The notes under the pieces are model-generated. The model had not been told where the DNA came from, did no database searches, and saw nothing but the letters and a program-made list of their open reading frames with translations. The translations under genes were made by a program, and so were the position numbers. This document shows, piece after piece, positions 1 to 64,000 of a stretch of 64,000 nucleotides of DNA. Within the stretch, counting starts at the first letter, position 1; each line of letters opens with the position of its first letter. Origin of the DNA: Felis catus (Eukaryota); contig NC_058368.1 in NCBI RefSeq assembly GCF_018350175.1, forward strand, positions 97,838,001-97,902,000, given 5' to 3'.

Positions 1-869
1 GGAATCTATCCTAAGGAAATAGATAGGGACAGAGATCTCTGTACAGAATTCTATTCTACGACACCCATCCTCGTTGGGTTTGGTGTATCTACTTCAAGGA
101 AATAGGTGCTCTGATCCTCGGTGGCAGGTCCGTCTCAGAGCTGGACCCCAGCAGGCAGGTCTCGGTACTGACACCTCTGCCAGGCTTGTGGAGCGTAGCG
201 CCTGTCACTGCCCCGCGAAAGCAGTCTTAGCTTTGAAATCCCAGGCTCCTGTTTGGACCCCTCGCAGTTGATCCTGATTGTGAATGAGTTCCCCGTTATT
301 TTTTTCTGGGATAAGAAGTTGGCGTAGTTTTGGCTTTCCCTCCAGTTGATGAGGGTTTGCTTCTAAGATCAAGTTGCTGTATGTTGATAAGCCGGAGGCT
401 GTGTTGAGGAAGAACACGTGTGAGTTCAAGGCCTAGCCCCGCTTCTCGCTGGTGCGCTGGTGCTGTGGCCTTGAGCCGGTTATTACAGCTCTCAAGTTTT
501 CTCAGCTGTCGACTGGCAGGAAACAGGCTCACTGCAAGCTGATGGCTTGGCTTCTCAGGTGAGACTGTATTCCTAGGGCTGCTTTGTAATGGTAAGAATA
601 CATGGATATTACATTTTTTCCCATCTATCTAAAAACCTAGGGATTTCTTTTTCACTTCATTAGTCTATATACTATTTCCCCATTAGCTGTATGAACTTTG
701 ACGTATGTGTTTTCTTACTGCGAGGGAAGTTGACAGCGAGGGTGAACTTAAGAAACGTGGACAAGTCTCTGTGTCAGGCCAGGTCCACAGGCGATTCTGT
801 AGTGTTCGAACTCTCCAGCCTTCACTTGGTAATAATGACACGTTTGATAGGCCCTTACCGCACATCACA

Positions 870-1060
870 CGCTAAGCTAAGCGCTTGACACACTATTTCG
901 TTCAGCTCAGTGACACAGCTGCGTTATTTAGGTACTGTTGTCATGCCCCTGTAGATGAGGAGGCTGGAGCTCAGAGAGGTTAAGTAATTTGCCCAGGCTC
1001 ACCTTGCTTGGAAGTGGCAGAGCCTCGATTTTAACCCAGCCCTTCTGATGCTACAGCACA
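870..1060 (-). mobile_element. MIR SINE
   Basis: MIR core: agatgaggaggctggagctcagagaggttaagtaatttgcccagg. Confidence 0.8.
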
Positions 1061-1378
1061 GGGCTGATTTGCTACTTAGTTACACGGTGTTGTTTTGTCA
1101 TTACATGGCTTTCTCTTTCAAGGAGTAAGAAATACTTTTATTGTCAGGACTACAGCAAAGCCCTATATTCATAGGGTCTTAAATTCACATTTAAGAACAT
1201 AGACCGACATCCAAGTGTGGGTTGAGACACAGAACTCCCAGATCTGTCAGTTCAGATAAATTATTCTGTGGTTTTCCAAAATACACAAGGAGTCTTTTTG
1301 TTTGTTTCCTTAGGTATCTAGGAATTTGGGTACTATCTATAATCATTAAAGTATTATTGCTAGATAAAAGTTGCCTTT

Positions 1379-1835
<457 letters not shown>

Positions 1836-2090
1836 AGGACACACCACCTTATTAATAAGAATAGAGAAATTAAATACTCTCCTCTCCCAGATATGCAAAA
1901 GTGATCACAGCCAAGATACAGAGGACTCTGCTTAACATTTTCAGACTTTAGATAACTTTTCAGATTTTAATTTTTTACTAACTTTTCATGTTATAATTAT
2001 TTTTTACAATGAACTATAAGCTAGCATGTAATTATCTTTCTGTTCTTAGAGCTATATCTTCATAATAAAAAATTTTCTCCCAATTCTTTA
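1836..2090 (+). terminator. HSD17B4: HSD17B4 3'UTR with probable polyadenylation signal
   Basis: AT-rich UTR; AATAAA at 2064-2069 with T/GT-rich sequence downstream. The cleavage site is estimated. Confidence 0.7.
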
Positions 2091-3851
2091 GAACTGTGAT
2101 AGCATTTATAAGTGGAAAGGAACATTAAATGAGGAAAGCCACTTTGATGTCTTTTGCCCTTTGTTTTGCTAATTTCTGTTCTCTAATGTATTGATACCCC
2201 AGTTTTAACATGAATTGTCACATGTATTCACTTATTTTTCCATACTTTGCTATGACAGTGTTCTGCTTTAAAGCAGGAAAAACGTCTTTATGTTCCCAAA
2301 TAGTTTTCCTTCTTCTCGCCTCGGTTTTGTTGAAATTTTTTTATTTTCATAGAATGCCTGTAAATCTACCAAACATAAGAATTTTCTTCTTTAATCAGTA
2401 CTCTCAAATCAGAAATAGGTCACAGGCAAGTGCTGTCAACACTGGTGTTTTCCGCACCATTTTAGCTCGGATGATGTGTGCTGAGGAGATGCCCTTTTGA
2501 TGGGTCGGCCGCAGAGGCGACCAGCAAGTGGGATGCCAAGGTCGGAGATGGAGTGAATTCCAGTTGTGGAGTGCAGCCGAGAACATGTGTGCGGAGAGGG
2601 CTGTTATGGGCTGCGTTCCCTGGCCACCAGGCTTTGACGTGGAGATCTCCGGGCAGGAATGTATTTGGAGATGTGGGGATCAACGCCTGGGTGGAGAGTG
2701 GTAAGCAGAGGAGGCAGAGAGAGAACAGAGGAGGCTCTGGTGCCCGTCAGCATTGCCCTGCGCTAACCAGTCACCGATTACGGCCTGCCCTACAGACGGA
2801 CTGTGACCCGGGGCCGACGAGTGTGCTCAGAGACCGCTGTTGACTTGCTCAGGAGCTGGGGGACCATCTTCAGTCCCAAATAGGGCTTCGGGGAGTGTGG
2901 CCTGGCACTTCGCTTCAGGAGGCTCAGGGATCAAGGGAAACGGTCTCAGAAACATGGAATTGTAACATTTAGCACAGTGGGGGAACACGAAGGCACGCCT
3001 CAGGATGGTTGGCTTAATGAGTGAGCAGGATGCGGAGAAGACCTAGAAGTTATGCCTCAGCCTCACGATCTCTGTATGGTATCCTAAAACTATAATTCAG
3101 AGTGATTTTTTGTTACACCAGTAGAATTTGTTTTTTAAAAGGGCAGCCTTTTAACGTTGGTCTTTTGTCATAGCCGTTGTTGCTCTTGAGCTTGGAAGAG
3201 CTTAGTGTCCTTCCAAATAGAAACAGTATGTTAAAATGAATCAAATGCCACACACTGATGAGAGTGTTGAATGTAGACCCTACATCTTTAAAGCATGTTA
3301 AGAGATGTTTTAATTATCTTCCTAACCTTTGTCTGTCAGTCTCAAAGGTCAGAGAGAGGCTGTTATCCAGATTGAGCGGCTTCTTCTTCGTCTTTGTGCT
3401 CCTTAACTTTTTCTGTAATCTTCATACTGTTGAATACACTGTCCTCCTTATTTCATCATTTCCCTTTTATCCTTCATTAAGAAATATATTAACTTATTAA
3501 TCAACCCATGGGTTAGTCTCCCTGTTTTCTCTTTGTCTCTTCTATAATTTCTCCTATCTACCCATCTCTGTAGGATCAGGATTGAGGTTTCAGGCCTGAC
3601 CACCCTTTGGAAGACATTTTCTTCCTGGATGGTTTCATCTCCTCTCATATCTTCACCCATCGCCTGAGTGCTGGTGCCCCTGAACCTGTATTTTAGTTAT
3701 GCTCCTTCCATAATTCCACAGTCCCACCCACAGTTACAAGTTATTACGAGGCTGTTGTCCTCTGGTTACTGTGCAGGTCAACACATCGTCTTCCCCTCCA
3801 CCCCTAAATGCGCATGTATTCTTGTTGCCTTAGTTAAGAACATCACCTCTT

Positions 3852-3980
3852 AGGGACACCTAGGTGGCCCAGTCGGGTAAGTGTCAGACTCTTGATCTCG
3901 GCTCAGGTCGGGATTTTGTGGTTCGTGAGCTTGAGCCCCGCATGGGGCTCTGCACTGAGTGGGGATCCTGCTTGGGATTC

Positions 3981-4024
<44 letters not shown>

Positions 4025-4031
4025 AAAACAA
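3852..4031 (+). mobile_element. Can-SINE (older)
   Basis: Head, (CT)n and tail; degenerate TSD aagaacaYcacct. Confidence 0.9.
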
Positions 4032-4339
4032 AAGAACACCACCTTTTGCTGAGGCAAACTAAGAAACCAGTCACCTTCGACTTTTCTAGTGCTCACCCCC
4101 CACATCCAGTCCTTCAGTTCCATTTACTGAATCTTCCAGGGTTTTCCAGTTGCTGCTACCATGTATACCCTCTTAGTGGATAGCTCATTTAGTGGTGTTC
4201 CCACTGGTCTCCAGTTTTTCACCACGCACCTCCTGCCCACCAGAGGGGCCTTACTAGGACACATACCTGAATAAATATGTGACTTCCCAACTCAGAAACC
4301 TGACAGGGTTCTCACTTAGTCTTCTCTCCATCAGACTCT

Positions 4340-5420
4340 GGCATGGTTCAGTGTCGCATCAGTTGGGATCCTTGCGGTGGCCAAGAATAAAACTAGTTCA
4401 CACTGGTAACACAACTTGCCTGCGTAACAGAGGAAACATCTAGAAGGGTAGGACCGTCTTTGAAGGGGCTTGATCAAGCAATTGACTGTGATCCTGGCCC
4501 AATTCCTTGCCTTCTGTGCCTGCCTTATCCGCAGGCTCCATGTGGTACCCTCCCTGGTAACTCCAGGTTGTTCTTGTTTGGTCATAAGAAGGCAACCACC
4601 AGGTGCAGCCTCACAGTCCCATCCCACATCAACCAGCAGAATAAAGAACGCTGGGTTCTCTCAGAAGCCCAGGGAAGGCCTCATCTGGTCTCACTAGCCA
4701 TGCTGGAGTCAGAAGCCAATCCTCGGATCACCTCTATAGAGATGTTGGCTATGCATGCAACTATCAGGACCCAAACTTATGGCTGAGGGTAGTGTGTTGG
4801 CAGGTCCCCAAGACTCCCCTGGTTTTGATGATTTGCTGGGAGGACTCGTGGGACTCAGCAAACAGCCACACTCAAGACTACAATTTATTATATCAAAAAG
4901 ATGCAAAACAAAAGCAGAAAAAGGAAGAGGCTGCATCGAGTGAAGTCCAGAGGAAATCAGGTACAAGCTTTCAAGACTTTTTTTTTCCCATGGAGCCACC
5001 CAAGACACGCTTAATCCCCCCAGCATCAAATCGTGACAACACGTGTAAAATGTCTAAGACTCAGTGTCCAGGGTTTTCACTGGGAGGCTTGTCACACAGG
5101 CTCGTCTTGCCAGACCCCGTAGCAGAATTCCAGATTCATAGAAGGAAAGCAGGTATATTTAGCATAAACCCCCTGGTACAGTTTGGGAACAGGGAGCTGC
5201 TTTCTCAGGGAATGGGGGAGCCCTCCTGAAAGCTAAGTTCCCACATGCCAGCCGAGGGCCAACCTTGCAGGCAAACCTTTCTAAGGATAGCTGTCTCAGA
5301 GCTGCCCTGTTAACTCTTCTGCATCCATGGGATCATTCCCCCGAACCTCATGGCCCAAGAGCTCATCAGGTGTGATGTCTGAGGAAATCAAGAATACTGG
5401 GAAACCAAATCACAATGGTC
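4340..5420 (-). mobile_element. Old MaLR (MLT1-like) LTR remnant interrupted by another LTR
   Basis: Degenerate MLT1-like sequence on both sides of the 4792-5325 insert; recognised by eye only. Confidence 0.35.
4792..5325. mobile_element. MER77/MER68-like (MER21-group) ERVL solo LTR
   Basis: ggtccccaagactcccctggttttgatgatttgctgggaggactc ... gggccaaccttgcaggcaaacctttctaaggatagc ... ttaactcttctgca follows the recalled consensus from end to end. Confidence 0.7.
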
Positions 5421-5574
5421 CCTCTGCAAAGACTCCTTAGCTCTTTTTTTTTTTTTTTTTAACTTCATCACCTGGTAAACTCCTCTATCTCCTTAAACTT
5501 TTCAAGTGTGCACCTGTGTGAAACTGTTCTTAGGAATACTGTTGACTTCTCACAGAAGTCGGTGTATCTATTTT

Positions 5575-5780
5575 ATTTTTTAATTTTTTAAAATGTTTAT
5601 TTTTGTGAGAGAGAGAGAGCACAAGCAGGGGAGGAGCAGAGAGAGAGGGAGACACAGAATCTGAAGCAGGCTCCAGGCTCTGAGCTGTCAGCACAGAGCC
5701 TGATGCGGGGTTCAAACCCACAAACCATGAGATCATGAAGCTGAAGTCGGACCCTCAACCAACTGAGCCACCCAGGTGCC
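5575..5780 (-). mobile_element. Can-SINE
   Basis: Reverse-complement SINE body ending gccacccaggtgcc. Confidence 0.9.
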
Positions 5781-6324
5781 ACGGATATATCTGTTTTAAA
5801 GGACACAATCTAAGCAAGTGGATTTTTATAGTGAAGGGAAATAGATTTGAATAATAATCTATTTAATGATAGTACTCTAACACAAACTTTACCCTTTATT
5901 AAGTCAGCAAATAGAGCAGCCAAATTAAATGATAACCTAATTCCACTGAGAAATCCTGAAAGTGAGAAACCTTAAAACTTGAAAGTTACAGAGAGTGATT
6001 TTCTGAAGAGCAGAGCATTTTAAGTCAGTGTGGACTAAGGTATTTAAGAGAGGAGAGGAAAGAAAAAAAAACACAACTGTTTAAAAACCCATAAATAGGC
6101 AAAAAAAAAAAAAAAACCCTGCAAGCCTTGGTAAAAATGAATGTAGATATATTTTACATGAATATGCAGTATATTGGCTCAAAGTGACCTCTAGACATCA
6201 GGGTTAGCGTTGCTCGAAAAATGGAAAAAGATACCTGAAGGGATAAAAGGCTGAAGCACTAAAGTTCCAAATGTACCCATGTAAGTGTGAGTTATTTATA
6301 GTCTTGTCCTGAACCCAACTTTTT

Positions 6325-6525
6325 AAAATTTTTTAAATGTTTAGCTTTGAGAGAGAGCAAAGTGGGGGAGGGGCAGAGAGGGAGAGAGACACAGAATCCG
6401 AATCAGGCTCCAGGCTCTGAGCTGTCAGCACAGAGCGTGACACGGGGCTCAAACCCACCAACCAAAGAGATCATGCCCTGAGCCGAAGTCAGACACTCAA
6501 CCAAATGAGCTACCGAAGCACCCCC
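6325..6525 (-). mobile_element. Can-SINE
   Basis: Reverse-complement body flanked by cctgaacc on both sides. Confidence 0.9.
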
Positions 6526-6908
6526 TGAACCTCTGTTTTAAGAAGCTTGGCTACATAAATTGTCCACAGCTGACGAGAATAACAAAATACACAAGCAGAA
6601 AGAGCTGTGTGTTGCTTGGGGCAGCATTGACTGGGGGAAGTTTCTGGAGGTATAATGGAAGAAGATGTAAAATTGAACCAGAAAAACAGATTAAAAAGTA
6701 TCACATCGAGGAAGAGTCCTTTGAAGGGATATTGAACAGCTCAGCTTTGTATTCCATAATGTCTTTTGATGTTACAACTTTTTTTTTTTTTTAAACACCT
6801 TTGTTAAAAAAGGTACAAACTTGTACAAAAACAGGTCGGGGGTTGGATTTGGCCTATAGGATGGGGCCTGGGGTAGATATTGAGTGCCAGTTAAGAAAAC
6901 AGTACTTA

Positions 6909-7060
6909 AGGGGCGCCTGGGTGGCTCAGTCGGTTAAGCCTCCGACTCTTGGTTTCCGCTCAGGTCACGATCTCGTGGTTTGTGGGTTTGAGCCCTGCAT
7001 GGGGCTCCTCGCTGGGATTCTCCCTCTCCTCTCTCTCAAAATAAATGAATAATAACAAAA
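6909..7060 (+). mobile_element. Can-SINE (short form)
   Basis: TSD aagaaaacagtaYttaag at 6893-6910 and 7061-7078. Confidence 0.9.
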
Positions 7061-7166
7061 AAGAAAACAGTATTTAAGACTGTCATTCTTTCTTGCTGTA
7101 AACAATGATGGAAGTACGCAAGACCCTCTCCCACTCACACACCCGGGCAGTTAAAACTGCCGGGCA

Positions 7167-7407
7167 GGGGGCGCCTGGGTGGCTCAGTCGGTTGAGTGTC
7201 CGACTTCAGCTCAGGTCACGATCTTGCGGTCTGTGAGTTCGAGCCCCGCGTCAGGCTCTGGGCTGATGGCTCGGAGCCTGGAGTCTGTTTCCGATTCTGT
7301 GTCCCCCCCTCTCTCTCTGCCTCTCCCCCGTTCATGCTCTGTCTCTCTCTGTCTCAAAAATAAATAAATGTTAAAATAAATAAATAAATAAATAAAAAGA
7401 AAATAAA
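7167..7407 (+). mobile_element. Felid Can-SINE
   Basis: Perfect TSD taaaactgccgggca at 7152-7166 and 7408-7422. Confidence 0.95.
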
Positions 7408-8094
7408 TAAAACTGCCGGGCACACACAGTTACCAGCTCGTACCAGCCTGAGCTGTGCATTCCCTGTATCACTGAGAGGCACCGGCACCTACTCAAGTTT
7501 TCCAAACAGCAACTCAGGTATCACCTCGATCTTCGCTTTTCATCCCCGTCAACATTCATGAGCCTCCGCCCTGTTTACACAGTGCTGTTGTAAACATTGC
7601 CCTTCCTCGGAGTTGTTTTCTTAGACTAAAACTTTCAGGAGTGGAATTACTTACTGGGTCAGATGGTAAGAGCGGCTTTACAGCTGGCAGGTTCCCTGTA
7701 GGCTTGTCTCACTTGGGGAGGTGAGGCGAGGAAGGCAGGTGTCAGCGTGTCCATAACGGTGAGTTTTGTCATAAAAAAAAACAAAAGTGATGGCCTTAAG
7801 CAAAGTCATTCCCTGCTGACAGCAGCAAGGCTTTCATTGCTTAGCGTTACTACGTTTTGTATCACCGAACAAGGAAAAGCAATTGAAGCAATTAAGACTC
7901 AGATGTCTGATTCAAATGAGGTGGCTGTGGCAGTAAATTGGACAAGAGGTATGTGCCCTGTGTCTGGGGGCTGGCCCCTGTTTTTGATTGGAAGTGGGTT
8001 CGTGATCAGAGCATAACAGTCCTGTTCACCCAGTGTATTGTAAGAAAATCCGTAGTGTTGTGTGTTTAAGTGAGTTGAATCTTTGACTTAAAAT

Positions 8095-8290
8095 ATTTTT
8101 AAGTTTATTTATTTTAAGAGAGAGTGAGCAGGGATGAGCAGGGGAGGGGCAGAGAGAGTCAGAATCCCACGCAGGCTCTACTCTGTCAGTGCAGAGTCCG
8201 ATGTGGGGCTCAATCTCATGAATCGTGTGATCATGACCTGAGCCAAAATCAAAAGTTGGACGCTTAACCTACTGAGTCACCCAGTTGTCC
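8095..8290 (-). mobile_element. Can-SINE
   Basis: Reverse-complement SINE body. Confidence 0.88.
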
Positions 8291-8884
8291 GGACCTTTGT
8301 GAATAATCACCTGAAGCTGAGTCCAATGACAGCCAAGCCTCAACCCAAAGTGAGCCTTCACGTTTGCCCGTGCCCCAACGGAGGACACATGGACAGTGAA
8401 AGTGTGTTTTACCCTTGATTCTGATTGGGAGATTAGAGATTGGGGTGTTGGTACCACGACTTTCTTGCCCATTGTCCCCAATGAAAATAGACCTCCCTTC
8501 TTTTTCTTCTGCCTAATTCAGAGTACTCAGTTTTATTGGCCTGTGGAGGTAAGGACACACTGGATGGAACAAATTATTTCCCCTCACTCTTCACCCTTCA
8601 GCTTAATATGGAAGCAGTAGCAGAAATTGTTTCCCAGAGAACAATTTTCAAGACCATTAATGGATCCTCAGTCAAGGAGTATTCATTGGACTCCTAATGT
8701 GTACTGGGCGTTGGAGATCCAGATGTGAACAAGGAAGACAGAATATCTGACATTATGGAGCTAGTTCCATTGAAGAGTGAATGCAATTTTATTGTTATGT
8801 CTTAAGATATTATCATTTAAAGAAATTACTATTCTTTAGCACATGTTCCATGATGTCTCAGGTTTGAATTCAATTGCATTAAAA

Positions 8885-9574
8885 TTTTTTTTAATGTTTA
8901 TTTATTTTTGAGAGAGACAGAGAGAGAGAGCACAAGCGGGGGAGAGGCAGAGAGGGAGACACAGAATCTAAAGCAGGCTCCAGGCTCTGAGCTGTCAGCA
9001 CAGAGCCTGACGTGGGACTTGAACCTACAAACTGTGAGATCATGACCTGAGCTGAAATCAGATGCTTAACTGACTGAGCCACCCAGGTGCCCCCAGTTGC
9101 ATTTTTTTTTTAATTTTTTTTTTTAATGTTTATTTTTGAGACAGAGAGAGACAGAGAATGAACAGGGGAGGGTCAGAGAGAGAGGGAGACACAGAATCCG
9201 AAGCAGGCTCCAGGCTCTGAGCTGTCAGCACAGAGCCTGACGCGGCGCTTGAACTCACAGACCATGAGATCATGACCCGAGCCGAAGTCGGTCGCTTAAC
9301 CGACTGAGCCACCCAGGTGCCCCCCAGTTGCATTATTTATTTATTTATTTTTTTTTTTAAATTTTTTTTTTCAACGTTTATTTATTTTTGGGACAGAGAG
9401 AGACAGAGCATGAACGGGGGAGGGGCAGAGAGAGAGGGAAACACAGAATCGGAAACAGGCTCCAGGCTCTGAGCCATCAGCCCAGAGCCCGACGCGGGGC
9501 TCGAACTCACGGACCGCGAGATCGTGACCTGGCTGAAGTCGGACGCTTAACCGACTGCGCCACCCAGGCGCCCC
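8885..9574 (-). mobile_element. Three tandem Can-SINEs (about 8885-9093, 9104-9324, 9335-9574)
   Basis: Three consecutive bodies, each preceded by ca(a/g)ttgcatt; the third is the young CpG-rich type. Confidence 0.93.
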
Positions 9575-9646
9575 AAGATTATTAAAAAAAAAATAAAAAA
9601 TAATAAAATTAAAAAAAAATAATATAATCTTAAAAAAAGAAATATG

Positions 9647-9805
9647 AGGGCACCTGGGTGCCTCAGTCGGTCAAGTGTCTGACTCTTGATTTCGGCTCAG
9701 GTCACTAACTCACTGTTTGCGAGTTCAAGCTTACAGCGTAGAACCTGCTTGGGATTTTCTCTGCCCCTTTCTTTTTCTCTCAAAAATAAATAAATAAACT
9801 TAAAA
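9647..9805 (+). mobile_element. Can-SINE
   Basis: Head gggcacctgggtg and tail aaaaataaataaataaac. Confidence 0.88.
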
Positions 9806-10087
9806 AAGGAGAAATGTGTATTTTTCCTACCTGTGAATTGTTAGCTTCTAACTCCTTAGAGTTGACAATTAAAAAAACCTGATTTGGCAGACGGCCATGT
9901 AACTCAGAAGATAATGAATTGCGCCATATCACCCTGGGAGACTCAGGAATGTCACACCAAGAAACAAGGTCGCCCACTCCTACTTCGTGTTTATTCTACT
10001 ATGCATTCAAAGCGATATCTCTAAACCTCCATCCCTATCTTTGGTACATCATCTGATTTGACTTAGACCCCTTAATTAAGCTGAATG

Positions 10088-10305
10088 TGGGGCACCTGGA
10101 CGGCTCAGTTAAGTGTCTGACTCCGGCTCAGGTCCTGATCTCGCGGTTTGTGGGTTCGAGCCCCACGTCGGGCTCTGTGCTGACAGCTCAGAGCCTGGAG
10201 CCTGTTTCGGATTCTGTGTCTCCCTGTCTCTCTGCCCCTCCCCCCACTCACACTCTGTCTCTCTCAAAAATAAAAATAAATATTAAAAATAATTTTTAAA
10301 AAATT
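10088..10305 (+). mobile_element. Can-SINE
   Basis: Head, body and tail present. Confidence 0.9.
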
Positions 10306-10754
10306 AAACTAAATGTAGCTCAGAGGAGTGCTGATCTATAATGCCAGCAGGAGTTTTACTCTTTAACTTTGGAATTATAGAAAATTCTCTAAAGATGAAA
10401 TAGGAGAACGCTGGGTATTGTAGAATTACTTGGACCAGAGAAGCCCCTTTATGTTGGACATGTTTTATTTCTGATTTTCCTTGCAGGGTTGAAAACATGC
10501 TCCTGGCTTATTCCCCTCTAGCTCCTCAATGTTTTAAAGTTCTTTCCCCTAACTTCCTTTTTACAATACCTTGGGGAGTCCTCTCTCCTGGACCATCACA
10601 CCTCCTCTAATACCCAAGCAAATATCTTTTGTCTTTTTCTGACAAAATCTTATAGTTGACAGTCAAGTTTTCTCTTGAATTTAATTAGGTTTATAACTCT
10701 ATTATCCAGGCAAATACTTAGAGGCGTGAGACATGGTCTGTTAATTTCAAGTTC

Positions 10755-10981
10755 TTTTTTATTTTTATATTTTTTAAATGTTTATTTATTTTTGACACAG
10801 AGAGAGAGAGACCGAGCATGAGCAGGGGAGGGGCAGAGAGAGGGAGACACAGAATCTGAAGCAGGCTCCAGGCCCTGAACTGTCAGCACAGAGCCCGATG
10901 CTGGGCTGGAACTCACGGACTGTGAGATCATGATCTCAGCCGAAGTCAGATGCTCAACCGACTGAGCCACCCAGTTGCCCC
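10755..10981 (-). mobile_element. Can-SINE
   Basis: TSD aatttcaagttct on both sides. Confidence 0.92.
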
Positions 10982-11367
10982 AAATTTCAAGTTCTATAGA
11001 GTAGCTCATCGTTGACTTCTTTGTATACCTTGAAAGTGCAGTTATTACTATTATAAATGTAATAGGGAGTTATGCCTATATCATAACTGTGGGAGTTATG
11101 CCTTTATCATTCAGCCATTCTGTAAAAATCACAGGTTTAAAATCTCCAAATGAAGTTAATTAAAACGGTTAGTTCATTTTTATTTCATACATTCAGTGAT
11201 ATTTAATTTAAGCACATATTCGATAATTAGACTACAACCACAAAAATTGCTCAGTCTTGTATTCTTTGTAAAGGCATTCAATTTTCTAAACTTGTGTTTG
11301 TTTTGTTTCAACTCACCAGAAAATCAGTTCACGACACAGAGAAGCAAATGAAAACTTGAGAAGTTCT

Positions 11368-11592
11368 TTTTTTTTTTTTTTTAATATTTTTAAAAGTGTA
11401 TTTATTTATTTTGAGAGAGAGCCACTACAAGCAGGGGAGAGGCAGAAAGAGGGAAGAGAGAGAATCAGAAGCAGTCTCAGCGCCCTGTCAGGATGGAGCC
11501 CAATGCAGGGCTTGATCTCACAAACCGTAAGATCGTGACCTGAGCTGAAATCAAGAATCCGCTGCTTAACCGACTGAGCCGCTCAGGTGCCC
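11368..11592 (-). mobile_element. Can-SINE
   Basis: Reverse-complement SINE body. Confidence 0.88.
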
Positions 11593-12969
11593 TAAAACTT
11601 TACAAGCTCTGATAGTCCAATGGGCCTGTTTTCATACTTCATCTCACTTTTCTATGTCAAAGAATGAGCCTTATCATGATATTTTATCCTCAAAAGAACA
11701 TTCATTTGTCGTCAGAGTTACTGGATCTAATAACATATTGACATAGTTGATTGGTGTAGTTGAAACAGATTGTTGCTGAAATGGATTCACTAGTGTCTCT
11801 ACTCTGGAACGTCTGCAGGGAACTACGAAGAGCTGCCTGGTTTTGTGAGCCACCTTACACACTCGGGCTCATTTTTATTCCCTTTCTGACCTGAAACAAA
11901 CCAGCCCAGAGATAAGGAGGGGAATGGCTGCCCGTGGCTGTGAGCTCCAGTCCATTTACTGCTGGAATGAGCTGTGAGATCTGGGCATGCCACTCCCCAG
12001 GCTGGTTCCCTAGCTGTTACGAGCATGGACTAGGTCACTGCCAGAAGGTTGTCTTGCTTCAAGATTTCCAGAACCCTATGAGCATGCACTTTCCAACGTT
12101 GCTTTGAAATCAAATATTTCACTTCATTGAGTAAGAATCATACATATGTCCAGTTAAACGCCGGTGATGAAAAGGGGAAAATGGCACAATTAAGCTGTTA
12201 GCAGTCTTGATAGGTGAAGTGGGTCAGGCCCAAGTTTTCCAGCACTCCATCACCCCTCATTAATAATTGAATCCAGAGTTTCCATCCTGCTTACAGTGAG
12301 AAATCCAGTGTCCCCACCAATGCGCCCAAGTATTCTTGGGGAGTTTTAATGGCTTTTCCAGTCACCTTTTGATATGATTTTCTGATTCCATTGGATCATA
12401 ATCTCTCATTTCACCCGGCTCAGCCATTCCTTTCTGCCCTGAAACTAAATTTGGAGCAGCATTCACTTTTGTTGACATTTTCTCCACACACACTCAAGGT
12501 AATTATGTGTACTGGGCAGATACCAAAACACTTGGATGAATACAGAGGGCTTACCTTACAGCTTAGCCCAACTGGCTACTCATGGCATATACTAGACCCT
12601 CTGGCTCTTAAAAGTGCCTTGGCCATTCCCACTGTCCAAGTGCTTTGGCCATTCCCCAATGGGATGACTCCTCTCACATCTCTGCTCACCTCTCATGCCC
12701 CTGGAAGCTCCATGCTCTCCCCCTTTATCATATCCAGTGGTTTGGCTCATTTCTCAACCAGGCCATTTGGGAGTTTCTCTTCACAGATAACAAGGATTCC
12801 ATTGTACATACCTCAACAGATACATTTCTTTCCCTGAGAGGCTTCAGCATCTAGCTTACATGTATTATCTCCTTCTGGGCCACATAAGATGGCAAGATAG
12901 GGAGAGAGGTGCATAGGAAGACCTGAGGACCCTGGGGAAAAGGATGCTGGGAAAGGGAGTAGTCTGTGC

Positions 12970-13170
12970 CAAGAGTTTTACAAGCACCATCCCAGCCAGT
13001 CTTCACAACAAACCTGTGAGGTAGATGATTTGATGACCCCCATTACAAAGATGAGGAAATAGGTTTGGGGAGGTTAAATCACTCGCTCACCATCATATCA
13101 CTGTCAAGTGGCAGATCTGGGATTTGGAGACACATAGTTTTCATTTTTCATCATGGTAAAATGCTGCCTT
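12970..13170 (-). mobile_element. MIR
   Basis: cacaacaaacctgtgaggtag ... cccattacaaagatgaggaaataggtttggggaggttaaatcac. Confidence 0.7.
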
Positions 13171-13390
13171 ATCCATTATGCTGGCGCCCCCCACCCCCGA
13201 CATTATTGCATTTTATTCCTGTGATTTATGTGCAGTTTTCTTCATTTTTTTTTTTTCCCAGAGAGGAAACTTTGCCAAAGTCACAGACTTAGGATGTAGT
13301 GGTGCCGGGAGTCAAACTTAGATCACTCGTCTCCTAATTCCACGTGGCACGCTGCCTTGATGGGCTTTCCATTTGAAATATTCATGTATC

Positions 13391-13917
13391 GCAATAGCAC
13401 TGCTAGGTATTTACCCAAGGGATACAGGAGTGTCGATGCATAGGGGCCCTTGTGCCCCAATGTTTATAGCAGCACTTTCAACAACAGCCAAATTATGGAA
13501 AGAGCCTAAATGTCCATCAACTGATGAATGGATAAAGAAGGTGTGGTTTATATATACAATGGAATACTACTTGGCAAAGAGAAAGAATGACATACGGCCT
13601 TTCGTAGCAACGTGGATGGAACTGGAGAGTGTTATGGTAAGTGAAATAAGTTATACAGAGAAAGACAGATACCATATGTTTTCACTCTTATGTGGATCCT
13701 GAGAAACTTAGCAGAAGACCATGGGTGAGGGGAAGGAAAAAAAAAGGTTAGAGAGGGAGGGAGTCAAAACATAAGAGACTCTTAAAAACTGAGAAAAAAC
13801 TGAGGGTAGATGGGGGTTGGGAGGGGAGGGTGGGTGATGGATATTGAGGAGGGCACCTGTTGGGATGAGCACTGGGTTTTGTATGGAAACCAATTTGACA
13901 ATAAATTTCATATTAAA
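13391..13917 (+). mobile_element. 5'-truncated carnivore/felid L1 (ORF2 C-terminus and 3'UTR)
   Basis: Translates to LLGIYPRD..MFIAALSTTAKLWKEPKCPSTDEWIKKVWFIYTMEYY; perfect 15-bp TSD aaatattcatgtatc at 13376-13390 and 13918-13932. Confidence 0.95.
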
Positions 13918-14381
13918 AAATATTCATGTATCCATACTCGTACTCGGGTTTAACAGGTAGAATTTTTTATAATGATTGTACTAAAAATTTGCAGACTTTA
14001 TAATGAACATCACAGAGTTGATGCATATGGACATTTATATGAAAACTTGACAGTGAGAACAATAGAAAAGGAGGAAGAATACATTAAAGAAGATTAAAGA
14101 TAACACTTTCAAATAGCAAAGATACCATTGGAAAAGAAATACACACACTTGGGGTTGTGAGGTAGTAGGATTGTTCTAATTTTGGAATTCCAAACCCATG
14201 GATTCCAGTAAGAAATATCTTACTGTGTTCTTCCACTTGACAAAAATGAACTAGCTGGCAAGTATGAAACAATACGTTGTCATTTATGTTCATTGTTGTG
14301 ACAAAAATACCAGGCTTTCATGGTCCTTTGAAATTAGTGTGCCCACAGAAACATTTTGCACCTAAAAGTTACAGAGAGAGT

Positions 14382-14526
14382 GGGGCACCTGGGTGGCTCA
14401 ATCGGTTAAATATCTGACTCTGTTTCTTTCGTCTAGGTCATGATCTCATGGTTCCTGAGGTCGAGCCCTGCATTGGGCTTTGCTCTGACAGGACAGAGCC
14501 TGCTTGGGATTCTCTCTCTTTCTCTG

Positions 14527-14559
<33 letters not shown>

Positions 14560-14672
14560 TTCTCTCTCAAAATAAATAAATAAAATTAAAAAAAAAAGTG
14601 ATAGAGAGGGTGATAGGGATATTGTGTTTTTTTAAATACTTTTTTTTAATTTTTAAAAAATGTTTATTCATT

Positions 14673-14707
<35 letters not shown>

Positions 14708-14862
14708 GAGAATGTGAGCAGGCAAGGCACAGAGAGAGAGGGGGACAAGAGGATCTGAAGCAGGCTCTGTGCTGACAGCAGAGAGCCCAATGTGGGGCTC
14801 AAACTCATGAACTGTGAGACCATGACCTGAGCCAAAGTCAGACTGAGCCACCCAGGTGCCCC
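14382..14862. mobile_element. Tail-to-tail Can-SINE pair (+ 14382-14598; - 14640-14862)
   Basis: Two oppositely oriented bodies with a spacer of about 40 bp. Confidence 0.9.
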
Positions 14863-15227
14863 TTGAGTGTTTTGTAATGAATAGCCTAATGAAGAAATTA
14901 AGAGAATTTATAATCAATAGAATCAATAGCCATATCTGTCAATATCCATCCCACTGAATACTTGAATCCCCTTTTTAATGTACCTGGTGAGTAATTCTGC
15001 AATGTTCCTTTGCTTGGTTACCTCTAGGGATGGAGAATTCTGTTTTTCCTAAGGCAGGGGAGGGACTTCCCTTTCCGTGGGGAAATGGACTAAGCTAAGT
15101 GTTATAAAGTTCAGTGCAGTGATGAAACATGCTTGTTGGATAATCTGTTGATTTGGGTGTTTGCTTAATGAAACAGGAGAGATGAAGTTTCTTCTGTTCT
15201 GTAGAGTTAGTTCAGATCCTTTTAATG

Positions 15228-15282
<55 letters not shown>

Positions 15283-15568
15283 TAAGTGTTTTTCCCCCCT
15301 AATGTTTATTTATTTTTGAGGGAGAGAGAGAGAGAAAGCAAACAGGGGAGGGGCAAAGAGAGAGGGGGACAGATGATCTGAAGCAGGTTCTTTGCTGACA
15401 GCAGAGAGCCTGATGCGGGACTTGAACTCATGAACTGCGAGATCATGAGCTGAAGCAGGTTCTGTCCTGACAGCAGAGAGCCTGATGCGGGACTTGAACT
15501 CATGAACTGCGAGATCATGAGCTGAGCCGAAGTCGGACGCTTTACTGACTGAGCCATCCAGGTGCCCC
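15228..15568 (-). mobile_element. Can-SINE with an internal 72-bp tandem duplication; adjacent (TTTA)n
   Basis: Duplicated units at 15378-15449 and 15450-15521. Confidence 0.92.
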
Positions 15569-16403
15569 TCAAATCCTTTTTAAATGGGAGGGAGTGTGGT
15601 CTAATGGGGGGGAAAATACTAGACTTGCAGTCAAAAGGCCAGGCTTGGAATCAGGAGGCTGGCCTCGACTTCACACAGTTGTGGGTCTGAGGGCCAGTCC
15701 TGTGATGCCTGAGAATCCTTTACTTTATCTTGCCTGTTCTCTTCGTACATCTCATGGGGTGGTTTGAAGAGTCACATGACAGTGAACATGAAAGTGTTTT
15801 AGTAACTTTGCATTATGGTTCTCTGCCTTATCATTCATTAAACTGGTGTACAGGGCTCTAATTGTAGGCAGATGAGTGTGGACTTTAGTGATTCGGGTAT
15901 TTTGCTTAATTATACAGGAATTGTAAAGAGCTGGAGCATTTGTGGACATGGGTGGGGAGAGGGTAGGTTCTGATGCCAGGAGGGGAATGCATATTCCTGG
16001 AGGGTCAGGTTTTTTCATAGGTAGGAGATGCTCCCAGCTTCCTTGGCCTGAAGCAGTCTGTCCCAAATTCATTCCTCAGCCCATGGGGACCCTCCACAGC
16101 TTATTCTTGGTTCCCCTAAGGGCGGAGGTCGTAATCTGATTCCAGCAGCTAGATAGTGGCTGTAGGACCCCATGCATCTCTTTTCACCTTTCAAGGGGGA
16201 GGCTTTGTTGCTCACCTGATACTGATGGGTCTGCCAGATGGGGCAGATGTCTGGGATTCCGCCATTACCTGCCTACTTCCTGTCATTGGCAGCTTAGTTT
16301 TCTCAACACTGTGTTGTGCTTTTGGATTGGATTGACCCAATACCAAAACACTTCCTAAAAAATGCCCCTGTTTTCTAGACTTTGGAGACACTACATGTTA
16401 GAT

Positions 16404-16570
16404 CAGTGGGTCTCAAAATATGGTCTGGCGGACCACAGTATCAGTCAGCATCTGCGTATGTGTTCCAGAGGCAAGTTCTGGAGCCCCACTTCAAACCCCC
16501 TGAGTCAGAAACTCTGGGAGTAAGGTCCAGCAATCTATGTTTTAACAAGCTCCCCAGGGGATTATGATGA
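16404..16570. mobile_element. MER5A-like hAT MITE
   Basis: tgagtcagaaactctgggagtaaggtccagcaatctatgttttaacaagctcccca. Confidence 0.8.
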
Positions 16571-16670
16571 GCACCCTGTCCCGGACTGTCTGGTTACCCT
16601 CTGTGCAGGCAGATAAGGTCACTTTACCTCCTCCTCTTCCTGTCCTTCTTCTAGACAAAAGTTTTCTGCT

Positions 16671-16865
16671 GGGACACCTGGTGGCTCCGTTGGCTAAGCG
16701 TCCTTCTCTTGGTTTCAGCTCAGGTCGTGATCTTGTGGTTTTGTGGGGATCTGCACTGGCAGCGTGGAGCCTGCTTGGGATTCTCTCTCTCCCTCACTCT
16801 CTGCCCCTCCCCAACTCATGCCATCTCTGCCTCTCTCAAAAGTAAGCAAATTAACTTAAAAAAAA
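16671..16865 (+). mobile_element. Can-SINE
   Basis: Degenerate TSD aaaagttt(t)ctgc. Confidence 0.88.
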
Positions 16866-18014
16866 GTTTCTGCCTGGTGTCACCTTTTACCGTCTACCAG
16901 CCTACTGCTAAACTCCACCCAAAGGATCACCATGGCGTCTACATAGAAATAGTCTGGGTTAAATAAGATGACCACAAGAGCATAGCAAGCCACATGTTCC
17001 GGTGCTGTGATTTACAGGTATCCATTCTGATCTGCATTGCTCTGCGATGGCAAATAACATACAGTTTTCTCACAAACTAAAGAGATGCCACTTGGGTGTG
17101 GGGTGGAGAGGGTGGAGGGGCTTTAGGGATGGGAAGTCAGTTAGGATATTACCCCGTGTCATGCTCAGGATAGCTTTCCTTCTTTTCTCCTCCTCTTTTC
17201 CCTTCTAATTTTGTTTTACTTGCTTTCTACAGGAACGGATGAGCAGTTTGACAGTGTTATTAGCTAACGAAAAGAAGACCGTATTACCTTATTTATGGAC
17301 TTAGGGCGTTAATATCCAGAGGTTTAAATGGGAAAGGTGAGGTAGGTCTTCATGACTGCTACTTAATTTCTTCAGGAATACCTAAGTGGGAGCTACAATA
17401 CATCTTTGTTTAGCGGCTTTGGTTTTCATTAAATTTAATTAACTCTCCCAGAAGCTTTAAATTTAGGGCAACTTCAAAACGCAGGTGGCTTCTGTTAAGT
17501 ATAATTATATTCTGTTTATAGCTGCTGTGGAATGGGGAAGCTGGGCTGTCAGATCCAAAGCCTTTAACAGGCTCTCTAGTGTTTCAGGTTCAGAGAGTCC
17601 CATTTCCAAGCCCAGCCTGCCTGCCTGTCTTCTCACCTTCCTCTCTTCCTCCCTCCCCTTTTGCAGAAGGCTTAGGCTAATGTAAACTTAACAAAACCCA
17701 CCCAGTTATACTTACAACCTTACTAAAAAGTCAAGGTCAACATTACAGGGATGGTTTTGTCAGAAGGGCTCTAAGCCCAGCTGTTGATCCCTGGGGCAGG
17801 TTGGGGTCCTTGAGTTCACCAGATTCTGTGTCCAAAAAACCAAGTGGCCACCAGCACTGGAGAGGATGAGACAGAGATCTGGGCTGCCTTCATGGCAAAC
17901 ACCAACTGCTAGGGAATGGAGACTTAGGTGCACAGAGTGCCCTCACCTTCTGTTGGACCCTTTGCCTTTGAACTAAATGTATCCTTTTATATCTGGATTG
18001 ATTCATTTATCATG

Positions 18015-18056
18015 TTTTTTAAATTTACTTTTGATAGACAGCGAGAGCAAGGGAGG

Positions 18057-18132
<76 letters not shown>

Positions 18133-18268
18133 GAGAGAGAATCCCAAGCAGGCTCTGTGATGTCAACGCAGAGCCCGACACAGGGCTCACACTCACGAAC
18201 CCTGAGATCAGGACCTGAGCTGAAATCAAGAGTTGAACACTTAACCGACTGAGCCACCCAGGTGCCCC
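18015..18268 (-). mobile_element. Can-SINE with expanded (GA)n at 18061-18140
   Basis: Reverse-complement body with an ~80-bp GA microsatellite. Confidence 0.92.
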
Positions 18269-19150
18269 TATGCCTGGATTTAGAAAGGACCACGCAAATT
18301 TGTCACACAGGTAGTGCACTAGCATGACAGAAAGCCTTCTGATGTAACCATCAGTGTCCCCCAAATGACAAACCGAGTCACAGAAGGAATTTGCTCCAGG
18401 TCAGTTTTCTGCGCCCTCACCTATGTGCAGTCCTGCAAACTGAAGTGCATTTAGGGAGGGGTAGGGAGGACGAAGTGTTCTTAAACAGTACGCAAAACCT
18501 GCCCTTCCCACTCTGTCACGTTCATGGGAGATGAGCTCCTTCTCAGAGATGCCAGAACAGGTGCGCTGGGTCTGCAATTCAGCTGATTTGGGATCAGCGT
18601 TTTCTCCGCCTAGCCGAGAGCATAATGTATCATTGCAAAGATAATGAGAAAAGGTAGGAGTCTGATGAAGTCCAAAGTGTTTTGGTTCTCTTGATAGAAA
18701 CTACCCTTCCTTGGGTCTGAACTCGGACGATCTAGGTCGATTCGATTTTGTCGGAAGGAAACAATTTTCTTGTAAATTTGCAAGCAGATGCTGTCCCTAT
18801 TCATGTCCATTTTATTTGATTCCAGCTGTACTCCCGTGAACATTTAATGACATGCATAATTGTTATTATGGTCTGTGGTTACTGGGGATAAGTGTCAGGC
18901 AGTTGAATAAATCATTGTGATTAGTGCTAATTACCAAATGTTCCTAAGTTTTGTTTCTCTTTTACAGTTGTTTGGTATCTACAGTCAGCGATGCTATAAC
19001 CGATTTTTCAATACTACCAGTTTGCCTGTTATCCACGCACAATAAAAACATGTCTCTTCTTTCAGGATTGAATATGAAACTGGATGCCAGATGATATCTA
19101 GGAATTTTTTTAAGGGCAGCTGTGGTGTTCTCTTATGTAAGAAAATGTGC

Positions 19151-19320
19151 TGGGATGTCTGGGTGGCTCAGTTGGTTAAGTGATCGGCTCTCCATTTTAG
19201 CTCAGGTCATGATCTCACGGTTCGTCAGTTCGAGCCCCTTGTCGGCCTCTGTGCTGACAGCGCGGTCCCCTGCTCACACTTGCTCACTCTCTCTCAAAAA
19301 TAAATAAACATTTAAAAGAA
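19151..19320 (+). mobile_element. Can-SINE (internally deleted)
   Basis: Head and tail present, middle shortened. Confidence 0.85.
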
Positions 19321-19629
19321 AGTGTCCTTCTGTTAGAGAAATGACACACTGAATTATGTAGGGTCAAAGAGATAAGAGTTGATGATACTGTTCTGTTTTT
19401 TGTGCACATTTGAACATTTTCATAAAAAAAGGTAGTCCCCTCATATATGTAAGTGTAGTGCAAAGCCAATGCATCTCATCCTCCCAGATATCAGGTTCCA
19501 GTCACAGCCCTCCTTCCAAAGGTGGCCAGTAATGCTGGCTCAGTCACACCCCCTTTTTAGGAAACTGCCCTGTTCACAGTTCTTGATATCCTTAATTATA
19601 GGCTATAGCCTTTTTCATTATGCCTCTTT

Positions 19630-19819
19630 TTTAAAAAAAAATTTTAATGTTTATTTTTGAGGGGGGTAGAGAGAGAGAATGGGGGTGAGGCAGACAGAGA
19701 GGGGGACAGAGGATCTGTGCTGTCCACAGAGGCTGACTCAGGGCTCGAATTCATGAATGGTGAGATCATGACCTGAGCCAAAGTTGGATGCTTAACCAAA
19801 TGAGCCACCCAGGCGCCCC
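19630..19819 (-). mobile_element. Can-SINE
   Basis: Reverse-complement body. Confidence 0.88.
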
Positions 19820-20144
19820 TCATTACCCTGACTTCTTGGACACAGTAAGTTGAGGTAAAAGGCTATATTGTGGCCTTAGGTCTAAGCTGTGTTTTCCAAC
19901 TCTGTTTATAAGAAGCTGCTCATTTAGGGGAATCACTGGATATTTGTGTAATCCAACGAAAGACATTGATCCAGTGACCTACCACCCTCTGTCCAGTTTG
20001 AAAAGATGAGTAAAGAGTCCTGGGAAATGCTGGGGGTCCTCCTGAGTTTTTGTGATAACAAGAGACACCCCTGTGTGTCCTAATGGGCCCAGGATCCTGG
20101 CATCTGGTGTGGCACTGGTGTGTGTAGGAAAGGACAAGTTGTGT

Positions 20145-20578
20145 TTTTTTTTTTTATGTTTATGTTTATTTTTTTATTAAAAAATTTTTTTGAATGTTTA
20201 TTTCCTTTTGAGACACAGTGCAAGCAGGGGTGGGGCAGAAAGAGAGGGAGACACAGAATCCAAAGCGGGCTCTAGGCTCTGAGCTGTCAGCACAGAGCCT
20301 GAAGTGGGCTTGAACTCACGAGCCATGAGATGATTTGAGCTGAAGTCGGACGCTTAACCGACTAAGCCACATAGTTGCCCCCATGTTTATTTACTTTGAG
20401 AGAGAGAGAGAGAGAGCACATGTAGGGGAGGGACAGAAAGAGAGGGCGACAGAGGATGTGAAAGGGGGCTCCGCGCTGACAGTAGCGAGGCTGAGGCGGG
20501 GCTTGAACTCATGAACCCGCAAGATCATGACCTGAGCCGAAGTGGGACGCTCAACCAACTGAACCACCCAGGCGCCCC
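20145..20578 (-). mobile_element. Two tandem Can-SINEs
   Basis: Bodies at about 20145-20382 and 20385-20578. Confidence 0.9.
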
Positions 20579-21509
20579 AAGGCATGCTCTTGACATTCAG
20601 GCTGACCCTGTATGGCAGTTGGGATATTTGTGCTGGAGAACAAGGGCTCCAGTCCCTCAGGTGCCACTTTCCTCTGGCTTTGCTCCCACCTACCATATCC
20701 CTTCTATTTCCGGGAAACAATTCTCAACCATTCCCTGAAAATTTGCCCTCCAACTACTTGCTGCTGGCCAAAACAGCACTATTGGGAGAGGGTACCACAA
20801 TCTGTCCTCAGTGATTAAGTGCATAAAAGCGAACACCTGGCTGGGATGAAGCATTGGAATTCATTTACCTTGAAGTATAATCAGTCAAAAAAATTAAGTG
20901 GTGATATGAGAGGTTTTCTAATGAGAGGGAAGAAGGTGGTGGGGAGGGTGCCTGGCAAGCCGAAGAGGCCACTCAGGACTCACTCCGGTCTGTGCCTGGA
21001 CTAACAAAGGGCCTTCCTTCCTTCCTTCTGTGGCCTTGACTGCCTAAGGCAAGGAAGACCCCAAGGGGAACGGTGACCCTTGCTTTTGAAGCCAGGAGGC
21101 TCCCTGCTACATTTGCCTGAAGGAGATGAATTTCATTGCTCTGCAGTGTTAGGTTTTCTTTCTCCAAATGTGAAGGGGGAAGAAGCCTCTTAGCTTCAGA
21201 GAAGACAGGCAGCCATAACCAGAGAGCAGCCAACATGGCTGACGTGTTTTCCATGGACTTAGGAACCAGGGTGACCACCTCATTTTGGATAGTAGAACAG
21301 TTGGGTTCTCCTCTCTGACTCTGTGATGTCAAGTCGGGGGGCTGCACAACTGAACTGGGCCACACAAGGTCTTCTTATTTATGGTTTGAAATTCTTGCTC
21401 CGTGCCATAAATCAATTGTAGTCATTAATATGTTCTGGCATTGTTTTCAATCATTATGTTGGTTGTGAGAAGATAATTCAGAGGGTTTGTTGTGGGGGGG
21501 GTGGTGATG

Positions 21510-21778
21510 GTGTTTGTTTGTTTGCTTGTTTAATGTTTACTTTTGAGAAAGAGACAGAGTGCAATGGGGGAGGGGCAGAGAGGGAATGAGACACAGAATC
21601 CGAAGCAGACTCCAGGCTTCGAGCTGTCAGTACAGAGCCTGATACAGGGCTCGAACTCACGAAATTTGAGATCATGACCTGAGCCAAAGTCAGACCTTTA
21701 ACCCTTAACCAAATGAGCCACCCCGTGCCCCTCGTGTTTTTTATTTTTTTCTCCTGCCCTTAGGGAGTTCACAGTTTA

Positions 21779-21815
<37 letters not shown>

Positions 21816-22223
21816 TTTGATAGAGAGGGAGAGAGAGTGAGCATTCAGGGAAGGGGCAGAGAGAGGGAGAGAAAGAATCCCAAGCAGGCTCCACACTGTC
21901 AGCGCAGAGCCTGATGCAGGGTTCAAACTCACAAATGGTAAGATCATGACCTGAGCCAAAATCAAGAGTCAGTTGCTTAAATGACTGAGCCAACTGGTGT
22001 TTGTCTTTTTCATTTATTTATTTATTTTATTTTTTTGAGAGAGAGACACACACAGAGTGTGACTGGGGGAGGGACAGAGAGAGAGGGAGACACAGAATCT
22101 GAAGCAGGCTCCAGGCTCTGAGCTGTCTGCACAGAGCCTGACGTGGGGTTTGAACCCAGGAACCAGGAGATAATGACCTGAGCCTAAGTCAGACCCTTAA
22201 CTACTGAGCCATGCAGGCACCCC
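21510..22223 (-). mobile_element. Three Can-SINEs (about 21510-21731, 21775-22000, 22010-22223)
   Basis: The third has TSD ggtgtttgtcttt at 21996-22008 and 22228-22240. Confidence 0.9.
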
Positions 22224-23089
22224 ACCAGGTGTTTGTCTTTAGTAAAGATTATCCATGACTTCTCCCCAAACTATCCCAAGGTAATCAGCACATAATTTTG
22301 CTCGATGATGAAAATAGCAGTGCCCTGTGAAACCTCTTTTGTGCCAGGGACTCTGAGCCGAAGCTATATTGTGAGTGCATCTGTAAATGGCTGGGCCTGA
22401 ACAGGAATGAATTAAGGGGACTGTCAGGGGGATGTGAATCCCAGTCACATTACCCCCTCTTCTAGCCTCATCCAGCCTTTATTGCAGCCATGAGCTCATT
22501 GAGGGCATGGTTTTGCCTTTCTGAATTGTTCACAAGCTATTAAAGTGTTTGTAATAGTGGAAGCCAATATCAGATACTTCTCCATCCTATGAGTTTGGAG
22601 TCACTTGAAAATGTGCAGGGACTTCCGGAATTGCTAGTTTATGTCGAACCCTTAAAAGGGCTTGTGCTTTTAGAGGAATCTAAATAGTCAGGAGACTATT
22701 AGTCAGGAATCCTGACCTGGTGAGCAGTTTTCATCTGCTTTCAGAATATGACTAAAGTTTTTCTTCAGCAGGCTTTATCAGTGTCAGAAGATATGTGGTG
22801 ATAAAGCCGTGATACTGAGACAAGGGTAACAACAGTCCAATAATGAAGCAGAGGGAGTCTGGAAAATTCTGGAAATCTAGGTAAGGGAGGAAGGTCCAGA
22901 ATCTAGAAGGCCAGGAAATCTGCCAGATTTGGCAAGTGGTTTGCAAAATCCACCATATCTCGAAGTAGGCCGCCAACGAGTTTTTGACGGTGCTACCTGT
23001 TTTTCCAATCTTTTCAGTCTTTGCAATTGGTATGCGTTGAGAAAAGTTAGTATCTTTCCAGATAAGAGGTTAATGCCATGGGATTTATG

Positions 23090-23232
23090 TAGTGGTTTCC
23101 AAATTATGGTCATTGCACAAGCAGTGTCTTTACCATACGGTTCATTGTTGGAAATGCAAGTTCTTGGGCCTGGTCAGACCTACTGACTCAGCAGTCTGTG
23201 TTAACAAGTTTCCAGGTGATTCTGAGGCATGG
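23090..23232. mobile_element. MER5A-like hAT MITE
   Basis: ttgttggaaatgcaagttcttgggcc..cagacctactgactcag..taacaagtttccaggtgattctgaggca. Confidence 0.75.
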
Positions 23233-24929
23233 TCAGGTCACAGCACCACCCCGTCTCCATGCCTTCAGTGGATTCCAGCCCCAGGAAGGTGGGATTTCCA
23301 GAACTCTTTGGTGAGAGGCGGTGGAGATCAGAGCCTGGTCTTCAAGCTCTTTTAGTAGCAAATGCTTATGTGGCCCGTTGAGCTGGGGTGGTGCAATTCG
23401 GCCACAAAGCCAACCACAATTTTTTGTTTTTTTTTCTAAAGCTCTGGAAGGTATCTCGCCTGTTTTAGTATAAAATACTCCTGAGCCTAAGAAGGGCAGT
23501 ACTGACTTCATAAGGCAAAGGAAAAAGGGCAATTCTGGGAAACACCAAGATACATACCTGACTCATGGTGATTAAGTTGACAACATGAACATCACTGGGC
23601 CCCAGGGGGAACTTATGTGATGATATTAAATGGAAATGTATCCAAATGATTGTGCATAAAAATTAAATATGGATGGATAGTTACCATGAAACTGTTGAAT
23701 TTCAGGAAAGGCAATTTTCGTTTGCAGAAATTACATTTTTAACTCTATGGCGGCTCAGAGGCAACATCAGGAGACTATAAGCATCATGGGAGTTTTGCCC
23801 ATGTAGCCTGGGATCGGTTGTAACGGGTCCGAGGTGAGAAGCAAATTGTATGAAAATGGAATGTGAAACCTGTCTTGCAAATCATTATATTTGTGTAGTC
23901 CTTCAGATTAAAATGAATTCATTAGGTAATGCAAGGAATTCTAGTTGGGATATGGAATTTTATGACTATTCTCCTTTATAAATGTAACCAGAATGGATTA
24001 GGTGGCCACTGGGTAGACGTAAGTGTAATAATGTTCTCTTTAGTGAAATAGCTTGCGGAAGAATCAGTCGCTTTAGTATGAAGGGCGAGGAAGCTTTTGG
24101 ACCACAGACTTACACGAACATGAAATGATCCAAAATTAAAAACAAACTATACCTCAAGCCAAACTCAAGGCTTTCTGAAAGATGAGAACCCTTATATGCA
24201 TAATGGAGAAACCATCTATAAAACTAAAAATATCACCTTGGGGATGCCTTACCTTTGGGATATGAGGCTCTCAATCTTTTAAAATTACCCCTTCCCTTGC
24301 ATGGATATTATATGCTGAAGAAAATTAGAGAACTCTTTCTGGCTGATTGGCTTCCCTCTCAGGCTATCCCGAAAGGTGAAATTATTTTTTAGAAGGCTGG
24401 ATATAATATCAGACACCGACTAACAAAAGAGTTTCTCAACTCCTTGTGTGTCTCCTCTATGACTGATCCTTCCCATTATATCTTTCAGAAATAAATTGTG
24501 ACTTAGATTTCCATGCGTCATTTTTGTAAACAATAGTCTATTAAATCTTTTAATAAAATATGTGCTAGCTGTTACTAGAAAAAAAACTGGAGTAATACAT
24601 CTTCCTTGGAGTTCTAGTGAGAGTTCTTTTATGTTAATAGTGTTCTTTTTAACAAATGAAGCTTCAGGGTAAAACTCCATTCAGTAACACCTATGGGAAA
24701 TAAATGATAAGCAATAAACCGTAATCAGAAATGCAATCAGAAAACAGGGAAACAGGCTAGCTTTTAACTTAAAGCTGGTTTTTTTTACCTCATAGGACAT
24801 AAGCTGATCCAGGAAAGCTGGAGATATACGTCTATATGTAGTTATTAAATTAGGCAAGAGCACCTCTTCCTATAGCAGGCCTAAGTCTTTATAATTTACA
24901 GTAAGGTAAGAACACCTTCATTATGTTTA

Positions 24930-25006
24930 AAAAAGTTTTTTTAATGTTTTATTTATTTTTGAGAGACACAGAGTGCAAGCGAGGGGAGGGGCAGACAGAG
25001 AGGGAG

Positions 25007-25051
<45 letters not shown>
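24930..25051 (-). mobile_element. Truncated Can-SINE tail joined to (CA)n
   Basis: SINE 3' half, then CA repeat at 25009-25051. Confidence 0.8.
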
Positions 25052-25055
<4 letters not shown>

Positions 25056-26603
25056 AAAGATTACCTTAATATCTCCCAATAACATGAACTTGATACACTG
25101 AGCTTGGTGATGTATCCTACCCTTGTTCTCAAATGGCTGTGGGCTCAAGTTTGATCTTTTCTGGGGCCATTGTGTGGGAGTGAGACTGAGGTAGGGCAGA
25201 TGCAGGCAACTACTGAAGAGGCCTGAAAGGGAGCAGGGATCTCTTTAGCCCAAATCTGCAGCATTGGGCAACCGGAGACATTTCTGGAATTGCTGGCAGT
25301 GACCTGAAAGTTTTGGCCAGCCTTGGGTCCCAGTATTCTGCTGTGTATTTAAGCCAGAGCAGACAATTACCACTAGATGGCATCACATTGCAGCGAGCCG
25401 GGTAAGTGTGAACTTTGTGACGTTGCCCCTCTTAGCCCCTGGTTGTGCAGGCTTGCCCCCAACATCTGGTTCACCTTGCAATTCAACAGCTCTGCGCTTA
25501 CACAATGGATTTCTTTTGTTTGTTTGCACTCTACTTATCCAATTATGGGATTTTCTCTCCTATAGGCAAGGGAACTTAAAACAGATGAAATGGATATGTT
25601 CCTTGAAAAACATAAAATGGCGGAACTAGTGCAAATATAGAACACTTGAATAGAACCATCAATATTAAACAAATATTTCAGGAGGCTTCCCCTCCCTGGG
25701 ACCCCAGGCTCAAGTTGTTTTACAGGTAAGTTCTACCAAACTTCCAAGAAACAGTTCATTTCTAACTCCTCCTAGATGTTCCAGAGAGTAAAAACTGCCC
25801 AGCTTATTTTATGGATCTAGAGAAATGAACAAGATTCACACTGTGTGTGGGGGTAGTGCACCCCTCTGCAGGGAGGTGGGGTTTCCTTAGTACCAGCTGA
25901 ACTCTTGGAGCATGGGTGATGCCCACTGTGCCCAAAGATGTGCCACAAGGCTGCCAGATCCTTCCATTGTCCCTTCTCTCCCTCTAGCTCTCCAGAAGAC
26001 TAGAGCTCTGTATGCTCTGGATTGGAGACCTAGAGGGGTAAGCGGGGACCACTGATGAACAAGGGGAGTGGTCCTCTGAAGGTGAAGCTGGGCCATGAAA
26101 AGAGGTACCTGAAGCCTGGGAACCACAAAATATCAGAACTGGGAGGGACCACAGAGACCACAGTTTCCAGATTATTGCACCATCACCTCTCTGACCAGGC
26201 TGAGTGAATGCCCTCTTCACTAGGTGAGGTTGTAACTACCTGTTAGCCACTCTCTCCTAGGACAGCTGGGACAGAAAGTCCTTCCTGGGACTGAGCTGAA
26301 ATCTACTTCTCTGGGGACTAACCAGAGAACATGATCTGTCTAGTTGAGGCGCTAACCCCGGGAAGTGAACAGCAACCAGCTGGGAAAAAAACAGAGACTT
26401 CGGGTCTGTGGTGCAGAGGTTATACAACCAGCGCTAAATCTGTGCTGGCTTTCACACACCTGGGGCTTGAAGCAGATGGAAACAGATCAAGGACGTGTAG
26501 GGTCCTGACCACAGGAGCCAATGGCAGCTGGGTTTGCTGCTTTGCATACACCTGCTGTTGCTGGATAGCACAGGGTATGAATGTGAGAGGCTTCTCTATT
26601 ACA

Positions 26604-27057
26604 TAGCTGTCTCCCCTTATCCGCGGTTTTACTTTCTGCGGTTTCAGTTACTCTCGGTTAACAAAGTCCAGAAGAAGATGGTCCTTCTTCTGACAGCAGT
26701 ATACGTAGCCGAATGCTACATCACAAAGCCTGTGTCATTCACCTCGATTCATTTTACTGCACACGCATGGTATCATCTCACGTGGTCCCGAGAAGAAGGC
26801 TGAGTATAGTATAATAAAATATTTTGAGAGGGAGAGACCACATCCACATAAATTTTATTGCAGTATGTTGTTATAATTGTTCTATTTTATTAGATGTTGT
26901 TAATCTCTGACTGTGCCTAATCTATAAATTAAACTTTATCATAGGTGTGTATGTAGAGGAAAAAACGTAGCCCATATAGGATTCAGTACTGTCTGTGGTT
27001 GCTGGCATCTACTGGGAGTCTTGGAACATACTCTCCACCGATAAGAGTGAACTGCTG
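26604..27057. mobile_element. MER44-like (Tigger7-derived) DNA transposon
   Basis: Left end ccccttatccgcggttttactttctgcggtttcagttac; right end ggcatctactgggagtcttggaacata..gataagagtgaactgctg (degenerate TIRs). Confidence 0.85.
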
Positions 27058-27410
27058 TCCAGATATCGTTTCTCTATCAGTCCATGGAGAGGGATGAGGG
27101 ATTCCCGCCAGAAAGACTGTATCTAGGAATTAACTTATTCAAGATTATGCACATGCTCTATGGAGACAAGTTTAAAATGTAAGTAAAGGACATAGAGGAT
27201 GATCTGAGTAAATGGAGAGACATTTCATGAGATGACTTAAACATGAACATGGTGATTCTTCATATATTATCTGTGATTTCAATTCAATCCCAATAAAAAA
27301 ATTTCATTTGGATTTTTTTCGATAAACTTGATAGGGTTTACTCTGAAATTTATACAGAATAATTAAAGTCCACAAATACTGAGCCAGTCTCTTTAAAAAA
27401 ATTTTTCTTA

Positions 27411-27619
27411 GGGGTGCCTGCGTGGCTCAGTTGGTTAGGCGTCCAACTTTGGCTCAGGTCATGATCTCACGGTTTGTGGGTTTGAGCCCCCCGTCAGGCT
27501 CTGTGTGGACAGCTCAGAGCCTGGAGCCTGTTTCAGATTCTGTGTTTCCCTCTCTCTCTGCCCCTCCCCTGTTCAGGTTCTGTCTCTGTCTCAAAAAATG
27601 TTTATTTTTTAGAGGGGGG

Positions 27620-27655
<36 letters not shown>

Positions 27656-27797
27656 CAGAGAGAGAGGGAGACACAGAATCTGAAGCAGGCTCCAGGCTCT
27701 AAGCTGTCAGCACAGAGACCGACAGGGGGCTCGAACACACAAACTGTGAGATCATGACCTGAGCTGAAGTTGGACACTCAACCGACTGAGCACCCCT
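27411..27797. mobile_element. Fused inverted Can-SINE pair (+ 27411-27598; - 27599-27797)
   Basis: Junction ctctgtctcaaaaaatgtttattttttagag, with no spacer. Confidence 0.9.
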
Positions 27798-28924
27798 ACC
27801 CTCGTAACAATTTTTAAGTGTAGAGTACTGTTAACTATGTGCACAATGTTGTATGGCAGATGTCCAGAAGTTTTTCACAGTAAGCCAATCTTGACAGGGA
27901 AGAGTAAGTGGGGTAACATTCCCTGGGCAGATATTAAGACAGACTCCAGAGCCATAGTAATTAAGCCAGTGTGATACTGGTACAAGGACAGACCAACCAA
28001 TGCGATAGGAGGAACAGCTTAAAACAGACTCATACACTGATTGGAAGGTGATATAATATGAAGGTTGCACCCTAAGTCAACGGGGGAAAGGAAGGGCTGT
28101 GTAATAGATGCTACTGGAAAATGAGGCTCATTCTATGGAAAAAATAACACTGACCTTGTCATCACACCACACAAAATGGTAGCTTCCGGATGAATAAAAA
28201 ATCTAAATAGGAGAGCTGAAATGATACAGTTGTTTGAAGAAAAGGTAGGAGAATTTGTTGTGACCTTAGGTAGGGAAGGATTTATTAAGTAAAGCTTCAG
28301 ATGTAAAATCCATACCAAAAAAAGTTGATTTTCAGGACATCTGGGAAATGTTATTACAAAGATCAGAATAGACTAGAAATAAAGCGGTGAATGCCCACAA
28401 GGGATTGATACCTAGAACACAGAGAATGCCTGCAAATTAACAGGAAAAAGATACAAACTCTAGTGGAAAATGGCAAAGTATTACAGGAAAGAAAAATTTC
28501 CAGAATACCTGCAAAATTCTACAAGGACATACGCAAAGAAAAGAATATATATGGTTATCTTTGAAGAGGAAGAGAAGAGTGGGATTTAAAACCATATACA
28601 TGTGAATAAACGGTAAAAAGGATTCATTTAGATAAGTAGGTGAGGAGACTTTTCGGACTAGTGAACGGAGTGTCACCAAGGGAGAAGCATGATAAACTGA
28701 GTCTTCTCTGAAGGAGACTCAAAAAGAAAAAAGAGAGTTGCAGATACCTGTTCCTTTAAACGTCAAGCCTACCCCACCTGCCTGGTTTTATTCCTTGAAA
28801 TCATGTAAACACCTTCCCTTTAGATCATCGGGTAGCCTCAGAGGCTGCCTTGATTACTGGAAGGAATGGATATAGGGCACCTGGCAAAGAGCATAAACTC
28901 AAATGTGAGTTTCCTTTTGCCATT

Positions 28925-29130
28925 TTATTTACTTATTTTTTATTTTATTTTATTTTTTTATTTTAGAGAGAGAGCAATGGGTGAGCGGGGGAGAGGAGCA
29001 GAGGGAGGGAGAAAGACACAGAGAATCTTATGCAGGCTCCATGCAGAGCCCGACGCACGGCTCGCTCCCATGATTGTGAGATGCTGACCTGAGCGGAAAT
29101 CAAGAGTTGGAGGCTCTGAGCAACCCGGCC
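28925..29130 (-). mobile_element. Can-SINE
   Basis: Reverse-complement body. Confidence 0.85.
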
Positions 29131-29789
29131 CCTTCTCTTGGCATTTTAATGTTGTCTTTTTCAGTGGCTTTTCTGCCAACACTTCTTGACTGAAGACCTT
29201 TAAAAATCGATCACCATCGGGGTCTTTCTCTTCTGTTTTCCTCCATCTATTTTGAAGGATGGTCACGATAGGGCTCTACTACAGGTGTGTCTCCTGAGTG
29301 CCCTTTTTTCTGGGGATCACACGTCTATGAACGCAGCCTGGGACAGCATGAGCAAAGTGGACAGCTACGTCCCCCTGATGATTCATATCAAGATCCTGCC
29401 CCCACCCCTCCATCGCTGTGCTGGACGTCCATCCCGGAAGTCATGCTGCTAAAACCCTTTCTCCCCCATCTTCTCCTCTCACAGGTGTTTCTTTGATTAA
29501 GTAAAAGACAGGATGCAGATCCATGTTGGGTTTTATTTTGTGAAATTTGGCCTCACCTTTGCCTTCGGCTTGTCAGTTGTGCTCTCACAGAAGTTCCTCT
29601 GGGTTTGTACCCTTCCCGAATTCCATATATGTGTTGTGCGGATTTCCGTGGCCCTTGTGAGCAGAGCGAGCAAGGACAAATTGGTGGATGTTATGGAAAG
29701 GGAGGTTGAGCCTCAAGGTAAGGAAAAGCCTTTAAAAATCAGAACGGTCTCAACATGGAATGGATTTCCATGGAAGGTTAGGGAATTTC

Positions 29790-30018
29790 CTTTAAAAATT
29801 TTTAAAAAATATTTATTTTTGAGAGAGAGAGAGAGAGAGAGAGAGAGCTAGCGCGTGACAGGGATGGGCAGAGAGAGAGGGAGACACAGAATCTGAAGCA
29901 GGCTCCAGGTTCCGAGCTGTCAGCACAGAGCCCAATGCCGGGCTCGAACTCATGAACTATGAGATCATGCCCTGAGCTAAAGTCAGTTGCTCAACTGACT
30001 GAGCCACCCAGGTGCCCC
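29790..30018 (-). mobile_element. Can-SINE inserted in an L3/CR1-like remnant
   Basis: TSD aggttagggaatttc on both sides. Confidence 0.9.
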
Positions 30019-30109
30019 AGGTTAGGGAATTTCTTGTCACAAGAGGTGTGTCAGATATGCCTGCTTGATCAAGCTGTGGATGGTGGAGTCCAGGGACCGT
30101 GGACCCTCC

Positions 30110-30275
30110 TGACACATTAGCATCATCTGGAGAGGTTTTGGTACCCTCCCCCCAGTGCTTGCCCCCTGCCCTCAGATATTCTTATGTAATTGGTTTGGCA
30201 TGGGAGTAGACATCACTTTTTTTTTCCACCAAGCTCTCTGGGTGATTCCAATGTGCCCCGTAGCTGAGAGCATCT
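30110..30275. mobile_element. MER5B-like MITE
   Basis: cacattagcatcatctggagag ... aagctctctgggtgattccaatgtgc. Confidence 0.6.
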
Positions 30276-30290
30276 TAAAAAAAAAAAAAG

Positions 30291-30465
30291 AGGGGTGTCT
30301 GGGTGGCTCAGTTGGATAAGTGTCTGACTTAGGCTCAGGTCATGATTTCATGATTCATGAGTTCAAGCCCCGGAGTCTGCTTGGGAGTCTCTTTCTGCCT
30401 CTGCTTTTCTGTCCCTCTCTCTCTCTCACAATAAAGAAGTAAATAAAACATAAAAAAAAAAAAAT
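30291..30465 (+). mobile_element. Can-SINE
   Basis: Head, body and A tail. Confidence 0.88.
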
Positions 30466-33360
30466 GAAAGGGAATTTCAGGTTAGGGAGTTTGGGTTTAA
30501 CAACAGAAAGTTCTTCTCTGACGTGATAGTATTTTAAGTTCCTATTTGGTATGAGGATTGTGCTCAGGTGCTTTTTGAGGCCAACTTGCTCTTCCTCACC
30601 TGTTTTCCTTCATCTGGGCTGTGTCCCGAGGCCACCTGGAGCTGTCTTTGTGGAAGGAGGGAGCTTGCCACTCTTGAGGCTGCTCTGACTTGGGCCGCTG
30701 GTTTTCACTCCCTTGGGGACCGATGGCCTGAAAGTGCCCTCTTACCTTCCCGCACTGGAAATCACAGCACTCTCTCCGAAGGGACAATTTTCTGTGGAAT
30801 TGGCTATTTAACTAGCAGCTCGAGATTGAAGAAAACACATTTCACTGTGGAAAGGCCAACGACAGTAGGCGTGAGTGTACAATTTTCTTTTTTGGGGGTG
30901 CATATGCGGAACGGGTTTAGTAAATCCCAGATTCCCGTTTTCTTAGGCCATTGGAAAAGACATTAAGGCATGACGACAAGGTCCTCCATCTGGGGGCACC
31001 TGTTAATTATTTGCAACCTGCAAGGACGAAGATAAGTTTGGGAAGAGAAGGAGGGTGAGGGCAGACAGGGTGAGAAATCGGCCGCAGAACCCCAGCTTGT
31101 AATGGGAGTTATCACCTCAAGTCCCCTCCCAAGAGTTTGCCTCCTGTTTTTCTGCAGAGAACTTAGCATGAAATTTCATTTCTCCGATGCTCCTTCCCCT
31201 CTGTCCTTTTCAACTCACTGTCTGTTCTGTCTTTTCAGCTCCCCTGTAGGTAGGCTGGCTTTGCTGTGACACGGCGCCATTTTATAGAGTTAATTCTTCT
31301 CTTGCCTGCTTTCAGGAAAAAGATCAGGGCTTGACATTATAACAGGACTCTTTAAATGCCTGGGAGGGGGTAAGGTTCACTAAAATAAAATCAGCTGCTT
31401 GGACGTGAGTAGCAACAAGTCTCACTCCCAAACCTTAACCTTCCTACCATTAAAATGTTAAATGTAAACAAGATGGACCCTGACGTTACCTTAAATACAT
31501 GCCTTCCTTAAAAACAAAACAGAACAAACCTAATTTTCAGGTAAATTTTCCCAGCTGGTTTCATAGGTTTCTCTTCTTAACCTGATTAAGTGGCCATATA
31601 TTCCTTCCTCAATCCTTGGTGGAGTGTGGTGAGGTGCATGGGAATGAAAAATTCACCGTGTGAAGAAAATTCTGTTACCTTGTTGGTGAGCGAGCCAACC
31701 TTTGCTGGGTTGGCTTTAGTGAGCCATGGCCGAAAGTGACGCTCTCCACTTAGCCCCCCCCCCCCCCATTGCCCTCCTGGAGCCACAGTGACTGGGTCAC
31801 ACGTGGCTGGAGCTGTAGATGAGGAGGAGGGGAATCTGAAGGATGGGAGCAGGCGCTTCTTATTCATGGAATGAAACCCTGTCTTTCTAAGAGAACAAAA
31901 GCCAGTTTATGTTAGTATGGATTGCTTTTTAATTCATATGATTTTAGGGAGGATGACAAAAATGCTCACACAAAACAAGAAATGCTAGGCTCTTCAGAAC
32001 TTCTGGGTGGTGTGCAGTGCCCAGAAGCTTCTAGAGAACAAAACACAGTAATGGTTGTAAGGGAGGGTAGGTGAGGGGGTGTCAGCTTTGGCCTTGATCT
32101 ACTCAGAGGTTTTGCTTTAGAAGTCTGGTTCCTGAAAGGTCTAGGGATGGATAAATGCTGTGGCTCCAGGAAGGTCTTAGCAGTTCTGGGCTCCCTTATG
32201 AATCATTTGCTTGACTATAAGAAGTAGGCATAAAGAATTTGCTAATCAAGAGTCAGTGCCCTGTGGCCTGGTGGACATTGACAATGTTGGCATGATCCAT
32301 GTAACAGATAAAACACCTCCATTTGAAGCTTCTGGAAGGCTTTCCTCATTGGAGGGTGCAGGCACCACCATTACCTGGAGATTCTTCGAAGCAGGAGGAA
32401 ACGTGGTGTCCAGAAAGAGGTCCTCAGACTACCAAAGCTCCCTACCCTCTGGGTCCCGGCTGCCTGAGCCTTTTGGTTCAATTTGAAAACTAAGCCCCCA
32501 CCATAATTAGCTCCTGATGAGTAAGTGGAGGCTGTTGAGAACCGTGTTAGGGGATGTGATGCAAATGAGTTTTAATAATTAGGTAAATTTGAACTATTTT
32601 GATTCAACTCAGATGATCCCAGAACTGTCTGATGAAGAAAGACACAGTGAATGTAAATGGTGCCTTGGTGTATATACGCCTGATATCCTTTACATACATA
32701 TGAGTGTCCATCTTTATATGCAGATCATTGATCTTTTCTAGCTCTTGTTATCATCAGTTTAAGCAATCCCTCCACTTAGGTTTTTATTTTCATGTGACCT
32801 GAAAATGAAAAGAAAAATGTGGATGCCCTCCCAATAATGTTCTTGGAACAATCTGATTCTGAGTGGCTGCCTCCTGGAGGATTTCCCTGGGACTGTTCCT
32901 CCTGGCCTTCCCCTATCCCCCTGCTAGAGGTTTCCACACGGCGGGCCCACCTCCAGCATCTCAGCCCTGGTGGGTACCCTTGTTTTCAGACGGCTATGGC
33001 ACTATCAGGAGATTCTGTTCTTCTTCTAGGAAATGTTACAGCTTTCCCCAGAGCTGTGTCCTATAACTACAGAGACCACAGGGCCTGTGGGGAAATATTT
33101 TCACTTTGTTTTAGCTGAACACAGGATAGTTGGAGCAAAACTGAAACTGCTACTGAGAAAGAAGAAAAGCATGGCTATTCCGTGGGCAACCAGTTGTTTC
33201 TGTCCCACTTCATTTTCATTTCTGGAAAAATCTTGAGTTTATGAAAGTAAAGTGCCTGTTGATAATACAGACAGTAATCTGGTCCCCAAGGCAAAGATGG
33301 TTTCAATATCTCCCAAGACCTCTCAAAGCAACCACACAAACCAATGATGGTTTTGCATCA

Positions 33361-33363
<3 letters not shown>

Positions 33364-33405
<42 letters not shown>

Positions 33406-33428
33406 CATATACATATATATATATATAT
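33364..33428. repeat. (TG)n(TA)n microsatellite
   Basis: Seen directly. Confidence 0.95.
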
Positions 33429-34476
33429 TTTTTTTTTTTTTTAACACGACTGATCTTCTGCCCTTTGGTCTAGTTTGGGGAGAAGTTTGTACCCCTGGAA
33501 AGGAAATGAAAGGAAAAAAAAGATGAGGCTCTATTAGTAACTACTGTATCCCTGTGAATGGAATCTCTTGGTTTGAACCAGTGTCACCGTTTAACAGATA
33601 AGGAAATTGAAGCTTAGAGAGATTAAGCCCTTTTGCTGCAGGTGTTTGTTGAGTACCTGTAAGTGCACATTCTAAGTGTTTGGGACTCATTCATTAGTGA
33701 AGAAAACAGGGTTTTCTGGCTCAGGGGCCAAGTTCCCACCTGCAGCCACAGAATGGAGACTGGAAGGCAAGTGTCTTAAATGCACTTTGCCACATTGCTT
33801 AGGGCCAAAAGGACTGGACCTTTAAGGTTATTTGAAATTAAAGTTAAAAAAAAAATACTGTGATGCAAAACCATCATTGGTTTGTGTGGTTGCTTTGAGA
33901 GGTGTTGGGAGATACTGAAACCGTCTTTACTTTGGGGACCTGATTGACCTCCAGGTCAAAAGACAATTTGGTAATACCTGCTGACTACCTTCCAGTTCCC
34001 ATCCACCCAACTTTGGCTTTTTTTCCTTTTATTTTCTTTCTTCTTTTTTTTTTTAATCTCCTCTCAGTTTTTTTTTTTTTTAAGTCCTGTAAATGAGAGG
34101 GTTCAAGAGAAGACAGAGTAAGTCTCCTTCCAAATAATACTTGAAAGGGAAATAACCCATTTGGATGAAAACAGGTAGGTATCCAGTTAATAGGGATTTG
34201 CCTTGTGTGGACAAGTTGTTTTGAAAAAAAATCTGGAAAAAGCAATAGGAACTATTTTGAAAAACCGTATCTACATGTTCATAACAAAAAATTTTATTCT
34301 TTACTTTCATTTTGGAAAAATATATTTTTTCTAACGATGCTGCCATTAATAAAAACCCTTTGGAATTCCTCCTATCCTACTGATTTAAAAACCACTTCAT
34401 AAGTGACAAGAGAAATGTCATGTCATTACATCATATGGAGACTCCCATGGAGCAAAATACCATTTCTTGGAAGGAC

Positions 34477-34693
34477 CATTTGCCTTATTTTCCAGACGCA
34501 GCTCTGAATGTCTTTGTCTACTCTCCAAATCAAATCTACCCATAATTGCTGAAAATTTCTCACCACTGAGGAAATTTAAAAGTATATGTCACAAACTAAA
34601 GGCAATTTTAAAAGAGGTGTTCCAAAATATTTTGAGGAATGGCAGCATTATCGGATAAAAGGCATAGATTCTCAAGGTGCCTACTTGGAGAAA
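34477..34693 (+). mobile_element. Mariner transposase C-terminal fossil (MARNA-like)
   Basis: Frameshifted translation HLPYFPDAALNVF...LKAILKEVFQ/YFEEWQHYRIKGIDSQGAYLEK resembles mariner HPPYSPDLAPxDF...LKAIPKEEFQKCFEQWxHRWxKCIASQGDYFEG. Confidence 0.75.
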
Positions 34694-35244
34694 GCCTAAC
34701 TCTTTATTTTGGCAGGTATTGAACCACCTGCCTCATGAATAGTTCATATACATATTCAGGCATCTTTCCTCACCACATCTAAGCAAAGATTTTGGATGTC
34801 AAAATTTGGAATAGTGGTGACCTATATCCCATTATTTTAAATGGGAAAGATTGTAAAGCATTTCCAACCCACTCAAAACAGTTTGCTCCCAAATCACTAA
34901 ATCACTCTTACATCCTTCTACAACAAAGTGAAGTTTTCTGGAACCAACTACAACTTCAAATATCTTTCAAAGTTTTCACACATAGAAAAAAAAATCATAG
35001 TCTTGGCAGAGGGGAACAATGCATGACCAAACTTCTGTCTTCTCACTTTTCCCTTCTAAATTTTGGGTTTTTCCATCCTTCTTAGATGTACCTACTTCCT
35101 TCACAAGTTTTTCTATCTTTCTACTCTTTGGGTAGATTTTTCCCTTAGTAAGGTGAGGGAAGTGACGGTGGTAATACACAACACTTTTGATCGAAGAGTA
35201 TACAGGTCTGTCTGGAGAACAGCCAGAGGGGACTTTTCTATTGC

Positions 35245-35263
35245 TATTTTATTTTATTTGAAA

Positions 35264-35298
<35 letters not shown>

Positions 35299-35490
35299 GT
35301 ATCAAGTGGGAGAGAGACAAAGAAAGAAAAAGAATCCTAAGCAGTAAGCAGGCTCATACTCAGTCCAGAGCCTGACATGGGTTTGGGGGGGAGGGGGGAT
35401 GTGAAGGACTCATTCCCACAAGTCTGGGATCTTGACCCGAGCCAAAATCACAAGTGTGACCCTCAATGGACTGAGTCATCCAGGATCCCC
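35245..35490 (-). mobile_element. Old Can-SINE with (CA)n
   Basis: Diverged reverse-complement body. Confidence 0.8.
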
Positions 35491-35619
35491 ATTAAAGTAG
35501 ATATTCTGATGCTAAGTGTTCAGCAGATGAGGAAACCTGTGTAAAGTAGCTTGTGTTTCTACTTGTCTCATACATGGTAACTAACTTACTAGTACACCAA
35601 ACATGTATTTAAAAACAAT

Positions 35620-35828
35620 TTTTTTTAACATTTACTTATTTTTGAGACAAAGAGAGACAGAGCATGAGCAGGGGAGGGACAGAGAGAGAGGCAGACACAG
35701 AATCTGAAGCAGGTGCCAGGCTCTGAGCTGTCAGCACAGAGCCCAACTCAGGGCTCAAACTTGTCAACCACGAGATCATGACCTGAGCCAAAGTCCGAAG
35801 CTCCACCAACTGAGCCACCTAGGTGCCT
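35620..35828 (-). mobile_element. Can-SINE
   Basis: Reverse-complement body. Confidence 0.9.
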
Positions 35829-36111
35829 CTCAGACATGTTTTATACTACAGGAAAATCTCAGTATTTCTTTGAAATTCATGATTGAAGTTTTTGTTTTGG
35901 CATCTTGAAAGAATTATCTAAGTGGCATTTGCCACCTAATTCATATAACTTTTGTTTTGTTTTTGGATCCATACTCTGTTTTTTGTGTGTTTTTATTTGT
36001 TTTGCTAAGCCTGCTCTTTGTTGGATGAAGGAGATAGTTTCTCTGGAGGTCAACTGACCCCCCCAAACATGACTTGTGACTTATCTTTAATTTAGAGTAA
36101 TTCATTCCATG

Positions 36112-36370
36112 AGTATTTCTCAGGTTGGTATTTCTTGAAACAACATTCTGGGAATGTGTTCTGAAAAAATGTTTCATTGTATAGTAAGTATGGAGACATG
36201 GGTCCCTTCACTTCTTTAGAGATTCACAATTTATAAGAATACACTAATGACAGAAGTCTTGTAGGGAAAACAAAAACTTTTAATTAAATTTTTTCTAATA
36301 ACACGTCTCATTTTTTTTTAAATGAAACATCTTTTAATATCTGGCAGAACACCAGTTTGGGAGACGTTCC
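36112..36370. mobile_element. MER103-like hAT element
   Basis: gagattcacaat...agaagtcttgtagggaaaac...gcagaacaccagtttgggagacg. Confidence 0.55.
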
Positions 36371-37329
36371 ATTAAATCTATTATTTATTTCTATCACAGA
36401 TGGAAGAGGCTTCTCTGAACTTTGATGGAGTTAAGAAATGTCATACAGTTCTACAGCTGCATTTCCCAGCTCTTAAAAATATCCTAAAGAAACAAATTCT
36501 AATGCTAGACATCAGAATTTCGCAAGGGCAAAATGATGTATAAGTTGGCAAGATGTTACGCTCTAATAATTAAAAGGTTTTTCCATGTTAAGCACTGATC
36601 ATTTTCAGAAAAGGCTAAGAAGGATTTGTTTTGAATTCTAATGAAAATTAAAGAATGTAATTACAGTATGCCCCAAATGTGTTTCAATTATGAATAATTT
36701 CTCCAGGGATATTATATACACGTAGTATTCAATGCATTCCTTCAAAATCATATTTACCACTGTTGTGAGAAGGGAGAGATCTTTACAGTAATAATATGAG
36801 TGTTACTTTACATTAAATGCAGCCAATTTTGAATTGGTAATTAGAGTCAGATTAGTGTACTAGGAGCAGATAGAATGGAAACTTCTGGAAATGAAGACTA
36901 AAGACCGCCATGGAAGCTGGTCTTCCCTTCTGGGCTTTCTGTGCAGCATCACAATCCTTCCTCCCAATCCCCACTCTTCCCCCACCCTTCCATGCTATGT
37001 GCCCTTTGTATGTGCATTGACAAACTGTTCAAAGCTTAACTTTTGTCAGAGATACCGCCCCCTCCATGAAGTCTTCTCTGATGTCCTCCAAGTGCCTGTT
37101 ATTTCTCTCTGTCTCTAGACCCATTATACTGGAAAAGTTACGTCTGTATTTTATTGTTTACATTCAACCTTGATTATGATATTTGTGTTCTTGTCAACAC
37201 CCTGTCATGCAACCCACAGCCCATCTAGAAACTGTGTTTGCATTTCTTTGATTTGGACAATGTGCAGCTGGTGTCCAATATTTGTAAGTTGAATAGTGGG
37301 GGAAAAAAAAACTCCTCCAAAGCCAAGTA

Positions 37330-37557
37330 CTTTTTTTTTTTTTTTACTGTTTGTTTGTTTGTTTATTTATTTTGAGAGAGAGAGAAACAGAGTGTGAACA
37401 GGGGAGGGGCAGAGAAAGAGGGAGACCCAGAGTCTGAAGCAGGCAGGCTCTGAGCTGTCAGTGCAGAGCCCAATACAGGGCTCAAACTCATGAACTGTGA
37501 GATCATGACTTGGGCTGAAGTCAGACACTTAACCAACTGAGCCACCCAGGCACCCCC
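37330..37557 (-). mobile_element. Can-SINE
   Basis: TSD ccaagtactt. Confidence 0.9.
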
Positions 37558-37812
37558 AAGTACTTCTTATAAGTATCCTTATACCGAGAGTTATCAGTAA
37601 AAACAAAATGGGTGTCTGAGGACTGTCACCTCAGTGTTTCATGTTGGCCTTTTGTGTTAATGGTCTCACCAGGATGCCAGTTTGTACCCAAGAAGCACTT
37701 GGATATAAGTGGATACAAGTGTGTTATTTCATTATTATGTCTTTTAGAGGCAACACAAACTTAACCAGCAGAATATTTTTTAGTATTTCTGTTGCATAAA
37801 CTGCTTTTTAAA

Positions 37813-38050
37813 AAAAATATAATGTTGAATTGGCTAAAGTGTGTATATTGTGCTCTTGGTTTTGGGGATAGATTTCTGTGATTCTTCGCTTACATACAAC
37901 ACCCAGAGCTCATCCCAACAAGTGCCCTCCTCAGTGCCCATCACCCATTTTCCCATCCACCCTCATTGTTCTTTGTATTTGAGAGTCTCTTATTGTTTGC
38001 CTCCCTCCCTCTCTGTAGCTATTTTTACCCCCTTCCCTCCCCCCTCATAG
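37813..38050 (-). mobile_element. Short carnivore L1 3' end
   Basis: acacccagagctcatcccaacaagtgccctcc motif; TSD actgctttttaaa at 37800-37812 and 38051-38063. Confidence 0.85.
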
Positions 38051-38090
38051 ACTGCTTTTTTAAATGTGTTATTATTTTAGAGTGTGTGAA

Positions 38091-38385
38091 TTTTTTCCTT
38101 CCTTCCTTCCTTCCTTCCTTCCTTCCTTCCTTCCTCCCTCCCTCCCTCCCTCCCTCCCTCCCTCCCTCCCTCCCTTCCTTCCTTCCTTCCTTCCTTCCTT
38201 CCTTCCTTCCTTCCTTCCTTCCGAGAGCACATGTGAGTTGGGAAGAGGGAGGGAAAGAGAATCTTAAGTAGGTCCCATGCTCAGTGCTGAGCCTGATGTG
38301 GGGCTTGGTCCCACCACCCTGGAATCATGACATGAGCTGAAATTAAGAGTCAAACACCCAACTGACTGAGCCACCCAGGCTCTCC
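38091..38385 (-). mobile_element. Can-SINE whose tail is a (CCTT)n(CCCT)n(CCTT)n array (38095-38222)
   Basis: Seen directly; degenerate TSD tagagtgtRtgaRtt. Confidence 0.88.
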
Positions 38386-38619
38386 TAGAGTGTATGAGTT
38401 CTTGGCACCTGTCTGGATTAAACAAATAAACAAGAACTAAAGATGTTATGAAATAACATTTATAAGGTCCATTACATCTTGACTTTGAGCAATTGCCTCA
38501 TTACCTTAAGTTCAAAGCAAATTCACAGCATTCCATGTAATAATGATTTACATTTGTCTGTGATTGGAGCTTTATAAGGTGCTTTCATCTGTAGCATTCA
38601 ATCAGTCAACTAGTTGATT

Positions 38620-38880
38620 AACATGTCAGTCCTTCAACAGACATTTTATTAGAACCCATTGTGTAGCAAACATTGGCCCTCCTGATTTGGGGATTCCTAA
38701 AATAAATAAGGCAAGTTTTTAATCTGGTGGGGGAGAGAGAAATATAAACCAGGAAATGAGCTCGAAGGTTGTGTCTGAAGTTGGTACACATCAGAGAAGG
38801 GACACAAGGTGGGGAGTGGGTGGTTCTCACTAAGGGAAGGACAGTCTACAGGAGAGCATTTGTAGAGGAGGTGTCATTGA
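38620..38880 (-). mobile_element. L2 3' end remnant
   Basis: ttcaacagacattttattagaacccattgtgtagcaaacattggcc. Confidence 0.55.
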
Positions 38881-39902
38881 GTGAAGTCCTATTTGATTCT
38901 TACTAGTGTCATTATTGGCCACGTTTTACAGAGGACAATCAGACTCAGAGGGGTGAAGCGTCTTCTCCCAGGTGACCCTGCTCTTAAGATTTCAAAAGTC
39001 TGTTGTCTCAACCCAAAATGTCTCCCCTGTATCCCACACAGTTCCTGGAATGTGAATGTCATGCTCTAGCAGAAACAAGACAGAGAAGTTGAGGCCAGAG
39101 AACCTGAAATAGAGGATTCTATCCGCTTATTCTATTAGAATATCTGCTTATTATAATGGAGCCTGGTTCCCAGAGTAACTAGAAAAACAACTCGATTGAA
39201 AATGTTATTCATCCATAAAAAGAAGAGAGAAAGACAAACCCAAAGACAAAGTTGACAGCTGGGAACAGTGGTTTTGCTAACATTTACAGGCCTGTGGGAT
39301 TTCTCAGTTGCATAGAGTATTAAGGAAAGTTACTTGAAAAATATTCAAATTACTTTGACATCATTCCCCCTGGGCAATGGGAAACTCATTTTGGGAGGTT
39401 GGGTTTCTGTTAATGTTAACACGAAACTTTGGGGGAAATAGATTTTAAAAGGATGACCCACTTCTGCTGTCACCATGCACAGATTCCAATGTATTTTCTT
39501 ACTCTCTTCACTAAAATCCAATAGTTGTGTTCATGGGAAGGATGCTTCTGTTTAGTCACACTTTGGGTGAGTGTGGCTACATTTCTCTAGGTTGGGGACA
39601 TATTGATTGATGAAGTGCCTTAAGGAAACATCCATGTGCATTTAAGATACCAGGGACAAAAGCAACTTGGTATTGGCACAATAAACTTTTTAGTTTATTG
39701 GGAGGAAGCTTAATATTGGATGTTAGAACGAAGTGTCACTCCTAGATTTAATACGAGCTAAAACTGCCCAGAAAGGGCAAGGATTTGATATTCATTCTCT
39801 TTGCCGTGAACTTCAGGAAATCACATGGGAATTATGAGCCAGAGTGTTATGTTTTATAAATTGTTAAACTGTAATATCACAGTTTGGGAAGCAGGTATTT
39901 TA

Positions 39903-40288
39903 TTTTATTATTTATTTATTTAATATAATTTATTGTCAAATTGGCTAACATACAGTGTGTAAAGTGTGCTCTTGGTTTTTTGGGGTAGATTCCCATGGTT
40001 CATCGCTTACATGCAACACCCAGTGCTCATCCCAACAAGTGCCCTCCTCAGTGCCCATCACCCACTTTCCCCTCTCCCCCACCCCCCCATCAACCCTCAG
40101 TTTGTTCTCTGTATTTAAGAGTCTCTTATAATTTGTCTCCCTCCCTCTCTGTTTGTAACTATATATATATATATTTTTTTTCCCTTCCCTTCCCCACAAT
40201 CTTCTGTTAAGCTTCTCAAGATCCACATATGAGTGAAAACATATGGTATCTGTTTTTCTCTGACTGACTTATTTCACTCAGCATAATA
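39903..40288 (-). mobile_element. 5'-truncated carnivore L1 3'UTR
   Basis: Perfect 18-bp TSD tgggaagcaggtatttta at 39885-39902 and 40289-40306. Confidence 0.95.
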
Positions 40289-40529
40289 TGGGAAGCAGGT
40301 ATTTTAACTTACCTCTTATGCCAATGGACAAGACAGCCCCTTATTATTTATGATCCTTTATGGGTTAAAAAACAATGTTTCATATGATCTCTTTTGGCCC
40401 TCATAAGTCTGTGAGTTGTTGTTGTTTTAATTCATGAAGAAACTGAGGCCCGGACATTTTAAACCTAAAGCTCTAGCTAATAATAATGAATATTTTTGTT
40501 ATCCTCTGGACCAGAGTTGCTTAGTTCTG

Positions 40530-40696
40530 TTAAAAAAAAAGATAAAAGAGAGAGAGGGAGAGAGATAATTCCAAGCAAGCTGCACACTGTCAGTGCACAG
40601 CCTGATGCAGGACTTGAACCCATGAACAATGAGTTCACGACCTGGGCTGAAACCAAGAGTCAGACACTTAACCCACTGGGTCACTCAGGTGCCCCC
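40530..40696 (-). mobile_element. Can-SINE
   Basis: Reverse-complement body. Confidence 0.85.
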
Positions 40697-42255
40697 ATAT
40701 TAGAGATTTTGATTTCTTAACCTTGAGGCATTTATAGGTTTAGGTTCTGGTTTGCTTGCTTATAGGGGCTGCTAAGGTATCAGACGTTGATCTCATGGTT
40801 CTTTATATTGCTTCTTTGAAGAGAAATTCTCTCATGGACACAGACTGTGCCCCTACCCCTCACCTGCTGTTTCTCAAACGTGTGTAGTTAATTACAAGGG
40901 AATTTGAGTGAGAAAATGGATGATTCAGTACCTGCCCATCCCACTTACAAGGAAAGTAACACAAATCATATACCCAGTGGTTCAGTAGTTTGAATTACTC
41001 CAATATTTGAAGAGCAGCACATAATTAAATTCTAAGATTCAAGAATCATACTTCTTTTAGTGGGAACGCCTGCATCAGTTAAGAGTTGGGATGAACACAG
41101 CCCACTAGGGAGCTTCATTATAACCCTGTGTACAGTTTAAATTGTAGAAAAAGAAGAGAAGGAGGTGATATTACCAATGTCAGCCCATTTTCTCAGGCCA
41201 CACTAGCCTGGAGTTTTAAAAGGGGTCACACGAGTGGTTATAACCCTTATTTGTAGCTTTTGATCCCTTTGATGGTATGAACCTCTGTGCCTCCCCACCC
41301 ACCCCTCAGCAGAGTCCCCAAGGGTTGTCTTCTACATGCTCTCTAGTTCTTTCTACCACCCATGGGGGTCATGATGTGTTTCCTTCCTCTCCTGCTTCAG
41401 TGTCATTTGGAGAAAACTGGCTGTCCTCTGAGGGAACACAGATTTTGCTCTGTTGGCAGCCTCCCCTGGTACCATTCTTGCCCCCGCCTCTGATTCTGTT
41501 CTTGGGGTTCTTAACGTAAGCCAGGCAGAAGGATATAGTGTGGTCTTCCCCTTTGGGGATAAGTGTGGATTTCAAGGCAGGGCAAGGTTGTTAGCATGTT
41601 TCCATTTTATTTTCAGAAGTTCAAGCCCTTTCTTTTTAGCCCTGAGAGGTGAGTCTGTGAGGGGAGGTAGGTCACAGGCAAAACTGGGAAACATTAAAAG
41701 CTGTCTAAAGACCATCACTTTATCTTCCCCTTGGTTCTTAATGAAAATATTTATTAGCATTTCCTGGCAGACTATTACCTATTCACTGCCAGAGGGGTCC
41801 AGAATCTCAGCACAAAGTAGAACCTAGGTTAAGCTTGGGGCACACAAAATATCAATACTTCGTGCTCAACCCGGGTTGATTTTTTTCACCCCTTCTATTT
41901 TCTGTTCTCTCTTTCTTGTAGTCTCCTGTTTCCTTTGGCTAATTGATTTTTTTTTTTAATCCTAAATTCATGAAGTGAGAGCTGCTTTGAAAGGCCAAAC
42001 TCCTTAGGTCAGATCTATCTTCCTGACTGAAGGAGAGGAAATGAGAGAAACCCACTGAAGCAAAGGTATGTGTGGCCATTGAGAAGAGGAACATCCTACT
42101 TCCCCCTGGAAGTGAGTGACACCAGAGCAGTAGGAACGCATTGTCATTCCTAGGGCTAAGGAGTAAGGAATGTGGAACTCGGGGGTATTGTGTGTACAAA
42201 ACAAAATGAATCTGAACTGTGCTGTAAAAGCGGTGTTTAAAATTAACCAAGGTTA

Positions 42256-42435
42256 GGGGTGCCTGGGTGGCTCAGTTGGTTGAGTGTCTGACTTCGGCTC
42301 AGGTCATGATCTCACAGCTTGTGAGTTCAAGCCCCACGTTGGGCTCTGTGCTGCCAGCACAGAGCCTGCTTCTGATCCTCTGTCCCCCTTTCTCTCTGTC
42401 CCTCCCCTGCTTGCACTCTCTCAAAAATATGTAAA
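42256..42435 (+). mobile_element. Can-SINE with an L1 inserted in its tail
   Basis: Head and body end at ctctctcaaaaatatgtaaac. Confidence 0.9.
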
Positions 42436-42437
42436 CT

Positions 42438-42772
42438 TTTGTAGCAACGTGGATGGAACTGGAGAGTGTGATGCTAAGTGAAGTGAGCCATACAGAGAAA
42501 GACAGATACCATATGGTTTCACTCTTATGTGGATCCTGAGAAACTTAACAGGAACCCATGGGGGAGGGGAAGGAAAAAAAAAAAAGAAAAAGGTTAGAGT
42601 GGGAGAGAGCCAAAGCATAAGAGACTGTTAAAAACTGAGAACAAACTGAGGGTTGATGGGGGGTGGGAGGGAGGAGAGGATGGGTGATGGGTATTGAGGA
42701 GGGCACCTTTTGGGATGAGCACTGGGTGTTGTATGGAAACCAATTTGTCAATAAATTTCATATAAAAAAAAC
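42438..42772 (+). mobile_element. 5'-truncated felid L1 3' end
   Basis: Homologous to 13600-13917; flanked by taaactttt on both sides. Confidence 0.92.
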
Positions 42773-43029
42773 CATAAACTTTTTAAAAAAAGAGGGAGGG
42801 GGATAAAACTAACCAAAGGATACACAGCTCTTTGAATCAATTCACAGGTGGCACAAGTTCCTGAGTTTATTGCCCCTGTTTTACTGTCCAGAGTGAGGTG
42901 AATATTCCTTACTCTGAATTGGGACTCCTGGGAATGTTGTTGGGAAGACCTTTTCTCCCTTGACATTGCAAGCATCTCCCCAAACTGTCCTGAGCCCATG
43001 TCTTTTCTTTACTCTCTCTTAAAGAAAAA

Positions 43030-44125
43030 CAACTTTTTAAAAATTCAAGTAAAATGAACATGCAGTGTTATATTAGTTTCAGGCATACAGTATAATGGTT
43101 CAATAGTTCTATACATTTCTCTGTGTTCATCACGATAAGTGTGCTCTTTTTCTTTTAAGTTCATTTATTTTTGAAAGAGAGAGAACAAGCGAGGGGCAGA
43201 GAGACAGGAGGCCAGAGGATCTGAAGCCATCTCTGTATTGACAGCAGAGAACCCCAGGTGGGGCTCAAACTCACAAACCATGAAATCATGACATGAGTGG
43301 AAGTCGAACGCTTAACTGACTGAGCCACCCAGGTGCCCCATGATAAGGGTACTCTTAAAATTTTTTTTTAAAAATATTTATTTATTTTTGAGACAGAGAG
43401 AGAGAGGCAGAGCACGCGCAGGGGAGGGGCAGAGAGAGAGGAAGACACAGAACCCAAAGCAGGCTCCAGTCTCTGGGCTGTCGGCACAAAGCCCAACGTG
43501 GGGCTGGAACTCACGAACCACCAGATCATGACCTGAGCTGAAGTCGGACGATCAACTGTGAGCCACCCAGGTGCGCTCATAAGTTTACTTTTAATCCCTT
43601 TCATCTATTTTACCCACCTCCTGGTCTACCATCCGTCTCCCATCTGGTAACCACCAGTATGTTCTCTGTATTTCAGAGTCTTTGTTTCTTTTTCCCTTTG
43701 TTCATTTGTTGTGTTTCTTAAATTCCACATATGAGTGAAATCATATGGTGTTTGTCTCTGACTTATTTCACTTTGCATAACACCCTCTAGCTTCATCCAT
43801 GTTGTTGCAAGTGGCATTGTCTAGCTCTTTTTTTATGGTTGCGTAATATAAGCATATGCCACATCTCCTTTATTCATTCATCAGTTGATGGACACTTGGG
43901 TTGTTCCTCTATCTTGGCTTCTATAAATAATGCTGCAGTAAACATAAGTGTGTATGTGTCTTTTCGAATGAGTACTTTTGTATTCCTTGAGGAAATACCC
44001 AGTAGTAGAGTTAATGGATTATATGGTAATTCTATTTTTAATTTTTTGAGGAACCTCCGTATTGTTTTCCCCAGTAGCCGCGTCCGTTTGCATTCCTGTC
44101 AGCTCTGTGCAAAGATTCCTTTTTG
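43030..44125 (-). mobile_element. Carnivore L1 3' fragment with two nested Can-SINEs (43148-43339, 43360-43577)
   Basis: Minus ORF MPLATTWMKLEGVMQSEISQ; tcattcatcagttgatggacacttgggttg motif. Confidence 0.9.
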
Positions 44126-44217
44126 TTCAAGTCACAAAGAGGATCAGATGCCACCTGACAGTTTGAACTCTGTAGAAAGGTATTTCTTAAGGTAAGATAC
44201 ATGCATGCATGCATACA

Positions 44218-44219
44218 TT

Positions 44220-44283
<64 letters not shown>

Positions 44284-44467
44284 TATTGTTTCATTTTAGC
44301 ACGAATAGGGGAGGGTTAGAGAGAGCAGGAGATACAGATTCGGAAGCAGGATCCAGGCTCTGAGATGTCAGCACAGAGCCTGACGTGGGGCTCGAACTCA
44401 CAAACTGTGAGATCATGACCTGAGCCCACGTCGGATGCTTAACCGACTGAGCTGTCCAGGCGCCCCT
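44218..44467 (-). mobile_element. Can-SINE with (TTTA)n tail
   Basis: Seen directly. Confidence 0.9.
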
Positions 44468-44584
44468 GATCTCTCCTTCTTTAAAGCTCTGAGTATATAA
44501 TTGTGGAAAAGGTCCTCCTACCCAAGGAGTTTCTTCAGACCCCAGTGCAAACTCTTTCATTTTGGGCAGAGGTGTTTTTGCTTA

Positions 44585-45010
44585 CATTTATTGAGCACTA
44601 CCTATGTGCCAGATGTCAAGTCGCTGTGCAAGGCACTCTTTACATGGGTCATTAATCCTTAATCATGATGATGGTAACAGATATATAGCACCCCCCTGTG
44701 CCGGACACTGTTCTAATCTGTTTACATATATTCACTCATTTGAATCCTCATCATAAACCCTGTGCAGTGCTACTTTTACAATCTTCATTGTGCAGAGGAC
44801 CACCCAAGCCTTCCAGAAGTAACAAACACAAACAGACCTGCCCAAGGTCTGACCATTGATCTCAGCTCTTCATAAAACAGGGCAGGACAATGATCCTCTC
44901 TTTACAGATGAGGACGTTGGGGTTCTCGCAGCCTGAGGGAAACTGCTCAAGGTTAAGAGCAAGTACACAGCACACCTGCAAACCAAACTCACATCTTCCT
45001 CGTTCCCGAG
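44585..45010 (-). mobile_element. MIR fragments
   Basis: catttattgagcactacctatgtgccaga; tttacagatgaggacgttgggg. Confidence 0.65.
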
Positions 45011-45707
45011 CCCAGATCATTTTCATTTCGCCGTTGTGTGTTCCCAGAGGCAATTCTGCCTTGTCATAAGCTGCAGACCGTGGCACTTTTGATGAAGGAA
45101 AAGTTTGCCAAATGAAAAGCAGATTAATGAGATATTTGGGATGCCTTGCAGTAAATAAATCTCTTTTGAAATTCTCATCTTCTCCCACTCAAATTGCTAA
45201 AGCCATAACAGTAACAATTACCTCAACCTGGTCGAGGCTGTGTGGGAGTGAACTCTTTGAATTTTATTGCTCAGGGTAGACACGGGAGACCAACAAAACT
45301 TCGCTGTAGCTTCCTGAGCCATAGGTCAGAAATTGAATATATCAGATGTTGGCTTTCCCCAGTAGCCTCCTATTGCCCCTCATGTGTTAGCTGTGTCTAG
45401 GAACATCATTACTTTAGGAGAGAAATAGAGCTTAAAACTAGGTCAGCATTAAAAATATTAGAAATGTCAATGCCAATCTGTTTTCCCGAAAAGCTGAAAC
45501 CTAAAGCATCATTTGACCATGGCTGCCTGAGACTTGAGGGGAGTCTTTTTTTTTTTATAATGGGTAACCTTAGATACTCCCTGGGAATTGTCAATATCCC
45601 TGGTATAACTGAGATTTCAGAATAGAAATGCAATTATTTCTGTGTGATATAGAACTGAATTTGAAGCCAGATGCTCACATATATATTCAAGAAGGAAGTT
45701 TGTGATG

Positions 45708-45940
45708 TGGTGCCTGGGTGTCTCAGCTGGTTGAGTGTCTGACTCTTGATTTCTGCTCAGGTCATGATCTCATGGTCTTGAGTTTGAGCCCTGCCTTGGG
45801 CTCTGCAGGATAGTGTGGACCCTGCTTGGGATTCTCTCTCTCCCTCTCTCTCTCTCTGTCCTTCTCCCCCACTCACGTGCATGTGTTCTCTCTCTCTCTC
45901 TTTCTCTCTCTCTCTCAAAATAAATGAACATTTAAAAGAA
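45708..45940 (+). mobile_element. Can-SINE
   Basis: TSD gaaggaagtttgtg. Confidence 0.9.
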
Positions 45941-46627
45941 TGAAGGAAGTTTGTGTCTACTCATGCTAGGCGTCAAGGTGCTGAGGGATATGAGGATAAA
46001 CAAGAGTTTGTCTCTTTCTCTCAGGGCTACTAATCGATTAAGAGAAATAAGATGTAATTAGTAATGATCTGTGCTCTGAGGGGAAACAAGCCATTTAGTT
46101 TTTATCTACCATAGACCAGGTATTACATCAAGCACTTTAAGGACATGGCAGGATAGGAGGATTATCTCCATTTCTAGGGGAGGAAACTGAGGCTCAGAGT
46201 AAGTTGCCTGGGCCATTTGATAAATGCGGCTCTGACTCAAACTCAGGTAGTTCTAAAGACTGACCTGAGTTCCTTCCCTGACATTCAGCTCTTAACTAGA
46301 CAGGATACCATTTGACCTTGAATGGCTTACCTTTTCAGGTATCCCTTCATGAGATTTAAAGGCTTAGGCAGTCAGCTCATCAAGTTGCATAAAATTTAGA
46401 GATGACCATTTTTTGACTTGGGGACGTTTTGAAGAATCCTGGCCAAATCAAACAATTGTCAGGTTTTTAAAAGGAATATGCAAAACAGAAAACTTCATTC
46501 ATGCTTTTATGTTTGTGGAGTGGGACTTATGGATGGGCTCTGGGTAGGGGACGGAAAGGGTCTGGATACCATTTGGCTATATTACTTGGTAACAAATAAT
46601 GGTTTTGAATTGCAATGTGGTTATTTC

Positions 46628-46671
46628 AGAGTGGCCAAGTCAGCTCAGTAGAGTGGCCAAGTCAGCTCAGT
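46628..46671. repeat. Perfect 22-bp tandem duplication
   Basis: agagtggccaagtcagctcagt twice. Confidence 0.95.
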
Positions 46672-46757
46672 AGGACTGAACAGTTTGACATGCCTACCTA
46701 AAACTGGGTGTGGGAGAGATATCTGTGATAAGGGAAGTAAGAGCCCCATCCCACGTT

Positions 46758-47030
46758 GCCTTGGTTAGACCTTAGTTGGAAAACACTACATTCAGTTCTG
46801 GGGAATGCACATTAGGGCAAAAAGTAACTAGGACACTTTCAGGAGAAAGATGAATGGCAAAGAGGAAATGAACCCTGGATGTTTGGAAGAATAGGGTTTT
46901 GTTGTTGAAGAAAAGATTTGAAGAGCTGAGATAACAGTCTTCAAAAATTAGAAGGACTGTCTTAATGGAGGGATGCAGATTTGTTATTTGTGGCCCCAAG
47001 GGATGCAACGAGAAACAGCAACCTCTGGGA
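46758..47030 (+). mobile_element. L3/CR1 LINE ORF2 3' remnant
   Basis: gccttggttagaccttagttggaa..ttcagttctgg (like ALVRPHLEYCVQFW); cagtcttcaaaaattagaaggactgtc. Confidence 0.7.
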
Positions 47031-47062
47031 AAGTAGATGTGTCCTTACAAGGAAGTGCTTCC

Positions 47063-47094
<32 letters not shown>

Positions 47095-47167
47095 ATATAT
47101 ATACATACATACACATATATATGTGTGTGTATATATATACATATACATATATATGTGTGTGTGTGTG

Positions 47168-47198
<31 letters not shown>
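47063..47198. repeat. Compound (TA)/(TG)/(CA) microsatellite
   Basis: Seen directly; lies at the L1 tail. Confidence 0.95.
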
Positions 47199-47762
47199 TT
47201 AAAATTTATATCCAAGTTAGCATATAGTGCAATAATGATTTCAGGTTTAGATTCTAGTGATTCGTGCCCTATGTATAACACCCAGTGCTCATCCCAATAA
47301 GTGTCTTCCTTAATGTCCCTTACCAATTTAGCTCATCCCCCCATGCACAACCCCTCCAGCAACCTGCAGTTTGTTTTCTGTGTTTGAGAGTCTCTTAGGT
47401 TTTGTCCCCCTCCCTGTTTTTACATTATTTTTGCTTCCCTTCCCTGCTATTCATCTGTTTTGTATCTTAAATTCCACATATGAATGAAGTCATATGATAT
47501 TGTTTTTCTCTGACTTATTTTGCTTAGCATAATGCCCTCTAGTTCCATTTACGTAGTTGGAAATGGCAAGATTTCATTCTTTTTGGTTGCCAAGTAATAC
47601 TCCAGTGTGTGTGTGTGTGTGTGTGTGTGTATCTATCACTTCTTCTTTATCCATTCATCTGTCAATGGATGTTTGGGCTCTTTCCATACTTTGGCTATTG
47701 TCAGTAGTGCTGCTATAAACATTGGGGTGCATGTGCCCCTTTGAAACAGCACACCTGTATCA
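47199..47762 (-). mobile_element. Carnivore L1 3' end
   Basis: acacccagtgctcatccca; ttcttctttatccattcatctgtcaatgga; ctataaacattggggtgcatgtgcccctt. Confidence 0.92.
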
Positions 47763-49373
47763 CAAGGAAGAGTCTTCTGTTATCCCCACCCAAATACAGA
47801 GAGTTGTTCTTTTCTTGTTTCTTTTGTTTTTTGGGGGACAGAAATGTTGGATACCTGGGCCTTAAGTTGTTGGAATACGAGCCAAGTAACTACTTGGTAG
47901 AGGAAATTCATTGCACAGGAAATTCAAGACAACCATTGAATTGGAGTACCATTGGGGACTGGATTTCACAGGCATCAAAGTTTTTTCCAACCCGGAGCAT
48001 CTCAGAAGCTACGGGACTGTCCTTTTAGACTTTGCCTCCACCTTGGTCACCATGGTTGGAATATGCTTTTAGCAGATGGATGGATGGACAGATGGGGAGA
48101 TGGCAGGCAGAGAATGGAAAGAATCCATGATGGATGGCAGGGGAGGGAAAGAATCCATAATGGCAGAGCAATTACTTCAGCCCTTCTCATTTGGTCTGCC
48201 ATTTCTATTTTCCCTTTCCTTTATATTCACAGACTTGCCTTAGACTGTGGGCATGTGGAGGGCTAATGCGTTAATCACGATCCTCAACTTAGCCCACCAT
48301 CTCATGCCACTGGGTTCTTAGAAATGATACTTGAAATGATTTTATCAAGTATCAAATCGGAGATCAAGTATTGTCACGCTCCAGCACTAAGACAATCTGA
48401 CTTGACTGCTTACATAAACTCTAGGTTTGTGAAACTTTTGGATGCCTCCTCTCTCTGGGGAAGACAGAACCTGAATTCTTTTCCAGATTTCAATGAGATG
48501 GAAATTTTGGGTCATCCAAGTGACAGAGAATCCATCAAAGGGTTTTATACACACTTGAAAGTACCTTTGAAAATTACTCATCTGCTAGTACACGGCTGCT
48601 GGCTCTGTGTCAGGTAGGAATGTTCAACTGTTTTGAGCCTCTACTGGCTTTTTATCCATATACACACTCAATGAGATTGACAGAAGGCTTTTGCTCACAG
48701 CCTGCAGCCGAACTCTTGTAGAGTCAACCAATAAATATCCCAGCAAAAAAAGTGGGAGCTGACCATTTTATCGCTTTCCCTGGGGCAAACACCATGGGCT
48801 AATGGCAACATGTAATCTTCAGTGACCTCACTTGTCACACCTAGAAGCAGGTTTCTCTTTAATCCATTACAGACCTGTAAATATCAGAGAAGCATAATTT
48901 ATAGACCAAGAGGCATTTTAAGTGTGGGATTTGTGGGAATTTCACATTCCCCTCCTCATTGAAGATATACCACCCATCTTTTGGCATGGACCCTGAGACC
49001 ATGAATCTCATTTAGTTCCATGAATTGATGTCAAAGGTGTTAGATTCACGGAGATTTTCAAAGCCCTACTAAATAGGTTTAGAGGGAGATATGGCTCCAT
49101 TAAGATTATTCCTTTTGACCAGGGTTTTTTCTAGGCACCAATAATCATCTAACTCTGCTTCATAAAGCTTGCTTCACTTGCTTACAGTTTATACTCCTAG
49201 CAGCTGAGTCCCTGGTGAGGTGTCCTTTCTAGTTGTGCATTTTACTGCAAACTCTGGGCTCTTTTATAATTAAACTTTGATTACTCTGGTTTTTTGAACT
49301 CCTTGAGTCTCATCTCAGTTTGTTAACATTGCTAATTTGCAATGGGTATATGTGTTTTGTGTTCTTTCTTTAA

Positions 49374-49656
49374 TTTTTTTTTTCAACGTTTATTTATTTT
49401 TGGGACAGAGAGAGACAGAGCATGAACGGGGGAGGGGCAGAGAGAGAGGGAGACACAGAACCGGAAACAGGCTCCAGGCTCCGAGCCAACAGCCCAGAGC
49501 CCGACGCGGGGCTCGAACTCAGGGACTGCGAGATCGTGACCTGGCTGAAGTCGGACGCTTAACCGACTGTGCCATCCAGGCGCCCCTTGTGTTCTTTCTT
49601 TAAAAAAAGTTTATTTATTTATTTTGCAAGAGAGAAAGAATGTGAGCCAGGGCTGG

Positions 49657-49692
<36 letters not shown>

Positions 49693-49819
49693 CCACAAAT
49701 AGGCTCTGCACTGCCAGCACAGAGCCCAAAGCAGGGCTTGATCTCACATACTGTGAGATCATGACATGAGCTGAAACCAAGAGTCAGTCCTTTGACTGAC
49801 CAACCTCCCCAGGAGCCCC
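49374..49819 (-). mobile_element. Young Can-SINE (49374-49586) inserted at the tail of an older SINE (49605-49819)
   Basis: TSD ttgtgttctttctttaa at 49357-49373 and 49587-49603. Confidence 0.93.
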
Positions 49820-50629
49820 TGTTTTATGTTCTTAATACATTGCTTCACCCTGGGACACCATCTCTGGAAGAGCTTGTCTGTTGCAAATTTCTGAAGAAGT
49901 TGAATATTTATTTTCGATACTTGCTCACCACCATGGCCAACATCTCTCTCCTTGCCAGATACCATCCTTTCTTTTCCCAATTTCCACATCCACATGAAAA
50001 AATGGCCCGCTTCTCAGCCTCTTTTCCCCTAGTCCTTCCTAACACAGGGGCTAATAATGGCTGAAATGACGGTAGTGCTTCTCAGAAGGTTTAAGTATTC
50101 AAAGGATCGAATCTCTATGGCTAAATTTTAGGCAATGGAAAAAATCATTTGAGAGGGAGATGAAGGGAGTTGGGTTGATGACACAGGATGACCAGGGCTC
50201 TCACTTTGGTTCAGGCATGTGGGTGTGGTGCCAATTCTGGGATAGATGCAGAGATAGCACTTCTGGGATGAGGAAAAGATACGTAACGGGTCAGGATATT
50301 GTTTGGTCTAGAGAAAAAGAAGATCCTGTGTTTTGGCATTTGATTTATTTGAGCTTTGTTTTTGGGGGTTGGGGGAGCCTGTAAGGGAGGTAGCTCATAC
50401 TAAGTGCAAGGAGCTGCAGAGATTCCAGAGATAAGGAATCATAGCCTCTTCTTCTCAAGGATTCATACCGTGTTGGGGGTGAATGAGACACACTCATTAA
50501 TAGACTGATCCAAAGGCAGGATATGAAAAGAGCTATCAGAGGTACGACTACCAGTGGTCCATTCTCATTAGGACACCTGGAGAGGCTTCTTTTCCAAAGT
50601 AGGATTTTAGTTCAACTTAAAAACAAATT

Positions 50630-50835
50630 GTACTTTGACAGACCTGTAAATACCCAGAACACACTGATGGTCTCACCAGAGGGGAGGGGGTGGGGGGATG
50701 GGCACAGTGGGTGAAGGGGAGAGGGAGGTACAGGCTTCCCATTATAGAATGAATGTCATGTGGATAAAAGGCACAGCATAGGGACTACAGTCAATGGTAT
50801 ATAATAGCGTCATATATGAAAACAAAAACAAAATA
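50630..50835 (+). mobile_element. L1 3'UTR fragment
   Basis: gaggtacaggcttcccattatagaatgaatgtcatgtggataaaaggcacagcatagggactacagtcaat. Confidence 0.8.
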
Positions 50836-52283
50836 CAAATTGCTCTTTGAAAATCTGTACTTTTGAAAGAAATGACTTGAGCAAGGAAGGTGCTCTGTTT
50901 GAGGTGGGGAAGTCTGGCCCCGTAGCGTGGAGATGAGAAGATAGGTGTTGTGTTGTTGCCTGGAAAACTCAACAGGGACCTTAATCGTGCAGAGCTTTGA
51001 ATACTGGGTTGAATGTTCTAGATTTTAAATCAGAAGCCATTTACAATTTGAGCAGGAGAACAATGCTCTTTCAGAAAATAACTATGACCAAGATGGGTTA
51101 AAGGCTGGGGATGATGTACTCATTGGTCTACAATTGGGGGAAGAGTGGAAGATTGCCTCTAATTAATTAGCGGTGCATTGTACCTTCAGGTGCAAAGTAA
51201 GCAGCCTATCTCAATGCAAAAATCTTCTTCCCGTGTATACATTCTTTTTCATCATGGAGCGAATGTTTTGCAGTGAAATTACCTTTAAGATACTAAGAAC
51301 AAAAGCTATTTGAAGCAAATGTTTCAGAACCCTTTGTTGCTTTGCACAGACCTGTGAGCAAATAGGATTCAGCTCAAGCATTTTCTGTAGTATTTGGTTC
51401 TGCAGGAGCTGTCAGGCTATTATCTAGATTTTTGTCTTGGCTAGACTCTGGCTCTTGCCACCATTATTATTCAAAGACCTGGAGTGTCAACAAGGAAATC
51501 AAAATAGCAACATGAGAGCCAAGAGTTTTTCCTCCTGTTGCTTGAAAAGTCTTGGAAAGATTGTTTCCTTTGTTTTCCTTGAATTCAGAATATAAAATCC
51601 TCCCAGACCTCTCCTCTTTACTGGGTCACACATTTCAAGAGGCAATGAAATTATTTTCCAGTTGTTTTTCAGTTTAAGGCAAGTGGCTTAGGAACTCCCA
51701 AGCCCTCCCTCTGTTGAGTCTATTTAGAAAAAAGAAACAAAACAAAAAATGAAGTAAATGCCATGTAATCCCAACTATATCATCCTGGTATAAAAATCCC
51801 AACATAGCATGGTAGGAAAAGGTGATGAATTTTTATCTAAGAGATCTGAATGCTAACTCTAGTTTTGTATGTGGCATGATAGTTTTGTTAGGTCTCATAT
51901 CTCATGGGGAGTGATTAGGATTTTTCTACATGATCTCTGTGCTATTCATTGGTACTGTTCAAGATTATTTTTGCCTAAGAAATTCAGAAGATGGGGAGAC
52001 ACTTAAGATTGTGATCAACAATTTTGGCTAGAGGCAATGTGTTACTTTTGGGACAGAACATTCAATGGCAGTGTGAAACTCCGGAATTCTTTGTCAGTGA
52101 AGGCTGATAGTGGTGGCTTTTATCCACCTGAATCCAGGAATGAGGACAATGAGAAGTAGAACTTTGGCCAGCCCACAGTGGTGCATACAAGGAGTAGGAA
52201 ATGAACTTTTATTATTTTAAGCTACTGTTTTTGGGGGAAGTTATTTGTTACAATAAAACAAGCTTATTCTTTAAAAATTTTTT

Positions 52284-52667
52284 TTCTTTTTTAAAAAAAA
52301 ATTTTTTTTTCAACGTTTATTTATTTTTGGGACAGAGAGAGACAGAGCATGAACGGGGGAGGGGCAGAGAGAGAGGGAGACACAGAATCGGAAACAGGCT
52401 CCAGGCTCTGAGCCATCAGCCCAGAGCCCGACGCGGGGCTCGAACTCACGGACCGCGAGATTGTGACCTGGCTGAAGTCGGACGCTTAACCGACTGCGCC
52501 ACCCAGGCGCCCCTATTCTTTAAAAATTTTTTAAAAATATTTATTTTTGAGAGAGACAGAGAGAGATGGAACATGAGCAGGGGAGGGGCAGAGAGAGAGA
52601 GAGAGGGAGACGGAATCTGAAGCAGTCTCTAGGCTCTGGGCTGTCATATGAGCAACCCAGGTGCCCC
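52284..52667 (-). mobile_element. Young Can-SINE (to 52513) nested in the tail of an internally deleted older SINE
   Basis: tattctttaaaaatttttt repeated on both sides of the young copy. Confidence 0.9.
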
Positions 52668-52885
52668 TAAGTTTATTCTAGACTGATATGGTCCCCAGAG
52701 AGTTTGACTGTGATGAATGCGGTAAAGAAGATGTTTCCTTTTCTTAAATTAAGATTTTACTAAGTTTTCTATAGATAAATGTTGTAGGTGCTTGGAGGGG
52801 AAGTAAGTTTTCTATCATTGGAAATAGTGAGATACAGACTAGGCAACTTCTTGAAGGCAGTGCTGTAGAAATTGAAGGTGGTTGT

Positions 52886-53650
52886 GTGATATAGTAAGAA
52901 ATAGGTATTTGCTCTTGGCACAGAGCTCCTAAAACTCTTGGAATTTCCTAAGTCATAAGAGCCATGAAGGTGGCTTTTGTTAATGACACGACTTTGGAAG
53001 CGCCCTTGGATAGAGACTGGTTCAGGGAACCAACCACATAAATAGAGGTTGGCACTTTCAGTCCCACCCTCAACTTCTGGGGAGGGGAGAGGGGCTGGAG
53101 GTTAGATCAGGCCTCACTGGCCAATGATTGCATCAATTGCGCCTATATAATGAAGCCTCCATAAAAACTGAAAAGGGCGGGATTCACAGAGATTTGGGGG
53201 AGATTTGGGGAGATTGGCATGGAAGCTTCATGCCCTTTCCCCATACCTTGTCTTATGCATCTCTTCCAACTGGCTGGTGGAAGTTCCTGAGTTATATCCT
53301 CTTAGAATAAGCTGGTAATCTAGTATGCAAAATGTTTCTCTGAGTTCTGTGGGTCACTCTAGCAAAATAGCTGAACTCAAGGTGGGGTAGGCTGTTGGAA
53401 CCTCCCAACTACAGCCAGTTGGTAAGAAGCACAGGTGACAGCTTGTGTCTGAGGTGTGTGTGTATGTGGAGCAGGGGTAGGTTGGGTGGGTTGGGGAAGT
53501 CATATAGGATTTACCCCTTACCCTGTGGAATCTGATGCTGTCTTGGGGTAGACAGTGTCCACATTGAATTGAATTGTAGAATGCACAGCTGGTGTTGGAG
53601 TATTGCTTGGGGAAGCCACTCCCTTGCACGTTAGAATTGGTGCCAGAATC
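52886..53650 (+). mobile_element. MER21-family ERVL solo LTR, inserted in an L3-like remnant
   Basis: tgtgatatagtaagaaataggtatttg..tggcacagagctcctaaaactcttggaatttccta; atgtttctctgagttctgtgggtcactctagcaaa. Confidence 0.85.
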
Positions 53651-53984
53651 TTAGATTCGATTAGAGATCTTCAAGGTCCTTCTAGCTGCTAGTCTAGCAG
53701 CTCCTGAGGATAACTTTTGAGTTTATGGAGTGTTTTTTTTTTCCAGTAACTTTCTTGCTCTCCCATGGATAGCCAAGAGGGTTTACTCAATGTGCCTTCC
53801 ATGGATACTTGCACAGGTGCTAAGAAAAATTTGTTTGGAGAAGCAAGCTAATTCTTTACCTGAATCCCATAGCCAGCCACCTCTATTTTTAAACAAGTAC
53901 TCCTAGTCCAGTTTTTTTTAATTAAACTGATTTTTAGTTAACTCAATTAAATAACTAGTTTAAATTAAGCTCACTTAACTAATT

Positions 53985-55060
53985 TTTAGATCATTATGCA
54001 TTCACGTGCTGTGTAAAAAATAATACAGAGAGATCCTATGTAAACTTTACCCACTTTGGCCAATTGAAACATATTACAAAACTATAGTATAATGTCACAG
54101 CCAAGACATTGACCTTGATAGAATCAAGACACAAAACATTTTCATGACCACAAAGATACTTCATGATGCCATTTTTATGGCCACATGTACTTCCCTCTCA
54201 CACTTAACATACTACCCCTTAACCACTTAACTGTTCACCCACTTTCCATTTCTATAATTTTGCCATCTCCAAACTGTTACATAAATGGAATCATTTAGTA
54301 TGTAAGCTTTTGGGATTGGCTTTATTTCTCAGCATAGTTCTCTGGAGATTCATCCAGGTTCATTCCTCTTTTATTGCTGGGTAGAATTCCATGGCATCGA
54401 TGTATCACGGTTTATTTAAACATTCACTCACTGAAAGACCTGAGTTGTTTCTAGTTTTTGGTTGTTATGCATTAGCTGTTCTCAATATCCAAGGATATGT
54501 TTTATGAACAGCCTTCTCATTTCTCTGGGATAAATGCCCAAGAGTGTAATTGTTGGATTAGATGGTACTTGGATGCTTAGTTTAAGAAAGTGCCACAGTC
54601 TTCTCCAGAGTGGCTGTCATTTTACGTCCTCACCAGCTGTGTTTGAATGGTCAAGTTTCTTTACTTTCTTGCCAGAATTTTGTATTGTCACAATTTTTTT
54701 ATTTAAACTTCTGTGATAGGTATGTAGGGGTGTTTGATTGTGGCTTTCATTTGCATGTCCCTAATGGCGAAAGACATTAGACATCATTTCATATGCTTAT
54801 TTTCCATCTGCACATCCTTTTTACTCAAACATCTCTTCCTGTCTTTTGTCCATTTTCTAATCAGATTGTTTACTTTTTTACTCCAAGTGTGGGAGTTCTT
54901 TACATGTTACCGATATTACGTCTGTTGGATATGAGGTTTGCAAATATTTTCTCTCAGTCTCTAGCTTGTCTTTTCCTACTCTTAAAAGAACCTTTCACAT
55001 AGCAAATGGTTTTAGTTTTCATGAAGTCTAGTTTATTTATTTTTCATCTTGTGGATCATC
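53985..55060 (-). mobile_element. Old L1M (L1MC-like) 3' region
   Basis: aataatacagagagatcctatgta..caaaactatagtataatgtcacagccaagacattgac; gcaaatattttctctcagtctctagcttgtctttt. Confidence 0.85.
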
Positions 55061-55089
55061 TCTCTCCTGGATAATTGCAGTAGGACCAC

Positions 55090-55195
55090 TGTTATTTATT
55101 TTTTTAAGTAGGCTCCACACCCAATGTGGGGCTTGAGCTTACAACCCTGAGATCAAGAGTTGCTTGCTTTACAGACTGAGCCATGCTAGTGCCCC
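55090..55195 (-). mobile_element. Short Can-SINE
   Basis: taagtaggctccacacccaatgtggggcttgagct. Confidence 0.8.
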
Positions 55196-55199
55196 AATA

Positions 55200-55845
55200 G
55201 ATCCCCTGTTTTCTTGATTCTGCCCTTAACTACCAGTTGGCTATTGTTAACAGAGCAGAATGATCTTTTTAAATGTAATTGCTTGCTCAAGATTCTCCAC
55301 ACTTCCCATGTCACTCAGAATAAAAGCTAGTCTTGACAGTAGCTTACTATCTGGTCCCTCATTATCTATCTGACCTCTTTTCTTACCGTTCTCTTCGGCT
55401 CTCAGTTCTGGTTACACTGGCTTCCTTGGTGATAGTCTATCGGGCCAAGCAACCCTTGATCCAGGGCTCTAACCTCTTCTTTTTGTGTGGAAAATAGAAC
55501 CTTAGCTGTAAACTTTCTTATTTCTCTCAGGTCTTACTGAAAAGGGATCTTTTTAGTAAAGGCTTCCATGATTTCCCATTTAACATAGAAATGACCCATT
55601 TCTTACAGACCCAAATTCAGTTTGTTTTATTTTTCTTCATGATACTTATCAATATCTAACCTACTACATATTTGATGTATTTGAAAAGATGACCTGTCTT
55701 GTCTTCCAGAATTGAACTCCTTGGGAGAAAATGCTTTTGTCTGTTTTGTTCATAACCGTTCAACTGCAGGATCTAGAGAGCTTGTCACATAGTAGAGACT
55801 CAATAAGCATTTACAGAACGAAGAATGAAGAAATGAAGGAACGAG
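55200..55845 (+). mobile_element. L2 3' region
   Basis: cttcccatgtcactcagaataaaagc ... cttgtcacatagtagagactcaataagcattt..gaatgaa. Confidence 0.75.
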
Positions 55846-56059
55846 TAAAGTATGTCCCAGTGTGGAGAATCTTCACTGGTACCACTGGAATAATCTTTTC
55901 TTTTGTGAAGAGAGGTTTGCTTCCTTGAGAAATTCTGGATCTAGGAAACATGCCTTAAGAATCTTCCTTCTTCTAAATAAACAAACAAAAACAGAAACAG
56001 ACCTATAAATATAGAGAACAAACTGATGGCTATTAGAGGGGAGGGGCAAAATGGGTGTA

Positions 56060-57175
56060 GTGGGAAAAGAAGGGAATTGTCTTCCTTGGAATGAAGGGAT
56101 TAGAACTCTTAATGAAATTTCAACTCCTGATGAAGTCATAATCATCAGGGCTTACTAATGCTAAATATTGAAAGGCTGATGGGATCGTTATGGTGGAGGG
56201 GCTAAGCCGACAGCACTGGAACCCACTGATTAATCTCAACATGGTTAAACATGAGACAACCTTATGTGCTTACTGCTGTGATTTAATCGGAAGGCACACA
56301 ACACCACTTATAAAATAATCTTGTAATAATGAGAAACTGAATTGAAAACTAATTTTCTAGATCTAACTGCCTGTTTGGAAGGAATTATGGGTAATATAAG
56401 AACATCTTAAATGACATCACAAGATACAACCAACCAACTCCATGCTGCAGAAAACACTACAGGATAAATGATTTAGTTTCTTCAACAAATAAATGCCCCC
56501 TAAAAGGTAGGAAGAGCTCTCACAGACTAAAAGACACATTGACCAGATGCTGTGTGTGGATCTTGATTTATTTCTGTTTTTTAAAAAATGTTTATTTATT
56601 TATTTTTGAGGAGGGGTGGGGGGAGGGAGACCGACCCAAAGAGACTCTGACATGGAGCTTGAACCCCCGAACTCTATCATAACCTGAGCAGAAATCGAGA
56701 GTCAGATGCTTAACCAACTGAGCAACACAGATACCCCTGGATCTTGGTTTTAATGAATGAAGTATAAAAAAGACATTTGATATGATTAAGGGAATTGGAG
56801 TATGGCTTGGTTATAAAGTGATATAAAGAAATTGTGGTTAAATTTGTTCCATAAGATAATGATAGTGCTGGTTAAAAAAAACACAATTATCTATTGGATA
56901 TAAATACTGCTGCATTTAGTGAGAGATGATATAATGTCTGAGATTTTCTTCAAAATACAGTACTCCCCCACCCCCTCACACTCCTCCAAACATTGAAACT
57001 AAAAGAATTGAACAAAAAGCTATGTGTGTGGTGTGAGGGAAGGGGTGTGGTGGAAGGGACAAGAATGAGAGAATATTGATAATTGTTCATACTGGGTGAT
57101 AGGTCCGTGGCACCACATCCCTGTTGTGCAATTTCTTTTGCTTTTTCTATGCTGGAAAATTTCTACCACAAGAAG
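56060..57175 (+). mobile_element. Old L1ME-like 3'UTR with a nested Can-SINE (- 56575-56737)
   Basis: ctacaggataaatgatttagtttcttcaacaaataaat; gatataatgtctgagattttcttcaaaata. Confidence 0.7.
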
Positions 57176-58289
57176 TTTTTTTTAAATTCCTTTTTGCACC
57201 TTCTTACCTAGGGATTCTCCAAGAAACAGGAAGATTGAATCTCATCAGCAAATTCTCACAAGGGGGTATTTGTCCTGTTTTCACTCTCCCTGCTTGGAGA
57301 CTGATGTTCCACACGTCCTTTCAGATTTGGACTTGCCTTTGTCCAGTGGGGACTTCTGGGAGCCTGCCTCATTCCAGCACACCCGTACTCCCCCCGGATC
57401 ACGGCCACTGCCCCAAAAGGGGGTGTCTCTCATTTTAGACTGGGATCAGAAGGATCCAGATGGGTTGCCGCTTATAACTGGTATACATTTCAGCCCACGA
57501 GCAGAGGTGTGCAAGAAATAGTATGAAATTGTTTTTGTAACTCCACTTAATTTGTATTTTAAGCCTGGATCCCGCTGAAGTCCTGTTTGGATTTCTACCC
57601 ATCCCTCTGCGGAAATCATACAGAGCCACAGTCATGAGGGTTGAGGTGAGAGCATGATTACTGTTTAGAGGGGTATACACTTGTAGCTTAGAGGTCCAGT
57701 GGCTCGGTTGCCATGTTTCCTTTTGGTTTGGTGACTCTTGTGTCATGGGTGGGACAGGTTGGTTCTGCTCATATGCACAACACAGCCATCTCCTCCGAGA
57801 GTTTTTGCCATATCTAACCCTCTGACCGCACTTTAGAGATTCCTTTTCTTTCATGGTCCACGGACCTCTCTGTGATGATATAGATCTTAAGCTAGCAGGA
57901 AAAGAAGACAGTAAGTGTATAATTTCAAAGTTCCTGCTTCTGATAGGTTTCTGCTCAAGTATCCTCACTTTCCTGTGGAGTTTGGGATTTTAGAAATAAA
58001 AGCCCAGATGATAAGCACAGTATTGCTGCTTTCAGCCCTGCATGTCTTTCCTCTGGCCAGTGAACCCAGAGCCTGCTTCCCACTTGAATGCAGAAGGGAA
58101 AGGGTAAAAAATAAAGGGAGAAAGGGAAAAAAAGTCAACAAGAACAGATTCGCATCTCAAAATATCCTTTTACTCTTAAGAAGATGAGAGCTGAATTCAC
58201 GGGAAAGGTTCCATTGGGAAAAAGGAATGACTCTTGAAAATGGGTCTCCGCATTTGCAAAGGCTGTGTGGGATCCAGGTCCCCAGAATG

Positions 58290-58415
58290 CTCTGACATCA
58301 TCAGTGAGGTCAGAGAACTCTGCTGTGGGCCTGGTGACCTTTGAACCTTAACAGCCCTGTGCTGTAGCGAACCCTGGGCAGTGCTGCTCGTTCTCTGAGT
58401 CGTCTGACGTCCTCA
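58290..58415 (+). promoter_or_regulatory. Putative FAM170A proximal promoter with CRE-like sites and a DR1
   Basis: TGACATCA 58293-58300, TGAGGTCA 58305-58312, TGACCT-t-TGAACC 58335-58347 and TGACGTCC 58405-58412, all within about 260 nt of the ATG. Confidence 0.45.
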
Positions 58416-58554
58416 GCCATTTAGGGGACTCAACTATTTTTGCTTATATTGGGCCATTTCATCATATTTTCTGAGAGTCAAGAAGGGCCAACCAGCGAGG
58501 GAAAAGAAGAGCTGGGGGTTAGGTGTCTTCTAAGAAGCTTCTGTAGCTGGTACC

Positions 58555-58624
58555 ATGAAACAGAGACAAAAGAGGAAACATCTGGAAGATGAAGAGTCCC
58601 AGGAAACGGCTGAGCAGGGAGGAG
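58555..58624 (+). CDS. FAM170A: FAM170A coding exon 1
   Basis: accATG; MKQRQKRKHLEDEESQETAEQGG resembles the FAM170A N-terminus; donor G|gtatgt at 58625, phase 1. Confidence 0.93.
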
Positions 58625-59785
58625 GTATGTGCTGGGCATCTTGTCTGGGGGGGGCACAGAGGCTGCGGCCAGTCTGCGCCTCCCCCAGGGAGGCGGGCAG
58701 CAGATGTTGCTGCGTCTGTCCTGAGGGTCCCCGGTGGTGTGAGATGGCACAGGAAGGCCAGATGCCCCCCAAAAGCCAGGGATTCATCCCTGCCAGTCTG
58801 AGAACTTCTCTCTTGGCCTGTTCAGGCCTGGAGCTATGCTGGACTCAGAGCAGGCTGGGGTCCCGCTTGCCCAGGCTCAGTCCTGTGTTCTCTTTTATCC
58901 TCTTTATGTGATTTTCCTCTGGGGTCCCTGGGTGTGGGGTGTGATGGGTGTGGATAGAGATCGACCCATCAAAGAGGAAAGAGAAGCCTTGCTCAAAAAC
59001 ATTTTGAGAAGTGACATGCCTGTGCAGAAGGAGATGGTCTAGGGATGGCATCATACCGAAAGTGTGGAGATCGTATTCCTTTAGCAGGAAGAATTTGCCA
59101 GTTGATCCATGAGAGTTTGTGAATCTACAGGTGTGGGCTTTCCAGAGGGGATCAAAGGAAGGGAGGGGTCTTTTACAGACCATGCCCAGATGGAGGGGGG
59201 TGAGAAATGTAGTCAGGGACTTTCAGGGAGCTCCGAAAGCTGTGGATTTACTTCCTAGGGTGCATGGTGACTGCGTGCGTTTTACACAAACAAGTAGCTT
59301 GTCCTGAGAAAGTGGTTGGTCACATGCAAGTGGTGGGGCAGAGTGGAGACCACCCCAGAGATCCAGCTGGAGGCTTCTGTCCCAAATTAGAGCTCTCTCA
59401 TCAGCTTCCACGAGGTCCAGGGCCCTGAAGAGTGTAAGATGGGCCCTGGGAATGGAGTCCTGGACAGGAGGAGGATTTTGATGCAGCAGCTGGGATAGGA
59501 CAGAGAAAGCAATGATTGGCAAGATACGTTTGTCTCTTTGTGTGTGATGGGGCGGGGGGAGCAATGGGGAGAAGGGGGAGAGTGTCCTTAGCTGTGAAGT
59601 CTGTCTTGTAAGGTTCCTGTCACTTACCCATATACATTTTGATAGAGAAAAAAATTGCACATCTGCACACACACTATTTTATTAAATTGTACAGAGCATA
59701 TAGGCATATATGCATATCACTCATCCACTGTGTTCACATACGATCCATGTGTATCGAAGTCTTCTCCCGTTACACCAAACTCTGG

Positions 59786-59950
59786 AGTATAAGTGTGTCA
59801 CAGATACTCTATGGTACATACTTACACTAAAAATAAGCATGACCCAAATATTGCATGGGAACACTCGCAAATAAAAATTATTTGTGGTTTACCTGAAATG
59901 CAAATTTAACTGGGCGTCCTCCATTGTTGTCTGCTAACTCTGGGAACCCT
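59786..59950. mobile_element. MER53 palindromic MITE (partial) in FAM170A intron 1
   Basis: cccaaatattgcatggga...tttacctgaaatgcaaatttaactgggcgtcct...tgctaactctgggaaccct matches the recalled MER53 arm. Confidence 0.8.
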
Positions 59951-60497
59951 TGTATACTTCACACCAGCTGACATATCATACCCTGATTAGTGTCTGTCTT
60001 CTACCAGAACGTTCAACATTCCCAGAGCCTAGAAGAGTGCCTGATACATAGTAGCTGAACACTGTTGAAGGAATGGATAAATGAATGATTGAATACACGC
60101 CATAAATACAGACCATATTATATAAATCAGGAAATGTGACATGTCGCATGGTTCCTGAGTTGTGAATACACGCTATGCTCCAAATGCTCTATGCGTTTCT
60201 ACCCTGCTCGCCACACCGTCCCCACAGGCGTGAAAGGTTTGACTGATACATGTTATTCTCACGTGTCAGACATCCTGTTCACAGCCACCATTCAGGCCTT
60301 CGCTTCTGACAAGACACTAACAAAATAGTTATCGATAGTAACTAAATGCAGGAGTATCCATGGAGGACCAGACAGTCGACCACGTGTATTCGCTGCACCT
60401 GACCCAGGTCAGACCCTCTGTTAATATTTGTTGGATGGATGAGTGATGCATTAGCATGCCCCACCCATGGTGTCTCAGGCTTTCCTATCTTTCTCAG

Positions 60498-60638
60498 GAG
60501 TCTCGAAGTTGCAGGAGGATGCCCTTCAGCTTGGATCCCCTGGGGTGGCCAAAGGCTGGGGCGCAGGGGTAGGGGAGGTGTCCTCTGCCTCTGAATACTT
60601 CTCCTGTGTTTCTTCTCCACGCAAGTTCATCCATGGTG
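60498..60638 (+). CDS. FAM170A: FAM170A coding exon 2
   Basis: Acceptor tttctcag, 141 nt, phase 1 to 1, (G)VSKLQEDALQLGSPGVAKGWGAGVGEVSSASEYFSCVSSPRKFIHG; donor gtaagc at 60639. Confidence 0.93.
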
Positions 60639-61439
60639 GTAAGCGTTCAGGGCTCCTTGGATGTGGGGCCCCTTGTGTTCGGGGCTGGAGACACACAGAT
60701 CCAGGAGAGGCTGGGAAGGCATCCAGGACAGTCAGAAGTGATCAGGGCTCAACGGAGGAGCCCGGGAAGATGACGTAGCTGTTGGGAGAGTGTGGATACG
60801 AGCTCCATGTGGGAGAGCGTGAGCCCTGGTGCAATCATAGTGGGGAAGTTAAGATACAAGGGCCAGAAAGGTCCGAGCTCGAGCTGTCGGGCTGAGGGAC
60901 AGAATTAAGCACCTTCAGAGGAGCTGTGCAGGCTTTGCCTTTATCCTTACTTCCAGAGAAGGGCGGAGCATCTCAGCACAGGCCTCTCTGGCTCTGGAGC
61001 AAGACCATCCAGTTCAGATCCCCACGCCTGACGCCCACCATTCACTCCACGCACGTCCATTCTTAGCACGCACACCCCAAGCCTGTGATCTACAGTGCCA
61101 TGTTCTCCACCACTGTCCCCATGCCACATGCACACGTACCCCGATGGTAGCCCCAACTCAGCTTCTGCTCATGGCACGCGCAACCCACCACCGTCCCTCA
61201 CGTTCTGCAATGCCCTGCTACCTGACTCCACACCCCCACATACAGACGCCCCCCAGTCTCCCTACAAACACTCAAAGCCTGCAGATGCCACCAGATACAC
61301 CCCCCCACCACCCCGGAGTATGAACACCAACACCAAGCTGCTTACACCAACAGCCCCTCTGCCCTCTACCACACTTGAAGCTCCTTCAGCTTCTGGCCGG
61401 CCCCACGCACGTTCTTATGTCTCTAATTTCCTTTCCCAG

Positions 61440-62161
61440 GACTCCGGAGAGTACATCGAGACAGTACCCAGCCTAGATCACCCCTAGTCCAGGGTCAGGA
61501 GCGAGGGGAGACTGCTCCCCCCTCACACCAGGTCTCCTTCTCGTCCCCTTCATCCTATAAGACCTGTGTGTCCTCTGTGTACAGAAACAAAGAGGAAAGG
61601 GGCATGAAAATATACTACATGCAGGTACAAATGCAAAAGGGTGTGGCTGTCTCCTGGGAGACAGAGGAGACCTCGGAGTCACTAGAGAAGCAGCCGAGGA
61701 TGGAAGAAGTGACCCTTCCTGAGAACGTGCGGGTAGGTACTCCCCCCTCTGATGTGTCCACCAGAAACCTGCTGTCTGACAGCGAGCCCAGCGGGGAGGA
61801 CAAGGACCACGAGGAGCGGGCAGAGTCAGACAGCCCGCCAGGCTCACCCACTGTTGAGGAGAGACCCAGGGCCAAGACCCCCGACTGGCTGGTGACCGTG
61901 GAGACTGGCTTCCGATGCATGGCCTGCTGCCGGGTCTTCTCCACCTTGGAGGTCCTCCAGGAGCACGTCCAGTACGGGATCAGGGAGGGCTTCAGCTGCC
62001 ATGTGTTCCACCTCACCATGGCTCAGTTGACGGGCATCGTGGAACCTGAGTGCACCCAGGAGGAGGAGGATGAGAACGAGGAGGAGGGGGAAGAGAAGCA
62101 GGAAGAAAAGAACAAGAAGGAGCAGCCCGCGCAGGAGGACCCTCGTGTGAAGCGACCCTGA
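61440..62161 (+). CDS. FAM170A: FAM170A coding exon 3 (degenerate zinc-finger-like region and acidic tract); spliced ORF is 310 aa to TGA 62159-62161
   Basis: Acceptor ctttcccag, in frame with ORF 61568-62161; motifs MKIYYMQVQM, AKTPDWLVT, GFRCMACCRVF..LQEHVQYGIREGFSCHVFH and an E-rich tract. The exon probably continues to donor gtgag at 62206. Confidence 0.93.
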
Positions 62162-62369
62162 AGCCAGTGCCCAGGCTGTGTGTTTCATTCTCCAAAGGAC
62201 AACAAGTGAGCTGGGGCTGAGCGTGTGAGGGCTCTGTGCCTTCTCCACAACACTCCTGTCTCTCCCATCCAGGCTCACGCCTCCAGAATGGAGAGTGGGG
62301 GGTTTTGACAGCTCAGGGGACACCTTAAGGAGGGGGGGTGGGTGAGCGGGCCCCTTGCTTCTTGTCCAG

Positions 62370-62573
62370 GCATTTGATACAGTTATGACTGTCAGTGGGG
62401 ATTTATCCCGAGCTTTTCAGCTCCCGCAGGAAGTCCTGCAAATTTCTGAGGGCTAACCGAGCACCTTTCCTCTTGAACCAAGAAGCGTCTTTCTCTGTTC
62501 TGGTTTCCACACAGCAGTTGAGATCCATGAGCCATAAATTCCTGGAAGACGGTGTGGCCTTCTTTTGGGAGAA
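62370..62573 (+). other. FAM170A: Probable FAM170A exon 4 (3'UTR in this sequence); acceptor ambiguous (62370, 62421 or 62430)
   Basis: Three candidate YAG acceptors and a donor AA|gtaagt at 62574. Inferred from splice motifs only. Confidence 0.4.
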
Positions 62574-62764
62574 GTAAGTAAGGCCTGAGGTTGGTGTGGT
62601 CTGAGCTGATGTCAGGGGGTCCCAGGGGAATCTAGGGGAAGGAATTACATGGCCACACTGGGTTACCTTGTGGCTCCGCAGTGGCATCAGCTTGTGTCAT
62701 ACTCAGTGCGTCCAGGAAATTGATCTCCATTTCCTTAAGTGAGAAAGAATTGAAAAAAAATATC

Positions 62765-62976
62765 ATTTTAGTTTGTAAAATTTATTTTGAAAGAGAGAGG
62801 AGGTGGGAAGAGGCAGAGAGAGAAGGAGAGAGAGAGAGAGAGAGAGAAAATCACAAGCAGGCTCCTCACCATCAGCACAGAGCCTGACACGGGGCTTGAA
62901 CTCACAAACCGTGAGAGCGTGACTTGAGCCAGAACCAAGAGTCGGATGCTCAACTGATGTAGCTGCCCAGGTGCCC
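62765..62976 (-). mobile_element. Can-SINE in the FAM170A 3' region
   Basis: Reverse-complement body; tgagaaag on both flanks. Confidence 0.88.
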
Positions 62977-63424
62977 TGAGAAAGTGAGAGTTTTGATTGG
63001 CATTTATTTCATTGACTGCATGACTGACCTGAGCTCTAAGAGCAAATACTGCCAGCAGCCCTTCTGGGATGAGAGCTCATTGCAACTTCAAGGGCTAGGA
63101 GTGGTCTGGAGAGAGGACATGGGGCCTAGCAGGACCAGAGGTTTGAGGTGTGAGAAACTTCGGCCAAAACCAGCAGAGGGCCCATGGATGTAGCCCTCTG
63201 GAAGAAAGCAGAGTGTGGAGGGAGAGAAACAAGGAAGTGAGCCCCCAAGAGATCTGGGAATATTCCAGAACCTTCCGTTTGCTATAGTAGGTCTGGAAAT
63301 AAACTCAGTGTGGTGTGTGTGGCTCTGAGCTTTAAGGCAAAGGTGAAGGGTCACCCTGGCTCACGGAGCTCACGTTCACTTCTTGTCTCTTCCTGTTCTG
63401 CCTTATGTGTTTAATCAATTCCAG

Positions 63425-63560
63425 GGAGAAGAAAGGATCCTGGGGATAGGAGCAGATAAAATGCCAATGATGTGAAGAAAGATGAAGGAACCGGCATTCA
63501 ATCTGGCATCACATGAAAATATAAATACCATATGCAATAAAGGCTGTTTTCCAAACCTTA
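63425..63560 (+). terminator. FAM170A: Probable FAM170A terminal non-coding exon with poly(A) signal
   Basis: Pyrimidine-rich tract 63375-63420, ccag at 63421-63424, AATAAA at 63536-63541. Confidence 0.5.
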
Positions 63561-63585
63561 CCTGGATATGTTCTTTAAGTGAAGT

Positions 63586-63634
63586 TATCTATCTATCTAT
63601 CTATCTATCTGTCTGTCTGTCTGTCTGTCTATCT
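63586..63634. repeat. (TCTA)n(TCTG)n microsatellite
   Basis: Seen directly. Confidence 0.9.
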
Positions 63635-64000
63635 ACCATCTACATCTTTCCCTCTAGTGGCTCATGAACCAGGTCTCCTATAAGCACCAAAGACGCCCAC
63701 AATCCTTTTCCCGCAGCAACAGTACTGAAGCACTCGGGATTGATTAGGCTTTTGTGTGACTGTTTTCACAAGGCTGGATTCCACAAATGACAAACTACAC
63801 TGGCTTCAGAAGAGGTCGTCGGTAAGTAGCGGGTGCTGTAAAAACTGTGTCCCGTGGGTCGTGTTTGAAAGCAGTGTGAAGGCAGTCTTCAGAAGGCTGC
63901 TGGCTGGTGTGCATATCTCCCCAGGTCTGGCCTGGATGAGGGCTTATGAGTTGTGGCTTCACAAGGAAACACCAGGACAGAGGAGAAATTTCTGAGTTTT

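Follow-up and report, generated by a model that had tools for sequence, protein, structure and literature searches.

According to the available text of two reports (PMC7401401, PMC11760970), FAM170A/ZNFD of mouse and human is a nuclear protein with a C2H2 zinc finger, specific to the testis and found in elongating spermatids, and its knockout makes males subfertile or infertile. The mouse protein resides in the nuclei of elongating spermatids and its loss is linked to subfertility and abnormal sperm nuclei; the same text does not deal with the C-terminal tail of FAM170A. Because mice need FAM170A for male fertility and for sperm heads to form normally, a truncation common to all cats would be relevant to comparative reproductive genomics. 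We found no literature linking FAM170A with carnivores and, judging by title and leaving supplements aside, none linking it with cats; in the available text of a preprint on fertility pseudogenes in the cheetah (10.1101/2024.04.26.591110), supplements aside, FAM170A has no occurrences. The 310-residue length of the protein is already recorded in RefSeq for many felids. What is new is a modest example of a lineage-fixed C-terminal truncation, predicted to escape mRNA decay, with parallels in foxes and bats.

The explanation that we favor, and hold to be very probable as a whole, is that one G-to-A change converted the only Trp codon of the FAM170A tail from TGG to TGA on the felid stem lineage, later than the separation from hyaenas and mongooses but earlier than the divergence of the living cats, and was then fixed. 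The resulting mRNA would escape nonsense-mediated decay, a working protein of 310 amino acids would be made without its last 17 residues (Trp plus 16), and removal of the tail would most likely be neutral or nearly so.

The window, a stretch of 64,000 nucleotides of the Felis catus genome, carries FAM170A on the forward strand. Coding exon 1 (58555-58624) begins with the ATG at 58555, encodes a basic N-terminus (MKQRQKRKH...) and ends at the donor GAG/GTATGT, and coding exon 2 (60498-60638) lies between the acceptor ...TTTCTCAG/GA and the donor GTG/GTAAGC. The coding part of exon 3, felid stop included, spans 61440-62161 and holds a beta-hairpin block and the C2H2 zinc-finger/Spt46 region. Intron 3 (62206-62514) has GT at 62206 and AG at 62513-62514, and exon 4 starts at 62515-62521 with the ancestral stop (C AGT TGA); splicing of this intron is predicted from the Ensembl-type model P0001, which ends ...KDNNS. 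All FAM170A splice sites in the window sequence are canonical. When 58555-58624, 60498-60638 and 61440-62205 are spliced to 62515-62521, the product up to the TGA is 310 amino acids long and identical to RefSeq Felis catus FAM170A (P0124), in agreement with the gene name and the protein length proposed in the initial annotation.

The TGA lies in frame at 62159-62161 of exon 3, with its third base at 62161, exactly where the initial annotation had placed it. Read on the forward strand, the frame is CGA CCC TGA AGC CAG TGC CCA GGC TGT GTG TTT CAT TCT CCA AAG GAC AAC AA, followed by gtgag, and translates as ...RVKRP, stop, SQCPGCVFHSPKDN, so that an open relic of the tail, SQCPGCVFHSPKDN(NS), follows the TGA. 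These letters agree with those first reported, and only the boundary needs a slight adjustment: the exon ends at 62205, with the donor GT at 62206-62207. The relic, SQCPGCVFHSPKDN plus 2 nt, occupies 62162-62205, is now the 3' untranslated part of exon 3 and aligns with the tails of non-felid orthologues. Behind the TGA the old frame reads SQCPGCVFHSPKDNNS as far as the ancestral stop at 62519-62521; were intron 3 left unspliced, this frame would terminate immediately (AAG TGA, 62204-62209). The tail with its CxxC..H pattern is accordingly absent from the felid product, as had been proposed. A UniRef model for Felis catus (P0001, 326 amino acids) equals the window reading with the TGA codon omitted. 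Rather than another allele, this model represents an artefact of annotation in which a 3-nt 'intron' conceals the stop.

Several other features were observed in and around the gene. The acceptor of exon 4 (62510-62521) is a tandem CAG/CAG of the NAGNAG type, and use of its second site alters the end of the old tail by one residue, a choice that is now irrelevant in cats because the region is untranslated. Intron 1 contains a palindromic match to the mir-1302 family at 59781-59833, scoring 37.9 and 33.5 bits on the two strands (gathering score 62), which we take to be a probable relic of a MER53-type transposon. Downstream of FAM170A there is a (GA)n tract followed by a SINE-like element (62795-62985), presumably a carnivore tRNA-derived SINE from its appearance, and a (TATC)n/(TGTC)n microsatellite at 63585-63635.

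A search with exon 3 returned 184 proteins at E<=0.001, the named top matches being FAM170A of placental mammals. Pfam PF17734 (Spt46/zinc-finger region) matched residues 218-264 of P0124 with 50.1 bits against a cut-off of 29.5, and this match stops short of the C-terminal tail. When the cat assembly (2.43 Gb, 71 contigs) was searched with hyaena FAM170A, the window locus had 86% identity and two paralogous loci had 50% (on C1, 1.28 Mb away) and 36% (on C22); neither paralogue carries the FAM170A tail in its matching exon. On these comparisons the window locus is identified as the FAM170A orthologue, distinct from its paralogues FAM170B and FAM170A-like. Among the features compared for membership of FAM170A, the best matches to mammalian FAM170A and the PF17734 region are present in the cat, and the tail W-S-Q-C-P-G-C-V-F-H-S-P-K-D is not, its Trp being replaced by TGA. 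The tail does not define the family, however, because many other accepted orthologues of FAM170A lack it or have only an eroded version.

The third FAM170-type locus ('FAM170A-like') was observed on C1 at about 99.179-99.180 Mb (L002, 1375..2145), downstream of the window. It has its 50% identity to hyaena FAM170A over residues 93-269, an open stop-to-stop frame of 256 amino acids and a basic K/R-rich end as in alpaca FAM170A-like P0117, without the WSQCPGC tail.

In order to reconstruct the ancestral codon, 93 named sequences from 120 listed matches plus the felid cluster were aligned, 80 of them non-felid. All 14 tail columns are present in 63 of these 80, among them an unrelated extension in Molossus that was misaligned. 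Of the 63, 55 open the tail with Trp, including all carnivore outgroups sampled (Hyaena, Crocuta, Suricata, Ursus, Phoca, Mustela, Meles, Gulo and Nyctereutes), and the same tail core occurs in the monkey sequences P0017 and P0027. Since Trp has a single codon, the felid TGA corresponds to a G-to-A change at the third base of TGG. The alignment thus supports the ancestral Trp proposed in the initial annotation, with TGG having become TGA in cats.

Twenty of 21 felid or felid-like sequences (P0002, P0121-P0139) end at ...KRP, the exception being the stop-skipping model P0001, a count that rests on the members listed, the main felid protein cluster having 20 members of which five lie outside the listing. 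They represent 13 species of both subfamilies: Panthera pardus, P. uncia, P. onca, P. tigris and Neofelis nebulosa, together with Felis catus, Prionailurus viverrinus, Lynx canadensis, L. rufus, Acinonyx jubatus, Puma concolor, Herpailurus yagouaroundi and Leopardus geoffroyi. The products of one Logan contig and one ENA contig also end at ...KRP. Felid DNA was also sought in public metagenome contigs, where 407 pattern matches to the cat protein included none encoding a relative. The sample consists of protein records, and we take the caracal and bay cat lineages to be two felid lineages outside it.

The stop is shared by big and small cats but missing from hyaenas and the meerkat, which places its origin on the felid stem, with subsequent fixation. 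From this distribution the stop is judged to predate the living Felidae and to be fixed among them. Because linsangs, the closest outgroup, lie outside the sample, the age is bracketed only; a change on the felid stem would be older than about 11 million years and younger than about 35-40 million years. The recent or polymorphic change first suggested gives way to an old and fixed one, given the same ...KRP end in 13 species of both subfamilies. Wide sharing of the stop across carnivores, which had been named as evidence against the initial reading, is found within Felidae but not beyond, where hyaenas, the meerkat and caniforms keep Trp.

A stop codon that precedes the last exon junction by less than about 50-55 nt does not trigger nonsense-mediated decay, and the protein made is truncated at its C-terminus. 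In felid FAM170A the distance from the stop to the last exon-exon junction is 44 nt (last stop base to the end of exon 3), so the mRNA should be spared this decay; if intron 3 were retained, the stop would sit in the last exon. From this position the FAM170A mRNA should be stable and the truncated protein produced normally. It would keep the basic N-terminus, the beta-hairpin block, the C2H2 zinc-finger/Spt46 core and the acidic tract, and the 44 nt behind the stop would be a young 3' UTR that has had too little time for decay.

How much the lost tail matters can be judged from other mammals. Within its core, F-H-S-P-K-D, the residues F, S, P, K and D are each kept in 57 to 61 of 63 tails and H in 49 of 63. 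The core is well kept where it is present, which speaks for a function of the tail in other mammals; losing it may have come at a cost to cats. Of the 80 non-felid sequences, 43 retain both tail Cys; one or both are missing from 19 real tails: those of rhino, donkey, Rhinolophus (in which the tail is present and Phe replaces the second Cys), mole, golden mole, marmoset, owl monkey, several rodents and elephant shrew, and among cetaceans those of right whale, Kogia and four dolphin, porpoise or river-dolphin models. The tail has the appearance of a moderately constrained short linear motif rather than of an obligate zinc site. In an AlphaFold2 prediction of hyaena FAM170A (46 aligned sequences), pLDDT was below 50 for nearly all of residues 271-328, tail included, and the confident parts were residues ~125-145 and ~215-270; this model is weak overall (mean pLDDT 49.9), and low pLDDT is no proof of disorder. 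The prediction suggests that the lost tail is probably a short disordered peptide. A structural zinc site in the tail was considered and rejected on the low AlphaFold2 confidence and on the 19 real tails that lack one or both Cys.

The tail is wholly or partly missing in 17 of the 80 non-felid sequences, all of them protein models of which some may be annotation artefacts. Models of Vulpes vulpes and V. lagopus (P0013, P0147, P0150) end ...EDLGST, four codons before the Trp, and the raccoon dog Nyctereutes (P0145, P0151) keeps the whole tail; by comparison of these models, the loss in foxes appears to be an independent truncation within Canidae. Eight models of yangochiropteran bats (P0050, P0053, P0060, P0064, P0069, P0075, P0077, P0082) end ...QPTG, eleven codons before the Trp. 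Two UniRef models from dog and dingo (P0094, P0105) were seen to be short, at 223 and 236 amino acids, and to diverge from the conserved sequence within and after the zinc-finger region; either they are poorly annotated or the gene is damaged in Canis.

Cats show a family-wide tendency towards many malformed sperm, as described in the literature on felid reproduction. It is conceivable that loss of the tail is not neutral and weakens the condensation of sperm-head chromatin in all cats, or that the tail is restored by readthrough or A-to-I editing, and we consider this improbable. If tail loss were non-neutral, it could contribute to the family-wide malformation of sperm, which inbreeding would in that case aggravate in cheetahs and others. 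The initial annotation had recommended the TGA as a variant worth testing for teratozoospermia. With the allele evidently fixed in the family and only the reference-type allele seen, it cannot explain differences in teratozoospermia among cat species or individuals, and it should not be taken as a candidate disease variant in screens of cats or wild felids.

That the whole of FAM170A is a decaying pseudogene in cats, with the TGA as only its first lesion, strikes us as very improbable, although some RefSeq felid records are named 'FAM170A-like' and the paralogue with an open frame 1.28 Mb away might take over its role. Against such decay, all 13 felid species have an intact frame of 310 codons, free of further stops and also of indels, the acidic low-complexity tract included, and the splice sites are canonical. 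Nor does cat FAM170A show any acceleration of rate relative to hyaena or meerkat in differences to bear (cat 48/285, hyaena 50, meerkat 52), seal (46, 51 and 51) and rhino (53, 55 and 62). Sites that vary within felids (n=25) avoid conserved positions: only 1 is found among the 101 sites with a non-felid conservation of 90% or more, against 24 among the remaining 185 (Fisher p = 0.00027); this comparison covers residues 25-310, with six poor or partial non-felid models dropped and exon 1 (alternative starts) omitted. The distribution of these substitutions indicates that the shortened felid protein remains under purifying selection.

Still less probable, in our estimation, is that the stop is recoded and a full-length protein made, whether by UGA readthrough, by insertion of selenocysteine or by A-to-I editing, which would turn UGA into UGG and so bring back the original Trp. 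The 13 codons behind the stop are unchanged (SQCPGCVFHSPKD) and the frame is open as far as the ancestral stop, as recoding would have it, but substitutions have already occurred at two of the three terminal tail residues (K to N and N to S), and an intact stretch of 13 codons is expected by chance at the observed rate. Leaky readthrough contexts are UGA-CUAG or UGA-C, whereas the base following the felid stop is A (UGA-AGC). No SECIS or other Rfam match was found at E<=1 in 58000-64000, the sub-threshold mir-1302 match aside, and the codon originally specified Trp instead of Cys or Sec. Folding of the RNA is no better than that of shuffled sequences (z = 0.06 for 62159-62280 and z = +2.0 for 62040-62280), and 61440-63400 holds no inverted repeats of at least 16 nt, so that no editing substrate is visible. 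With neither a leaky context nor a downstream RNA structure at the felid TGA, and no SECIS or double-stranded RNA found, the readthrough that had been mentioned as a lesser option finds no backing. On these computational negatives, which fall short of proof, selenocysteine, readthrough and editing were each rejected, none having any supporting feature.

The rate at which the tail has changed also bears on its intactness, from which the initial annotation had argued for a recent event. Over residues 25-310, cat and hyaena differ at 42 of 286 positions, cat and meerkat at 40 of 285, and hyaena and meerkat at 37 of 285, which puts about 22.5 changes per 286 residues (8%) on the cat branch since the feliform ancestor. 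Compared with the state shared by feliforms and caniforms (...SPKDKNN), 2 of 16 residues of the cat tail have changed, the same K to N and N to S. Since this is at or above the rate for the whole protein on the cat branch, the intactness of the tail is uninformative, and the unchanged run of 13 codons after the stop would be expected by chance over this time span. An undecayed tail thus does not imply a recent change.

We assign a negligible probability to an error of sequencing or assembly at the TGA, and likewise to a variant that is polymorphic or private to the cat sequenced. Independent assemblies of 13 felid species yield products ending at the same residue, and two sets of RefSeq cat accessions share the 310-residue sequence. 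In addition, all 248 sampled words of 60400-62700 are contained in 14 run rows from this organism, which come from 10 samples and 5 studies and may include the source itself, or in 13 (9 samples, 4 studies) with the possible source set aside, where the chance that no sampled word covers the TGA site is an estimated ~3% if the words are random.

A felid-stem TGG-to-TGA change followed by fixation makes the locus a natural deletion experiment, one that suggests the last 17 residues of FAM170A to be dispensable or nearly so and that has been repeated in foxes and bats. It is a modest evolutionary curiosity and reveals no new kind of biology.

Compared with FAM170A of mouse and human, the felid gene is an orthologue with the same Spt46/PF17734 region, four-coding-exon layout and basic N-terminus, but its product ends where the Trp would open the conserved tail and lacks the 17 residues from there on. 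Mouse and rat FAM170A (P0040, P0045) differ in the other direction, the tail motif being internal and followed by more residues. The losses in Vulpes, many yangochiropteran bats and some hystricognath rodents resemble the felid one in that the same tail is cut or eroded and the zinc-finger core kept; they differ in position and mutation and are seen in protein models only. One or both tail Cys have been lost elsewhere in perissodactyls, cetaceans, mole, golden mole, some New World monkeys and several rodents. The felid stop, 44 nt before the exon 3/exon 4 junction, also resembles truncations that escape nonsense-mediated decay, an escape predicted here from position. Finally, like the felid pseudogenes of the sweet-receptor gene TAS1R2 and of UGT1A6, as presented in the available text of PMC1183522 and PMC3065456, FAM170A carries a mutation of a disabling type that is shared by the family and would have arisen on the felid stem. 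Those two genes represent complete loss of function in that text, whereas felid FAM170A has had a short tail removed and the rest of the protein appears to remain under selection.
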